A stretch of DNA of 62,872 nt, filler included. It is 15 parts of 15 records of this genome, joined end to end, with 100 filler letters (N's around TTAATTAATTAA, not from the genome) between each part and the next. Parts side by side here need not be neighbours in the genome. Positions count along the whole stretch, not along the records: positions 51,977 to 56,661 come from SRR7504441_21799; 14 more parts are not named here. The stretch is one strand, 5' to 3'. Of the stretch, positions 1-62,872 are shown piece after piece; position 1 is the stretch's first letter; each line of letters opens with the position of its first letter. The notes beneath the pieces are model-generated. The model was not told where the DNA came from. It did no database searches and was given only the letters and a program-made list of their open reading frames with translations. Both the position numbers and the translations under genes were made by a program.

Positions 1-399
1 AATTCTTGACATAATTCTGGTTGTCGTGCCATTCATCCGGCAACCAAAGCCACCACCGCTACTGACAGCTACACCACCGCACAGTCTCAAGCAGAGGGTA
101 CGCATGATTGTGTCGTCGAGCATCAGTAGGTGGAGCTGGTCGAGCATCAGCCATTGCTATTTGTGTTGCGTGAGTCACTTGAAGTTTCAACCTTTGCTCG
201 AACATCTTCGAATCAAATTTAGCCATTTGTCCTAATCCTGCCGGGAGACCATTGAGCATGGTATCTTAATGGTATCTTCTGTTGGAGTTACTGTGCACCG
301 TACTGTATAATCCAAATTGGCCATTTCGCTCGTGTACCATTCGTGGTCCAATGCAGTCGGTCTCCCGGTGCCTAGCGTTGATGCGGTCGACAGAGGCTT

Positions 400-1996
400 A
401 TGTCAACGGAACACACACCAAGGGGCCCCGATGCCTCGTTGGCGATGAGCGGCTCGGCCCGGTCGCCCGGGACGGCGCTGCTCAGCCCTGGGGTAGCGCC
501 ACTCTCGCCCGTCCGCAGCCCCGAGTCCCGTCGACGTGCGGCCGCCGCGCTGGAGACCACCTCCCGGGTGATCTCTCTGTTGGAGCACCGGCCCCGCCAG
601 CCCGGCGTCAGCGCCGAGATCCCGGAGCCGAGCTCCAGGCAGCTATGCAGCACGCCATCAGCAGCTACAATCTGTGGACAGAAGTTGGTGGTGCAAATTT
701 TGTCATGACTGATCCATGGCCGCGCGTCCATTCAGCCTTTCTAATCTCAGCCGGTGTCGCGGAGGCAGTAATTGACTGGTCTGCCATCACGTGGCGTGTG
801 CGCGCCCACTGGGCCAGACAGTTGGCAGAGCTATAATGCAATTGGGCCGTGGAAATGATAGTTGGCATGCATCTGTGAGGACCATAGAGGCGTCTCTAGC
901 ACCATCATCAGGTTCAGCAACCGATGATCCTGGAGACTCCTCGCCGATGGTCGATGCTGCAAAGCACGCGATTAATCGTTACAATAGCTTTGGGGTAGTA
1001 GTGGTGGCGTGCATGCATGATAGGACGGCCGTAGAGCAGCTGATGACTGCACTGAATGAGAAATATAAGCTTGATAGCCTGTCGGCCGGGGTAAAGGTAC
1101 TCCAGATTCAGGACGCCAAACCTCTGATGATCAAAGAGCACCAATCGTGCGGGCGCACCCTCGAAATCGGACTGGTGTGGGAAATCTGTGCCACTTGGGC
1201 CCACCCAGTGTTGCCATGTCTGGACATCCATAGCACCGCTGTTCCATGCAAAGCAGTCTTCATCCTCGGCTGGAATAGGTCAATCGAATGTTGGGATGTG
1301 CGCCTAGTCAGCCAGGAGCCCGACTTGCAAGCATCAAAAATGGCCCGTCTCCTTGGTACGGACAGAGAGCTTGTTGATGCTGCCTTAGAAGTGCTGGTTC
1401 CAACTGCTGCTAGCCTAAAGCAGGCCCCAGATAAGCTCAAACTGGTGCAGGTCGTCGATCCAGTGCTGCACACGGCAGGTTTTGTAACGAGTCGTGAGCG
1501 GCGGGTCTGGCTGAGTATCCCCCAGTCGACATGGACGTGGAAGTCTGCCTCTCATCCCGAGCTCGAAGGGTATACTGTTTGCATCTCCCTCGAGCTTGAC
1601 CAGACCATGCGTGAGGGTCAATGGCAAAAAGTGAAATGGAAGGCTCAGCTGGATCAGGTCATCAGTGGCGGAACCGAGCTTCTGCCTGCGTTGGATGGCC
1701 CGAATGAGTCCGAGCTCAGCTACTCCGACTTGGCAAGCCCCATTCAAGACCCGATTCAAGACTCACCTGCGGGTCTACTTCCACCAGGAATGAGCGTGCT
1801 TCAGAGAGAGCATCCGGAATTATCATTCGAGGAAGCCTTGCACACAGCAACTATTAGAGCAGCGAGTCCCAAATCATCGGTTCTATCACGAAGGCAAGAA
1901 CTGCGTGACTTGGAGCGAGTTGAAAATTGGGCCGAGCAGCTCATGCAGATGCCCTTGTTTGCACATTCCCCACTACCACGTAATCCGTTCAAATAA
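400..1996 (+). CDS. Hypothetical protein (spliced; at least 2 introns, e.g. 791-828)
   Basis: ATG 400; ORF pieces in three frames can be joined by GT..AG mini-introns; long terminal exon to TAA 1996, then AT-rich UTR. No recognisable domain. Confidence 0.5.
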
Positions 1997-2160
1997 AACC
2001 GAACAAATAAACCCGAACGCGTCTATACAATCATACAAAAGCAAGTACTTAGGTTGTCTCCGGCATACCTTTGATATGCATAACCTTTAACCATTTTTAT
2101 TGGTTAATTGAATTTACTTCCGATCGCGAGTACAGGCATGCTTTGACACCATGACACACT

Positions 2161-5100
2161 TTAACAATACATTGATATCTCCCCTAGTTGACATTCCCCG
2201 GGCTCACTATACGTGGAGACAGCCTCGAAGGTGCATAGGCCTACATGCTCCAGCTGCACCAGATCAAAACACAACTTTGTTCCATCAGCCACTCGAGGCA
2301 CATGGAATCTGCCAGTAAACGCTTTGCGTGACTGCGCACTTGTGTTGATACCATCATGATTGAACACAGTGACATCCAGTTCCCTCACTTGGGCACGTGG
2401 CTGTTCGCCCTGGTGCTTTATAACAATCGAAAACCCACGCACTGTCGCTCGCGAGTACATTAGATGTAGCATCGAACAGGTTTCAACCACAGTTGTGCCC
2501 CGCAGAGTTTGACGAGTTGTGGGCGGCCTGAGCTGCATGATCTGCTCATACTGCCGTGCCATTGACTCGGAGATCGCTGGCACAGGGGGTGCCATGGCCA
2601 GCGAGCCATATATTTGCAGCGTCCGGCAGCGTAACACTGGAGTGTCGAGTTGGCCATCGGCACTAGCCAGCGCCTCCCTCGCTTTCAAAACCTGCGCTCG
2701 GCTCTGTGAGATCTCTGGCTCCGTGTTGCTTTCTTTCCAGGCGGACAACGCATCCTTGAGCTCAGTCCCAGCTGCGCCCGTATCTCCAAGCATCGCTTCA
2801 GGCAGCTGCAGCGTGATTTGAACCAGCCGCGCAGGGCTGGCCTGCGCTTGCACCCGGATCACCAGTTGCGGGCCCTCCGCATCCACCTGGTTCCAGCCTG
2901 AGCCACCAGCCAACATGGGCCACACCTCCACAGCCACTGGACTCAGCTCGTCGAGTGTACTCCCAAGCGCCAGAGAGACCTGAGGAAGGTCGCGGCCCGG
3001 GGAGTATCGGGTCCCGGGATCGAGGACTACGGTGGCCACATTGCTCAGCCTTGAGAGCGCCACGTGAAGTTCGACTGAGTTCACCCCTTCCGGTGCGCTC
3101 CATCCTGCACCGGGCTGGATGACAGCCAATCAGCGGGCTGGTACCTGTGGGGCTCTTGTTTATCGGCCGGAGTAGATGCGAGCACGGCATTGATCCTTGA
3201 GCGGTCGGGACCGAAAGCAACAGCCCCGAATCGGCCCAATTGGCTAGCGACACTTGGCCCTCTCTTCTGGCTGACGCTCCAACGCCTCGCAAGTTCTGCA
3301 TCTCTAGCTGTGCCTGCTCCAGCTTATGCTGTAGCGTCGCCAGGCCTTGCTGCCGCTGATGAGCCACCAGCGACTTAGCCAACTCCATCAGCTTTTCAAC
3401 CTGCCCAATCGGCTCAGAAATCCGGCCGAAGACTTGGGAGTGCCTTGCTCAGCGACTCAAAGCATTGTTTGCACACCCGATGCTCAGCTGTGTTCCACCC
3501 ATACTGATGTATCGCGACCGGCCTGCCGGCGGTCAGCACCCACTGGAGCACGAGCCACCTTGGTGCGAAACAATTGCTGCAGAAGGACTGGCGGCAGCAG
3601 CGGCAGTGCGGGAGCGAATTGAAGAATCCGGACTGGGAAGAGCAGTGCGGCGCCTGGCAGCTGCCTGTGTTGAACTGGCGCTCCTTGCGCATCTTGCTCT
3701 CATAGTCCTCGCTCCGATGTGACACGTGGCTCGCAGGTTGGAACGCCCCAAACGCCCGCTCCAGCCCGCCCGGTCGGGCCTTCCAGTCCTCCCTGGCCAT
3801 GCAGACCGCCTGCAGCACTTTATCCCTCTGCATTGGAGAGACCCGCGCCTCCAGCCTCACGAGCTCGAGCTCGAGCGCCTGCCGCCCTCCAGTCAATCAA
3901 GCCAGCTCAGCTAGCTCACCTCCAGCAAGCTCTCGGGCGGCTGGCCTCGCTTGGCTACCAGCTTCTGCACCGCGGCTGCATACGGCGCTGGATCGGCCGG
4001 TGCTTCCGGCGCCTGGGGCTCGGCAAGCTTTGGACTGGGGCTGCCCACAAAGCCCGATATGCCCAGGACCTCCACTCGGCCTAGTGTCATGTAAGAGTGC
4101 GGGAGCCCGTGGAAGGTGATGTGCACCACCCTGGTCTGGCAGCTCGGGACGGCTGCTGGCTCACGGAACATGGAGGTGAGCGTGCCAAGGTGCTGCTCCC
4201 GTGTGGGGCTCAGCTGGAAGAACAGCCTAGTACCGGAGGCGCACCGGGGAAGGTACGAGTGCATGGCCAGCTGAGTGCTGTCCAGGCTCGGGCCGCTGTA
4301 GACTTCCATCCGATACGGGGAGGTCACGTCGGACACTCCATGCACCATCGTGAGCACAAGTTCGGACACGAACGCAGGCACCGAGAGGAAGACGTAGAGC
4401 TGCACAATGTCCAGGTCGCCCGGACACACCCAGCAGTGGGACGAGGCCCGGAGCAGCTGGTCACTCGTCTGCTCGGCCCCGAAGTGCGAGGGCAGCTGCT
4501 TGAAACAGAGCGCACTGGAGGTGCTGGCTAGTGAGACCAGGGGAGGCTGAGCCCGGAGCCAGGGGAAGTACGAGTCGACCAGGTTGCCCACAAACATGTT
4601 GTACTGGTCGTGCCGGCCGCCGCGCTGGTGGTCGAATATCATGTTGTGCACCCGGCGCTCCACTACGATCTCGGCGTTCTGCTTGGGCTTGGGCAGCCGT
4701 GGTGCGTACTTGAGGATAGAGCCCATGTGCATGGCAGGCGTCTGCGTGTACAGCTGCGAGAGCAAGTCGCCGTGCCGCACGAACAGCTCAGCGATCGCCT
4801 CCACCAGCGCCGGGTGGATGGCTTCGATCAGCTCGGCGGTGGAGAGCGAGCTGTGCGCCCACAGGCTGTCCTCCGCGCCGGGGCTGAGCTTGGCCCCGAC
4901 TCCGAGCTGCCTCAGCTGAGCAGCCAGGAAGCGGAGCCCGATGAAGAAGGAGGAGACGGTGGTCCGGTCCAGCGAGTCCAAGCAGTTGAACCTGAGCACG
5001 GCGCTCTGCCGAGTCCAGACCTACCCCGGGCTTAAGAGGCGCATGCACAATGGACGCACCCTCAGGTTGTCGGAGGCGGAGGCTTGGAAGTCGATCGCGC

Positions 5101-6488
5101 CGCCGGTGAGTCCGCCGTCGACCACCTTTGTCTGGAGCTTCTGCCACAGATGCTCGGCCGAATCGAGCTGGCCGATTGTCTTGTTCATAGAATGGAAGTC
5201 AAAGTTGACTATGCTCAGACGGAGCAGCGCAAGCTCAGGGTCTTGCTGCTCCGCGTGCTTGATCGACTCTTGGAAGAACTGGGACAGCTTGGTCTCCTCG
5301 GAGCCCGGCTTGATCTTGAGCAGATTCACCATCGTGTACGCAAACTGGGCACCATCCGACCGCTCGGCCGCACAGTACCGCCCGAGCACTCTCCGATAGT
5401 ACTCGGGCACTCCAGTGAACGCGTCCTGCTCATTGATCACCACGTGCTGGTCGCCCACCACCGGGGCGTGCGTGTCCCACTTGAGCGGGACTGTCCCTCG
5501 CCGCCAGAGCGTCCCGGACCACTCGATCCTCTTCTGGTCGCCCACCCACACTATTTGCTCCACTTCGGCTTCGTTCCCGGCCCCACCCGCCGCGTTCAGC
5601 CCGCGTGCGATGAACCGGGTGCCGGGGTGCACCGCGCTCTTGCGCGAGATCAGGCAGATGTTCACCTTGACCGGCTCGCCCACCGCCTGGCCCGGGCGTC
5701 ACCCACCGCACACCCAGGCTCGACACCTGGGCCGCGGGTGGTCCGTCTTCGGCCGGCGGCTCAGCCGGGTCTAGAAGCACCGGGACGCCCACCACCGCGG
5801 AGATGGCCTGACCTGCCCCGCCGCTCCGATCCGGCCGGGCCTGGCGCGCGACCTTGGACCAGCACAGCTGCCCACGAACGAAGACCGGCGCGAGAGAAGC
5901 TGCCGCATAGCCACTCGTTCCAGCAGAACTCGGGGTCGTAGTTGGCCACCGGGGAGAGCGCCGGCCAGCGCCGGGTTATGTCGTAGGTCTCGCAGTAGTA
6001 GTGGTGGTCGGCCACAGGGAAACTCATCAAGCTCTCAATATTCTTCCGCTCAAGCTCGGGCGGCCGGGCCGGCCGGGCGAGCGGGATGGTCACCCACTGG
6101 GCCTTCTGCACCGTGTTGACCGCGTGTCCCCCCGGCAGCCGGATGGTGGCCGAGACCGCGGTGGCCAGCAGCAGGTGAGCCGCATTCCCCAGCAGGACGT
6201 ACCCCAAGATCGCGTGGGCCGATACCTGCCGCCGGGACTCGCAACGGGCCGGGCCGGGCCGCGCGCCTGGGTCCGGGGCTCCAGGTTGCCCGAGTGGGCG
6301 CACACGTAGCGGTAGGCGTCGGCCTCGGAGGGGAAGAGGTCCAGCCCGGGCGAGGCCGAGTAACGAAGCTCCCCGAGCAGCGGGTCGACCCAAATCACCT
6401 GGGTGTCCCGCCGGCTGGCCAGCGAGCTGATCAGGCAGTGCGCCCCGTTGGCGTCGCATAGGTAGATGTGACGCGTGGCTCGCGCCAT
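2161..6488 (-). CDS. SAC9: SAC9-like phosphoinositide phosphatase with FYVE-like zinc finger
   Basis: Spliced product has DTQVIWVDP, AILGY, YYCETYDITR, EFCWNEW, HPGTRFIARGLN..GNEAEVEQ, WRRGTVP and catalytic RFNCLDSLDRT, matching plant SAC9; Cys cluster at about 3460-3670. Introns include 6226-6266 (GC-AG) and 5021-5059. Confidence 0.88.
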
Positions 6489-6836
6489 ACCGCAAGGGCT
6501 CAACAGCAACAACGAGGCGCCATGCTGAGTCGGCTCTCTTCAATAAACCGTACGGGAGAGCAGAAAGCTCTCAGGCTCACGCAGCAGTCGCAGTTGACGC
6601 AGGCTGACACTGGTCAACGAGCACCACGACAGCTGAGGCGGAGGGTGGGGGATCCATGCCCTCGGACTGACTGGCTCTACCATAAGATGGGCGCTCTGCT
6701 CATGCTGGAGTACATGTACGCTGGAGCATTGACGAGCCAGCTAGCTGCCAGCTAGCGCTGTAAGCTCTCACGGAGGCCAGGCGCATCATTTCCGTTATCA
6801 AGCCCAGTTCCCGCTCGTCCAAGCACTGTAGGCACA

Positions 6837-7872
6837 ATGGTGAGCCAGCAGCCTCTCCCCCCTGTCTATCAGCTGCGATGACCGTGAGCAGTCCGTGCGG
6901 GCTGCTGGCCCGCGCGGCTGTGTTGACCGCGAGCGCTGTTCCGAACCGATGAGCAGACCCTCTCTTGGGCTCTGTGATGACCGGTTACACTCACCGCTGC
7001 CCAGGTGAAGAAGGTGGCGAAGAAGGCCGCGGCCAAGGCCGAGTTCCCGGCCAACATGATCGAGAAGAAGCCGAGGACATTCTCCATCGGGGGCGACATC
7101 CGTCCCTGCGGCGACCTCACCCGCTTCGTCAAGTGGCCAAAGTATCCGCCCGGCCCGCCGGCCTGGGCTCAGCCGGCGTCGGCAGGTACGTTCGGATCCA
7201 GCGCTCGCGCCGGATCTTGTACCAGCGTATCAAGATCCCGCCAGCGATCAACCAGTTCAAGAACACCTTCGACAAGCGCCAGGTGCGGCCCCGCCTGCCG
7301 TGGCATCGCGACGGGGCGCAGGCTGGCCAGCTCTTCCGTCTGCTCAACCAGCTGACCCCGGAGAGCAAGGCCGCCAAGGCCGCGCGCATCGGCGAGGCTG
7401 CCCAGGCTAAGGCCGCCGGTGCGCGTGCAGGATGTGCGGCCGGGCTGAGCTGATGCGCGCAGGCCAATCTGTCGACTCCAAGAAGCCAGTGTGCGTCAAG
7501 ATGGGCATCAACCACGTGACCAAGCTGGTGGAGGAGAAGGAGGCCAAGCTGGTGGTGATCGCGCACGATGTCGACCCGATCGAGATCGTGATGTGGCTGC
7601 CGTCGCTCTGCAAGGCTCGCGGTGTCCCGTACTGCATTGTGAAGAGCAAAGCTCGGCTCGGTGCGCTGGTCGGCAAGAAGACCGCCACCTGCCTTGCCAT
7701 CACCGAGGTCAAGCCAGAGAACAAGGCCGACCTCGACTCGCTCAAGCAGCTGTGCGAGGCTCACTTCAACTCCCAGTTTGACGATATCATGAAGGAGTGG
7801 GGCGCCGCCACCTCCTCTGATCGCCAGGCAGCCAAGATCGCCAAGCGTAAGGCTGCCGCCGCTGGCAACTAG
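6837..7872 (+). CDS. RPL7A: 60S ribosomal protein L7a (eL8)
   Basis: [56 protein letters not shown]. Introns 6840-7004, 7142-7185, 7283-7321, 7419-7462. Confidence 0.97.
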
Positions 7873-8034
7873 ACATCTGCTGTTGGATATTTGCGAGTTT
7901 GCCACTAATAAATCTCACCTCTTGTGCCATCAGTGACATGTCTAATTCATGTTTGACCGGTTGACGAAGATTTAGACACAAAGTCATCATTTTTCGCTAC
8001 ACCAGCCGCGCCCTGACCACCACGCGGCATCGAG

Positions 8035-8134
8035 NNNNNNNNNNNNNNNNNNNNNNNNNNNNNNNNNNNNNNNNNNNNTTAATTAATTAANNNNNNNNNN
8101 NNNNNNNNNNNNNNNNNNNNNNNNNNNNNNNNNN
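8035..8134. other. Artificial contig-joining linker (first of 14)
   Basis: N44-TTAATTAATTAA-N44 (stops in all six frames). Also at about 11333, 14850, 18338, 22127, 26264, 29538, 32812, 36000, 39208, 44136, 48777, 51877 and 56662. Confidence 0.98.
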
Positions 8135-8415
8135 TAGGCTCACCTCATTACAGCACATGGTAATCGCGCAAAGACGACATTCGATTCAAAACTATGAAAC
8201 CTCGTACTCTCGTGCTCTTATCGTGCTCTCTCAAGTACATGATTGTACTGATACATAAATTATTTTATTTATTTATCTCGCTTATTAATTTGTAAAATGT
8301 CAAGTGCATGATTGCAGGCGCATGTGTCTCTCGGCAAGCTCCAGAGCTCTTAGCTCTAGTTTGCAGCTCATGCAAGCTCAGTATGGTGCAATTGCGCAGT
8401 GATGCTATGTGCCAA

Positions 8416-10783
8416 TTACTCAAAACTATGCTCCATTGGTTCAGTGGTCAATGAAGCCTCATCACCGTCGAATGTCATGACGGTGGCATACTGCGCAGGC
8501 ACTGCCATTGAGATGAGTTCAGTGCCCTCGGGGCCTTCCTGTTGGATTGCCACGTTAAACCCAGAGACCTTGGACGAGACAAACTTGCAGCCGAATGCCG
8601 GAGGTTCCACAGTGACGTCCAGACCGGAGCACTTGTCCACTTGCATGGTCTTGGCATCACCAGTAATGGTCATGTAGCCGCTCTCGCTGTTGTCGACGTT
8701 GATCGAGGCCAGGGCGCCCGGCACAGTCACATGATACTTCTTGCAGCCCGTGATGTTGACGGCCTTGGGCATGCCCTCGATGGTGATGTCGCAGTTCTCG
8801 CAGTCCTGGATCGTCACCGCGTCCTTCTTGATGTTCTCTACAGTGATCTGCCCCGCCTCACACGCAGAGCACAGCGCAGAGCCACCGTGCGGCGGGCCTT
8901 GGACTGGGGTTCGCCTTTGCAGTAGGCGATCTTGAGCTGGTCGAAGCTCACCCGGCCGTTTGTCTCCGGCCGGTCGATCTTGGACTTGTTCTTGTTGAAC
9001 TTGGATCCACCCGACGAGCCGTATTTGTTTTTCTGCCAGCAGTCAGCCTGTGGCTCGCGCTGCGACAACTGACCACTTTCTCGCCTTTGGGCTTGTTCCG
9101 TTCGGCCTTGCTCACGTGCTTGAATCCGTCCTTCAGGTCGCCGGACTTGGACTTCTTGGTCAGCTCTGCCAGCATCGCTTGCCTCGGGTCCATGGCACCA
9201 GAGGCCGCCTGCTCGGCATTGTACGCCGCAGTCCTGTCCGGGGCTCAGCGGTCAAACAGCGCGCCGGGCACTTTTCGGCCCGTTCCTTAAGCTCAGCCAT
9301 CTTCTCGGCAGAGAACCCAGTAGTCGGACCGCCGCGTGGTGGGCCCTTGCCCTTACCCTTGCCGCCGCCCTTGCCGCCAGGAGCCGGAGCTGCGGCCGGG
9401 GCACCCTTGCCTGCTGAGCCGTCGAAGCTGGCCGGGTCGGCGCCGTTCTGGTTCCAGGGCAGTCCAGTCGGGCAGAAGGCCTTGGCAAACTTGGACATCT
9501 CTACAAGCAGCTTTTTGAACTGATCCACAAAGTCGACATACAGCTGGGGCCCAGCCCGCCGGTTCCGCATGTAGATCTGCCCGGGCTCAGCCGCCGGCCG
9601 CCCGGTGGGCGCCTTGTCGCCGTAGAACTGCATCGAGTCGCGGTTGGCATCGACGGCCTCCCACGAGCGCTCCGGGGTGCACACAAACGTGAGCGCGTTG
9701 ATCCCGCCGTTCACGCACTTCTGGAGCCACTCGACTGGGTCGTCCCGATCCTTGGGCAGCCGCACCTGCACCAGCTCCCGGCCGCAGCCCCGGGCGGCGC
9801 ACTCTGTCCACTGCCATGATAGCGGCAGAGAGCGGCTTGAAACAATCTCTCAGGTCGTCCCCAGCTGGCTTCTTGCACGCGGCCGCCATCGCAAGCAGCT
9901 TGGACACTTCGTCGCAGGCGGCCTGAAACAGCGGGCCCTGCGTGGCCACTGTGCTTCCAGCCTCGGCACAGCTCGCCAGGAATGGTGCCAGGTGCTCCTT
10001 GCAAAGCAGAGCCCACGAGGCCTCCACATCCGACCCGCCGGCCGACGACCCGCTAGTCGGGGCAGCGGCGGCTCCAGCCCTGGCGGGGGCGGGCGCTGGG
10101 CCGGACCCGACCATGCCCTTCTGGTACTGGCTGGTCGGGATCCCGCCTTGCTGCCATCCGAGCCCAGCCGGGTGGTTCTCTTTGACGTACGGCAGCATCT
10201 TCTTAAAGATGGCCGAGAACGTGTTTTCGAACGCAATGTAGGTGGCCGGGCCGGTCTTGCGGTAGGTCATCAGAATCTTATCCCCGGTGAACCGCATCAC
10301 CTCGACGTTCTGCTCGATCGCCTGCCAGGCGCTCTGCTCGTAGGCCACCCAGGTCAGGCTCTGGATCCCAGCCTGCACCAGGTCGATCATCATGAACATC
10401 GGGTCCTTCCGGTCCCGCGGCTTTTCTTGGTTGCTCACGGCGCCCAGCGCCGCGCTGATCCCAGCTAGCTCGCCCTGCAGGTCGGCCGGCTTGGCGCAGA
10501 CCGACGCCTTCTCGACCAGCTCGGTGCAGGCATTCAGCGCGGCCACAGCGTTGCTCGCGGCCTGCGCGGCGTCCCCGCCCACTGCCTGGGCCGCTGCGGT
10601 GAAAGCGGCCACCTCGGTGTCGATGATGCCTCTCCAGGCGGCCACTGACGCGTCCAGCCCGGCCCCGCTCGAGCTGGCCGGGGCGCCGGTCCCGCTCACT
10701 TCGAGTCGCTCCAGGCGCGACGTCACGTCTTCCAGCCGGGCGGCGAGCGCATCCAGCACCGAAACAATCTCAGCTTGGCTCAT
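8416..10783 (-). CDS. CAP: Adenylyl cyclase-associated protein (CAP/Srv2) with two tandem helical folded domains
   Basis: N-terminal RLE..SRLE motif; HFD1 (QSLTWV..RFTGDKIL..YVKENHPAGLGW); HFD2 (ALTFV..QFYGDKIY..FCPTGLPWN); Gly/Pro linker; WH2-like AMLAEL..FKHVSK; C-terminal CARP beta-helix. 5 mini-introns. Confidence 0.93.
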
Positions 10784-10948
10784 GGTCAGTCGTCTGCGGC
10801 AACCCGGTGTCTCTGCCGTTACCGTTATTAGGTACCCCGGGGCTGCTGTGCGGGTTATGCGGGCACCAAAGCGGGCACGAGTACAACGGTACGAGTTCTC
10901 GGTGAGCGTAATGCATAATATTGTAATCGCACATTTGGAGCAATCTTG

Positions 10949-11332
10949 TTATAATATAACGCAATTATCAGCGCAAAATCCGCGGGGCTCGGGCGGCAGG
11001 CGTGCGTGCTCCGGGAATTGGGCGTGCATCTGGTACACGCGCAGCTTGCGTTGGACCGCGTACTTTTTGGTACTCAGTTTGCGACCAGAGCTCACTCGGA
11101 CCATCTTGCTGAAGGAGCCGTCCGGCATCGCCATCCGTTCCTTGAACTCGACTGTCAGGCTCCGCCGCTCGAGGTCGCACAGCACGACCGCCAGCGACAG
11201 CTTGGTCCGCACCTGCCGCCGCTCGCCCCCGGCGACTCGCCCTCCGAGCACCGTCGGGCTCTCTCGGTAGGCCTGGAGCACCAGCTCGCCGGTGAGCTCG
11301 CTGAACTCGAGCTGGCTCAGCGCGGCCTGCAT
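10949..11332 (-). CDS. C-terminal part of an unknown prenylated protein (5'-truncated by contig end)
   Basis: Open frame from contig edge to TAA, ending in CaaX motif CVIL. Confidence 0.55.
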   Translation of the reverse strand: MQAALSQLEFSELTGELVLQAYRESPTVLGGRVAGGERRQVRTKLSLAVVLCDLERRSLTVEFKERMAMPDGSFSKMVRVSSGRKLSTKKYAVQRKLRVYQMHAQFPEHARLPPEPRGFCADNCVIL

Positions 11333-11466
11333 NNNNNNNNNNNNNNNNNNNNNNNNNNNNNNNNNNNNNNNNNNNNTTAATTAATTAANNNNNNNNNNNN
11401 NNNNNNNNNNNNNNNNNNNNNNNNNNNNNNNNGGATTTCCGTTGGGTGCCTGGCGCCGGGCGTGAG

Positions 11467-12603
11467 ATGTGGCTGCTGTTGGCGCTGCTGGCGCTGTGCG
11501 GGGCGGCGGCTGCGGAGTCAGTGGAGAGCTGCTCACTGGCGCGGGTGGGCTCGGACACGCTCGACCCGCACTGGGCGGTGGCCTTCCCTGACGGCGAGCG
11601 GGGCCCTGCAGGGCTGGCGGCCGGGACCATCATTCTGCTCGGGCCGGCGGACCGAGTGACGCTCGGCCAGGTGCTCGGCCGGCCGCTGGAGGAGATGGCC
11701 TGGCTGGTGTGCCGGGCGGCGGTGGGGGTCAACCCGAGCGAGGTGGCCGCGGATCTAGAGCTGGTCGCCTTGGATTTCGACATGGTAGGCTTCCTCTCGC
11801 CGCTCGGACCTGATACCCGCCGACTGATGGCCAGCCGGATGGTGCCCAAGCTCTCGGCCCCGACCGGCCCGACCGCCGACGTGCTCCGGCCGCCGCACGC
11901 GCTGCGGCTCGGGCACGCGGCCGGGGTTGGGGTGGTGCTGCGCCGGGAGCTGGCCGGGGGTGAGCTGGTCCCTCCTGAGCTGCTGGCCGATTACGTGGCC
12001 GGGCTGCTGCTGGTGCACGACTTCACCTCGGGGGAGGCCCAGCCGGCCAAGGCCGCCGGGTACAAGACGTTTGGACCGACTGGGCCGTGGGTGGTGCTGC
12101 TGCAGGGCAAGCAGCTGGCCCAGGCAATGGACTCTGCCAAGCTTGAGCTCTGGCGGAACAGCGAGCTGCTCCCGGGCGACGGGGGGGCTGGGCTGGTGGC
12201 TGCCCGGGTGGCGGGGCTTGTGACGGAGGTCTCGCACGGTTTGGACTGGCTCAGAGCAGCTGACGTGCTCGCGATTACTCCGGCTGGTGATCCGGGCTCG
12301 GCACAGCTGGCGGACGGGGATGTGGTAACGGCATCTGCCGAGCTGCAGGTCGATGGGGCGCCAGTCTGGCTAGGCGCCACCCGCAACATGGTGGTGAGAG
12401 ACCGGGAGTGGCGCTGGCGTGCGCCAGATGTGGATCTGCGAACTGGGCATTCAGAGTTGGTATGGTCGGCTCTGATCGTGGCGTCGGTGGTGCTGCTGGT
12501 GGTTGGTGTGCTCATGACTGTCTGTTGCATTGGTCGGCGGTACCGTCGGCTGAATCCGGACACGGCGCCGCCGGCTGGTAAAGACAAACGTAAGAACCAA
12601 TGA
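11467..12603 (+). CDS. Type I membrane protein with degenerate fumarylacetoacetate-hydrolase (FAH) fold
   Basis: Signal peptide MWLLLALLALCGAAAA; FAH-like DYVAGLLLVHDFT..K...KTFGPTGPW..LELWRN..LRAADVL; C-terminal TM helix and basic tail. Intronless. Confidence 0.75.
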   Translation: MWLLLALLALCGAAAAESVESCSLARVGSDTLDPHWAVAFPDGERGPAGLAAGTIILLGPADRVTLGQVLGRPLEEMAWLVCRAAVGVNPSEVAADLELVALDFDMVGFLSPLGPDTRRLMASRMVPKLSAPTGPTADVLRPPHALRLGHAAGVGVVLRRELAGGELVPPELLADYVAGLLLVHDFTSGEAQPAKAAGYKTFGPTGPWVVLLQGKQLAQAMDSAKLELWRNSELLPGDGGAGLVAARVAGLVTEVSHGLDWLRAADVLAITPAGDPGSAQLADGDVVTASAELQVDGAPVWLGATRNMVVRDREWRWRAPDVDLRTGHSELVWSALIVASVVLLVVGVLMTVCCIGRRYRRLNPDTAPPAGKDKRKNQ

Positions 12604-12818
12604 ACACCTTGTCAGACAGCTATATAGCGCACAATGCCTGCAATCATATTACAACTTAATTACAACTACTTGTACAATAATGAATTCATACGAGTACATG
12701 CCTATCATGCTGTACAAATACTTTGTATTCGGAAGGAGCTCGATCGTACTAGCTCTATATCTTCAAATGGTATTCAAACGGTGCCACTAGTGCCACTATT
12801 CCTGTACGGTGCCACGGG

Positions 12819-13844
12819 TCACGACATGGACATGTATGCGAAGTCGCTCTCATCACCTAGCCTCTGCTCCTTCAGCTTGCTCAGCGCCTCGTTGAGCTGC
12901 CACCAGAGAAACGCCACCGCGCCCAGGAGGAGCACCGCCGCCACCAGACAAACCACAAACCCGGCCAGCCAGCTGTCCGTCTCGCAGTCGTCATCGACCG
13001 ACCGGTGGTCAAAGTACCAGATCCGCCTGTTATTCAATGGCTGAATTGGTCGGAAGTTTAGCCCGATAGGGACCCAGCCAGACACGGCATCCGGCATCCG
13101 CAGGGACCTGATGGTCGCCAGCTGGTCACTCGACAGAGTCGGTTTCTGGGCGAGCACATGCCATAGCACAGACGCGTAGCACGGCGGCGTGGTCAGGCTG
13201 CCCTGGTAGAAATAGTAATTCAGTGATTCCGGGAGCAGCCCCGCTATATCCACAGCCTCGGTCAGCTGGGCCTGGGCGGTGCCATTGACGATCTCGGGCA
13301 CTCGGTCCAGCAGCTTCTGGAGCTCTGCGTTGTGCGCGCCCAGCTGGTACAGCGCCCCGATCACCACAAGCCCTCCGGTGGCGCTCAGCTGATCATCGGT
13401 CAGCTCGCTGGAGGCCGTCACCAGGTGAATCTCTAGCGGGGCGCTCGCTCCGTCTATGAAGTGCTCACTCCCGCTGGCGTCGTCCTGGCCCCAATGGAAA
13501 TGCAGCTGCAGCCCGTTGAATGGCACGGCCATCGTCGCCCCGCCGGTGACCACGGGGGGCGCGCTGGCGGGCATGGTCAGCTGGAGGGTGTGGCCGTTGT
13601 TGTGCAGGGTCAGCCCGGCTGGGAGCGCGGTCGAGCTCAGGGCCAGCGGCTCCATCCAGCTGGCGGCGGGCAGGCTGGAAGCGATATCCACCGGTGATTG
13701 GCTCTTGAAGCTAGGTCCGCACATCAGGTTGTCCGGGCTGAGCGTGTCCCATGCGGCCGGCCCAGTGGCCCCGGCGTAGCTCCACGAGGCCCCGCCCACC
13801 CGGCCGGCCAACCAGGCGAGCGCTGTCAGCGACGGGAGCTTCAT
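12819..13844 (-). CDS. Membrane-anchored alpha-carbonic anhydrase
   Basis: Signal peptide; WSYxG..GPxxW, QSPVDI, QLHFHWG, SEH, EIHLV (Zn His triad), YQGSLTTPPC, NFRPIQPLN; C-terminal TM helix. Confidence 0.95.
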   Translation of the reverse strand: MKLPSLTALAWLAGRVGGASWSYAGATGPAAWDTLSPDNLMCGPSFKSQSPVDIASSLPAASWMEPLALSSTALPAGLTLHNNGHTLQLTMPASAPPVVTGGATMAVPFNGLQLHFHWGQDDASGSEHFIDGASAPLEIHLVTASSELTDDQLSATGGLVVIGALYQLGAHNAELQKLLDRVPEIVNGTAQAQLTEAVDIAGLLPESLNYYFYQGSLTTPPCYASVLWHVLAQKPTLSSDQLATIRSLRMPDAVSGWVPIGLNFRPIQPLNNRRIWYFDHRSVDDDCETDSWLAGFVVCLVAAVLLLGAVAFLWWQLNEALSKLKEQRLGDESDFAYMSMS

Positions 13845-13967
13845 TGACAGCGTCGAGCGCGCGACCCTACGCTGAAATCAGCTGTCTAACGGTCCCGTCC
13901 CTGTTTCAGTTCGGATTTTTACATCCCAGCGCAGGGACATGGCGGCGGCGGAGGCCCAGTGCCAGCC

Positions 13968-14387
13968 ATGCAAAGGGTGGGTTCAGGGGGGCGGTCGGGG
14001 CTGGGGCTGACTTCGGGGCAGGCCCGAGTTCAACATCGAGCCGTCCGCCCAGAACCCGCGCGGGGCGCCGTTCGTGCTGTCAAATTAAAGGTTCAGGTGG
14101 TGGCCACCTGGAAGCAAGGCGGCGAAGTCCGGTGCCCGATGTGCAGCAACGACCTTACCGAGCCGAGCATGAACTTCGAGGCTGCCAACCCCGACGAGCG
14201 TACGTACGCCGGCGTGTGCGTCGCCTGGGGCCACTGCGGGCACAAGTTCCATCACGACTGCATCCAGGCCGTCATCATGCAAGGCCGGACCGGCTGCCCT
14301 TCTCGCACGGGGGGCCTACCGTGGGAGCTCGAGAAGGTCGAGGCCATCCCGGGCGCCTCAAACTACTGGGACGGCGAAGCAGCTTGA
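13968..14387 (+). CDS. Rbx1/APC11-like RING-H2 protein (start uncertain; upstream ATG at 13939)
   Basis: VATW..CPMC..VAWGHCGHKFHHDCI..CP..WELEK. Confidence 0.75.
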   Translation: MQRVGSGGRSGLGLTSGQARVQHRAVRPEPARGAVRAVKLKVQVVATWKQGGEVRCPMCSNDLTEPSMNFEAANPDERTYAGVCVAWGHCGHKFHHDCIQAVIMQGRTGCPSRTGGLPWELEKVEAIPGASNYWDGEAA

Positions 14388-14949
14388 GCAGGAGGTCGCG
14401 CAGGGCGGCCGGGCGGCGTTAGGGCGGCGTGGTCCTCAGCTGCCGTTCCCTACCGTTCCCGCGATTCAGGGGCGACCTCGAATGAAGTTGACGTCACGCG
14501 GAGGCAGAGGCGACGCCTTCGTTGGCTGACCCTGTCGTGAACACGCACTGCTTTAGTAGTAGCGGACGCCCTTAGGACGTCGATGTGCCGAACACGGTTC
14601 AATTCCATAATATTTAATGTTAGATGACAAAGAATACCGGTAGACTCTACATGCACTGTACTACAGGATCACGTACAGCAAGTACAGCTACAGTAGCCGT
14701 ACTGCTCAATCGACTGAACTCCGTCAGGACTCAGGAGTGGTGCGGTGGTGTTAAATAAAGTAAATAATTAACTGTTTACAGTACGTATACACCAACTGGA
14801 TTGTTGAAATGGCCGGGCGCTCTGCCCTTGCTGCCGATGCTCCGCACGTNNNNNNNNNNNNNNNNNNNNNNNNNNNNNNNNNNNNNNNNNNNNTTAATTA
14901 ATTAANNNNNNNNNNNNNNNNNNNNNNNNNNNNNNNNNNNNNNNNNNNN

Positions 14950-17535
14950 GAAGAAGGCTGCAGAGGAGGCAGCAGCGGCGGAAAGGGCTGCCAAAGATCA
15001 AGCGGCTCTGTTCAGTTTGCGCCTGGAGAAGGGGAAAGACGAGATTCAAAGCTTGAACAGGAAGCTGAACGAGGCCCAGAATCAGATCTTGCAGAAGGTG
15101 GGCGACAAGAAGCGCAAGAAGCAGCTGATGCGCCAGAGCAACCAGCTGAACGAAAAGATCGACCTCGCCACAGCCCAGGTCAGTGACCGCCTGCCCGTGC
15201 TCTGACCGGCCGCAGCTCAAGACAGCCAATGACAACCAGCAGCTCGACCTGTGGTTTGCCAACCAAGAAGAGCTCAAGCTGCTGACAGAGCAAATCAGGG
15301 CGCAAGTGCATGGCCAATCCAGGTGCCCGGATGTTGGGCTAGTCGTCAAGCCTGTGGGCAGTCCCGCCGAGCTGGCGCCAGTCGCACAGCAACCGCAGCT
15401 GGATGCAGCAGCACCGTCTCAGGTGATCAAACGTTGCTCAGGCCGAGGATGAGCCAGAATTACAGGTGGAGCCAGCGCAAGCAGCTGCACTTGCAGTAGA
15501 GCAGCCAGCCCCGGTGCTTGAACGGCAGACTCAAGCTCCTGCTGACCCGAAGCAGAAGGTGTGGCCCGACTGGCTGAGCTTGATCCGTGACAGGTCAAAC
15601 TGAACATCCGGGCCATGGGCAAGAGCACCCCAGCGCGGATGCCCTACGACTTCAAGCTTTCCAAGGTGGTTACCAAGATGCTCAAGGGCCAAAGTCCGGA
15701 GGGCAAAGTGCTGGTGGCTATTCGAACTGGCGGCAAGCACCCGCTGGATGGTCAGCTTGGCGTCTTCCAGGGCGATTTGCTCGAATGGCGGATATGGGAG
15801 GCTGGTCTCATCGAGGGCGATATTTTGCACTTGACAGATCCGTTGCCTGCGCACTGGCACCTGTGTGAGGACGATGAAGCCCAGGTCGGGCCACAATTCC
15901 TGACGTTGTGATGTGTGGAGTCAGGTTTACTACTACAACAGCCAGAATGGCCAAAGATCAGAGGACTTCCCGTCGGCCCAGCTGGACGCTCAGCTCAGTG
16001 CTTCGGAATCGAGCCCAATTAACCAGCCCGTCGAGAGTGATCACCACGGCCAGCTGCCTGCTGGGTGGCACTTTGCAGAGCACGACGAGGAGGGCAACCT
16101 GCTACCCGAGCCATATTACTGGTGCTCCTAGAGCCGACGTTTGCTGAGCACCAGGTGACAGGGAAGAGAGCACCAACAAGACTCAGTGGGAGCGCCCTGG
16201 AGAGCCAGCTTCAGATATTACTCCAGTCGACCCGCAATCGGCGACTCAACAGGTGGCCAGCAGCCTAAAGCGGAGCTGACTAGTCTCAATGCAGCTCGGA
16301 GCCAAGTTCTCCCGATCACGGACCCCTGACCAGGACACAGAATCGTCGACCAACTTTGATGGCGACTCCGGGCTGCCGATTGACGAGCCGCACGCTGAAG
16401 AGGAGTACACGGACGAGATGGAAGAAGAGTGGCGCAGCTTCCCTTCGCAGGTCAACAAAGTGCAACAGTCGCTCTGGGCCGTGTACTCAGGCAGTCGCTT
16501 GGGCTCAAGCCGAGCTGATCAGACTGGCAGGCTCAAAACAGCCAGATGGAACTGTGACTACAGGCGCAGTGGTCAAGCTTTACTCCGGGCTCTACCAGGA
16601 GCTTGGGCATCAGCTTAGCCAGTCGCAGGTGCCCAGGGTGGTCTCGGTAGGCTGACCAGACTCTGACAGGCTGACCAGCTAGAGCAGTGGCTGGCCACGC
16701 AGTATCCCCAAGGGTTCTCATCGGATGACTTCATGAGCTACTTCAGCAGGTTGCCAGCACGTGACAGCGTACTGACCGGCCGCTGCAGCCAGGATGAATT
16801 CGTGCCTAAGCACGCCCAGATCATGAAGCAGCTGGTGGAGCAACAGGCTGCAGACAGCTCCACAGCCCCTGTGCCGGAGCAGGGTGCTACACTGTCGCTC
16901 AATCACGACAGCCTGATCACAGATGAAGACTTCCAAGCAACTGTGGATGCTGTATCCGGTCTAGGCCAGGTGCTTCCACAGCCTCCGGCAGGCTCACTCT
17001 GAGCCAGGTGGATAGCCCGTCCAACCGGCAGCCCAGAACAGAGCTTGGTGACTGGGACACTCCAGAAAATCCCGAGCCGCAGCATGACGATGACTGGGAT
17101 ACTCCAGAGGATGAAGACCAGCACGAACTTAAACCACAGCCCAGACAAGAATACGGAGACTGGGACAACGAGTCGCCCGAGCCTTCTCCAACAAATGCTG
17201 CGGCGCAATCTAACCAAACACAGGCTCTCCCAGACTGGGCGCAAGGTGCATTCGATCAGAACCCGATACGCAAGCCTGAACCTAAGTCTGAACCAGTTGG
17301 GATGGAACCGCAACTTAACCAGCAGGAGGTCAGAGCTACACAGTCAAACACGACCCTGGATAACGAGGAAGACTCGCTGTCGAGCTTTAATAATACGATG
17401 GGAGTGAGCTCATCAGTCCAGCCACAGACAGTGCCAAGCGTTGCAGCACCATTTGAGACGAGCGCGTACTCAAATGACGAGGACGACGACCTCGCAGCCA
17501 TGGACGAGATTCTCGGCACCGACTTTACAATTTGA
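14950..17535 (+). CDS. 5'-partial multi-exon protein: coiled coil, possible ubiquitin-like segment, two WW domains, acidic DW-repeat tail
   Basis: Spliced WW1 LPAHWHLCEDDEAQ|VYYYNSQNGQRSEDFP; WW2 LPAGWHF..YYW|EESTNKTQWERP; tail GDWDTP/DDWDTP/GDWDNE. Confidence 0.65.
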
Positions 17536-17809
17536 TTCTGCTATTTCGATTGTACAATCAAAATTGATAGTCTCAGTTTACGCGAGCACTTGGTACGGAG
17601 GTTATGATTGTACAATGTTAAGAAGGCGCCCTAACACTAGCTAGAAAAATTAATCGAAAATGATCGAATCATAATCTTAAAACATCTTCATAAGTTCATA
17701 AGGCGCGATACCTCCGCCTCTAGATGCTCATATACGTCAGTTATTTTAATGGCTGTTAATATGTACATACGTCGACAGCTAGATGAAACCTAAGTTAAGT
17801 TAACACGAT

Positions 17810-18337
17810 TCAATACGACCGTGAAGGTTTCTTGGGGGTGCGAACTCGCTCCCGAGAGTGCGCCTTCACCGAGGTGTTCAAGACATGGTCCCGAAACTTA
17901 GAGGGCTTCCTGAGGGCTTTCGCACCTGCTCGCGAGGCGCACAAGCAAAACTGCTTGCCATTGCTCCAGCACTTTGGGCAGTAACTTCCATGGCACTTTG
18001 GGCAAGACAGGGACTTGTTCCAGCCCCTATAGTCCTCCAAGACGAGTCGTATTTGGGGCCGGCTCGAGTATGCCTTTCCCCACACCTTGTCCCACACCTT
18101 GCAATAAGAACCTACACAAGAAGGTGGGTTAGTACATGTGCATAGCAAACTGCACGGAGTACCGTCGCTCTGTGCCCGTGACACCGTTGTCGGCTGCACT
18201 GTGTTCGACAAGGACACAATGACGTCTCGAGAGACGTCGCCGGTGACAGCCGCGCTCCGGGCAAGGGTGCGCCTCCCTGAGTAGTTCCAAGGCTGTACCA
18301 AGGCTGTGGGGACTACCAATGGCACCATCCGGCCAAG
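17810..18337 (-). CDS. 3' part of a Cys-rich hypothetical protein
   Basis: ORF from contig edge with CPKC..CPKC..CLC cluster and basic tail. Confidence 0.4.
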   Translation of the reverse strand, partial: LGRMVPLVVPTALVQPWNYSGRRTLARSAAVTGDVSRDVIVSLSNTVQPTTVSRAQSDGTPCSLLCTCTNPPSCVGSYCKVWDKVWGKAYSSRPQIRLVLEDYRGWNKSLSCPKCHGSYCPKCWSNGKQFCLCASRAGAKALRKPSKFRDHVLNTSVKAHSRERVRTPKKPSRSY

Positions 18338-18437
18338 NNNNNNNNNNNNNNNNNNNNNNNNNNNNNNNNNNNNNNNNNNNNTTAATTAATTAANNNNNNN
18401 NNNNNNNNNNNNNNNNNNNNNNNNNNNNNNNNNNNNN

Positions 18438-21400
18438 CATCGACGGTCAAATTGGTGCTCAGAGCATGTCGAGCACCTGGTCCCACAAACTCGACCGATG
18501 CCACCTCGTCCAGTGCTGCTGCCGCAAGCGCCTGCCACCAACCAAAGGCTCAGGATGCGGTGCCAGCCAGGCGAGCACCTGTGAGACCGGCGAAAATGCC
18601 CAGAAAGTGTCAGGCGCCCGATATACCCGGGTCAGGCTGATGGCTGGGGCCACTTGGCGGACAGCTCGGCGCACTGTCGTGGTGGCCTGCTGAGACAACC
18701 GAACAGCGAACAGCTGTGCTTCGTCCGAGCCATCCGATGCTTGTCTGAACTGTTCGTCATGCATGAAATAAGCAGCTTCGGGTACTTGTGGTGCCTCCTT
18801 ATCCGACTGAGATCTGTTTGATGGCTCGTTGCGCTTACCCATCTCTATCTCAAAGCGCGTCCCTGACTCCTCCTCTGCCTGCTGGGCCTCTGGCGCGCCT
18901 CGGCGCGAGGCTAAGAGTGAGTCGTCTGTGCGGCGAGAGCCACGGACAGAGCCGTCTTGGAACATCCAGTTGACGCAAGCATCCGTGGTCCTATCGTGAT
19001 AGTAGCCGCGCTTACAGCTTCGGATCAGACACATTGACCATGTTCCATTGACGCAGTGGGCCGCAGAGACGGCCCCGAGCCCATTCTCGTACCCGTAGAT
19101 GTCGCACGGCCGCACCAACCCTGGAACACACAGCTGGCATTTGTGCTCACCCGAGTCTTGGGTGTACTGCACGTCACGGCCTGTGATCACGAGCGAGTAT
19201 GGCTGCGGTCCATGGACCACTCTAGAGGCCCTCACCACCACTAGTGCTCGAGCCATCGCCGGAACGCCACTGGGCATTAGCCACTCTTTCGATACTGTCA
19301 CTTGCTCCACGTTGTTGAGAGTATCCCGCATTGGCTCGAGTCGGCCGCCTTCCCCAACCCGCGCCACAGCCCCGTTCCCAAGGAACCAGCTGCCTGCGGC
19401 TACCACCTCGAGATCTAAGTCGTTGACTAGTGCGCTCTGGGCACTTGGTAAGCCAGGAAAGTCGGTCCAAACCAGCGTGACCTTGAGCTCTTCCTCGATG
19501 CTGCCTATCCCTACACAGTAAGCGTGAGCCTCGCCCGTCGAGAGTGCAGGCGGCTCCGAGGCCTGCTCCGACGGCTCCAAGCAATACCACGACTCGGGCA
19601 ACGAAGATGTCGCTGCCCGATGGCCCACCAGCCCGCCGGCGCAGGTGTGATTGCCATGGTACCTGTCCACCGTCTCCACTTGGTAGTACCGATGCCGTCC
19701 GATCCGCTCACCCGCGAGCAGCACGTCCTGCGGGTCTGTCGGCTTCTCTCGGAACTTGAGCGCCTTGTCGCCTTGGACCCGGCCAAAGCCAGAGTATCTG
19801 GACGGCTCGTGCACGCGCCTGGTCGCGGATAGGTTGCCCAAGTGCGCCCAGGCGCTGTGCCCGTTTAGGTCGACTAGCCCGGTGAGCGCAACCCCGCTGT
19901 GCACGACAAATGCCTTGATCAAGGCGGCGGTGGGCGTGATGGCGTCCATCGCGACGTGCTGGCCTCGAGGGTAGTAGCCCTCAATCAGATACTGCCGGAC
20001 CATCAATGCAATTGATGCGGCCACTGTGGCCCCCATCGAGGCCCCGCCGCTCTCCTGCGTCACCTCCTGCTCGGGAGTCCGACCGAAGCAGAACTGCTGC
20101 AGCTCACGATACCAATTGAAGTCGTCAGTGTCTGGGCTCCGGGATGGGCTGTGATCGGCCTTCAGACTCACCACCTGCTCGCCCACCGCCACCACATCCG
20201 GCTTGATCCTGCCGTCCACAGTCGGGCCTCGCCCGCTGCAGCTCATCAAGTTGGTGCCCGACCGGGTGCTCTTGCCGTCCCAAAACACTTGCTCCATGCT
20301 CGCCTCATACAAGTCCGGCGAGCAGCACTCCGCAGCATTCCCCAACTCGCTCTCGCAGCAATTCTCGCTCGATTCGGTGTACCGCTGCGGCCGGAACTGC
20401 TTGGCCCGGGTGCAGCTCTCGCCGGTGCAGTTAGCACAGAACTGGCAGTAGTGCTCAATCAAGCGCTCCCGGGCCGTCCAGCCGGCTTGCTCCAGGCTCC
20501 ACAGCTCCTTGTTGTCCATCATGACCGAATGCTGGTTGCCTGTCCGCCCCATCGGCCAGCCCAGCACGAGCGGTCACCGCTGGCGCCTACCACCAGAGCG
20601 TTCTTGGTGGTGGCACTCGGGGCGAGCGAGGCCAGCCCGCGCTCGCCCCGCTCTCCCGCGGAGATCACCACCAGCATATCACTGTGCTCCCACGTGTACT
20701 GGTCCACTTCCATCGCGTGGCTGTTGTACGTAGCCGCCGGGCCTGTCCTTGGCTCGGCCGGCCCAGTCAGCCGCGCACCCGAATCGCCAAACGGCATCAG
20801 CACCACCCTGGCGCCGCCATCAAAAGCCACACCGAGCAGCCCAGTCCAGTCGTCAGGCGCGTGAATCCGCACCGGCCCGACCGGTTCAGGCGGGCAGCTG
20901 CCGCCGGGCTGCTCGAGGCAGTCGCAGTCGGGGCAGGTGCACGGCTGCTCTCCGGTGCAGCCGAGGTCTAAAACCAGCACCTTGGCCTCAAAGCTGTTCC
21001 CGTCGTACTTGCGCCAGCTTAGTGCAGCCGTCGGCATCGACTGGCCGACTGCGGTGCCGATCATGCTGGTGCCGTGCCCGAGGTAACTGTCCGACCGGTC
21101 CATGTATGAGTAGTAGCCCGCTATCTGTCCCGCCCTTAGCTCACCCGCAGTCCGCCGGGCACCTTCCGGTGCTTGCTGTTCAGCGAAATCGCATCGTCCC
21201 GCGCCTCAAAGTAGGGCACCGGCTGCGAGTCGGCCACGTAGCAGTTGAACACGTCCAGCCCGGTGTCAGCGACTGCCAGAATCTGCCCCCCGCTCAGGCC
21301 GCTGAACAGAGCCAGCTCACTTGGCCAGCCCCGGTCAGTCCGTAGTCCCACAAGGGGGTCTCGGGGTAGGCGAAGCTCTGGGCCAGCCAGCGCACGTTCT

Positions 21401-22109
21401 TGTTGTGTGGCCGGGTGCGGTGCCTTCTCTCGAGCCAGATCATCTCCGGCCGGGCAGCCAGCCAGCCGATTGCGTGCGACAGCCCGGCGCACCGGACCCG
21501 GACCACGATCTTGTTCCGAGAGCCCCACCGGAGCTGGGCCTGGCTCTGCCGCTCCCACTGGTCCAGACTCGCGTTGTGCCGGCCGAGCAGTCCGTACAGC
21601 GTGCGGTGGCCTGTCGGGTCGGCGCACGGCTCAAGCGCGTCCGCTGAAATCTTGTGCCTGGGCCCAGTGAGCGACCGGCGGGCACGAGCCAGCACCGCGG
21701 CTTGTAGGCCCCGATCCAGCCCACCAGCGGGTGCTGCAGTGCCCGCAACGCCGCCGCGTGGCTGGCCTGAGCCAGCATGGTCTCCCTGCTGAGCCTCCCG
21801 CCGACAGACAGCTGCTAGAACCTCAGTCACCGGCCGGCCTAGCCTCTACCTCAGGCAGGTGGTAACGGAGCGATGCCAGCCCGGCGTCGACCGGTCCGCG
21901 CAGCGCCAGAATGAAGTGGTGCTCCATCCCGGGCGGGTGGGCTCGCACCACCTGCGCCCCACGCTCAAGCCGGAGGCGGACCGGGCCGCCTGGGCGTGGT
22001 CCGGGTCCTCGAAGAACGGCACGCCCTGGAGGGTCGGCAGCTGCCTCTGCCCTACGGCCAGCGCCACCCACCAGCACCACCCCAGAACACTGCCCGGTCT
22101 TGCCACCAT
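18438..22109 (-). CDS. Secreted subtilisin-like S8 serine protease (KP-43/TagC-like), 3'-truncated
   Basis: Signal peptide and prodomain; VADTGLD (Asp), GHGTS (His), SGRGPTVDGRIKPDVVAVG, GASMGAT (Ser); C-domain LKVTLVWTD..VNDLDL..NNVEQV. Frame continues by splicing to the contig edge. Confidence 0.9.
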
Positions 22110-22529
22110 GGAAGTGCGTCTTCTTTNNNNNNNNNNNNNNNNNNNNNNNNNNNNNNNNNNNNNNNNNNNNTTAATTAATTAANNNNNNNNNNNNNNNNNN
22201 NNNNNNNNNNNNNNNNNNNNNNNNNNTATAGTGGGTCAGTAATTTTAATACAAATAGTTGTGAGTGTGTGGTCCAGCCCCGCTAGGTCCCTCGAGCGCCG
22301 CCCCCCCCCAAGGAGGACCGGCGCCCGGAGCTTGGCTGCAACAGTGTTCTACGCTTATCTCTGGATGTGCAGGGCAGGCCGATGGTCTCTGGCCGCCCGA
22401 ACTCCAACCCGGTGCGGATGCCCCTGAATCCGGCCTCCGCCCCCGTCCCTTCCCCTCGCCGCGTCGGGCTAACTGCCATGGCTTGTCCAAGCCAAGAGAT
22501 GTTGGCAGACCGGCACGGCGCCGGAGTGC

Positions 22530-22772
22530 TCATATCCAGTAGGCGAGCTCCGGATCCGAGCGCGGGGACGGCGGTTTGATCCCGAGCTGGTGGTGCTGGC
22601 AGCCGTGGCCGCACATGCAGGTGAGGTTGAGCTCCGATTTCATCTGGCACGAGACGTAGCCCGGGGCCTTCTTGGCCCGGACCATCGCCTGCGCCTTAGA
22701 CACGAAGTCTCGGCACTTACACCCCGCCACCTGGCACCCGCCCCGCGGCTTGCCGAATACATCCTTGCCCAT
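22530..22772 (-). CDS. Small Cys/His-rich putative zinc-binding protein
   Basis: MGKDVFGKPRGGCQVAGCKCRDF...CMCGHGCQHH; divergent from the gene at 22955. Confidence 0.5.
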   Translation of the reverse strand: MGKDVFGKPRGGCQVAGCKCRDFVSKAQAMVRAKKAPGYVSCQMKSELNLTCMCGHGCQHHQLGIKPPSPRSDPELAYWI

Positions 22773-22954
22773 TCCCCCGCCCCCCACAACCCGAGGGATG
22801 ACCCCACCCTCGCTTTCTGGTCTCCTTCCAACTTTGCTCGCTCAACTGCCCCTGAGTTCTTCCGTTGATCCGCAACGGAAGGATCTGCTGTGTCTGGTGA
22901 GGAGCTGAACCGCGGCAGTGGCTTGGGGCAGGTCGAGGACCCCAGGAACGCGAG

Positions 22955-25900
22955 ATGGAGCCGCACCCTCTGAGCCGTAGCGACTCGTTCGAGGAGCGGG
23001 TGCTGGCGGTGTGCGCCGAGGCCGAGGGGCCGGAGGAGCTGCTCGCCGCCACGATCGACCAAGCCTCGCTGTTCAGCGTGTGCCTGGCCCGGTCGCCGGC
23101 CCTGCTGCTCCAGCTGCTCCGTCGCGGGGTCGACCCCAACCACCCGCAAGCCGGGTTCCCGCTGCACGCCGCGGTGGCCCAGGTGCTCGGCCTGGCCGAT
23201 TCGACCGGTGGGCTGGCCCCAGCTCGACGTTCGCTCAAGCACTCGGTCGGCCGCGGGGGCGACGGGCTGGTGCGGACGCTGCTGAGCTTCGGGGCGGATC
23301 CAAACCTCAGCGACGGGAACGCCACCCCTGTCGAGCTGGTGGCCGGCCGGCTGCGCGAAGAGATGGGCAAGGCGGAGCTGGCCGGGCTGGGCGAGCTGGT
23401 CCCGCTAGGCTGCCAGGGGCTGCCCGAGAGCCCGCTGCGCCAGGCGTGGGAGCTGCTCAAGCTGTTCGCTCAGAACGGCGGCCGGATGCCGACCGAGGAC
23501 TGGGAGCAGGCAATGGCGCCGGTGCTGGCTCTGGCGGCAGAGGAGCACCAAATGTTCCTGGCGGCGGCAGAGACTGGGGACGTGGAGGCGGTGGTGCGCG
23601 CGGTGCGGACCGGCGGGATCCTGGTCAACTACGCCGATCCGGACGGGCACACGGCACTCTGGTTCGGGGTGGCGCGCCGGCAGTTGGGCGTGGTGCGAGC
23701 ACTGCTCGAGATGGGCGCACACACCGCAGTCCAAGTGAAGCACGGCAACCGGTTCAGTCCGATCCACGCCGTGTGCGCCGCGCTCCCCCCGGATTTCGAC
23801 GAGCTGGCGCTGACTGTCGAAATGCTCGAGCTGCTGCTGAGTGAGGGTGGTTACCTGGAGAGTGAAGACAGCCAAGGCCAGACCGCGCTTCAGCTGGCGG
23901 GCAAGGCCGGGCTATTGGCTGGGTGCGAGCTGCTGCTCAGGGCGGGGGCCCGGTGCGATTGGACCCAGGAGCCGATGTGCGGGCTGACCCGGGAGCAGAC
24001 CACGCAGGCGCTGGTAGAGCACAGGCAGCAGCTAAAGCAGCACGAGCAGCAAGTCAAGGAAGAGAACGAGCGGGCCGCTCGCGAGAAGCAGCTAGCCTGG
24101 GACCTGGAGCTGTGCAGGAACGAGCTGGTCGGGATGGGCTACGGCCAGGGGATGGCCAAGCGGGCGGTCGAGGCGGTTGGCAAGTCGGACGTTGCCGAGT
24201 GCATTGAGTGGATCAGCGCTCGGCAGGCCAAAGAGGAGCAAGAGCGCAGGGCCAGGCAGGCGCGCGAGCTGGAGGAGCAGCGGGCCCGGCAGGAGGCCGA
24301 GCAGCGCGAGGAAGAGGAGATGCTGGCGAACGAGCAGCCGGCGGACGAGTTTGACGAGGATGACGAAGACGACCGGGAGGGATGGTGGTCGGACGAGGAG
24401 GACGAGGAGGATGGGCAGGACTTTTGGGATAACGCGGACGAGCCGACTGGGGAGCAGCCCAAACTGCTCCGGTACAAGAGCTTCCTGCAGCATCCGATCA
24501 GCGAGATTCCGAACAAGCGGCGCGAGATGGTGCTGGACACTAAGAAGGTGCTCTGCGTCTCGACCACGGTGGCAGCAAACCTGCTCTCAGACTACAGATG
24601 GAACAAGCAGACGCTCACACGGGACTGGTTCGCGGAGGGCAAGGGCAAGGACAAGATCCTGGCGCAGTGCGGCCTGTCAGACGTGGAGGTTGCCCCCCCC
24701 CCTGGGGCAGCCTGAGCCGGTGGGCAGATGGTAGAGCTCGCGCTGCCTGAGGGCGTGACCGAGTGCGAGATCATGTGCTCGGCCCAGTGCACCGAGCTCT
24801 CGTACGACGAGGCCCAGTACGAGGCTTTCCTCAAGGACCCGTCGGCCGAGCTGATCCACATCCCTTGTGGGCACACCGGCTGCCGGGCCTGCTGGGCCGA
24901 GTGCCTCACAAACGCCATAGAGAACGGGAACGTGACCGAGCTCCGCTGCCCCAACTGCCTGTGTGAGTCTGCGAGCGACTCTTCGATCCTGCCGCCGTCG
25001 GTGTCGGAGGAGATGATCGAGCAGCTGGTGGCGGCGCCGGTTTACGCAAAGTTTGAGCGGTTCCTGGTCAAGAGCTTCGTGGACACTCACGAGCGCGACG
25101 GGATCTACAAGTGGTGCCCGCACCCGGACTGCCAGTTTGTGGTCGACGGCTCGCAGAGCCGGAGCATCCGAATGGCCAGCCGGGAGGGGAACAGCTTGCG
25201 GGTCGAGTGCGGGGACGGGCACCAGTTCTGCTGGTGGTGCGCACGCGAGCCTCACGCGCCAGTGTCTTGCAAGAACGTAAAAGACTGGGAGAACCGGGCG
25301 GCCGACGAGGACGGGAACGCCACCAACAAGTGGATCCTGCTCAACACTAAGGAGTGCCCCAACCCCAAGTGCGACAACAGGATCGAGAAGAACCACGGCT
25401 GCGACCACATGGTCTGCGGCAAGCACGCGCACGGTGCCAAGCTGCCCGCTCGCGCACTCACGCACGGCAGGCGGCAAGATTGGATCTGTCGGGTGTGGTT
25501 ATTCGTTCTGCTGGGTGTGCGAGCGACCTTACGACAACCACGACTATCAGAGCTGCCAGCGGATAGGTCAGGAGATCAAAGAGCGGACGCTGATGGAGAA
25601 AACCTCCACCGGGAAAGAACTGGCCAGGCAGGCGGCCGGATTGGGCCGGAATGAGGCTCGGCCAGGTACTTGGCCGTGTGGGACGCTTTCAACGACCAGC
25701 GCAACGGCATCAAGTGGATGGAGAATAAGCGAGAGGAATATGAGGCGAAAATCCGTGTGATTGAGAAGGAGTCGATCGATGCCGATGCCTTCAACATCTG
25801 CGAAGCGATCAGGGAGGCCCAGCAGACTGTCATCTCCGGCCGGCTTTCGCTCAAGTGGTGCGAGGTGCGTCCATCCCGAGGGCAGGCTGACCGGGCGCAG

Positions 25901-26143
25901 ATCAATTCGTTCTATGCGGGCAACCTGGACAGCCAGGAGTACAAGATGTTTGAGATGTACGTCGGGATCCTGAAGAAGGTGGTCAACAACCTGGTGGACG
26001 AGCTCGAGAAGGACCCGCTCCAGATCACACTCAAGCAACTCAATGATTGTATCGCCACCGGCAAGTCCGCTTTCACCACGCTGCACGATGAAAGGGCCGG
26101 CTCGATGTGCGTCCCCTGCGCCGGAGCCAGCGGAGAGAGATAA
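22955..26143 (+). CDS. Ankyrin-UBA-Ariadne RBR E3 ubiquitin ligase (ANKIB1-like)
   Basis: Ankyrin repeats; UBA (LVGMGY..AKRAV); acidic tract; LLSDYRWNKQ; RING1 CGHTGCRACW; IBR KWCPHPDC..FCWWCAREPHAPVSC; RING2 ECPNPKC..IEKNHGCDHMVC..FCWVC. Introns 24689-24727, 25434-25470, 25628-25665, 25865-25900. Confidence 0.92.
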
Positions 26144-26363
26144 TCCTAATGTTAGAATTCAATACCGACGTAGTGACGGTAGCTGACACGGTAGCTGCGT
26201 AGTAGCTACGATACGTGTACATGAATTGTCAATTGTACTTACAAACCGGTTCATTTGGCTACANNNNNNNNNNNNNNNNNNNNNNNNNNNNNNNNNNNNN
26301 NNNNNNNTTAATTAATTAANNNNNNNNNNNNNNNNNNNNNNNNNNNNNNNNNNNNNNNNNNNN

Positions 26364-29300
26364 CCGCCTGTTCGCATGCTGCTTGGACTGGGTTACAGCT
26401 CTCATAGCGTCTGGCTCGGATTCATCGTTGGAGCCCGAAGACTCACGGATCGGGCGGATTGTGACTTTAAATGTATTCGACTTGTACCGGGCAACCAGAT
26501 AGGGCGGTCTGGTCTTGTGCTGCTCATTGCTCGAGTCGCCGTTCTTGATCGCCTCGCTTTGATTCTTGAGCCAGGCCACTGCTTCGGAATCGATGATTTC
26601 CTCCCGAGGTGTACCTCTGATCCTTCCATTAAGCCACACACTAAAAGAAGACGCATCACGCCCCATGCCTGAAGCAACCTGAGATTGTGTCAGTTGTTGG
26701 TCTGTGATCACTTCTCTGATTCTGTCCACCAATGCATCGTGCTGAGAAGGAGCTCCTGGCTTCTCAGAAGTTGCGTTTTTGCATCTGCTGACGCCAGCTT
26801 CCTTCTGTTTGGCGGTCACCGATGCATCACGCTGAGAACGAGCCACTGTGGTCGGCTTCGGTGGCTTCTCAGACGTTGTGGTTTTACATATGCTGACGTC
26901 AGCTCCCTTCTGTTTGGTCGTCTCAGCCACATGCTGCCAGACATCAGACAAGGAGCGGAATCGCCGCCCATCTGGTGAAGTGAAATACTTGTCGGTAGCA
27001 CCCTTGCTTGTGCCAGTTTGTCGGATCTTGTGCTCTACGGTCCAGCCCTCAGGCAAGCCTTCAGGCACCTTTCCTCTCTGGCGCTTTGGACAAGTTTCAG
27101 CTGCGACAGCGCTTTGTCCCTCTTCGCGTTTGGCACCACGTTGGCTCTCAAAGGCAGCCATCTGCCAACCAAGGGTTAGAATGTGACCAAGCTCACTAAA
27201 GGCAGCGTGCGATCTATCAATCTGTTTGCACAGCCATGTGGCACTCACGTGTGCATCGAAGTCAAACACGAACTTTGGCTCATAAAGTGCTAATCTGTCT
27301 ACTAGCGGTTGGTCTGGCGAGTCTTCTATAGTCCACACTTCGCCTGACAGCACACCGCAATCCTCGCTGTTTCGCACACTCAAGTCAGTTGGAAACATCG
27401 AATCGAAAGGGACTGACCTGACTGTGAAGCGGAGTGTGTGCGAGCCGCTAGACTCCTTGGTGCCTAATTGGTCGACTAGTGCATCGCGCCACACCTCGTC
27501 GTCACAGAAGATCGATACCTGAAGCACACTCGAGAACAGCGACGAGATTCGGCCTACCTTCGTGCCTGGCTCAGGAATTTCACTCAAATTCTCAATAAGA
27601 CGAGTGCTCTGTCTAATGTTGGACTCAGGCTGCCACTCGTCTCCTTGCTTTCGGTGCTCCTCGACCTCTTGAACCGTGTCTGTATATCTTACCTGCAAAT
27701 CGCATCTAAAGTGCGAGCAAGAGTGTGATTCATACCAGGTAGGCCATTTCGTCCTCTCTGCCAGGTAGCTGAGCACAACCCAAGATCCTGGCCTTCCACC
27801 AGCACCCCTCCCACTGCCAGCTCGCTGACGATTTGGCTTCAACTTCCTAGCACACATATGCGCATTAATTCTGTGCAAGTGACAGACTCACCACTGCTGC
27901 ATCGAGTGAGCCAGTATCATCCAATATAGGGGCGTACTGCGCTATCTTAAGGAAGCTTTTCCACACTTGTGCAAACTCTTCCACACTCAGCTCTTTGTAC
28001 AGTGCCTGTGCAGCAACTCTCAGCCGATACAGTCCATCCAAACTGAGCACCTTCAATGAAGCTCGTGCAGACTTGCGGCTCCCGAAATACTCGTTCTTGA
28101 GGGGCTTTTCGCGGGGTCGCTTCGGATTGAGCTGCCTCTCTAGATCAAGTGGCTCGCACTCCAGGTGTTTGGGGCAGTACGCGCTGAAGGTCTTCTTAGA
28201 AAGCAGCGCTTTGGCCTGTATATACGAGTAGGCATCGCAGCAGGGCCACGTTTTCTGACCTTGAGAGCACATAAGTAGTGATAGCCTTCCTTGCACTTCT
28301 CAGCAGCACAATCGATCGTAGCTCCCTTCTGGCCACAATAACTACACCTATTCGCAGCCTGTTAGCAGACAGCGCAGGGCATTAAGATTAGTCAGCAGGG
28401 TATTAGATTTCACTCACTTCAGCCTCCTGCCACGGCGCACCGCCTCCTCAGTATTCACAAGCTGGCCATGCTCCTCGTAGACCTCGGACGACCAAATCAT
28501 ACATTTGCGGTGCACCCGGTATTGACCAAATTTCTCAATCCCGCCGAGTCTCTCCGAAGACTCCAGTCCGCACAGCACACAGCGCGGCTCCCCGTCCACC
28601 GTGTCTTTCGGGATTTCAGTCAGATCCGGAATGGTTTCATCGCCCACCGCAATCGTCTCCACATCCAGCCCCTGCTCTCTGGCCGCCTCGATGTTGGCTG
28701 TCATCACCTTCTCCCTGCACCCTGCCTGAGCCCTCGCACCGGCTAGCAGTCAGCCACCAGTAGTCATCCTGCTCTTTGCTGTGGAATACAGAGTCGTCCA
28801 CGGGGTAGTCACGCCCATACGCTGCACCATAGCTGAGCAGCAGCTCCTGGCCGGCCTGAAGCGCCCCACCGGCATCATGGCCCACACCGCAAGCATGCAC
28901 ACCTCAACGGTCTGCACTGTACGGACATACATCCGTGCGCTCTCCGTATCGTAAAAGAACGATGCGTTGCACGCCTCCCCGGGGCTCGGCTCGTTCAGGA
29001 AGTGAACCACTCCAAAGAACCTGCGCGTAACTGGGTGAGAGGGTACGCAGCCGGCGTCACTTTGCATTCCCGTTGGCATCCATGGGGTCGACGTAGAGTC
29101 CACTGTCCGCAGAGACTTCGAGCCTGAAACCAGCCGAATCTTGGGGCATTTGCCGCACTTCCTCTGAGCCCACCAGCCGGCCTGCCACCCGCACGCCGTC
29201 CGCCCCATACAGCACCCGCGGAGTACCAACATAATCGCCGATCTGGCAGCCGGGCAGAAGCCTTCTGTGTGCGAACACCCCGAGCGCGTTGGCCTTGGCC

Positions 29301-29537
29301 GGCACTCGCGCGATGATCACGTTTTCGTCCCGGTAGGTGAGCAGTACGGGCTCCAGCAGCGCTCGCTCCATTCCGGCGCGCCCGGTCGGGACTGCAGCAC
29401 CTGGAGCTGCAGCTGTCGCTCGTGGCCGACCTTCCCAGTTCTCACTACCCGCGAGGCGGTTTGAATCCAACGGATCCGTAACATCACAGTGGCTCGGACA
29501 ACTCCGGCAAGCAAGGATTTCTTTCATTGATTCTATC
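26364..29537 (-). CDS. Partial chromatin protein: SET + extended PHD + MBD + HTH
   Basis: SET (LGVFA..IGDYVG, HFLNEP, ELLLSYG..Y); ePHD (CVLCG..VHRKCMIWSSEV..CSYCGQKGATIDC..YHYLCA..YCPKH); MBD (LPEGW..R..G..DKYFTSPDGRRFRSL); XRE-like HTH (LTQSQVASGMG...FSVWLNG). Confidence 0.85.
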
Positions 29538-29899
29538 NNNNNNNNNNNNNNNNNNNNNNNNNNNNNNNNNNNNNNNNNNNNTTAATTAATTAANNNNNNN
29601 NNNNNNNNNNNNNNNNNNNNNNNNNNNNNNNNNNNNNTACTTGAAGGCGTATACGTTTGTCAGTCTGGGCTCTCCCAGCCAGTCAACGTGAAACATTCGG
29701 TTTCCTCTTCGCCTCTTTGAGCTCGAGCAGCCCGCAACTTGAGGAGGTGGATAGGGCTGATCATCGGCTCCCGATGCCCTGCGTAACGCAGGCCCGTCGG
29801 CCTTCACACAATTCCCCTTGGCTACCACTAGAACCTACACCAGTCGTGCGGTCGTGCCTAGCACTCTATCTTTAGAACAACCAAGTCCGAGAAGGAGAC

Positions 29900-30801
29900 A
29901 TGGATCCCGACCTGCCAAAGGGCAAGCAGTACCGCTCCATGTGCCCGGAGCGGCCTCTGGCCGACTACTCGCGGGAGGCGGCCAACCCCAAGGAGTTCAA
30001 GCTCGCCCAGATCCGGGCCGAAGCCGCGGTGGCCCGCCAGGAGGAGAAGCTGCGCGACTCTGTAGAGGCCGCAAAGTGGACCGCCGTCGGGCAGGTGCGG
30101 AGAGCCGGGCCGCCGGGGAGGACCGGCCGGGCAGAAAGTGGACTACGACCAGTACCGGCAGCTGTGCCTCGGGGCCACGCTCAAACCGGTCGCGCCCGGC
30201 GACATCGAGAGCATAATGGACAACAAATCGCAGTCAAAGAGTGCCACCGCCTGCCCCCCCACCCCTCACCCGACCGGGCAGCGCGGCGGGCGCGGCGGCG
30301 CGGGCATCAGAACGCTGCGGTGCCGACGCAGCTGGCGCCGGAGCCGGCCGCGGCCCCGGGAGACCGAGACGAGTTCGACCGGCAATGGCGGGCCGCCTGC
30401 AAGGTGCCGCCCCGCCCGGCGGGCCGTGAGCGGCTGGGCAGGCGGACGACGGCCGGAAGTACCGGTATCTTAAGCTGATCCCGGCTGGGTCGCTCGAGCG
30501 GCTGCTTCAGGTGCTGGGCCAGGCGGGTCGGGCCAGCGGGGGGCAGGCGGAGATCGGATTTGACTTGCTCGGGGAGATCGTGATGGCGCTGCACCGCTGC
30601 TGGGTCGAGGCAGCGGAGGGCGAGTTTGTGCGTGGGGTGCTCCAGGCGCTGCCTCGGGCGTTCAGGTTCGAGCTGGCGGTGAGCTTTCTGGGACGTGAGG
30701 AGAAGGAGGCCGTCGCGGGGCTGCTGGAGCGGCTGGAGGCTCAGGCGGTCCCCAGCTCGGAGATCGGACAGCTCCGACGGGATTTCCAGCTGGACTCGTG
30801 A
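29900..30801 (+). CDS. CCDC103: Outer dynein arm attachment factor CCDC103 (PR46b)
   Basis: AKWTAVGQ|KVDYDQYRQLCLGATLKP; RPAP3_C-like EFDRQWR..YLKLI..AEIGFDLLGEIV..RFELAVSFL. 4 GT-AG mini-introns. Confidence 0.85.
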
Positions 30802-31234
30802 AGCAGAACGGCCTGCACGCGTGCATACCGCAAGGAATTCAGGACAGGAACACAACGGGAACACAAGTGCTGCGTATTGAACCTATGGTACGTACCATGC
30901 CAGTGTTTTGTACTTAATTATTAATCGTCACCTAAAAAGCTTCCAAGGGGTCCACCCTCTTTGGTGGAGGCTCTCGGCGTCTCGGCGCGCGCAATACATA
31001 TGCCATCTCCCTCGAGTGTTAATATGGATGTCAGCTTGTGTTGTAATCAAAAATAAATAACATTCCAAATCATCCAACTAAGCGAGTGATCGGCAATACG
31101 TATAATTGTCTCCTCCTCGCTCTAGGTACGAAAGGCACAGGCAGAACAGAGCATCTTGCGAGCTCTGCTTGCGGTTGTGCGTTGGGTGCTCAGCCGACTG
31201 GCATCCTTTATCATTGGTAGGGACAGGGAATCGC

Positions 31235-32510
31235 TTACAACTCCTCCTTCTTGGGCTCCTCCTTCTCGGGCTCCTTGGCCTTGTCCTCTTCCTCCTTGGC
31301 CTTCCGCTCCTCCTCAGCCTTCTTCCGGTCCTCCTCGTCCTTCTTGCGCTTCTCCTCGTCAGCTGCCTCCTTCATCTTCTTCTCAGCCTCCATCCCTGGC
31401 TTGAGCTTCTCGTAAGCAGCCTTGGCAGCCTCCACATCGTCGGTGATCAGCAGGTTGTCGAAGATGGTGCCGGACTTGACTTGCCACACGTCGATCCCGA
31501 CGAACGCGAACGAGTCGTACGCGTACAGCTGGTCATCGTCAACGTAGGCAGGGTTGGCGATCTTTTTGGGGGCCCACACGCCCTTGTAAGCAGGGTTAGC
31601 AATGCGCTTGGCCTTCCACTCGCCCTTGAAGTCCGGGTTGTCGATCTGGGGCGCCTCCCAGTCGCCGTCGGACTCGTCATCCCAGTCGTCAGGCTTGGTG
31701 GCCTTGGGGTCGGCGATCTTGGCCGGGATGTCATCGTAGCCCTCCGGCTTCTTGTCCTCGGGGTCGTCCATCTCGGCCTCGTCCACCCAGTCAGCCGGCT
31801 TCTTGTCCTCGGGGTCGTCGATCTCCTTGGGCTCAAGGAACTTCCAGCCCTCGGCCAGCTTGCCGTCCTCGACCTTAGTACCATCGATCTGCACCTCAAA
31901 GGTGTTGTCGGGCTTGACGATCAGGGTGTACACGTGGGTGAGCTCGTCGCTCTCGGTGCGCAGGTCCTTGTCCTTGAGCAGGTTCTTCTCCTTGTAGTTG
32001 AAGATCAGGTGGGTCCGCTTGGTCATCCCGCAGATGTCCGGCCCGAACATGATGTTGTACTTGGTCTCTCCGTGGAAGGCCTTGCCGTCGAACGGAGCCG
32101 GTCCGATCTTCAGGTAGGCGCCACCGCAGTCGATGTTTTGCTCGTGCTTGACAGAGTACTGAACCACAAACGTCTTGCCCTTGTTGCTGAATTCGGGCAT
32201 CGCGGCCGAGATGCCGTAGAACTTGGCGTCTTGCGAGGTCTGGAGACCTGCCCCAGCCGAGTCGGTCGCGCCCCTGGGAGCGCCGCGTACCCATATCGCT
32301 GGCGTCAGCGTGGTATTTGCCGGCGGATGCCTTCATCACGCCGAGGTCGTCCTTGTGGGTGGACTGGACCCATCGGGATTCCCAGCCATCTGCGGCGGCC
32401 GGTCAGTCGCCGACCAGGGGGCGGGGGGGACCGCCGAAGGACTCCTCAAAGTACACCTCGCCCACGGCGGCGCCGAGGCAGAGCAGAGCAACAAGCGCGA
32501 CACACTTCAT
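31235..32510 (-). CDS. CALR: Calreticulin
   Basis: Signal peptide; GLQTSQDAKFY, VKHEQNIDCGGAYLK, IMFGPDICG, KPxDW repeats, WQVKSGTIFDN; C-terminal KEEL. 2 introns. Confidence 0.98.
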
Positions 32511-33002
32511 GTCTTCTCGAGTAGCAGCGGGTTCGCGAGCGCGGGAACGTGATGACGTCGCTAACGGAGGGTAACCGAAAGTCTGTTTTTACGCCTGAGT
32601 CAGCATTCTCTGCAAGTGCCACTGCAGCCGTGCCACGGCCACAGTGCAGTGTCACAATCTGTCGTTATGTTACTTGTTAGTACCGAGCGTTTATTGAATT
32701 CCACTAGGCCGCTACTACCATTGCCGAGCGATAGCCGAACGAGAGACCATGTGAGGAGTGCTAGGTACGTAGGCTAACGTAGTGTAGTGGGTAGTGCCCA
32801 CACCCTCCTGANNNNNNNNNNNNNNNNNNNNNNNNNNNNNNNNNNNNNNNNNNNNTTAATTAATTAANNNNNNNNNNNNNNNNNNNNNNNNNNNNNNNNN
32901 NNNNNNNNNNNTTTTAAGTTGAATCGCATGGGTTCGAAACCCGTTAATTTAATTAATTATTGTACCGTTATGTTAGTGAGCACTAAGCTTAAGTGAGCAC
33001 TA

Positions 33003-35999
33003 CTACAGAGGCTTGGCTCCAATTTCGTCGAGCCCATAAAGCTCCTTAAAGAAGAAGGCGAGCTCCTTGCGGGCGCGTTCCAGTCTCGTGGAGCCAAACA
33101 CCGACTCGCTGCTCTGCATCGTTGCTGCATCACGCAGCAACGATGCAAAGTGCGCCATGCCATTATCTCGCTCCAGGGCCACCACCAGACACACTGCGCT
33201 CTCCTGGTGTGCCACCTTGTGCCCCGACAAGTTGCTGTAGTGCAGCATCTCAGCAGTGCTGAACGGCATCATCCGCATGGCCACTAGCCGGTAGCCTTCC
33301 CTCAGCACCCGCTGGAGGACCTGCATGCTCCCGGCCGACTGCGAGAGCTCCGATCCCATCAGCATGCAGATGGTCTCCTTTAGGGACGGGGCCCGCTTAA
33401 GCACACAGCGCGAGCCTGCCATGTCCAGCCCGCCTCCCTTGAGGTTCTGGCACAGCCGCTCCTGGTGCTGGCCGGTGCTCGGGGTGCAGAAGCAGTCGGC
33501 CCCGAACAGAGCAGGCAGGCAGGCTCCCTCCGGCTGGTCCGGCTGGAGCAGCTCGAGCAGCTTGTGCTTGGCGTGCACCCGGCTGAGTAGAAGCAGCACT
33601 GCGAGCACTTCAGGCGGGGCCACCGCGTGCACCTGCTCAAAGCTCGGCTGCACCTTAGTGTACGGGACCATCTGGACAGCCACCACCCCAAACCGCTGGC
33701 TGCGCAGCATCTTAATGATCTTGGGCAGCGACCGCTGGGTCGCGCTGCCTTTGACGCAGAGAACCGTCTTCTCGGCATCTGCAGGCTTTAAGATTGAATC
33801 GAGCGAAACCAAAGCTTTGGGGAGCTCGATTTCGGCAAGGTCAAAGAGTGACTGCAATAGACAGTGCGCTCCAGCTGCGGATGCTGAGACTGTCAGCTGC
33901 ATGTCCTTATGCCTAGTTGCGAGGTCAGTCCACGCTTGGCGCAGTCCAAACCCACGCATGGCTAACAACAAGCAGCCAGTGGTGCGCAGGGCCTGTTCGC
34001 ACGGCTTCCCAGGAGTCTCTGCCGCTTGCTCCACCAGCAGCGTGACTGCACTCCCAGCTGGCGATGTGAGAAGCTTTATGCCCATGACACGCGCCTCAGG
34101 TGTTTGACTGATCAACATGGACAGCTCGGACGATGCCTTGCCAGAGAGCAGGATGCTGGCAACTACGGTCTGCTCTTCGTCCTGGTCGTCTACAGCATCC
34201 ATTGCAGCTGGCTCGCTTGCGGCAGGCAGCGTATCCACCATATGTCCAGCCAGCTCGGCGGCCAGCTCGGCGCTGCACAGCTGGACAAACTCGGCCAGCT
34301 CTGGATCCAGTGCTCCAACCCACTGCCGCGCGCGGTGTGCCGCGTTCTCTGCCGCCACCTTGAGCACCAACCAGCGGGAGCCGGCTCGCGTGCTCGGCCA
34401 GTTGAGCTGGGCACAGAGTGCGGGCTCCAGCTCCACCCGGCAGCACAGCTCGAGGTGCAGATTGCCCTCACCCAGGCTCTGCAGCAGTTTCCCGTAATGC
34501 GCCGGCTTCAGACCAGGCTGGACAGCCAGCACGCACTCGGCTGGCTCGAATCGGCTGACCAACCGCACAGCCTCCGCATGGTCATACTTGAGCTCCGGCT
34601 GCAGCCGACCCCCGAAGAACAAGCCAATGTCGCGCGGCGACCGTTCGGCGGATCGGGTGCACGCGAGTAGGTTGTGTGCGCGCGACTCGCCATGCAGCGC
34701 CCGCAGCGAGCCGGGGTCGGTCCGGCGGGCGAGCGATGGGTCCTCGGGGCCCACATTCGACACCCAGACTTGCACCGCATCCGCCCCTCGGACCGCGAAC
34801 ACCAGCACCGGCTCATCCGTGACCGGACAGTACGGCGAGAAGCACGAGAGCGCCGGCGCATCGGCCGGGGAGAGCCAGAGCAGCCTAAGCCCGACCAGCG
34901 CCATCCCGAGCTTGTCCGGGAGCTGGAGCACGGCCGCCAGCTGACTGCTGTCCCTGAGCGCGTGTGGCTTGACCAAAGAGACCGAGTGCTCAACTTGGGC
35001 TGCGTGCCGCCGAGACGGCCCGTCGAGCCAGAGCGCGGCCGGCTTGGCAAACACCTGGAGCGGGTGGCTCGCCCTGCCCCGTCGGACCTTGGCCATGTCC
35101 GCGAGCGAGAGCGACTTGCCCCCAGTCGGGACCAACCCCGCGAGCGCCTCGAGCGCCGGGCCGCCGAGCAGGTCGTGCAGCATGACGTGCCCGATCCGCT
35201 CGGGCAGCTGCTCAGCCTCCTCGGGGCTCTCGCACTCAAACCCGGCCATTAGCTTGCCGTCCGACAGCATCAGTCCGACCAGCTTGCCCGGCAGCTCCGG
35301 CGGCGGCGGGTACACCTCGGGCTCGCCCGTGTGCAGCAGCCAGCACACCAGGTCGGCCAGGACCGGGGCGGCCGCCGGCTGCATCTCGAGCAGCACAAAC
35401 TTGCCCGGCGCCGCCTCGTCCGGCCGGTACAGCGGATCCTCTTCCGTGTCAGTTAGCTGCTCCCAGATCTGGCCTGGCAGCGCGCGCAGCAGCCCGCCCT
35501 TTGAGGCCAGCGGGTGGTACAGTCGGTCAATCGCCGGCCGCTCGGCCGCTCTGGTCGCCAGCAGCTCGAGCTCCTTGGCCTTCTCGCGAGCCAGGAACTC
35601 GGCCTCCTCGCGCCGCTGCCGCTCCTCCTCCTGCTGCCGGAGCCTCAGCTGCTCCTGCTCAAACATCTGCTGCTCGAGCGCCGCCTCCCGCGCCGCCGCC
35701 TCCGCCGCCAGCCGCGCCTGCTCCTCCTTGCGCCGGATGTCGGCCTGTCGTTGGGCCTCTAACTCGGCCGCCAGCTGCTCCTGCCGCTGCCTCTCCTGCT
35801 CGGCCCGCGCCTCGGCCGCCTGCTGCTTGGCCAGCTCCCTCTTCTCCGCCTGCACTCGGCTCAGCTCCCGCCGCACGCAGGCTTACCAGACGCCGCAGCC
35901 GGAGCCTCTCGGCTTCCTTAAGCTCTTCCGCGGCGGCCTGCGCCTCGGGCGCCTCGGGCTCCTCCTTGACCTCCTCCTTCTCCTGTGCCTGTGGCACCT
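33003..35999 (-). CDS. 5'-partial coiled-coil protein with several degenerate NDP-kinase-like domains (DNAAF8/NME-like)
   Basis: SLVKPHAL..VGLRL..VGPEDPSLARRTDPGSLRALHG..HNLL plus further NDK-like repeats ending ARKELAFFF; catalytic His absent. Confidence 0.7.
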
Positions 36000-36099
36000 N
36001 NNNNNNNNNNNNNNNNNNNNNNNNNNNNNNNNNNNNNNNNNNNTTAATTAATTAANNNNNNNNNNNNNNNNNNNNNNNNNNNNNNNNNNNNNNNNNNNN

Positions 36100-39000
36100 T
36101 CAAAGAGTCGTCATCCCAAGCGAGGCCAGCTGACCTCTCAAAGTCGGTCCGGCCATTGGCCCGTCCAAGCATCCTGCAGACCATAATAGGCCTGGCTGGT
36201 CTGGACGGCTTCGTCCTTGAGATCACATCCCGCCAGGTGCAAGGAGGAGCCTGCGCTCGAGCAGCCAGCCCCTTCAATTGGGCCATGCAGCCAGCCTCTT
36301 GAATCGGGACAGGAATCTTGTAGCCACCGGCCTTAAGCTCTGAGCTGGCCGGGTCCCACTCCAGGCTGCACAATTCAGCACTTTGCACTTGGTTGATCTT
36401 TGACGACAAGCGCAGGCCAAGACTGGTCTGCTCGAGCCGGAATTCAATCTCATCACCGTCCTTGTCGACAAAGCTGACCGAATCGTGAGCATCTTGGTCC
36501 GAACAGGACCCAGGAGTCACGGCACCCAAGCAGCGCAGGTAGCCCTCGGCGGCCTCGAGAGCGCTGCCAACACTCACATGCAGCGTCGCCGGAGGGCAGC
36601 CGAGCAGGTTGCACAGCAGCAGCAGCCGGGCTACAGGCAGTGCAGGTGTGTCTGCACACGCCGTGGTGTTGCCAAACGTCACTGGCTGTGCAATGGATAT
36701 AGCATCAATCATGTCGTCGACTTCCATCAGGGGAGACTGCGAACTAGCCTGCTGCATCACCGACACAACAGAATCGAGCGTCAAGCCTGCCGGCTCCAGC
36801 TCCGACAGGGCAAGCGTTCGGAGCATGTGCTCAGTCGTTACGGATCCAATCTTGCCCTCCAATTCATACGGGCGCAGACCAGCTTCATCGATTGCAGCCG
36901 CCATCCGCTCCAGGCGCACCAGCAATCTGACTGCTGCTTGGAGCACAGCTCCAGCCTCGGCTATTGCCCAATCGCACCGGCTTGGGTCGGAGAAGCCCAT
37001 CTCGCCCAGGTCTTGCTTGAGTGAAGCATTGGACGACTTCCGGTCCTGCTCGACCAGCTGACTAGTCTGAGCCCTGGCAGCGAGCACCAGTTCGAGCAAT
37101 TTGTTGGGAGTGAGAGTAAGCAGCTCCTTCGCGTCGCTGTTTGCCTCCGAAACAGATGCTGGGAACAGCCCGCCCATGGTTTTGTGTAACCATGATGTCA
37201 GAGACCTCGGCTGCGCTTCAATCTCCGTCTCTTCGGTCCGCCTGCTTGGCACCCTCGCCCTCCTCTTCATCTTCATCTCCTTCTGTTTCGGTGCACGACT
37301 CTTCCCTTTTTTGAGTGACCGCTGGGGAGCGGCCGCTTTGGTGAAATTCATTGGAGCAGGGGCTGCTGCTGCTCGCGCCATTCCACCAAAGCCACCTCCA
37401 CCAAAGCCACAGCCACCGCTGGAGAAAAGCATTTCATTCCTGCTGGGCCGGGGCCGCTTTATCGAGTCTCGCACCGCTGCACTGACCCAGTCCTCCTCAG
37501 GGACAGACGGCTGACAGCTGGGCGGCACTGGCTCCACCGGCGCTGTGAGCTTGGCAACGGCACACGCTTTGGTGACCGATGGAGCCATCACTTTGCCTTT
37601 CAGCGAGATTTGCAGAGTGGCTGCATGCTTTTCTTGAGCGCTGATCTCGGGGTAGATAGTGTCAGCTGGGGCATACTGTGGCTCTAGCAACCGCAGCAAC
37701 GCGAGCGTATGCTGCCGTAACGTATCAGTATGAATCAGGCCGGAGGCTGCGAGCTGTTGATCAGCGATTGTCATCTGCACAGTCTCCCAGCTGCCTTGAT
37801 GCTCGAGCACCACCTTGACCTGGCTGCCCGGCAGCACATTCAGTTTCCAGGGCCGGTCCGGACTGAGCAAGTCTCGCTCACAGCCGCAGCCGTGCACAGC
37901 CAGCACGTTCGCTTCTCTAATCTGGAGCGTCATCCTGGCCGCCGCCCTGACCAGCGACCGGGCCAGTGCCCCTAGGATCTTGGCCTTCATCTTCTCGCCC
38001 TCCGGCCTCTGTACCATGATCGCCTCCCCACCTGTGCAGCTAGCCACGAACTCGACTGTGGCTGGGTTGAGCCACGGTCCGTAACCGAGAGCGTCAATCT
38101 GCATGAAATTGAGCCCCCCAGTGCTCGCAATCCCTCGGATGTCCGCCTGGAAACGCTCTTGCTGGGTGGCCCCTCCGTCAGTGAGCAGCAGCACGTGGTG
38201 TGCCTCGCTCGGACTGGCTGTCACACAGCTGTTGAGCCGGGCCGACCAGTTGTCAAAATTGGTGCACCCGCCTGATTTAAGCTTGTTGGCCTGGCTGATC
38301 GCGGCCTCGAGCGCCTCTCTGCTGGCGGCCGGCCCCTGGATCCCTGCCGGCAAGGTGAGCTCGAGGTGCTCGTGCAGCTTTGAGTTGAACTCCCAGAATT
38401 TAAAGCTGATTGGCAGGCTGTTCAGCGCATTGCGTGTGCGCAGCATGTTCAAATGAGCTGGTAACGCCTCGAGGATCCCAGTGAGAAAGCCGACGCACCG
38501 CTGCAGGAAGCTCATCCCGTCTGCATTCATCGAGGTGGAGCCGGACGTGTCGCAAATGATGTAAATGTTGTGCGGCGCCTGGGCTGGAGACACGCCGGGC
38601 ACCTTGAGCGGGACTTTGAGGTCAAATAGGCTGACAGACCGCTCGGCGCCATCCACTGGGCTCCTGAAGGCGGCTGGGATCGATCTCACATTCTCCACCG
38701 CCTCGAGCGAGCCCTCGATTCCCTGCTGTCCTAGCGCGGTGATGGACCCGGAGCTCAGGCTGGGGATTCGCACGCGGAGCTTGATCAGTGAAGGGAGTGG
38801 CAGCCCTGCTGTCTGCGTCCAGCTCAGCTCTCGCGCTGACCCGATGCTGCCCTCGATAAGCTCCGGATCGATCACCAGCAGCGCCGGTCTGATCGCGTCC
38901 GGCTTGATCAGGCCCCGGCCGGGCTCGAAGCTGTGCTGGAGCTGCTCCATGTCCTTGAGCAACACCTCGGGCTCGGGCAGCTCCAGGGTGAGCTCCGGCG

Positions 39001-39207
39001 TTAGATGCACCTCCAGCTCAAACCCCGGGGCCGCCTCCCGCCAGGGCGCGAACCCTGGCCCGATCAGGATGTCGGCGATCGAGCACTGGTGCTGGTCGGC
39101 ATCCTGTACCACCTTGGCGCGCGAGCTGAGAGGGCTGATCAAAGTGCAGTTGAACACCGCTGTGGCGCGCGGCGGGATCTTGTCGATCTTGATCTCGAAC
39201 ACCTCGT
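36100..39207 (-). CDS. Partial vWA-domain (vWA5/VIT-like) protein with UBA domain
   Basis: One open frame across the contig; IICDTSGST MIDAS, GGCTNF, LLLTDGG; UBA LGEMGFSD..CDWAI..LQAAVRLL. Confidence 0.8.
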
Positions 39208-39307
39208 NNNNNNNNNNNNNNNNNNNNNNNNNNNNNNNNNNNNNNNNNNNNTTAATTAATTAANNNNNNNNNNNNNNNNNNNNNNNNNNNNNNNNNNNNN
39301 NNNNNNN

Positions 39308-39763
39308 ACTGGCCGGCCGTCGGTGCTCTGGGAGGAGCGCGACTCCAAAGTTACGCTAACAGACTTCTGCGAGGACGCCGACGGAGACGTTGCTGGCATT
39401 GCGGATCCGACAGCTGAGTGGCCAGAGGAGCCGGCTTGCAAGCTGGTCGAGCTCGGACTGAACTGCACCGAGTCCGGCTCAAAGCGCGCCGTCAAGAAGC
39501 GCCCGACAGTGGAGGGCTGCATCGGGCAGCTTAAGGTGCTGATGTTGCTGCCGCCTGCAGAGCCGCCGCCGGACTCTCAAAAGGAGTGCGTAGTCTGCTT
39601 GGAGGCGGCCCGCGGCCGGCACCGGTTCATGCCATGCAAGCACTCCGTCTGTTGCGGCGCATGTGTGGAGATGCTACAACAACGGGACAACCCTTGCCCG
39701 GTTTGCGACACACCGATCGAGGCAGTGCAGGAGGGCTTGTTCTTTCAGACGTACTCGAGCTAG
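39308..39763 (+). CDS. C-terminal part of a C3HC4 RING protein
   Basis: CVVC..FMPCKHSVCCGAC..CPVC. Confidence 0.8.
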   Translation, partial: TGRPSVLWEERDSKVTLTDFCEDADGDVAGIADPTAEWPEEPACKLVELGLNCTESGSKRAVKKRPTVEGCIGQLKVLMLLPPAEPPPDSQKECVVCLEAARGRHRFMPCKHSVCCGACVEMLQQRDNPCPVCDTPIEAVQEGLFFQTYSS

Positions 39764-40026
39764 ACACTAGCCTAAGACAGCCGGACTAATCAAGAGTTAC
39801 TAACAATCATAGAGGCCTTTGATGAATGACAAGTTCTAATAAAGGGCGTTTATTAACATATACAGCGGTCACCGTGATCCCCGTTCACGATGCTGGTTAC
39901 AGAAGTAGGGATAAAGTAGGGACCCTAGTAACTGACCAGACCCGCCCACATCCTGCCGTGCTCTCATCCTGATCGCGATCGCTGCATTTCTGAAGAGGCG
40001 CACGCCGACTTGTGACAGCGAGTAAC

Positions 40027-40900
40027 ATGCTGGCTCGAGCGGCGACGCGCGCGGTGCGGGCTTGGCCGGGGACGCGGGGGCTGTGCGCCCAGCAGCAGCT
40101 GTACGACCCGTCGGCCTGGTTCGGGGCCGCCCGGCCTGCGGCCACCAAAGATTTCATCTTCCAGCAAACAGTCCGGCTCGGCCCGCGCCGAAGCTGAGCG
40201 GCGGCAGATGATCCGAGTCAAGGACCCGGCGGCCAGCCTCAAGTTCTACGTGGAGAATCTGGGCTTCACGCTGGTCTGCCACCGCGATTTCCCGGCCTGG
40301 GGCTTCTCGGTCTACTTCGTGGCGCTCTGCGATCCTGGGACTGTCCCGTCCGACCCGGACCAGCAGTTTGAATTCTGCATGCGGTGCCCGGCCCGGCGGG
40401 GCAGTGGCACCAGCCGGGGCAGCTCGCCGGCGTGCCTCGAGATCACCTGGAACCACGGCAGCGAGCTCGAGCCAGAGGCCCGGCTGTACAACACCGGTGC
40501 GCCAACCGGCCGGCTCGGGGCGAGGCCAGGCAGGCAACTCGGACAGCTGCGGGACTGCGGACGGGCAGAAGGTGCGGGGTGGGTTCGGGCACATCGGGCT
40601 CACCGTGCCGGACGTGTACGCGGCTTGCGAGCGACTCAAGGCACGGCCCGCGGGATGATGGGGCCGGTGAGTGGATCGACTAGGCGCTCGGGGTGGAGTT
40701 CACCAAGACACCGAATGCCGGCGGGATGAAGGGGCTGGCCTTCATCAAGGACCCAGGTCCGGCCCGGCCGGCCCGGCTGAGCGTGTGCAGACGGTTACTT
40801 GATCGAGATCCTGCCGCAGGGCCAGATCGAATCGCAACCGGTGGACTGCGACGGCGTGCGGGACGACAGCGGCGACCTGTACAAGGACAACAGCAAGTGA
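40027..40900 (+). CDS. GLO1: Glyoxalase I (lactoylglutathione lyase) with mitochondrial-type presequence
   Basis: FQQT|MIRVKDP..SLKFY, LEITWNHG, GFGHIG..VPDVYAACER, GLAFIKDP|DGYLIEI; Arg/Ala-rich N-terminus. 5 mini-introns. Confidence 0.95.
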
Positions 40901-41065
40901 ACTGCCTGCCCCACCCGCACCCACCCTAGCCTCTAAACAAGGCTAGCCTAACAACTGAAGTTCATCAGTGCATAACAAATATGAACGATTAATTCGTCCG
41001 TTACCGATCGCCAAACTGCACATTGCCTTGCCCACCCGGGGGGTTGCAGGCCTCGGGGGTCTAGT

Positions 41066-41873
41066 ATGGGGGGCTGTCAACCGGAGGAGCAGCGCGACCG
41101 GGAGGAGAAACCGGCCCCCACCCCCGCCCCAGAGCTCCCCGACCTCGAGGCCGGACGGGTTGCCTCCCCAAAGGTGCGGCCTGCCCGGCCAGGCCCCGAA
41201 TCCGGAGGCCCAGGACCCGCAGCCGGCCGCTCCCACTCCAGCGGCCAAGCCCGCCCGGCCGGCGATCTCGCCGAACGATTCGCTGGCGGCAAGCGAGGTC
41301 CGTTACGAGCCGCTGAGCAAGCCGGAGGCTACGGTGGCGGCCCGGGGGGTGTTGGAGGAGGAAGAGGCCGAGCAGAAGGAGCTCGAGGCACAGCTCAAGG
41401 CGGCCCGGCAGGGGCCGAGCGCGGCGGACTGCGCCCAGATGAGCGACGAGCAAGTGGACGAATGGTGGGTGGGGCGGGGGCCTTGGGGCGAGGTCGGAAC
41501 AGGTTCATCGAGCTGGCGGACAGGATGGGGCTGCCCCAGTCGGCGATCGAGATGATGAACACGCACACCAAGAAGCAATACGTGGAGAGCGAGATGGTGA
41601 AGAAGCCGCGGGACAAACTCAAGGGGATGGTCTACCGGGCCAAGCGCAGGAGGACCAAGCAGCTGGCGGAGCACGACACAAGGCACCCGCCCCGGCCGCA
41701 CCTGGGCTGAGCCCGACCGCAGGGTGCTGCTCGGACTGTACTGCCTGGCGATGGAGAAGAAAACCAAGAGCTGGCCCCAGTTTGAAGTCACCAGGGAGGC
41801 GGTCGACGAGTCGGCCAAGACCAGGATAGCCGTCTGGGTAGACAAGCAGATTCGAAGGATCGACCAGCTCTGA
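41066..41873 (+). CDS. Hypothetical protein with N-acylation motif (MGGC) and a formin GBD-like helix
   Basis: Three introns, including GC-AG 41683-41722, give a continuous frame; EQVDEWFIELADRMGLP..KKQYV. Confidence 0.55.
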
Positions 41874-42053
41874 GCCTCCGAGCTCCGCGGCTTGCTTCCT
41901 CCGCATAGTACTAGCACCACCGATTACGATTTTATCAACCACATACAATTCAACAGCTCACATCTCAATAAAATATTCAGTAAAAGAAATAATTAAAAAA
42001 AAACACCGGGCCCCCTCGGCCCCAAAGCAGCATGAAGACCGGGCCCAGGTGAG

Positions 42054-43150
42054 ATGGGCACCGGAGCTTCGTGTGCCTGCGCCCAGGAGGCCGCGCTGCC
42101 CGACTCGCCGCCCGACTCGCCGCCCACGGTCCGCCGGCTGGTGCCCCCGCTGCACGCGGCGGTGCTCGCCGGGTCGTTGGATCAGGTCCGGCTGCTGCTC
42201 ACCCACTCGCCGGCCGCCGCCGAGCAGCTAGACCCGCAAGGCGAGCGGGCGGTCGAGCTGGCCGCCCGGGAAGCTGATCCGGCCATCGCCGAGCTGCTGA
42301 TCAAGGCCGGCGGTCCGGCGGTGGGGCCAGACGGGCACGGCCCGCTGCACATGGCCGCCATACGGGCCGACGGCAAGGGCCGGCGGGTTGCCGAGGCGGC
42401 GCTCGCTTACGGGGAACTGACGGTGGGCCCAAGCCGGTCCGTTGGAGCGGGGACAGGCGCTGTGTGGATGCGACTGGGAACAATGCACGCCGATACATCT
42501 GGCTGCGGCCCACAACAACAAGCCGGTGCTCGAGCTGTTGCTGCAGTTCGCCAGCCCGGAGGCGCGGCCCGAGCCGGGTGGTCCGGGCGAGCGGGGGCAG
42601 TTGATCCGGGCCCGGGACTTTGAGTTGTGCAGCGCGTTGCACCTTGCTGCAAGTGCTGCCGGGGACCCCGAGGTGCTGCTCGCGCTGATCGAAGCCGATC
42701 CCGAGGGGGTGGGCGCCGCCGACCGTGAGGGCTGCACGGCGCTGCACCTGGCGGCGGCCGCTGGGCATCTGGCGGCGGTCCGGGTGCTGCTTGCGGCGAT
42801 GCCACTAGAGCTAGTACACAGGATGGACAGGCACGGCCGACCGGCGGGGGGTCTGAGCCGCACGGCAGGGCCGGATGGACCGCGCTAGAGCTGGCCGAGG
42901 CGGCCGAGCACACGGAGATCGCCCAAGCGCTCCGAGTGGGCCGGTGGTCGTGCAGGCTGAGCGGTGGCAGGGCGTGGCGGAGGAGAGGCAGGAGCGACTA
43001 GCGGTGGAGTTTGACAGACGGGTGGCCGCGAGGGAGCGAGGGTGGGTGGAGCCCAGCCCGAGCCCGCCGGATCAGGGGCCCGATGCGACTATTCAAAAGC
43101 TGCTGGCTTTCGAGGAGGTTTTGAACCAAAGGCGTGTTGGTCAAGGGTAG
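42054..43150 (+). CDS. Ankyrin-repeat protein
   Basis: PLHAAV, GPLHMAA, TPIHLAA, SALHLAA, TALHLAA, TALELA after removing 4 mini-introns. Confidence 0.85.
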
Positions 43151-43238
43151 CTGTGAGAGTAAAGCCAACTATTATAGTGTCAGGCGCCTACTTTATGCTT
43201 GGACCTAAGGTCAGGCTACTCCGGGCCGCTGGCACGCA

Positions 43239-43601
43239 CTAGCTCAGCTCCGCCGGCGGGCCTGTGGTGTTTGTCTTGTTCGCCCACAGTTCGAACTTCC
43301 TATGCTTTGCCTGCACCTCGGCGATGGCGGTCTTGTCATCCACGCCTCTTGCTAGCTTGATCATCTCCGCTTCCTCCCGTTTGCTCCGGTTCAGCGCTTC
43401 CCCGGCCGGGGTGGCATTCAGTTTGAGCAGGATCGGCCCGGTCATCGCGCCGCGCTCCACCGGCTCCAAGTCCTCAGCCAGCAGGCCTGCCCCCGCTCGC
43501 CCAGCCCCAGCAGCGGACATGCCTGGCCCCAGCGCCACCGCCTGCTCCGCCGCCCGGCACGCCGCCAGGCACAGAGCCAACATCAGAGGGCACCGCGCCA
43601 T
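43239..43601 (-). CDS. Small secreted hypothetical protein
   Basis: Signal peptide MARCPLMLALCLAACRA; N-glycosylation sequons; probable in-frame 36-nt GC-AG intron. Confidence 0.55.
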   Translation of the reverse strand: MARCPLMLALCLAACRAAEQAVALGPGMSAAGAGRAGAGLLAEDLEPVERGAMTGPILLKLNATPAGEALNRSKREEAEMIKLARGVDDKTAIAEVQAKHRKFELWANKTNTTGPPAELS

Positions 43602-44052
43602 CTCGCAGATCCGGCAGCCCTCACGGACGCGAACTGCACTGAGAGTCAGAGACGATGATACTCATGGTAGAGGCATCCGTCCACGGTACGTCCACGGGAT
43701 GAGTGATGACGATGATAGAGGCATGAATTATGTATATTAGAGGCATCTGTGCCTGCTCTTGTATGTGTTAAGCATTGATGTATTTGCGTACTGCAACCCC
43801 TACATGCTAAATTGTGTAACTTAGGTTTGCCGCTTAGTTGTCCCCACGAGCATATCACTATTGTAGTAACTTAGTTTGCGCACCACTAGCACATCACTAG
43901 GTGGCTACCGGTATCTAGTACTAGGTACTTGGGTACTTCGAGTCTTACACTGAACAGTGAAGGCCGGAAAAAACCACCGGTGGACTCTTCGGCTTATCGT
44001 TATTTTCCTGTCACATTCCTGCACGTCGTGCCGAGCGCGCGCGAGTGTTGAC

Positions 44053-44134
44053 ATGGGTTGCGGCGGATCGAACGAGAAGGACGCCAAGCCGCGGGAGGAG
44101 CAAAACTTTCCGGCTGGTTGGAACGTGGAGGCCG
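44053..44134 (+). CDS. 5' end of an N-myristoylated protein (truncated)
   Basis: MGCGGS followed by FPAGW (possible WW start), runs into the linker. Confidence 0.45.
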
Positions 44135-44778
44135 GNNNNNNNNNNNNNNNNNNNNNNNNNNNNNNNNNNNNNNNNNNNNTTAATTAATTAANNNNNNNNN
44201 NNNNNNNNNNNNNNNNNNNNNNNNNNNNNNNNNNNTTTGGAATTAGGAGTTGCTATGGGAGGGTCTTTCTTTTGTTGAAGCTGATGTAGTTGGGTACGAT
44301 GCCTGTATGCACCAAGTCTAAGCAACCTGTCCAGTGGCTGCTTCGCGAGTATGAGTTAGATTCATGTTAGATTCATGTACAAGGCGTGAAGGCCGACGCC
44401 GGTAAAGGCGCTTAGCTTTATGAGCGCGATGAGCGGGGCGGGGAACACACACATGTCCCGCAGGCTCTGCTTTAAACAAACCTGCCAGCCTCCACCTGGC
44501 AGCCGCGGCTCCGACTTGTCGCGACCGCACGGCTCGTCGTCGAACAGCGGGCACCCTCCATGCCGCTGCCGGGTTTTCTCCGCCGCGGGGCGGTACATAC
44601 CCCAGGTAGCCATCCACTGTTGCTGCTCCGCCGGGGTCATCCGGGCGTCCAGCCGGTGTGTGATCCCGCGCTGTGCCATCGCCCTGAGCCCCGAGGCGTC
44701 TCCAGCATTTTTGTGCAGCCGGTTGTGGATTCTACACAGCTGCGCTGAGTGACCACTGGGCACAGCGCCCTGGCGGCC

Positions 44779-47700
44779 ATGGCCGAAGCGGTCCAGCGGA
44801 TGCGGATGGTCCGCGGGGTGCGCTCCCCGCGCAGCCGGCCGGTGGGACTGGCCGAAGGGGCCGAGCTCGGGGGGGACTCGAGCATCCTGTTCAGCCAGCG
44901 GCAGACGGCGATCTCAAACGGCCGATTCCTCTGGCACCAGCCGGGGCTGCACGAGCGGGTAGCCGACCTGGTCAACGACTCTGGGTTCGGACTCTTGCTG
45001 GACCTGTTGCAGGGGGTGCTCAGCATCGCGGCCAGCGCGCTGTACGTGTGGAGCACCTACAGCTCGGAGTTGTGGTGGATGGAGCGAGTGGAGATCTTCC
45101 TGGCCTCCTTCTTCATAGGCGAGTGGCTGCTCCGGCTGTACGCGTCAACCGACAGTGACCGCCCCCCCTCTCTGGGCCGACGGCAGGGCAGGAGTGAAAT
45201 TTATATTCACGTTTGAATCTCTGGTGGATTTAGTCTCTTCGGTGCCGGTGCTGGTGCTGGTCTCGACTAACCATGACACGAGCAACCTGATGTTCCTCCG
45301 GATGGGCCGACTGCCCAAGCTGCTCAAGGCACCCCCGGCTGATTGTTAATTTGATTTGTTATTTGTTCAAAACGTGCAGGTGCTGCGGCTGCTGCGGGTG
45401 GTTCCGGCTGGTGGCAAGCTGATGGCGGCGCACCGGACAGAGTCCGTTGGCGGCCGGCCGACTAACTGAACCCAACGGACAGATTCGTGGACGACCCGCA
45501 CATGCTCCGAAAACAAGTGATCAAAGTGATCATGTCAATGGTGCGAGAGCTCGCTATTATTTGATCTAATATAATTACACAGCGGCTGGACTGAGCGCCG
45601 TGGCAGATCAGCATCGTGTTCTGCTCCGCCGGCTTCTACCAGACGCTCGGCGGCGAGGATCCGCCTCTCAACTTCAACCAAGCCCTGTACTTTGTGCTGG
45701 TAACCGCAATCCCAACCGCCATCCCCAACGGTAATCAGGTGACGCTGAGCACCGTTGGGTACGGGGACGTCACCCCGGATACGTGGAACGGCCAGCTGAT
45801 CGTGATGGGGATCATATTGCTAGCGGTTATAGTAATACCTGTACAAATATCCGCAATAGTCGACCAGTACGCTCTATCATGGCACAGCAGAACTCAGCAC
45901 TTGCGGTCGCAGGGTGCTCTGGCACAAGTATCACGCCAGCTTCGAGTCCCGGACAAAGCACATCGTGCTGCTGGGCGACACCTCGCTGCCTTCGCTCAAG
46001 CAGTTTCTGGAGGAATTCTTCTTCCGAGCTCATTTCCAGGCGCGCGTGGCAGCCGCATTTTGATAACGGCATTTTCAGGCGGGATGTGCGAAGAAAGTGG
46101 TGATCGTGAGTCCGGAGCCGCCAGATCATGGCATGCTGTCGGTGCTTCGCAACCGGACTCATGGACACAAGGCGCAGTGGCTGTAGTGTGTTGGGCGCTG
46201 ATTTGGAAGGGCACAGATCTGGTGGCTGCAGGGCGTTTCGGACTCGCGCGACACGATGCAACGGGCTGGTATAACATGGCCGTTGGGATATTCGAGTGCG
46301 CCGGGTGTGTGTTGATTGGGGCTCTTAATGGCAGGCGTGGACCGGTGTGACGCTGTGTTTTTGTTTGTGAGGAGAACAGTAGACAACAGTCTGGTGGAGG
46401 ACGACAACAGGGTGATTATACAGGCGATGGCCTTGAGCAACTTCAGGCCGGACTGCCAGGCAATCCCAACCGCCGCCCATGGCCATTCAAGCACTGGTGG
46501 CAGATCTTTTGCAAGATTGGCTGCCAGCAGTCGATGCGGCATCCGCTGTTCAGCGCTCGCTCGGAGGACACCACCGTGCTGTGCATCGACGAGTTGAGGT
46601 TCATGCTAATGTCTCACTCGAGCATCTGCCCTGGCTTCGGCACTCTGATCACCAATTTCGTCACGTCGTTCGACTATGCGCCACCAAACCCGATCAGGGC
46701 CGGCCAACGGCCGACCAGTCACTGGCTGCAGGAGTATTGCGGAGGCATCGGCTACAACCTCTACCCGGCAATTAATCAATACTACTACTACTAATAATAA
46801 TAGTAATGATTAGTTGCCACGGCCCAAACTGAGCAGCGGCGCAGGCTCTGTTGGCTGTAAATCTGGCGGGGCTGCGGTTTGATCAGCTTGTGATGTTAGC
46901 TCACAGAGGGTTCGGGCTCCTGGTGCTGGGAGTGCAGGTGCTTGTGGCTGAGAATGGCCGACTGGCCTAATCTGTGGCTGAGACAGTCGGCAGGCCTCAA
47001 CGCCGACCGCCGAAGGCCAGTACTGTCTGCACCTCAACCCGGGGCACTGCTACACGACTGAGGTGCCCCGTCGGGTTGTCAGGTCTGAGCCGGAGGCCAG
47101 GACGGCGACGTAGCACTCATGCTCGCCAGCTCGCCACAGCACGCGCAGCGACTGTCCCAACCGCTCACCCCCGAAATCGTGGCCCGACTGGCCCAGCTTC
47201 CAACGGAAAACATGCCCGTCTCGGAGTCGCCGCTGTATTGCGACGCTGTCCAGCTGCCTCACACGCCAAGGCACCCGGAAACAGGCTCAGCCAAGCCAAC
47301 CGTACCCACAGCTCTGCCTACAAACAGTGCACCGACCCAGCTGAGTCGTTGTCAGTTCAAACTGATGTTGGTGCTCGGGATTTGGGCGGAGCGTCACCGA
47401 TTAGTCCGTTGGCGGTGCTGGATTCAGCTGTGGGCGGCGGCGGCTGCGGGGACACGCGCCATGTTGCAGAGCTTAATGCTGCAGAATTGTGACCAACTCT
47501 CGGGACACGTACTGGTGCTCACTCCGGCGTCGGAGCAGCTACCGTTTAGTCGGCAGCTGTTGAAGCAGCTGCCCCCGACCAACCACGTGGTGTTGGTAAC
47601 GGCTAGCCCAGAGGCGGCAAAGCTGGCTCTTGAGAGGGTAAGAGTGCTGGTGCTGGCCGGGCAGTACAAGGTTTGGGTGATCATAGCTGATCCTTCGATC

Positions 47701-48483
47701 CCTGCCGAGTTGGATAGACTGAACGTGCACCGAGCGGCCAGATTCCTTGTGCTCAAGACGACAAGCGCCCAGCAGTGGAGTGTGGCCGACCAACTGATGT
47801 CCGACTCCCTAACAATTGCCACTGTCCTCGCTGTGCAGCAATACTCGCACTGCTGGCCGTCCTTGCTCTTGTGCGAGCTTGTCCACCCGCAGAACATGCT
47901 CTTATTCGAGCCGCAGACCAAACGGTTCAATATAACGGACGATCCTGACCTGAATCGGATTTATGAAGTGGCAGACCCTCAAGTGAGTCCGCTCTATGCC
48001 TCAGGAGTGTTGTTCTCCTCTTCGAGAATGATCGACAACTTAATGTTTGCAAGTTACTACAACTGCTACACCATGGGGGTCGTGGCCCGGATGGCCGCCG
48101 GTCAGCTAAAGCTGGCCCCGGTCCCTGCCCAGCTGGTTGGATCCAGCTTTTCAGCTCTGCTAGAGTACTGCGCCAGTTGCTCAGGCGGCGGCGCTGTGGC
48201 GCTGGGACTTTACCGGCCAGCGGGGCATCTAGATAGCGAGCTGCCGTATGTGTACGCGGCGCCGCTCGGGTGCACGGTGCTGGTTGAAGGCGACCAAGTC
48301 TATCTGTTGAAGCCCGAACACGGGGATAATTACGGATGCGAGCAGAGCGAGCGCCCGACCAGAGACCACTTGGGCGCTATGGATTATGAGAACCAAGCTC
48401 ACTTAGGCGACGTAGAGCTGGAGACTCCTAAGGGCCGATCGACCGGGGTAATTGAAGGGGATAAAGGAGTAGTCTTAGAATAA
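44779..48483 (+). CDS. Slo/BK-type K+ channel with two RCK domains
   Basis: S1-S6 helices; pore YFVL|VTLSTVGYGD; HIVLLG; LCIDELRF..SSICPGFGTLITN; WLQEYCGG; PLYASG; ALGLYR..LPYVY..GDQVYLL. About 13 introns. Confidence 0.92.
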
Positions 48484-48876
48484 AGATGACTTAATCTGAC
48501 ATTAATTTCGACAAACCAATCTCGTTAGTGAGAGGGCTACAACGCGACATCGGCATATGGCTTTATCAATGAACGACCCCTCTAGATGCCCAGTCAGGCG
48601 GTACGTCGAGCGCGGTGGCCGGCCTGTTGCCTGGCACAGCTGCGACAGTCGTGTTGGTACAGGGACGGGGCAGCCGGCAGACCCGGAGGGGATAGGCGAT
48701 CCCGGAGCTAGTGGTGGTGTTTAGAAACACCGTTTGTGCCGGCTTGGTGGGACGGTGCCGGCATCGTTTTGGCCGCNNNNNNNNNNNNNNNNNNNNNNNN
48801 NNNNNNNNNNNNNNNNNNNNTTAATTAATTAANNNNNNNNNNNNNNNNNNNNNNNNNNNNNNNNNNNNNNNNNNNN

Positions 48877-49860
48877 GTGCAGCTGCCCATTGAGCCCGGG
48901 GCCTCGCAGCTGGTGCTCACCCCGGCCTCAGTAGCCGCTTCGGCACACACACCACTGTATTTCCGTTGCTGGTGCACAGCGGGGGGATCGACGACGCTTG
49001 CAGTGGAGCCCTCCATGTAATGCCCGAGGTAGCCGCCACCGCCGGGGAGTGGCGGGGTGTTCTCCGGATCCTGGAAAAGAACGGCCGGCGGACCCGGATC
49101 GCTGAGGCCGGGACCATCGCCGGGCTGCCGCCCGGAGCTGCGCTGCCCCCCGAGCTGGTGGTCCGTGCGCTGCTGCCGCTGGCGGCCCTGCCCTCCGGAG
49201 CCGCCTTCGTGCCGCTCGAGTGCCGTCAGCCGGAGCGGGCCGGGGACTGGAAGACCTTCCTGGCACACCTGGGCAAGACCAACAGCTTTGGCCGGATAGA
49301 GGCACCCGCCGGCGCCGCAGTGCTGCTGGCGGCCGACCCGGACAACCCGGATCGAGCCCGGTGCGGCTGGCTGGCAGGGGTGGCCAGTCCGGAGCCCCCG
49401 GTCCCGCCGGCCCCGCCGGCCAAGCGGAAGCTGGAAGATGATCCGGCCAGCGCCAAGCAGAAGCTGGAGGAGGAGGTGGCTGGCCGCCGGCGCCGAGCGG
49501 AGCGCTGGGTGGCAGCTGATGAGTCTGAGCGCGAGCCAGCTCGAGACTCGACTCGGGGCGGCGGAGGCGTTGCGGACTAAACTGAGTCAGGCGCTAAGGC
49601 TGCTCAAGGGCAAGGCAGCCAGGTGCCGGCTGGTGAGCCGCCAACTGAGCGATCGGGAAGGCTTGAAACACAGAACGCAGCGCTGAGCACCAACATGACG
49701 GTAACAGGCAGCAGAGGTGGCGTGCGATATGGCTGGGTAGGCGCTGTTCGAGTATGCTGAGTCGGAGATTGCAAGTGTCCACCAGAAGATCCTGCAGACT
49801 AGAAATAAGCTGCCTGATGAGAAGCACAAGCACGTTGTTAGGAAATGGATGGGGATTTGA
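48877..49860 (+). CDS. 5'-partial protein with possible SPOC-like domain and C-terminal coiled coil
   Basis: WKTFLAHLGKTNSFGRIE..AVLL; NLS-like PAKRK; spliced to TGA 49860. Confidence 0.5.
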
Positions 49861-49970
49861 CGAGTCGCCCGTTCGATCGCAATAGCTTTTATAATTTCGG
49901 GTAAATAAAATGAATAGTCTATCTCTAGATGGGTTGTGAGTGCTACGAGCCGGCAGTCGGTCACATGGAC

Positions 49971-50324
49971 TCATGAGGCTATGTCGTCACTCATTATTAT
50001 TGCTACTCCAGCCAAGACCCATTTGTTGACTGGATGATTAGTCTTCAGCGTGCTTGCAAAGGTAAACGTCCCACCTCGTTTGGTGGTCACGTATACAGGA
50101 CAAAGGAATATCTTATCAAGCACAAATTCCGAGTGCAACACTGCGCGCACCCGAATCACAGGCAGCATTGGGTGCAGATCCTTAGCTATCGAATCTGTAA
50201 TGATTGCGCGCTTACTGTCCCACCGAGCGCCCTCCATGAACAGCCCGTGGACATACATTCCATCTTCCGAGTAGCTCTCGATTCTTTCTAAATCAGTTGT
50301 GCCTGTCACGTCAGTTACGGTCAA
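49971..50324 (-). pseudogene. C-terminal fragment of axonemal outer-arm dynein alpha heavy chain
   Basis: GMYVHGLFMEGARWD..LHPMLPV..CPVYVT..KWVLAGVAIIMSDDIAS*; in-frame stops immediately upstream, no motor domain. Confidence 0.8.
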
Positions 50325-50457
50325 TTCAGTCAGCTATTTGTTCTACAACGACACAGCGGCGTCAAATTGTGTGCTGTTTGGACCTGGTCTTCAAGGGTGT
50401 ACCTATGGCAGGTCTACCAGTCTGATGCTGCAAGCAAAGGATACCACAAACGGCCGG
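50317..50457 (+). pseudogene. Inverted internal fragment of the dynein alpha heavy chain N-terminal IPT/filamin region
   Basis: TVNSVSYLFYNDTAASNCVLFGPGL..LMLQAKDTTN resembles the Chlamydomonas alpha-HC segment TVN..Y.YFANTAARNCIAYGPGL..IIQAKDTLN (recalled from memory). Confidence 0.7.
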
Positions 50458-50891
50458 CCCAGTCAACAACTCTCAGGCTGCTAATAAGCCGCCTAATATG
50501 CGTCATTAGCCTGCAAATGTATATGTAAGAGTGTTGAAGCCAATTTGTAGTGCGCGTTGTCGAGGGTGCTTGATAGTTTATTGGATAACTAACAAGGCTG
50601 CCGTCCCGGCAAGTGCGCCGGTGAGAACAGCCAGTGAGAACAGCCGAGTCCGAGACGCCAAGCTTTCAAACCTGATCAACGATCGACTAATTGACTGATC
50701 GAGGTGATCCGACGTCCAGATGTACGGGAGCCATCTTGGGGCAGGCGCGGGGGGTGCAGAGTTGTGTACAGAGCCAGCAGGTGGACCGAGCGACCCGGCC
50801 GGCCCTCAACTCTGCCCTCGATCGCGCCGGGCGCTTCACCACTGTGCAGCTGCTCATCGCTCATCGATTCATCTCCAGAAGCTTCGGCGCG

Positions 50892-51876
50892 ATGGACGGC
50901 GCGGGCGGCGGTGGCAAAGGGGGGCTCCAGTCGCTCGGGTGTGCGGCCGGCTGGCGGTAGAGCTGAGCCGCTGCCACAGGAAGCTCTTCATCGGCGGGCT
51001 CTCCTGGGAAACCACCAGCGGTGCGCGGCCTGGCTTGGTGGGGCCAACCCATCGGGTGGTTGCGCAGATAAGCTACGCGACTATTACTCCCAGTTCGGGG
51101 AGCTGACCGACGCGATCGTAATGAAGGACCGGGAAAGTGGCCGGCCCCGTGGCTTCGGGTTTGTCACGTACAAGGACGAGTCGATCGCGGAGCAAGTGGC
51201 CGCCAGCGTCCACGAGCTCGACGGCCGCAAGGCGAGCCGGCCGGCCGCCGGAGCAATGACCAGCGGCGGGCAGGTGGACACCAAGCTGGCCGTCAACCGT
51301 GACGGGGCCATCCCTGCCGGGCACGGCGGGGACGCGGCCCCGCAAGATCCGTCGCCCAAGCTGTTCGTCGGGGGGATCTCTCCGATGTCGACAGAGGGTG
51401 GGGAGGGCCGGGCTGACTGGGGCTGACCGGCCGGCGACCAGGCTCGATCGAAAACTACTTTACAAAGTTCGGCAAGGTCGGCCGGCGGGCTGGCTGCGGG
51501 TTGAGCTGCAGGGCAGGTGACAGAGGTTGTGCTGATGAAGGACCACCAGACTGGTGCGAGCAGAGGATTCGGATTCGTCACCTTCGCAGAGCAGCAGTCG
51601 GCCGACGATTGCATAAAGGAGGCCAGGTTCCACACTGTGGACGACAAGCAGGTCGAGGTCAAGTCTGCCGAGAGCCGTCAGGAGAGGACGAGAGCAGAGA
51701 GGACTGACCGAATGAAAGGCGGCGGCAAGGGCAAAGGCGGCTACGGAGGCAAGGGCAAAGGAGGACCGGTCCGAGGCGGCGGTTGGGAAGGATACAGTGG
51801 ATGGGCTGGCAATGGCGGCTATGGCGGCGGCTATGGCGGGTACGGAGGAGGCTACGGTGGTGGCGGGTACGGGGGT
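50892..51876 (+). CDS. Two-RRM, Gly-rich RNA-binding protein (hnRNP A1/Musashi-like), 3'-truncated
   Basis: KLFIGGLSWETT, RPRGFGFVTY, KLFVGGIS, SRGFGFVTF; GGYGG tail. 5 introns. Confidence 0.93.
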
Positions 51877-51976
51877 NNNNNNNNNNNNNNNNNNNNNNNN
51901 NNNNNNNNNNNNNNNNNNNNTTAATTAATTAANNNNNNNNNNNNNNNNNNNNNNNNNNNNNNNNNNNNNNNNNNNN

Positions 51977-52176
51977 GGACGCCGCGGGCAACAAGGTGGA
52001 CCAGGCGCTGGTGGAGCTGCATAAGGTGACGGCGGGCCGGTCGGGGGCCGACGGGCGGGCAGACCAAGGCGTATAAGGATGCGTACGATAAGAAGAAGTG
52101 GTGCGTCATCATCAGCTGTGTGGTGCTGTTGCTGGTCGGCGGTGTGGTGCTGTATTTCGTGCTAAGAAAGAAGTAG
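51977..52176 (+). CDS. C-terminus of a syntaxin-like SNARE (partial)
   Basis: VDQALVELHK|TKAYK..KKKWC followed by a tail-anchor TM helix. Confidence 0.65.
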
Positions 52177-52452
52177 AGAACGCGGTTTCCTGTCACGCTA
52201 TACTCCACTAATAAGTTGATACATCGCAAACTGCAACCTCGATCATAAAAATACGTACTGTATTACTGGTACGAGTACTCTTACTCGTACCGTACAATGT
52301 CATGTATGAGTACAAGTAGATGACCAAGCTTACATGTAAGCTCCGTAATACTACATGCGCCTCTCGCAGCAGTGAAAAAAAGTTTTATTCACTTCATGCG
52401 TGCACGAGGCGGACTTACCGTACATGTATTAGGACTTATCTCAGGTTGTTGA

Positions 52453-55400
52453 TTATTTTTTGATGTCGATTTGCAGCTCGTAGTCGTCCAACGAATCGGA
52501 AGAACTCACCCCAAACCCAAACCTCAGCCCGACACGAGCCGTGCCACCGACGCTGAGCTCGACCGCGGGCTGACGCAGCATGCGGACGCACTGGTGCTGC
52601 TTGTCGGACATTGAGCGCAGCGCCAGTTGGTCCGAACCGATGTTTCCATACTCCAACCACATCACAACCGCATCGCAACGGCCCGTATGAACCACCTCGC
52701 TGTAACACCATTCCGAGCACCGAGCAGGGAGCTCGTCGCTGCCGAGCTCAATTCGGGCCAGCTCGATCGGCGTTGTGAGCAGTTGGTGTTTGTACTGCCA
52801 CATAGGTAAGTTGAGGTCATGACCGTCCAGCCTGGCTGCTTGTGCAAACAACTGGTGGTCAAACCCACACACTTGCTCCGGAGGACTATAACTGGCCTGG
52901 GCGCCGTCGAATTGCACAAGGCAGGCCACCACACTGGCCGAGCTGGGCACCACCAGGGCGTCCTGCCTGACCAGCCCACGCCGCTTGAGCGCCCGTGTCG
53001 TATAGAAGAAGTTGAGCGCCTGATGGATTGGCCAGCCGTCTAGCCGCTCATAGTAAGGCTCGCCCATGACGATATCAGCCGGCCCTCCAAGCACGTGTTC
53101 TAGCTGCAGCTGGCTGGTGCACTCGACCGCAGTCACGCGGAAACATTCCGGGTCTGTGACACCGTTGGCTTCACATAGCTTGGCTGCGAGCCCGAAGGCA
53201 GCATCCGAGCTGCGCTCCAGCGAGGTCACGCATGTGGCACCCAGCGACGCCGCGAGGAGTGCGGCCACAGGCCCGTTAGAGACGTCCAGACAGCAGGCGT
53301 CCTTCCCGCGCGCCCCAAGCGCGTGCTCGATGCCGGTCCTCAGCGAGTTTAGCCGTTGGAAGTCGTTGAACTGAAGCACACGGGGTGGTGCAACCTGGAC
53401 GTGCGACGAGGCGTCGGGTTTGGTTTTCTTGGCAGCCGGCGGCCCGGCCCGAGACAGCTTGAACTGCACCTCTTGGTCGGTATGCGCCACCACCAGCTCA
53501 ACCTGCCGCTTTGAGCCCTCCAGATCGAGCTCCAGCGTGCTCTCGACGTCGAGTGGGTAGAGGGTCTGGGGCCAGTGGTCCTGCCAGTGGTCTTGCTGGC
53601 CGTGCCGCGTCGAGTACCATCCGGCTGATCCGATCTCAAGTTCCCACCAGGTCAGCACTCCATGGACCACCCCGGCGCCGGTCGCCTCGACCGAGACCGA
53701 AACCTCCCGGCCCGCCTCTGGTGGCAGCGCTTCGGCAGTCCGAAAGTCAAACTCGAGAGCCACCAAGCCCTCACTCAAGGCGACTGTGCCCTTGCTAAAC
53801 AACTCCTGGGCATGCAGCGGGACTGCGGTCGACTCGGCCCACACAGGAAGCACCAGCCCGTGCGCCGCGGACTGCACTGAGCTGTAATCCGCCGCTATGC
53901 CTCCTCCGACGAGCTGAGCGTACAGCCGGGCTCGACTGGGAATCACAGTCGCGCCTGGCAGTAGCAGCCGGGCCCACGCGTCCCGGAGCGTGGGCAGTAT
54001 CCCTTCGCCGATCAGCGCGTAGTCGAGCAACTCTGAGACGCACAGGCTGGCCTTGTGGTCTCGAGAGACTTGGTTGCTCTGAGCCGCCAGCACCTGAATC
54101 GAGCGCTGCAGATTGTTGGCATCCACAAGCTGCTCTGCAAGCTTGGCCATTGGGCCTGCCATCTCGCAAGCCACGACCCTTGCGCCCACCGAATACGGGA
54201 CTGACGGCTGGTGCCACCCGGGACGGCAGCTGGCCGCCTGCATGGCAAGCAGGCCGGTGCCGGTGCCAATGTCGAGCACGGCCGCCTGCTCGTCTGGCGG
54301 CTCATCTGTCAGGCCCTCCACGGCTTGCTTGATCGCGGCCATGTACATCTCATTCCGCCTGTCACATCATCAGCCTCAATCTGGCCGCCCGCAGCCACCT
54401 GGCGTCGTTCAGCATCGGCAGCATCCATCGCTTGGTCCGAACATGCCGCACAACTGCCGCGTCCGGCGAGGTGTCGCGGTCCCATATCAATCCTCCGTTG
54501 TTCGGATCAAGGCGGCTGACTAATGTAATCAACTCGGGATCGCCCTCCGCTGGAGCAAGCTCGAGCATGACAACTTGATTCAGCCCGGCCGCCTGCAGCC
54601 CGTGCTGGATCGATAAATCGCTCTGGACCAGCTCGCGCCAATCGATTGGGGGGCCGGCGTGATCCCTCCTGATGCACGTTGGCAGGTGGTAGCTGTTAGA
54701 ATCAAAGTATCGAAAGGCAGTTGCCTCCCAGATGGCCTTGTCCGATACGTCGATATCCATCGGGCTGAAATCGCAGTCGAATCCGAGCCCGGCCAGCTCC
54801 ACCTTGATCACCTGCCAGAGCTGTGAGCACCACGAGCGAGCAAGACCGAACACCTCACACGCCACACCAAGAAAGAAGACGTTGTCTGAGATGCCGTTGA
54901 AGAACGAATACATGCCTCCAGGTCGGACCAACTGCCGTCATCCACACTCAATCCCCGCCATTAGGCGTGCCACCGTGGGTAAATGCTGGTGAAACTCCCG
55001 GAGGTGCCCGACGTCGTCAAAAGTATCGAAAAACACCGAGTCAAAGTCACCCACAGAGTCAACCACATCCTGCCACCGGGCGAACACGATCCGCACATTC
55101 GGCTTCTTGTCCCACCCGTCCCGGATCATCTTGGCGTGCACCTCCCCCCCCGCTCCCAGGCTGTTTGACTGTCATCTCACCTGCGGGTGCGCCTCGATGA
55201 TGGTATGAGATCGAGGCGAGAGCTCCTGTATGGCCGTGTCGATCAACCCCATCCCAAACCCGATGTTGAGCACGTCCCCGCCCGCCCGGCACAACTCGGC
55301 AGCATGTTGTACCATCAGCGGCCCCTCCCAGGCCATCATCACCTCGCCCACCCCTCGCGCCGGCCCGGCAACCACACCCACCCCTCGCTCCTGATCGTCA

Positions 55401-55834
55401 ATCAGGTCGCCCGTATCGTAGCTCACCCGCCGCCCCAGATAGCCCGTCTCCTTGCTCGGCACCAACGAGCCCCGCCGCTCGCCTTTCTCCAGCGCGGCGA
55501 ACATCAGCTCCGCCTGCCCGCCGGTCACGCCCCCCCCGAATGGCCAGACCTGCACCCCGGCAGTGACCAGTCGGTCGACCACCGCCTGGTGTCCAGCTCG
55601 GAGCGCATGGTCCCCGGCGCACCGGCCGGCCCGGTCCACCGCGTTCCAGGGCGCACCGCACCCGAGCAGCAGCTCCACCGCGCCCATCTCGCCAGCCCCG
55701 GCCGCCAGCATCAGCGGACTGACCCCATCCGACTCGCGCTGGTGGTGCACCGGCTGCCCGGCCGCCAGCGCCGCCCTCAGCCCGTCCAAGTCGCCGGCCG
55801 CCGCCGCTGCAAGCAGGCTGGCACAACAATCCAT
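52453..55834 (-). CDS. Fusion of ankyrin-Rmt2 arginine methyltransferase and PRMT7-like double-domain methyltransferase
   Basis: Rmt2: GAPWNAVD, VMMAWEGPLM, VLNIGFGMGLID, HTIIEAHP, RWQDV, FFDTF, YSFFNG, YHLP. Continues in frame to PRMT7: SRLDPNNGGLIW, MLNDAR|RNEMY, VLDIGTGTGLL, VSELLD..LIGEG, WQDHWPQ, second module FNDFQR..MGEPYY. Confidence 0.88.
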
Positions 55835-55897
55835 CGTGCGTTCGGGGGCGATAACTGAACGGATTCACCCTGGCCGGGCAGGGAAGGGACGGGGAGG

Positions 55898-56644
55898 ATG
55901 GGCAAGCTGTGCTCCAGCGAGCCGCAGGACGGGCTGCTGGCGCTGGACCGGACGGCCCGCCAGCCCAAGCGGTCCAATCCGAACAAGCTGTCGATCATGC
56001 TGCTCGGCGAGCCCGGGGCGGGCAAGACCGGGATCGTGCGCCGGCTGCTCCAGCGACAGCTCCAGGACGAGCCGATCCCGAGCTCTGGCGTGGAGTACGA
56101 CCAGCTTCGGCTCCTGCTCGACGGAGCCTCCTGGGCGCTCCAGCTGTGGGACGTCCCCGGCAGCGTGTTGGCCGCCCAGGGCCGGAACTGCTCCCCGCCG
56201 CCGTATGCCAGCTGTGACCTATTTGTTTTGGTGTACGCGGTGGACAGCGAGCGCAGCTTTGAGCGGCTGGAGGAGTGGCGACAGTTCGCTTTGGCTCAGA
56301 TCCCGGAGGATCTGCGCGAGAGCGCCACGTTTCTGGTGCTTGGTAATAAGGCGGACCAGTGGTACAGGTGGTCTGCCGGCCTGGGCGAGGCCGGAGCCGG
56401 CAGGGCAGGCGGGAGGTGAGCCAGCAGGACGTGAAGAGCTACTGCGCGCGGTGTGGGATCGGGAACGAGGACATTCCGATGGATTTCGAGACTGGGCTCG
56501 ATCAGCAGGATGCGCCGTACCCACACACTAGGCCGGTAGGTCCTGGGCTCGGCCGGGCCGGAGGGCGGGTCACAGGTGTTCCAGGCGGTGCTGCGGTCGG
56601 TGCTCCGGAGATGGGCGCAGCTGGGCTGGGTCGGGGTCAAATGA
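55898..56644 (+). CDS. Divergent Rab-like small GTPase with N-terminal acylation motif
   Basis: MGKLCS; G1 GEPGAGKT; G3 WDVPG; LVYAVDSERSF; G4 GNKAD; 2 introns; no C-terminal Cys. Confidence 0.8.
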
Positions 56645-57005
56645 AACTGTTAGGGGGGGGGNNNNNNNNNNNNNNNNNNNNNNNNNNNNNNNNNNNNNNN
56701 NNNNNTTAATTAATTAANNNNNNNNNNNNNNNNNNNNNNNNNNNNNNNNNNNNNNNNNNNNCCAAGAGCCTCAGAGGCCTTGGGATGGGCACGAAAATTC
56801 ATACGCCCGCAAACGCCCTACGACCGAGTCTGAGCCCAAGCCGGACTGTTCTGCCGCAAGGACGCTCTGAGAGCGTTCAGCTGAACGCTGGAGCGCTTGT
56901 GAACGACAACAACAACGAACCCACCTAGGCAGCTTGGCAGTGGCTGCAGGCGCCGGGCAGTGCGACTAGTGCGAGCGGCGGAGCCCCACTGACCGGGCGG
57001 GTGTC

Positions 57006-58276
57006 ATGCCCTGTCGGGATCGCACCTCCGACTTCCTCAAGGCGCGCCCGCGCTGCCCCCGGCCGCCGGCTGAACCGGCTGGGGCAGGCTACTCAGCTGA
57101 TCCAGGCGGCCCGGCCGGCAGCAAAGTCGATCGCCCCAGTCAATGCGGCCAAAAAGACGAGTTTCTCGATCCAGGCCGCCAACATCCGGGCCGCGCTCGG
57201 GGCTACCACCTCCAAGCTCCAGAAGCTGGCCAAACGTGCCGGCCGGGGCCGGGCGGCGGGCTGAGCGAGGAGGGCAGTGGCGTCGAGCAAGTCGTACGCG
57301 TTCGGGGACCCGATCAAGGACGTGGACGAGCTGTCGTTCGTGATCAAAGAGGACATAAAGCAGCTCCAGGGTGCGGTCCAGCAGATGCAGGTGCCGTCCG
57401 AGAGGGGCTGCCGTCAGCGGGCTGGTTCAGGCCGAGCTCAAGGCGCGGCAGAAAGGTGGGACGGACAGCAAGCAGGAGCAGGAGCACTCGGAGACGGTGG
57501 TGGGCAGTCTGAAGGCCAACCTGGCCTCGGCCACGCAAGAGTTCCAGCAAGTGCTGATGACGCAGGCTCAGGTGACTGCGCCAGCCGGCCTGCCCGCCAG
57601 CCCGTGTCGGCAGAGTATGCAGGAGAAGCAGGAACGTCGGGTCCAGTTTAGTGCCGCCGGCCAGGGCAGCGGACCGGGTGGGCTGGCGCCACCGCCTGCG
57701 CTGAGAGGCGTGGACAGGGATGAATTTCCCGAATTCGGGGATGCGGCACCGAGGGGGGATGATGTTGCCAGGGTAGGCCCAGGCTGCGCGGGCGGGCCGC
57801 TGAGGCCGCTGGCAGCACTTCAGAGGCGGTGCCGTTGTTGGACGAGGAAGACGACGAGGGCGACTCGACAGTGATCGACATGAAACAGCTGGTCGAGTTT
57901 GCCAACCCGCAGAATGAATACCTGGAGGTGCGCCGCACCGAGGGGTGAGCTCAGCCGAGGGGCAGTCGCGGGCGATAGCGGTCGAGAACATTCAGAAGAC
58001 GATGCTCGAGCTCGGGCAAGTGTTTGAACAACTGGCCATCACAGTGGAGCAGCAGGTAGCCCAAGCCTGCACAATGGCCGACTGAGTCGGCCTGGGCAGA
58101 AACTGCAGATGGAGACTGTCGATAGGAACATGACCGAGGCCCAGGTAAACGTAACGGACGCGCAGAACATGTGGATTACTTACCTGGAGAGCATCTCGTC
58201 TAATCGAATGCTGACGCTCAAGGTGTTTGGTATTTTGATAACATTCGCCTTGTTCTTCATCGTGTTTTTGAAATAA
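57006..58276 (+). CDS. STX5: Syntaxin-5 / Sed5 (Golgi Qa-SNARE)
   Basis: N-peptide RDRTSDF; TSKLQKLAKL; ELSFVIKEDI; SRAIAVENIQKTMLELGQVFEQLA; SISSNRMLTLKVFGIL TM helix. 7 introns. Confidence 0.95.
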
Positions 58277-58658
58277 AAGTACTTACTGCTTAGTGGTAAA
58301 GTTGTTACTATCTAATTAAATCTAGATCTATAGTCTATTAATTTACTATAACGTGAATTGAGTCTCTTGATCTATATCGAGAATTCGGACTTTAATTAAA
58401 TTCGTGTATTGGAATAACAAATGGGTATTGTGCACCGTGTGCACGAGCTTGTTCAATCAATTAAGGCTAGGCTCGGGCTGCAGCTAGTGTAATCTAGTCC
58501 AGACCTAGTGATGAGGCAACAAAATTTGAGGTCTAGGTCTGGTCTGGAAATCTTAGCAGCTAGATCCGCAATTGCATCCGTCATTTGGAAATCTAATTAT
58601 ATAGTACTTGTTGTATAGACTGGTCTTGAGGCGTTACTGATGATCCGAACTCCGCCGA

Positions 58659-60686
58659 TCAGTTCTGCCGATCTTGGAACCAGTCTTCCCGCTTCTTAGG
58701 TGAAGTCTTCACCTTCCCCTGTGCCAGCTCGAGGCCCCGTGCCATCAGATCCACATCGTTCTTGTGCCCCAGGTGCTTCATCACAATCCTCGTATTCTGC
58801 CCCCAAAGCTCAACAGCCGGCCCCGCGAGCTAGTCACATTCGGGTCTGTCAGGGGCAGCCAGCCCCTCCCTGAGACACACCGCACAAACACTGCTTGCGG
58901 CCCTGCCCCCCGCGGTCAGCTGCTGCCAGGTACAGTGCTGGCACCCTGGATCGCAGCATCAGCGATGATCACTTCGGGAGCCTGCGGCCCCTTGCCATCT
59001 CCGTTCTGACCCAGCCACTCAGCCCCATCCGGACAGATGCGGCAGCACCTTGTCTGCGAAAGCGGGTGAGCCCCTGTAGCCTACGCCAGGCGGCGGAATC
59101 ATGCATTGGTACACTCTTTGCCCAAACTCAAACGAATCGTCCAGCCCAAGCTTAGTGAGTATCGACTTGTCCGTTGGGGCCGCGGCTGGCTTGGACAGCA
59201 GCAGCTTGTTGGCTGCCTCGAGCTCTTCGACTCTCGCCTTGAGTGCAGCGTTATCGGATGCCATTCCGCCCATGCTGTCCTGCAGCGCTTGGTTGAGTGC
59301 CTGCATCTTGACCGCCTCGACCGGATCCATGCCCCCGGCCGGAGACGACTCGGGCTTGGCCGCTGCTAGCTGTTTATCCATCGCGGCGTTTGCTGCCTCA
59401 AGTTCGGTGATCCTCTGCTGGAGGGCCTGCTCCTTGCCGCCGTCGATGCTCGGGGTGGACACCGGGGTGCTAGAGCGGAGCTTCTCCACGGTGTTCTTGA
59501 GCATATCCCCCTCGATCCGTTCGTGCTGCAGCGCCACCTCCGCAGAGGTTTTGGCCGCATCCAGCTTTTGGATCTCACCCTCGAGCACAGCCTTCAGCGT
59601 CTCCTTCTCGGCCTTCTCCTTGGCGGCCTCATTCTCACTCTCGCGCAGCAGCAGCTTACGGGCGCTTGCGTCGGTGGAGGCTGTTTTGTGTGCCTGCCGA
59701 AGGTCTTCTTTCTCCTGAGACAGCTTCTCCACCTCGGCAGTCAGCCTTTCTATTTCAGCCTGCCCGGTGTTCTGCACCACAACCGGCGCCGCCTGCTGCG
59801 AGGCCTCCAGCCCGGCGATCTTCCGCCGCAGAGCCGACCGCTCCGCAGAGCTCTCCTCCAGGAGTGTCATTTTGGCCGCTCGCTCGGCCGCAATCTCCTC
59901 CTGCAGCTTTGTGGTATCGAATTGATTGGCTCGGAGCAGCGCGTTGTCCCGCTTCAGCCCGGTCAGCTCTTGCTGCAGGCTCTCTACCTCCTGCGACACC
60001 GGCACCGGCTCTTTTGGCAGGACTAGACCGTCTGTGGCAAACGGCGCTGGCTGCCTGACAGCCCTGCGTGGGCCCTTGGCAGCGAGGGCGCTGAGCGCTT
60101 GGGCTGTCAGGTGGGGCGGGACCCGGCTAGTCTCGGGGGTCGGGTGGTCGGAGGCGAGCAGCCGGAGCTGCATCCGGCGTGCCTGGGCTGACTGGCCGGT
60201 GGTGTCGTAACCGAGCCGAGCCAGCTCGGCCGCCACCCGCTGGTCTGGCATCTCGTCGATCGCGTCCGGAACGCTGTACGGCCCCATCGGCTGGCCGGGC
60301 ACGTCGGACCCGATCTTGCTGGCCCGAACCACTGCCGGCACCTGCGCCGCCGGCTCGAACCAGCCTGTGGCGCGCCTGGGGCACCGAGAGCTGGTCGAAG
60401 TGGCGCCAGCGGCTGCCCATGTTGAGCTCCCGGGCAGTCGGCGGGGCAGGCCCGGCCTGCGAGGCCAGCCGCCGCCTGTTGTCCGGCACCGGGTGCGAGG
60501 CGGCGTCCCGCGGGTCCACCCTCCCGTCCAGCCAGGCTGCCCGCCGACTGAGCCCCGACCGGCCAGGCTGGAGGTACCTTCCACCCAGTTGACCTCGTGG
60601 TTGCGACCGTCATAGCAGTAGCCGTCGTCCCGCCCGTAGTAGGCGCCAGGCGTGCCCGTCGTCCAACCAGTATTGTCGATCGGCAT
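58659..60686 (-). CDS. Long coiled-coil protein with C-terminal SH3-like beta domain
   Basis: 5 introns give a continuous frame; heptad region about 59150-60000; tail GVGYRGSPAFADK..FVRCVSGRGWLPL. Confidence 0.65.
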
Positions 60687-60791
60687 GCTCGTCGATCCGA
60701 TCGAAGCGCGCTGGCCACGAGTCGTAACGGCCTGGCTGCCTGGCGCAGGTTGTTGCACACCAGCAGCTTGGGTGCCGTGATGCGAGCTCAA

Positions 60792-62411
60792 ATGCGGGTG
60801 GACGCTTTCTTGCTTCTGGCCATTATGCTTGCGGGCTGCCACGGCTGGGCCGACATCGCTGGGGCTCTGAGCTACAAGGGCACCCACCACGTCTTTCAAG
60901 GCTGCCCGGGCCAGGGCGGCTGGCACCACGCAGCCTCGCAGGATCTGGTCTCTTGGGTTGATCGCGGGATCGCCCCCAAGGCCATCCCGGAGAGTTACAA
61001 GGGCATGTCCTCCAACACGTCGCCCTGCTCCGGGTTTGTGACCGTGGACGACCAGGGCACCCCGTGTGCTGGATTCAGGCAATGCGGCTCGAACAAGGGC
61101 ACCACGCAACTCAACCCGGCCGCCCACAGCTGGGATGTGCCCCTGGAGCTGCGCTGCGCCACCAACGCTGACCTGACCGAGTGGGGGGCGCCCGATTACA
61201 TCTTCCCGGTCTACTACTACCGCGGGCTGCCGTACGACCCGACCCGGCCCTGGAAGGATCGGGATGGCTTGTGGTACGCCACCATATCCACCGACGGTTG
61301 CAACGCCACCAGCCGCAAGGTGCCGTGCGCGGCAGGGGGGCAGCTGGATCTGTGGGTGTCGGACGCGCTGCACGGAGAGAAGGCCAACTGGCGGCACATC
61401 GGGCCAATGTTCACCTCAAACCGGACTGCGCTGACTGGCCACGGCGACTCAAATATCGAGAACAGGGAACTGGTCACCAGCGGCTACTTCGGGAGTATCC
61501 CAGGGGACCCGACCGGCCTGATTCGGGTGGTGACCAACAATGAGGCCAGCGGCACAGGAGCAGGCACCACAATGTTCTTCCTTGGCCGGCAGGGCAATGG
61601 CAGCGGTTTTGTCGATCTGAACGGCGGGACTAGCTGGGCGCGGCCCGGTGAGACAGGAATGATCGACTGGGGCGCCTTCACGCCCAACGGAAGGCCTGGG
61701 GCAAAGGGCCTCGATGCGCTCAAAGGTGGCCAGTCGCGCGGGCAGTCCATGGCCAGGACGCTGGGAGGCGACCCCAATCAAGTGGCGGTGCCCGGTCGGC
61801 GAGTGATTGTCGGCTGGGTCAGTGGGCTGTGGCAAGCCCAGTCGCTGGCCCAGGAGCTAACAATCGGCCCTGATGGGTTCCTGATGCAGCAGTATGTGTC
61901 GGAACTGACCACGCTGCGGACAGGCCAGCCGATTGCCCTCGGGAGCAGCTCGGTAGAGGTTGGCCAGCAATTTGAGGCAGTTGTGACCATCCCGCATGCG
62001 AGCAACGGAACTGGCGGGGTGCTGCTGCTTCAAGACAAGACGGCGCACACGGTGGTTGGAGTCGACTTCGACCGTGAGCTCGTGTTTGTGGACGCCACCC
62101 TCCAGGGCAATAAAGTACGGCGTGCAGGCCCGATGGGCGTATCGTACTTGGCTGGCAACGAGGTAACTGCTCACATAATTGTGGACCATTCTTTGATCGA
62201 GGTGATTTTCAACAACCAGACCAGTCTTACTGTGACTGTCGAGCCATCCGAGACTGCGATTGGAGCGTCGGTGTTTGGGGCTGCACGAGCCAGTGGATGG
62301 CGGCTCAAGACTGCCAACGACAACGGTGGCGGGGCTCAGGCAAGGAAGAAGCTGCCGAGCTGGCAAGTGCCACAAATCCACAACGTCCCCCCGTGCCTGC
62401 AATACTCGTAA
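60792..62411 (+). CDS. Secreted GH32-like beta-fructosidase, apparently circularly permuted (alternative ATG 60780)
   Basis: Signal peptide; GWADIAG, WHHAASQDLVSW, CSG, YDP, RRVIVGW, QSLAQEL; beta-sandwich IIVDHSLIEVIFN. Intronless. Confidence 0.85.
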   Translation: MRVDAFLLLAIMLAGCHGWADIAGALSYKGTHHVFQGCPGQGGWHHAASQDLVSWVDRGIAPKAIPESYKGMSSNTSPCSGFVTVDDQGTPCAGFRQCGSNKGTTQLNPAAHSWDVPLELRCATNADLTEWGAPDYIFPVYYYRGLPYDPTRPWKDRDGLWYATISTDGCNATSRKVPCAAGGQLDLWVSDALHGEKANWRHIGPMFTSNRTALTGHGDSNIENRELVTSGYFGSIPGDPTGLIRVVTNNEASGTGAGTTMFFLGRQGNGSGFVDLNGGTSWARPGETGMIDWGAFTPNGRPGAKGLDALKGGQSRGQSMARTLGGDPNQVAVPGRRVIVGWVSGLWQAQSLAQELTIGPDGFLMQQYVSELTTLRTGQPIALGSSSVEVGQQFEAVVTIPHASNGTGGVLLLQDKTAHTVVGVDFDRELVFVDATLQGNKVRRAGPMGVSYLAGNEVTAHIIVDHSLIEVIFNNQTSLTVTVEPSETAIGASVFGAARASGWRLKTANDNGGGAQARKKLPSWQVPQIHNVPPCLQYS

Positions 62412-62872
62412 TCGATTTACTAGGTACAGCCATGCTCTGATCATTAATTACTTGACTGCAGCTGAAGCTTTCAGTTTCGTGCCATCATGCATGCTACGTA
62501 GTGCTATCAATGCCTACAATCATGACAATCATTGTAATGACATTGTACGTAGTAGTTAGCAGCGCCTGCTCTGCAAACTGAGAGGGGGGCTTCAGTTGGC
62601 GATTGAGGCTCTAGTTAGATCTTTCGGGTCGGTCGGGAGTTTTTAGGGAGTTTTGTGCCTACAAAACACTTGGAGGGGTAGACATTGGTGTAAAGAACAA
62701 CTTAGATCCATTACACTAACTTAATAATTAATCTTCAAACAAATTGTCGTAACAAGATGAAACGTTACGACGTAAACTTTTTCAGGTTGCACTATACTCG
62801 TAGTTCTAATGACGCTGTGTAACGCTGTGCACTACCTAGTCCTATCGGTACGTCTGTCCGACTCACGATGGT

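Follow-up and report, generated by a model that had tools for sequence, protein, structure and literature searches.

The question raised by this locus is whether two arginine methyltransferases, Rmt2 and PRMT7, are encoded there by a single gene. Rmt2 methylates the delta (internal) guanidino nitrogen of protein arginine. PRMT7 is a type III enzyme, the product of which is limited to omega-monomethylarginine, and its physiological substrates are still debated. To our knowledge, Rmt2 is the sole known type IV arginine methyltransferase and has one known substrate, in yeast only. A first-pass annotation of the DNA had proposed that ankyrin repeats, Rmt2 and a two-module PRMT7 share one open reading frame. 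The analysis reported here suggests, with a probability of about 0.7, that one gene joining ankyrin-Rmt2 to a full PRMT7 is a genuine fusion, carried by an uncultured marine microbial eukaryote.

Structure of the gene

The window, the whole stretch of 62,872 nucleotides that was analyzed, is composed of 15 contigs separated by artificial N44-TTAATTAATTAA-N44 linkers. The gene lies wholly within one of them, a metagenomic contig of 4.7 kb (51977-56661), on its minus strand, and the junction between Rmt2 and PRMT7 is known from this single low-coverage contig. Single exons were used as search queries, because a translation read through the in-frame introns contains 2 stops. The refined model consists of 8 exons and 7 introns between 55834 and 52453 and predicts a product of 1034 amino acids (Table 1).

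Alignment with homologues raised the number of introns from one to three to seven. The 40-nt GT-AG intron described in the first-pass annotation was recovered exactly (54398-54359), and its removal gives ...MLNDARRNEMYMAAIK..., collinear with stand-alone PRMT7s. Four of the seven introns are in frame and free of stops, so that they are detectable solely as GT-AG-bounded insertions relative to the homologues. Introns of this kind, 36 to 42 nt in length, thus occur in the genes of the source organism, and gene callers will translate them. The donor GTGGCA is common to introns 4 and 7. Intron 2 sits inside an imperfect 30-nt tandem repeat of family D2.

Table 1. Features of the predicted Rmt2-PRMT7 gene, in order of transcription, with positions along the window
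Feature	Position	Strand	Basis
Exon 1: start ATG (55834-55832) and ankyrin repeats	55550..55834	-	First in-frame ATG past a stop
Intron 1, 36 nt, GT-AG, in frame, stop-free	55514..55549	-	Exact 12-residue gap relative to P0005
Exon 2: spacer between ankyrins and methyltransferase	55382..55513	-	Collinear with P0005
Intron 2, 39 nt, GT-AG, in frame, stop-free	55343..55381	-	Exact 13-residue gap relative to P0005
Exon 3: Rmt2 methyltransferase domain, SAM-binding motif VLNIGFGMG	55181..55342	-	Alignment to P0005
Intron 3, 39 nt, GT-AG, in-frame TGA inside	55142..55180	-	Removal restores EAHPQ/VHAKMI, collinear with homologues
Exon 4: Rmt2 domain, FDTFDD region	54974..55141	-	73% identity to P0005 residues 214-268
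Intron 4, 42 nt, GT-AG, in-frame TGA inside	54932..54973	-	Removal restores HQHLPT/LVRPGGMYSFFNG as in homologues
Exon 5: Rmt2 domain	54854..54931	-	Alignment to homologues
Intron 5, 42 nt, GT-AG, in frame, stop-free	54812..54853	-	6 of 6 homologues have GVACE-x-x-K-[ILV]-EL without the 14-residue insert
Exon 6, first part: Rmt2 C-terminus, ending ...YHLPTCIRR	54665..54811	-	23 columns invariant across this part and six Rmt2 homologues that stand alone
Exon 6, junction: 32 codons (DHAGPP...LNQVV), no stop or ATG	54569..54664	-	Codon score, GC periodicity, PRMT7 alignments
Internal in-frame ATG, possible alternative PRMT7 start	54566..54568	-	Aligned with the initial Met of both P0007 and P0008
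Exon 6, final part: N-terminal region of PRMT7 (LVSRLDPNNGGLIW ... TKRWMLPMLNDA)	54399..54565	-	54% identity to P0007/P0008 over the aligned region
Intron 6, 40 nt, GT-AG, frame-shifting	54359..54398	-	Excision leaves NDARRNEMYMAAIK, which is collinear with both P0007 and P0008
Exon 7: PRMT7 module 1, SAM motif I VLDIGTGTGLL	54218..54358	-	Motif identical in mouse PRMT7
Intron 7 (probable), 39 nt, GT-AG, in frame, stop-free	54179..54217	-	Sole insertion of at least 4 residues relative to P0007/P0008; gap relative to mouse PRMT7
Exon 8: rest of module 1 (double-E loop SELLDYALIGEG, WQDHW), module 2 (CLDVSNG, MGEPYY), TAA (52455-52453)	52453..54178	-	Alignments to mouse 4c4a and C. elegans 3wst
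AT-rich 3' region past the PRMT7 stop, GC 0.35-0.48	52180..52452	-	GC content

The ankyrin and Rmt2 half

The first half of the product is predicted to be an Rmt2-type methyltransferase with about three ankyrin repeats, and delta-methylation is the activity expected from its family. The repeats were detected at residues 8-96 (Pfam Ank_2, E 1.6e-8), with scores above the curated cut-offs, given here in brackets, for Ank_2 at 35.4 bits (27.3), Ank_4 at 27.2 bits (22.7) and Ank at 23.3 bits (21.1). Yeast Rmt2 is not known to have ankyrin repeats. Exon 1 shares 50% of its residues with P0005, a stand-alone Rmt2 homologue, and the exons of this half show 50%, 73% and 58-63% identity to P0005 and to the set P0001-P0006. 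By sequence, this half belongs to the KEGG K18477 family, its homology to proteins annotated as RMT2 being close across the entire catalytic domain, and P0002, P0136 and P0140 are named RMT2, type IV PRMT or PRMT2-type by their sources; the Rmt2 model PF27704 was seen in precomputed annotations only. The nearest named relative is a transcriptome protein of Rhynchopus humris (61% identity). In a 12-sequence alignment (A4), the GFG.G of the SAM motif is invariant.

When the Rmt2 profile was searched against PDB sequences, ankyrin proteins crowded the results, and a 56-residue Rmt2 exon gave no meaningful match; the NCBIfam search returned sub-threshold ankyrin or generic methyltransferase matches only. 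Because the PDB searches with the Rmt2 part of the window were uninformative, the fold was evaluated on the homologue P0005, which is 50-73% identical. The P0005 model (pLDDT 83.3) had human or rat guanidinoacetate N-methyltransferase (GAMT) as its top five fold matches, with target TM-scores of 0.70-0.76 against 3orh, 1xcj and 1khh, indicating a GAMT-like fold for the homologue.

The ankyrin plus GAMT-like architecture is shared with the stand-alone protist proteins P0001-P0006 (341-351 aa), which are annotated as RMT2, K18477 or 'type IV protein arginine methyltransferase'. However, all six of these stop 2-11 residues past the conserved Cys-Ile-Arg, whereas the frame in the window continues into PRMT7.

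The PRMT7 half

As the first-pass annotation had stated, both PRMT7 modules follow. Two tandem PRMT modules were found in one chain, residues 1-571 of the query aligning with residues 44-618 of mouse PRMT7 (4c4a, E 9.4e-34), and the C. elegans enzyme was matched at E 3.1e-25. Identity to the stand-alone protein P0007, which covers 100% of the query, is 47%, and identity to P0008 is 44% over the whole body; the nearest named PRMT7 relatives, a choanoflagellate and oomycetes, are 28-30% identical.

The motifs of module 1, VLDIGTGTGLL, SELLDYALIGEG and WQDHW, correspond to VLDIGTGTGLL, TELFDTELIGEG and WRDHW of 4c4a, and the catalytic motifs of this module are invariant in alignment A3. The same two tandem modules are present in known PRMT7s (mouse 4c4a/6ogn, C. 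elegans 3wst/3x0d) and in P0007 and P0008; module 1 keeps motif I and both the double-E and (W)xDHW loops, and module 2 is degenerate. The second half is a full PRMT7 with intact module 1 SAM and double-E motifs, for which monomethylation is predicted from the family. It differs from its relatives in that it has no start of its own where many stand-alone protist PRMT7s begin, and Rmt2 precedes it in frame.

The junction between the two halves

The motif YHLPTCIRR (54691-54665) is not followed by a stop, and the stop-to-stop frame (54937..54362) is unbroken. This frame enters LVSRLDPNNGGLIW and runs on to MLNDA, all within exon 6, so that the claim of the first-pass annotation that the frame passes directly from Rmt2 into the PRMT7 N-terminus was borne out.

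The 32 junction codons have the character of an exon. Their score is 0.30 bit per codon in the fusion frame compared with -0.27 and -0.23 in the other two frames, and the GC content at codon positions 1, 2 and 3 (0.78, 0.38 and 0.75) has exon-like periodicity. Of 20000 shuffles, 2 reached the fusion-frame score, as did 20 of the 542 windows that were off-frame or antisense and free of stops. Among the 223 true in-frame windows, 142 did not exceed it. Both halves of the junction are alike in coding score, including the two sides of a run of C. The GC content of the junction is 0.60-0.68. DNA with a GC content of 0.43 or less occurs within 120 nt downstream of 8 of the 20 ORF ends in the window, the PRMT7 end included, and a GC scan found no such AT-rich, 3'-end-like DNA between the Rmt2 and PRMT7 parts.

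The PRMT7 similarity extends into the junction. Among the 27 PRMT7-side HMMER alignments, 16 have their first aligned position at query 105-114 and so extend 8-17 residues upstream of the internal Met (query 122), onto residues 2-17 of stand-alone PRMT7s. An N-terminal motif profile of protist PRMT7s also aligns to SIQHGLQAAGLNQVV with 2.9 bits, a score that is weak alone and is equaled by 54 of 5000 shuffles. Upstream of this PRMT7-homologous segment, the only in-frame ATGs are those within Rmt2. Since the N-termini of stand-alone protist PRMT7s align with the last 15 or so junction codons, the connector proper is about 14-17 residues long, and the linker of about 45 codons in the first-pass annotation was reduced to these 14-17 codons without a counterpart in either parent family. 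Intron type and composition are common to both halves, and each half retains the motifs of its family.

The internal ATG at 54568 aligns exactly with the first Met of P0007 (664 aa) and P0008 (680 aa), both predicted to stand alone, and it may be an ancestral PRMT7 start that is still usable. The termination of all six nearest Rmt2 relatives shortly past Cys-Ile-Arg also speaks against a fusion. The possibility was considered that the locus yields two products, PRMT7 being made mainly or only from this ATG by an internal promoter or internal initiation, with the Rmt2 frame running on and a fused isoform optional. The aligned starts of the two closest PRMT7s are consistent with this, and promoters here can be tiny and GC-rich, the divergent starts at 55834 and 55898 being only 63 nt apart. 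However, two products would leave Rmt2 without a stop codon of its own, the 32 codons above the ATG carry the coding signature in the fusion frame and align with other PRMT7 N-termini, and 3'-end-like DNA is absent from the junction; on balance, this explanation is unlikely. A frame-shifting intron in the junction that went unseen, giving Rmt2 its own stop while PRMT7 came from another transcript, is very improbable. Hidden introns are a real possibility because four in-frame, stop-free examples, invisible without homologues, already occur in the gene, and such an intron was looked for among the 20 GT..AG pairs that lie between 54720 and 54480. With a single exception, the candidates of 30-42 nt keep the reading frame; the exception, of 41 nt, meets no stop over the 152 codons read, and conserved PRMT7 residues are lost with it. 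The other frame-shifting candidates, among them those that bring in a stop, measure 46-85 nt, beyond the observed 36-42 nt. In four of them (donor 54677) the invariant LPxC Cys is deleted, and no plausible candidate was left among the 20.

An error of assembly or consensus could likewise mask an Rmt2 stop, through a wrong base (a miscalled C6 run near 54650, say, or a stop misread as sense) or a chimeric join, so that two ordinary genes, whether adjacent or unrelated, look fused. A single low-coverage contig lies behind the junction, the other two frames have stops at 54582-54580 and 54509-54507, and several junction codons are one substitution from a stop. Nevertheless, the coding signature stays in the fusion frame before and after the C run, and the off-frame scores are negative. 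If the Rmt2 frame were shifted, it would run across the N-terminal segment that is homologous to PRMT7. The two halves agree in composition and in their unusual class of intron (36-42 nt), and with two separate genes a 3' end and a promoter would have to fit into at most 60 nt. The chimeric join that the first-pass annotation had named as a danger was checked: no repeat longer than 15 nt was found at the junction that could seed a mis-join. An artefact is thus quite improbable. The fusion gene, as a single ORF for ankyrins, Rmt2 and two-module PRMT7, agreed with the tests of frame, coding signature, GC content, introns, repeats and architecture; that it yields a single polypeptide is a prediction at the level of sequence.

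Occurrence of the architecture in other sequences

A protein matching both halves was found neither among 1.84 billion cluster representatives nor in a word-indexed search of 5.8 billion clusters, and no description of an Rmt2-PRMT7 fusion was found in the literature searched. The suggestion that the fusion is without a described example therefore held for these collections, and the concern that the architecture might be common elsewhere was not borne out in them. When junction-spanning fragments of 97-310 aa were used in the word-indexed protein search, the two matches were both on the Rmt2 side only, and a contig scan with the junction exon gave 469 pattern matches, none of which was confirmed. 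A search for sequencing runs gave three, all of marine or seawater metagenome DNA and none of RNA, which contain 0.05-0.08 of the sampled words; their contigs at 85% likeness were scattered pieces outside 54332-54802 and are uninformative on the junction.

A scan of JGI metagenomes with the PRMT7 alignment returned only three loci, distant ones of 32-33% identity. Rmt2 was absent upstream of PRMT7 in all three (1.7-9.3 kb upstream examined), so that there is no conserved synteny in these loci to account for the origin of the fusion. In all other sequences searched, Rmt2 and PRMT7 are separate proteins. Rmt2-PRMT7 is probably a new domain architecture of known enzymes.

Related fusions and a possible common target

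A related arrangement is found in P0116 (765 aa, from a cluster of 14 members), in which a second protein methyltransferase (Pfam Methyltransf_PK, E 2.2e-61) likewise follows ankyrin-Rmt2 as its C-terminal fusion partner. The partner, however, is NTM1, an N-terminal (alpha-amino) methyltransferase, and the linker is about 190 residues. The P0116 type of fusion recurs on many marine contigs and assemblies, whereas the Rmt2-PRMT7 junction was seen once. In PMC10265986, the yeast Rmt2 substrate is Rpl12 at R67, this ribosomal protein (Rpl12/uL11) being the sole substrate listed there, and yeast Rmt2 and Ntm1 are both described as methylating Rpl12.

The predicted order of the chain, encoded in what would be a compact genome with tiny introns, is ankyrins, GAMT-like Rmt2 domain, connector of about 14-17 residues and two-module PRMT7. 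The ankyrin repeats may dock a substrate, and the tether would hold both catalytic centres, present 1:1, on one and the same substrate particle. The fusion itself hints at a target common to both enzymes, and if it is genuine it would serve as a guilt-by-association (Rosetta-stone) clue that the two act in one pathway or on a common target. The most likely shared target would be uL11, at the base of the ribosomal stalk, or its neighbours, in view of the yeast Rmt2 substrate and the marine ankyrin-Rmt2-NTM1 fusion. The latter is independent and much better attested, and it lends credibility to the logic of a shared substrate. A broader proposal, which we regard as doubtful, is that Rmt2 is a recurrent fusion hub for enzymes decorating one ribosomal protein; PRMT7 would then be predicted to methylate uL11 or its neighbours, with one chain setting delta- and omega-methylarginine in a single encounter. 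The natural fusion would offer a ready construct for testing the coordination of arginine delta- and omega-methylation.

Another partner for PRMT7 is seen in P0024 (1033 aa), a JGI 'predicted RNA methylase'. Its N-terminal class I domain is not Rmt2, and the record begins inside that domain. As in the gene described here, a methyltransferase (precomputed Pfam Methyltransf_25 and Methyltransf_11) lies ahead of the PRMT7 body.

Structure of a probable ankyrin-Rmt2-PRMT7 fusion gene

The gene (55834-52453, minus strand) lies entirely within a single contig (51977-56661; 4685 bp). Homology was found in four minus-strand stop-to-stop frames (55864-55172, 55171-54938, 54937-54362 and 54366-52453), and comparison with homologues placed seven introns in the gene, all seven with GT-AG borders. 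The predicted product has 1034 residues. Reading through introns 3 and 4 meets in-frame stops, and intron 6 is frame-shifting. The other four (introns 1, 2, 5 and 7) are stop-free and in frame, and are visible only as insertions of 12, 13, 14 and ~10-13 residues relative to the homologues, with edges exactly at GT and AG; ORF-based callers therefore read these introns as protein. All introns are tiny (36-42 nt), and six of the seven lengths are divisible by 3. Intron 2 lies inside an imperfect tandem repeat of 30 nt (family D2), which would fit gain by tandem duplication.

The first-pass annotation had proposed a single polypeptide, with no stop after the Rmt2 motif YHLPTCIRR and a small intron downstream. 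The absence of a stop and the intron were both confirmed. The frame of the motif (54691-54665) continues via LVSRLDPNNGGLIW to MLNDA, and the intron is exactly intron 6, the excision of which gives NDARRNEMYMAAIK, collinear with stand-alone PRMT7s.

Introns of the fusion gene and neighboring features
Feature	Position	Strand	Remarks
Intron 1	55549-55514	-	36 nt, GT-AG
Intron 2	55381-55343	-	39 nt, GT-AG
Intron 3	55180-55142	-	39 nt, GT-AG
Intron 4	54973-54932	-	42 nt, GT-AG
Intron 5	54853-54812	-	42 nt, GT-AG
Intron 6	54398-54359	-	40 nt, GT-AG
Intron 7	54217-54179	-	39 nt, GT-AG
Small-GTPase gene, Ras/Roc/Arf-like	55898-56419	+	divergent, head to head with fusion gene
Convergent gene, 3' end	52030-52176	+	putative hydrophobic C-terminal tail-anchor-like segment
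Artificial spacers, 14 sites	8035-8134, 11333-11432, ... 51877-51976, 56662-56761		N44-TTAATTAATTAA-N44

The two enzymatic halves

Ankyrin repeats scored above the Pfam threshold in the N-terminal part. Identity of the Rmt2-side exons to stand-alone proteins of 341-351 residues was 50%, 73% and 58-63%; at source these proteins are named RMT2, K18477 or type IV protein arginine methyltransferase. Because the Pfam copy searched contained no Rmt2 model, the homologue P0005, rather than the protein of the window, was folded (12-sequence alignment, pLDDT 83.3). The five best PDB matches of the predicted model were human and rat guanidinoacetate N-methyltransferase (target TM-score 0.70-0.76), in agreement with Rmt2 being a GAMT-like enzyme.

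The last two exons, read through in-frame intron 7 (634 codons), matched PRMT7 of mouse (4c4a; E 9.4e-34 over query 1-571) and of C. elegans (3wst; E 3.1e-25). In module 1, motif I is identical to that of mouse PRMT7 and the double-E and DHW loops are conserved. Module 2, which is inactive in PRMT7, has the degenerate pattern typical of the family. The closest relatives, P0007 (664 residues, 47% identity, 100% cover) and P0008 (680 residues, 44%), are both stand-alone.

Probable translation across the junction

Thirty-two codons (54664-54569) separate CIRR from the first in-frame ATG (54568). A codon table was built from 11 long ORFs (6808 codons) in the window. By this table the junction scored 0.30 bit/codon in the fusion frame vs. 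-0.27 and -0.23 in the two alternative frames, and the exons of the gene scored 0.12-0.29. As a control, the true frame was best in 602/602 96-nt windows of the PRMT7 block 52456-54357 (1902 nt, exons 7-8 with in-frame intron 7). Only 2 of 20000 shuffles attained the junction score, as did 20 of 542 off-frame or antisense windows free of stops, and 142 of 223 true in-frame windows scored no higher. The first 14 and last 18 codons scored similarly (0.29 and 0.31). GC at codon positions 1/2/3 was 0.78/0.38/0.75, as in exons; this periodicity is mostly missing from the seven introns when they are read in the host frame. For 8 of the window's 20 ORF ends, that of PRMT7 among them, DNA of GC <=0.43 occurs within the next 120 nt; the junction has a GC of 0.60-0.68, and comparison with these 20 ends detected no 3'-end-like DNA after Rmt2.

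Of the 27 PRMT7-side alignments from the exhaustive HMMER search, 16 began at query residues 105-114, which lie 8-17 residues before the internal Met (residue 122) and pair with residues 2-17 of stand-alone PRMT7s. Many of the latter open with M-x(1-3)-[DS]-[IV]-x-x-A-[LI]-x-x-A-[RK]-Y-N-[ED]-x-V (the protist proteins P0059, P0075, P0104-P0106, P0111, P0114, P0115, P0131, P0132, P0135 and others). The motif sits before the LV..LD..NGG..W strand, and is absent from the predicted proteins P0007 and P0008. Its profile aligned weakly to SIQHGLQAAGLNQVV in the junction (2.9 bits, equaled by 54/5000 shuffles), collinear with the downstream homology. Since PRMT7 homology extends into the junction, the connector with no counterpart in either parent is probably only ~14-17 residues (DHAGPPIDWRELVQ...), comparable to the tails of stand-alone Rmt2s after Cys-Ile-Arg (2-11 residues). 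The gene keeps the motifs of both enzymes intact, in a single frame joined by a short connector.

Alternative explanations

We consider the fusion gene to be genuine, with a probability of about 70%. The most serious alternative, itself unlikely, is that PRMT7 is initiated separately from Rmt2. The start Met of both P0007 and P0008 aligns with ATG 54568, possibly an ancestral start codon that can still be used; however, the PRMT7-like segment upstream of it carries the junction coding signal and lacks its own ATG. Somewhat less probable again is an assembly or consensus artefact. The junction was observed once, on one contig; contigs from the matching metagenome runs gave no cover of 54332-54802, and no RNA run was among the matches, blanks that weigh neither for nor against the fusion. 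The junction is free of repeats longer than 15 nt, and both halves share one rare intron class and a like composition.

A hidden frame-shifting intron, which would give Rmt2 its own stop, is very improbable. The interval 54720-54480 contains 20 GT..AG pairs 30-90 nt long, and seven of these preserve the frame (30, 36, 39, 42, 57, 69 and 84 nt). Those that shift the frame and introduce a stop span 46-85 nt, all outside the 36-42 nt range of the gene, and four of them (donor 54677) delete the invariant Cys. The sole frame-shifter of local size, 41 nt, loses conserved PRMT7 residues and stays open over the 152 codons read.

Distribution of the architecture

An HMMER search of 1.84 billion cluster representatives with the junction exon yielded 105 hits (E <=0.001). 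When these and P0184 were re-scored locally, 78 matched the Rmt2 side only, 27 the PRMT7 side only, one was an unrelated repeat protein and none of the 106 matched both sides. Word-indexed searches of 5.8 billion clusters returned six hits among 963 candidates at 311-2000 residues, every one a stand-alone Rmt2, and two at 97-310 residues, both Rmt2 fragments; with the PRMT7 body (348-1110 residues), none of 26 hits carried Rmt2. Three JGI metagenome PRMT7 loci, more distant relatives at 32-33% identity, were searched by tblastn with three Rmt2 proteins; none showed an Rmt2 match, 1.7-9.3 kb upstream included. The first-pass annotation knew of no described example; likewise, none was present among the searched clusters, and the text returned by a full-text literature search contained no paper on such a fusion. 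Rmt2-PRMT7 is a new domain architecture from known families.

Two related fusions differ in their partners. In P0116 (765 residues), Ank-Rmt2 is followed by an NTM1-type N-terminal methyltransferase (Methyltransf_PK), not PRMT7. In P0024 (1033 residues), PRMT7 is preceded by a different class I methyltransferase, inside which the record begins. The cluster of P0116 (with P0171-P0183; 14 members) is a recurrent Ank-Rmt2-NTM1 fusion on many marine contigs.

Possible function

The fusion would bring together the delta (Rmt2) and omega (PRMT7) arginine chemistries. The ankyrin repeats, conserved in stand-alone Rmt2 relatives, could dock the substrate, and the tether would hold Rmt2 on the same particle as the active module of PRMT7. 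The substrate listed for yeast Rmt2 is Rpl12a/b R67, and yeast Ntm1 also modifies Rpl12, so that both enzymes methylate it (PMC10265986). On that basis, P0116 joins two enzymes of one substrate. The same logic suggests, by analogy, that Rmt2 and PRMT7 may share a ribosomal or translation-linked target.

Genomic surroundings

The window joins 15 separate contigs of 3-8 kb through artificial spacers, and features crossing the 14 spacer sites are concatenation artefacts. The DNA is eukaryotic and compact (G+C ~60%), and the sequencing runs that share some of its sequence are all metagenomes of marine or seawater origin. Since the start codons of the fusion gene (ATG 55834) and the divergent small-GTPase gene (ATG 55898) are just 63 nt apart, a very short bidirectional promoter is suggested. 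The product of the convergent gene is possibly SNARE-like, judging from its translation. Between its stop and that of the fusion gene lie ~276 nt of AT-rich DNA.
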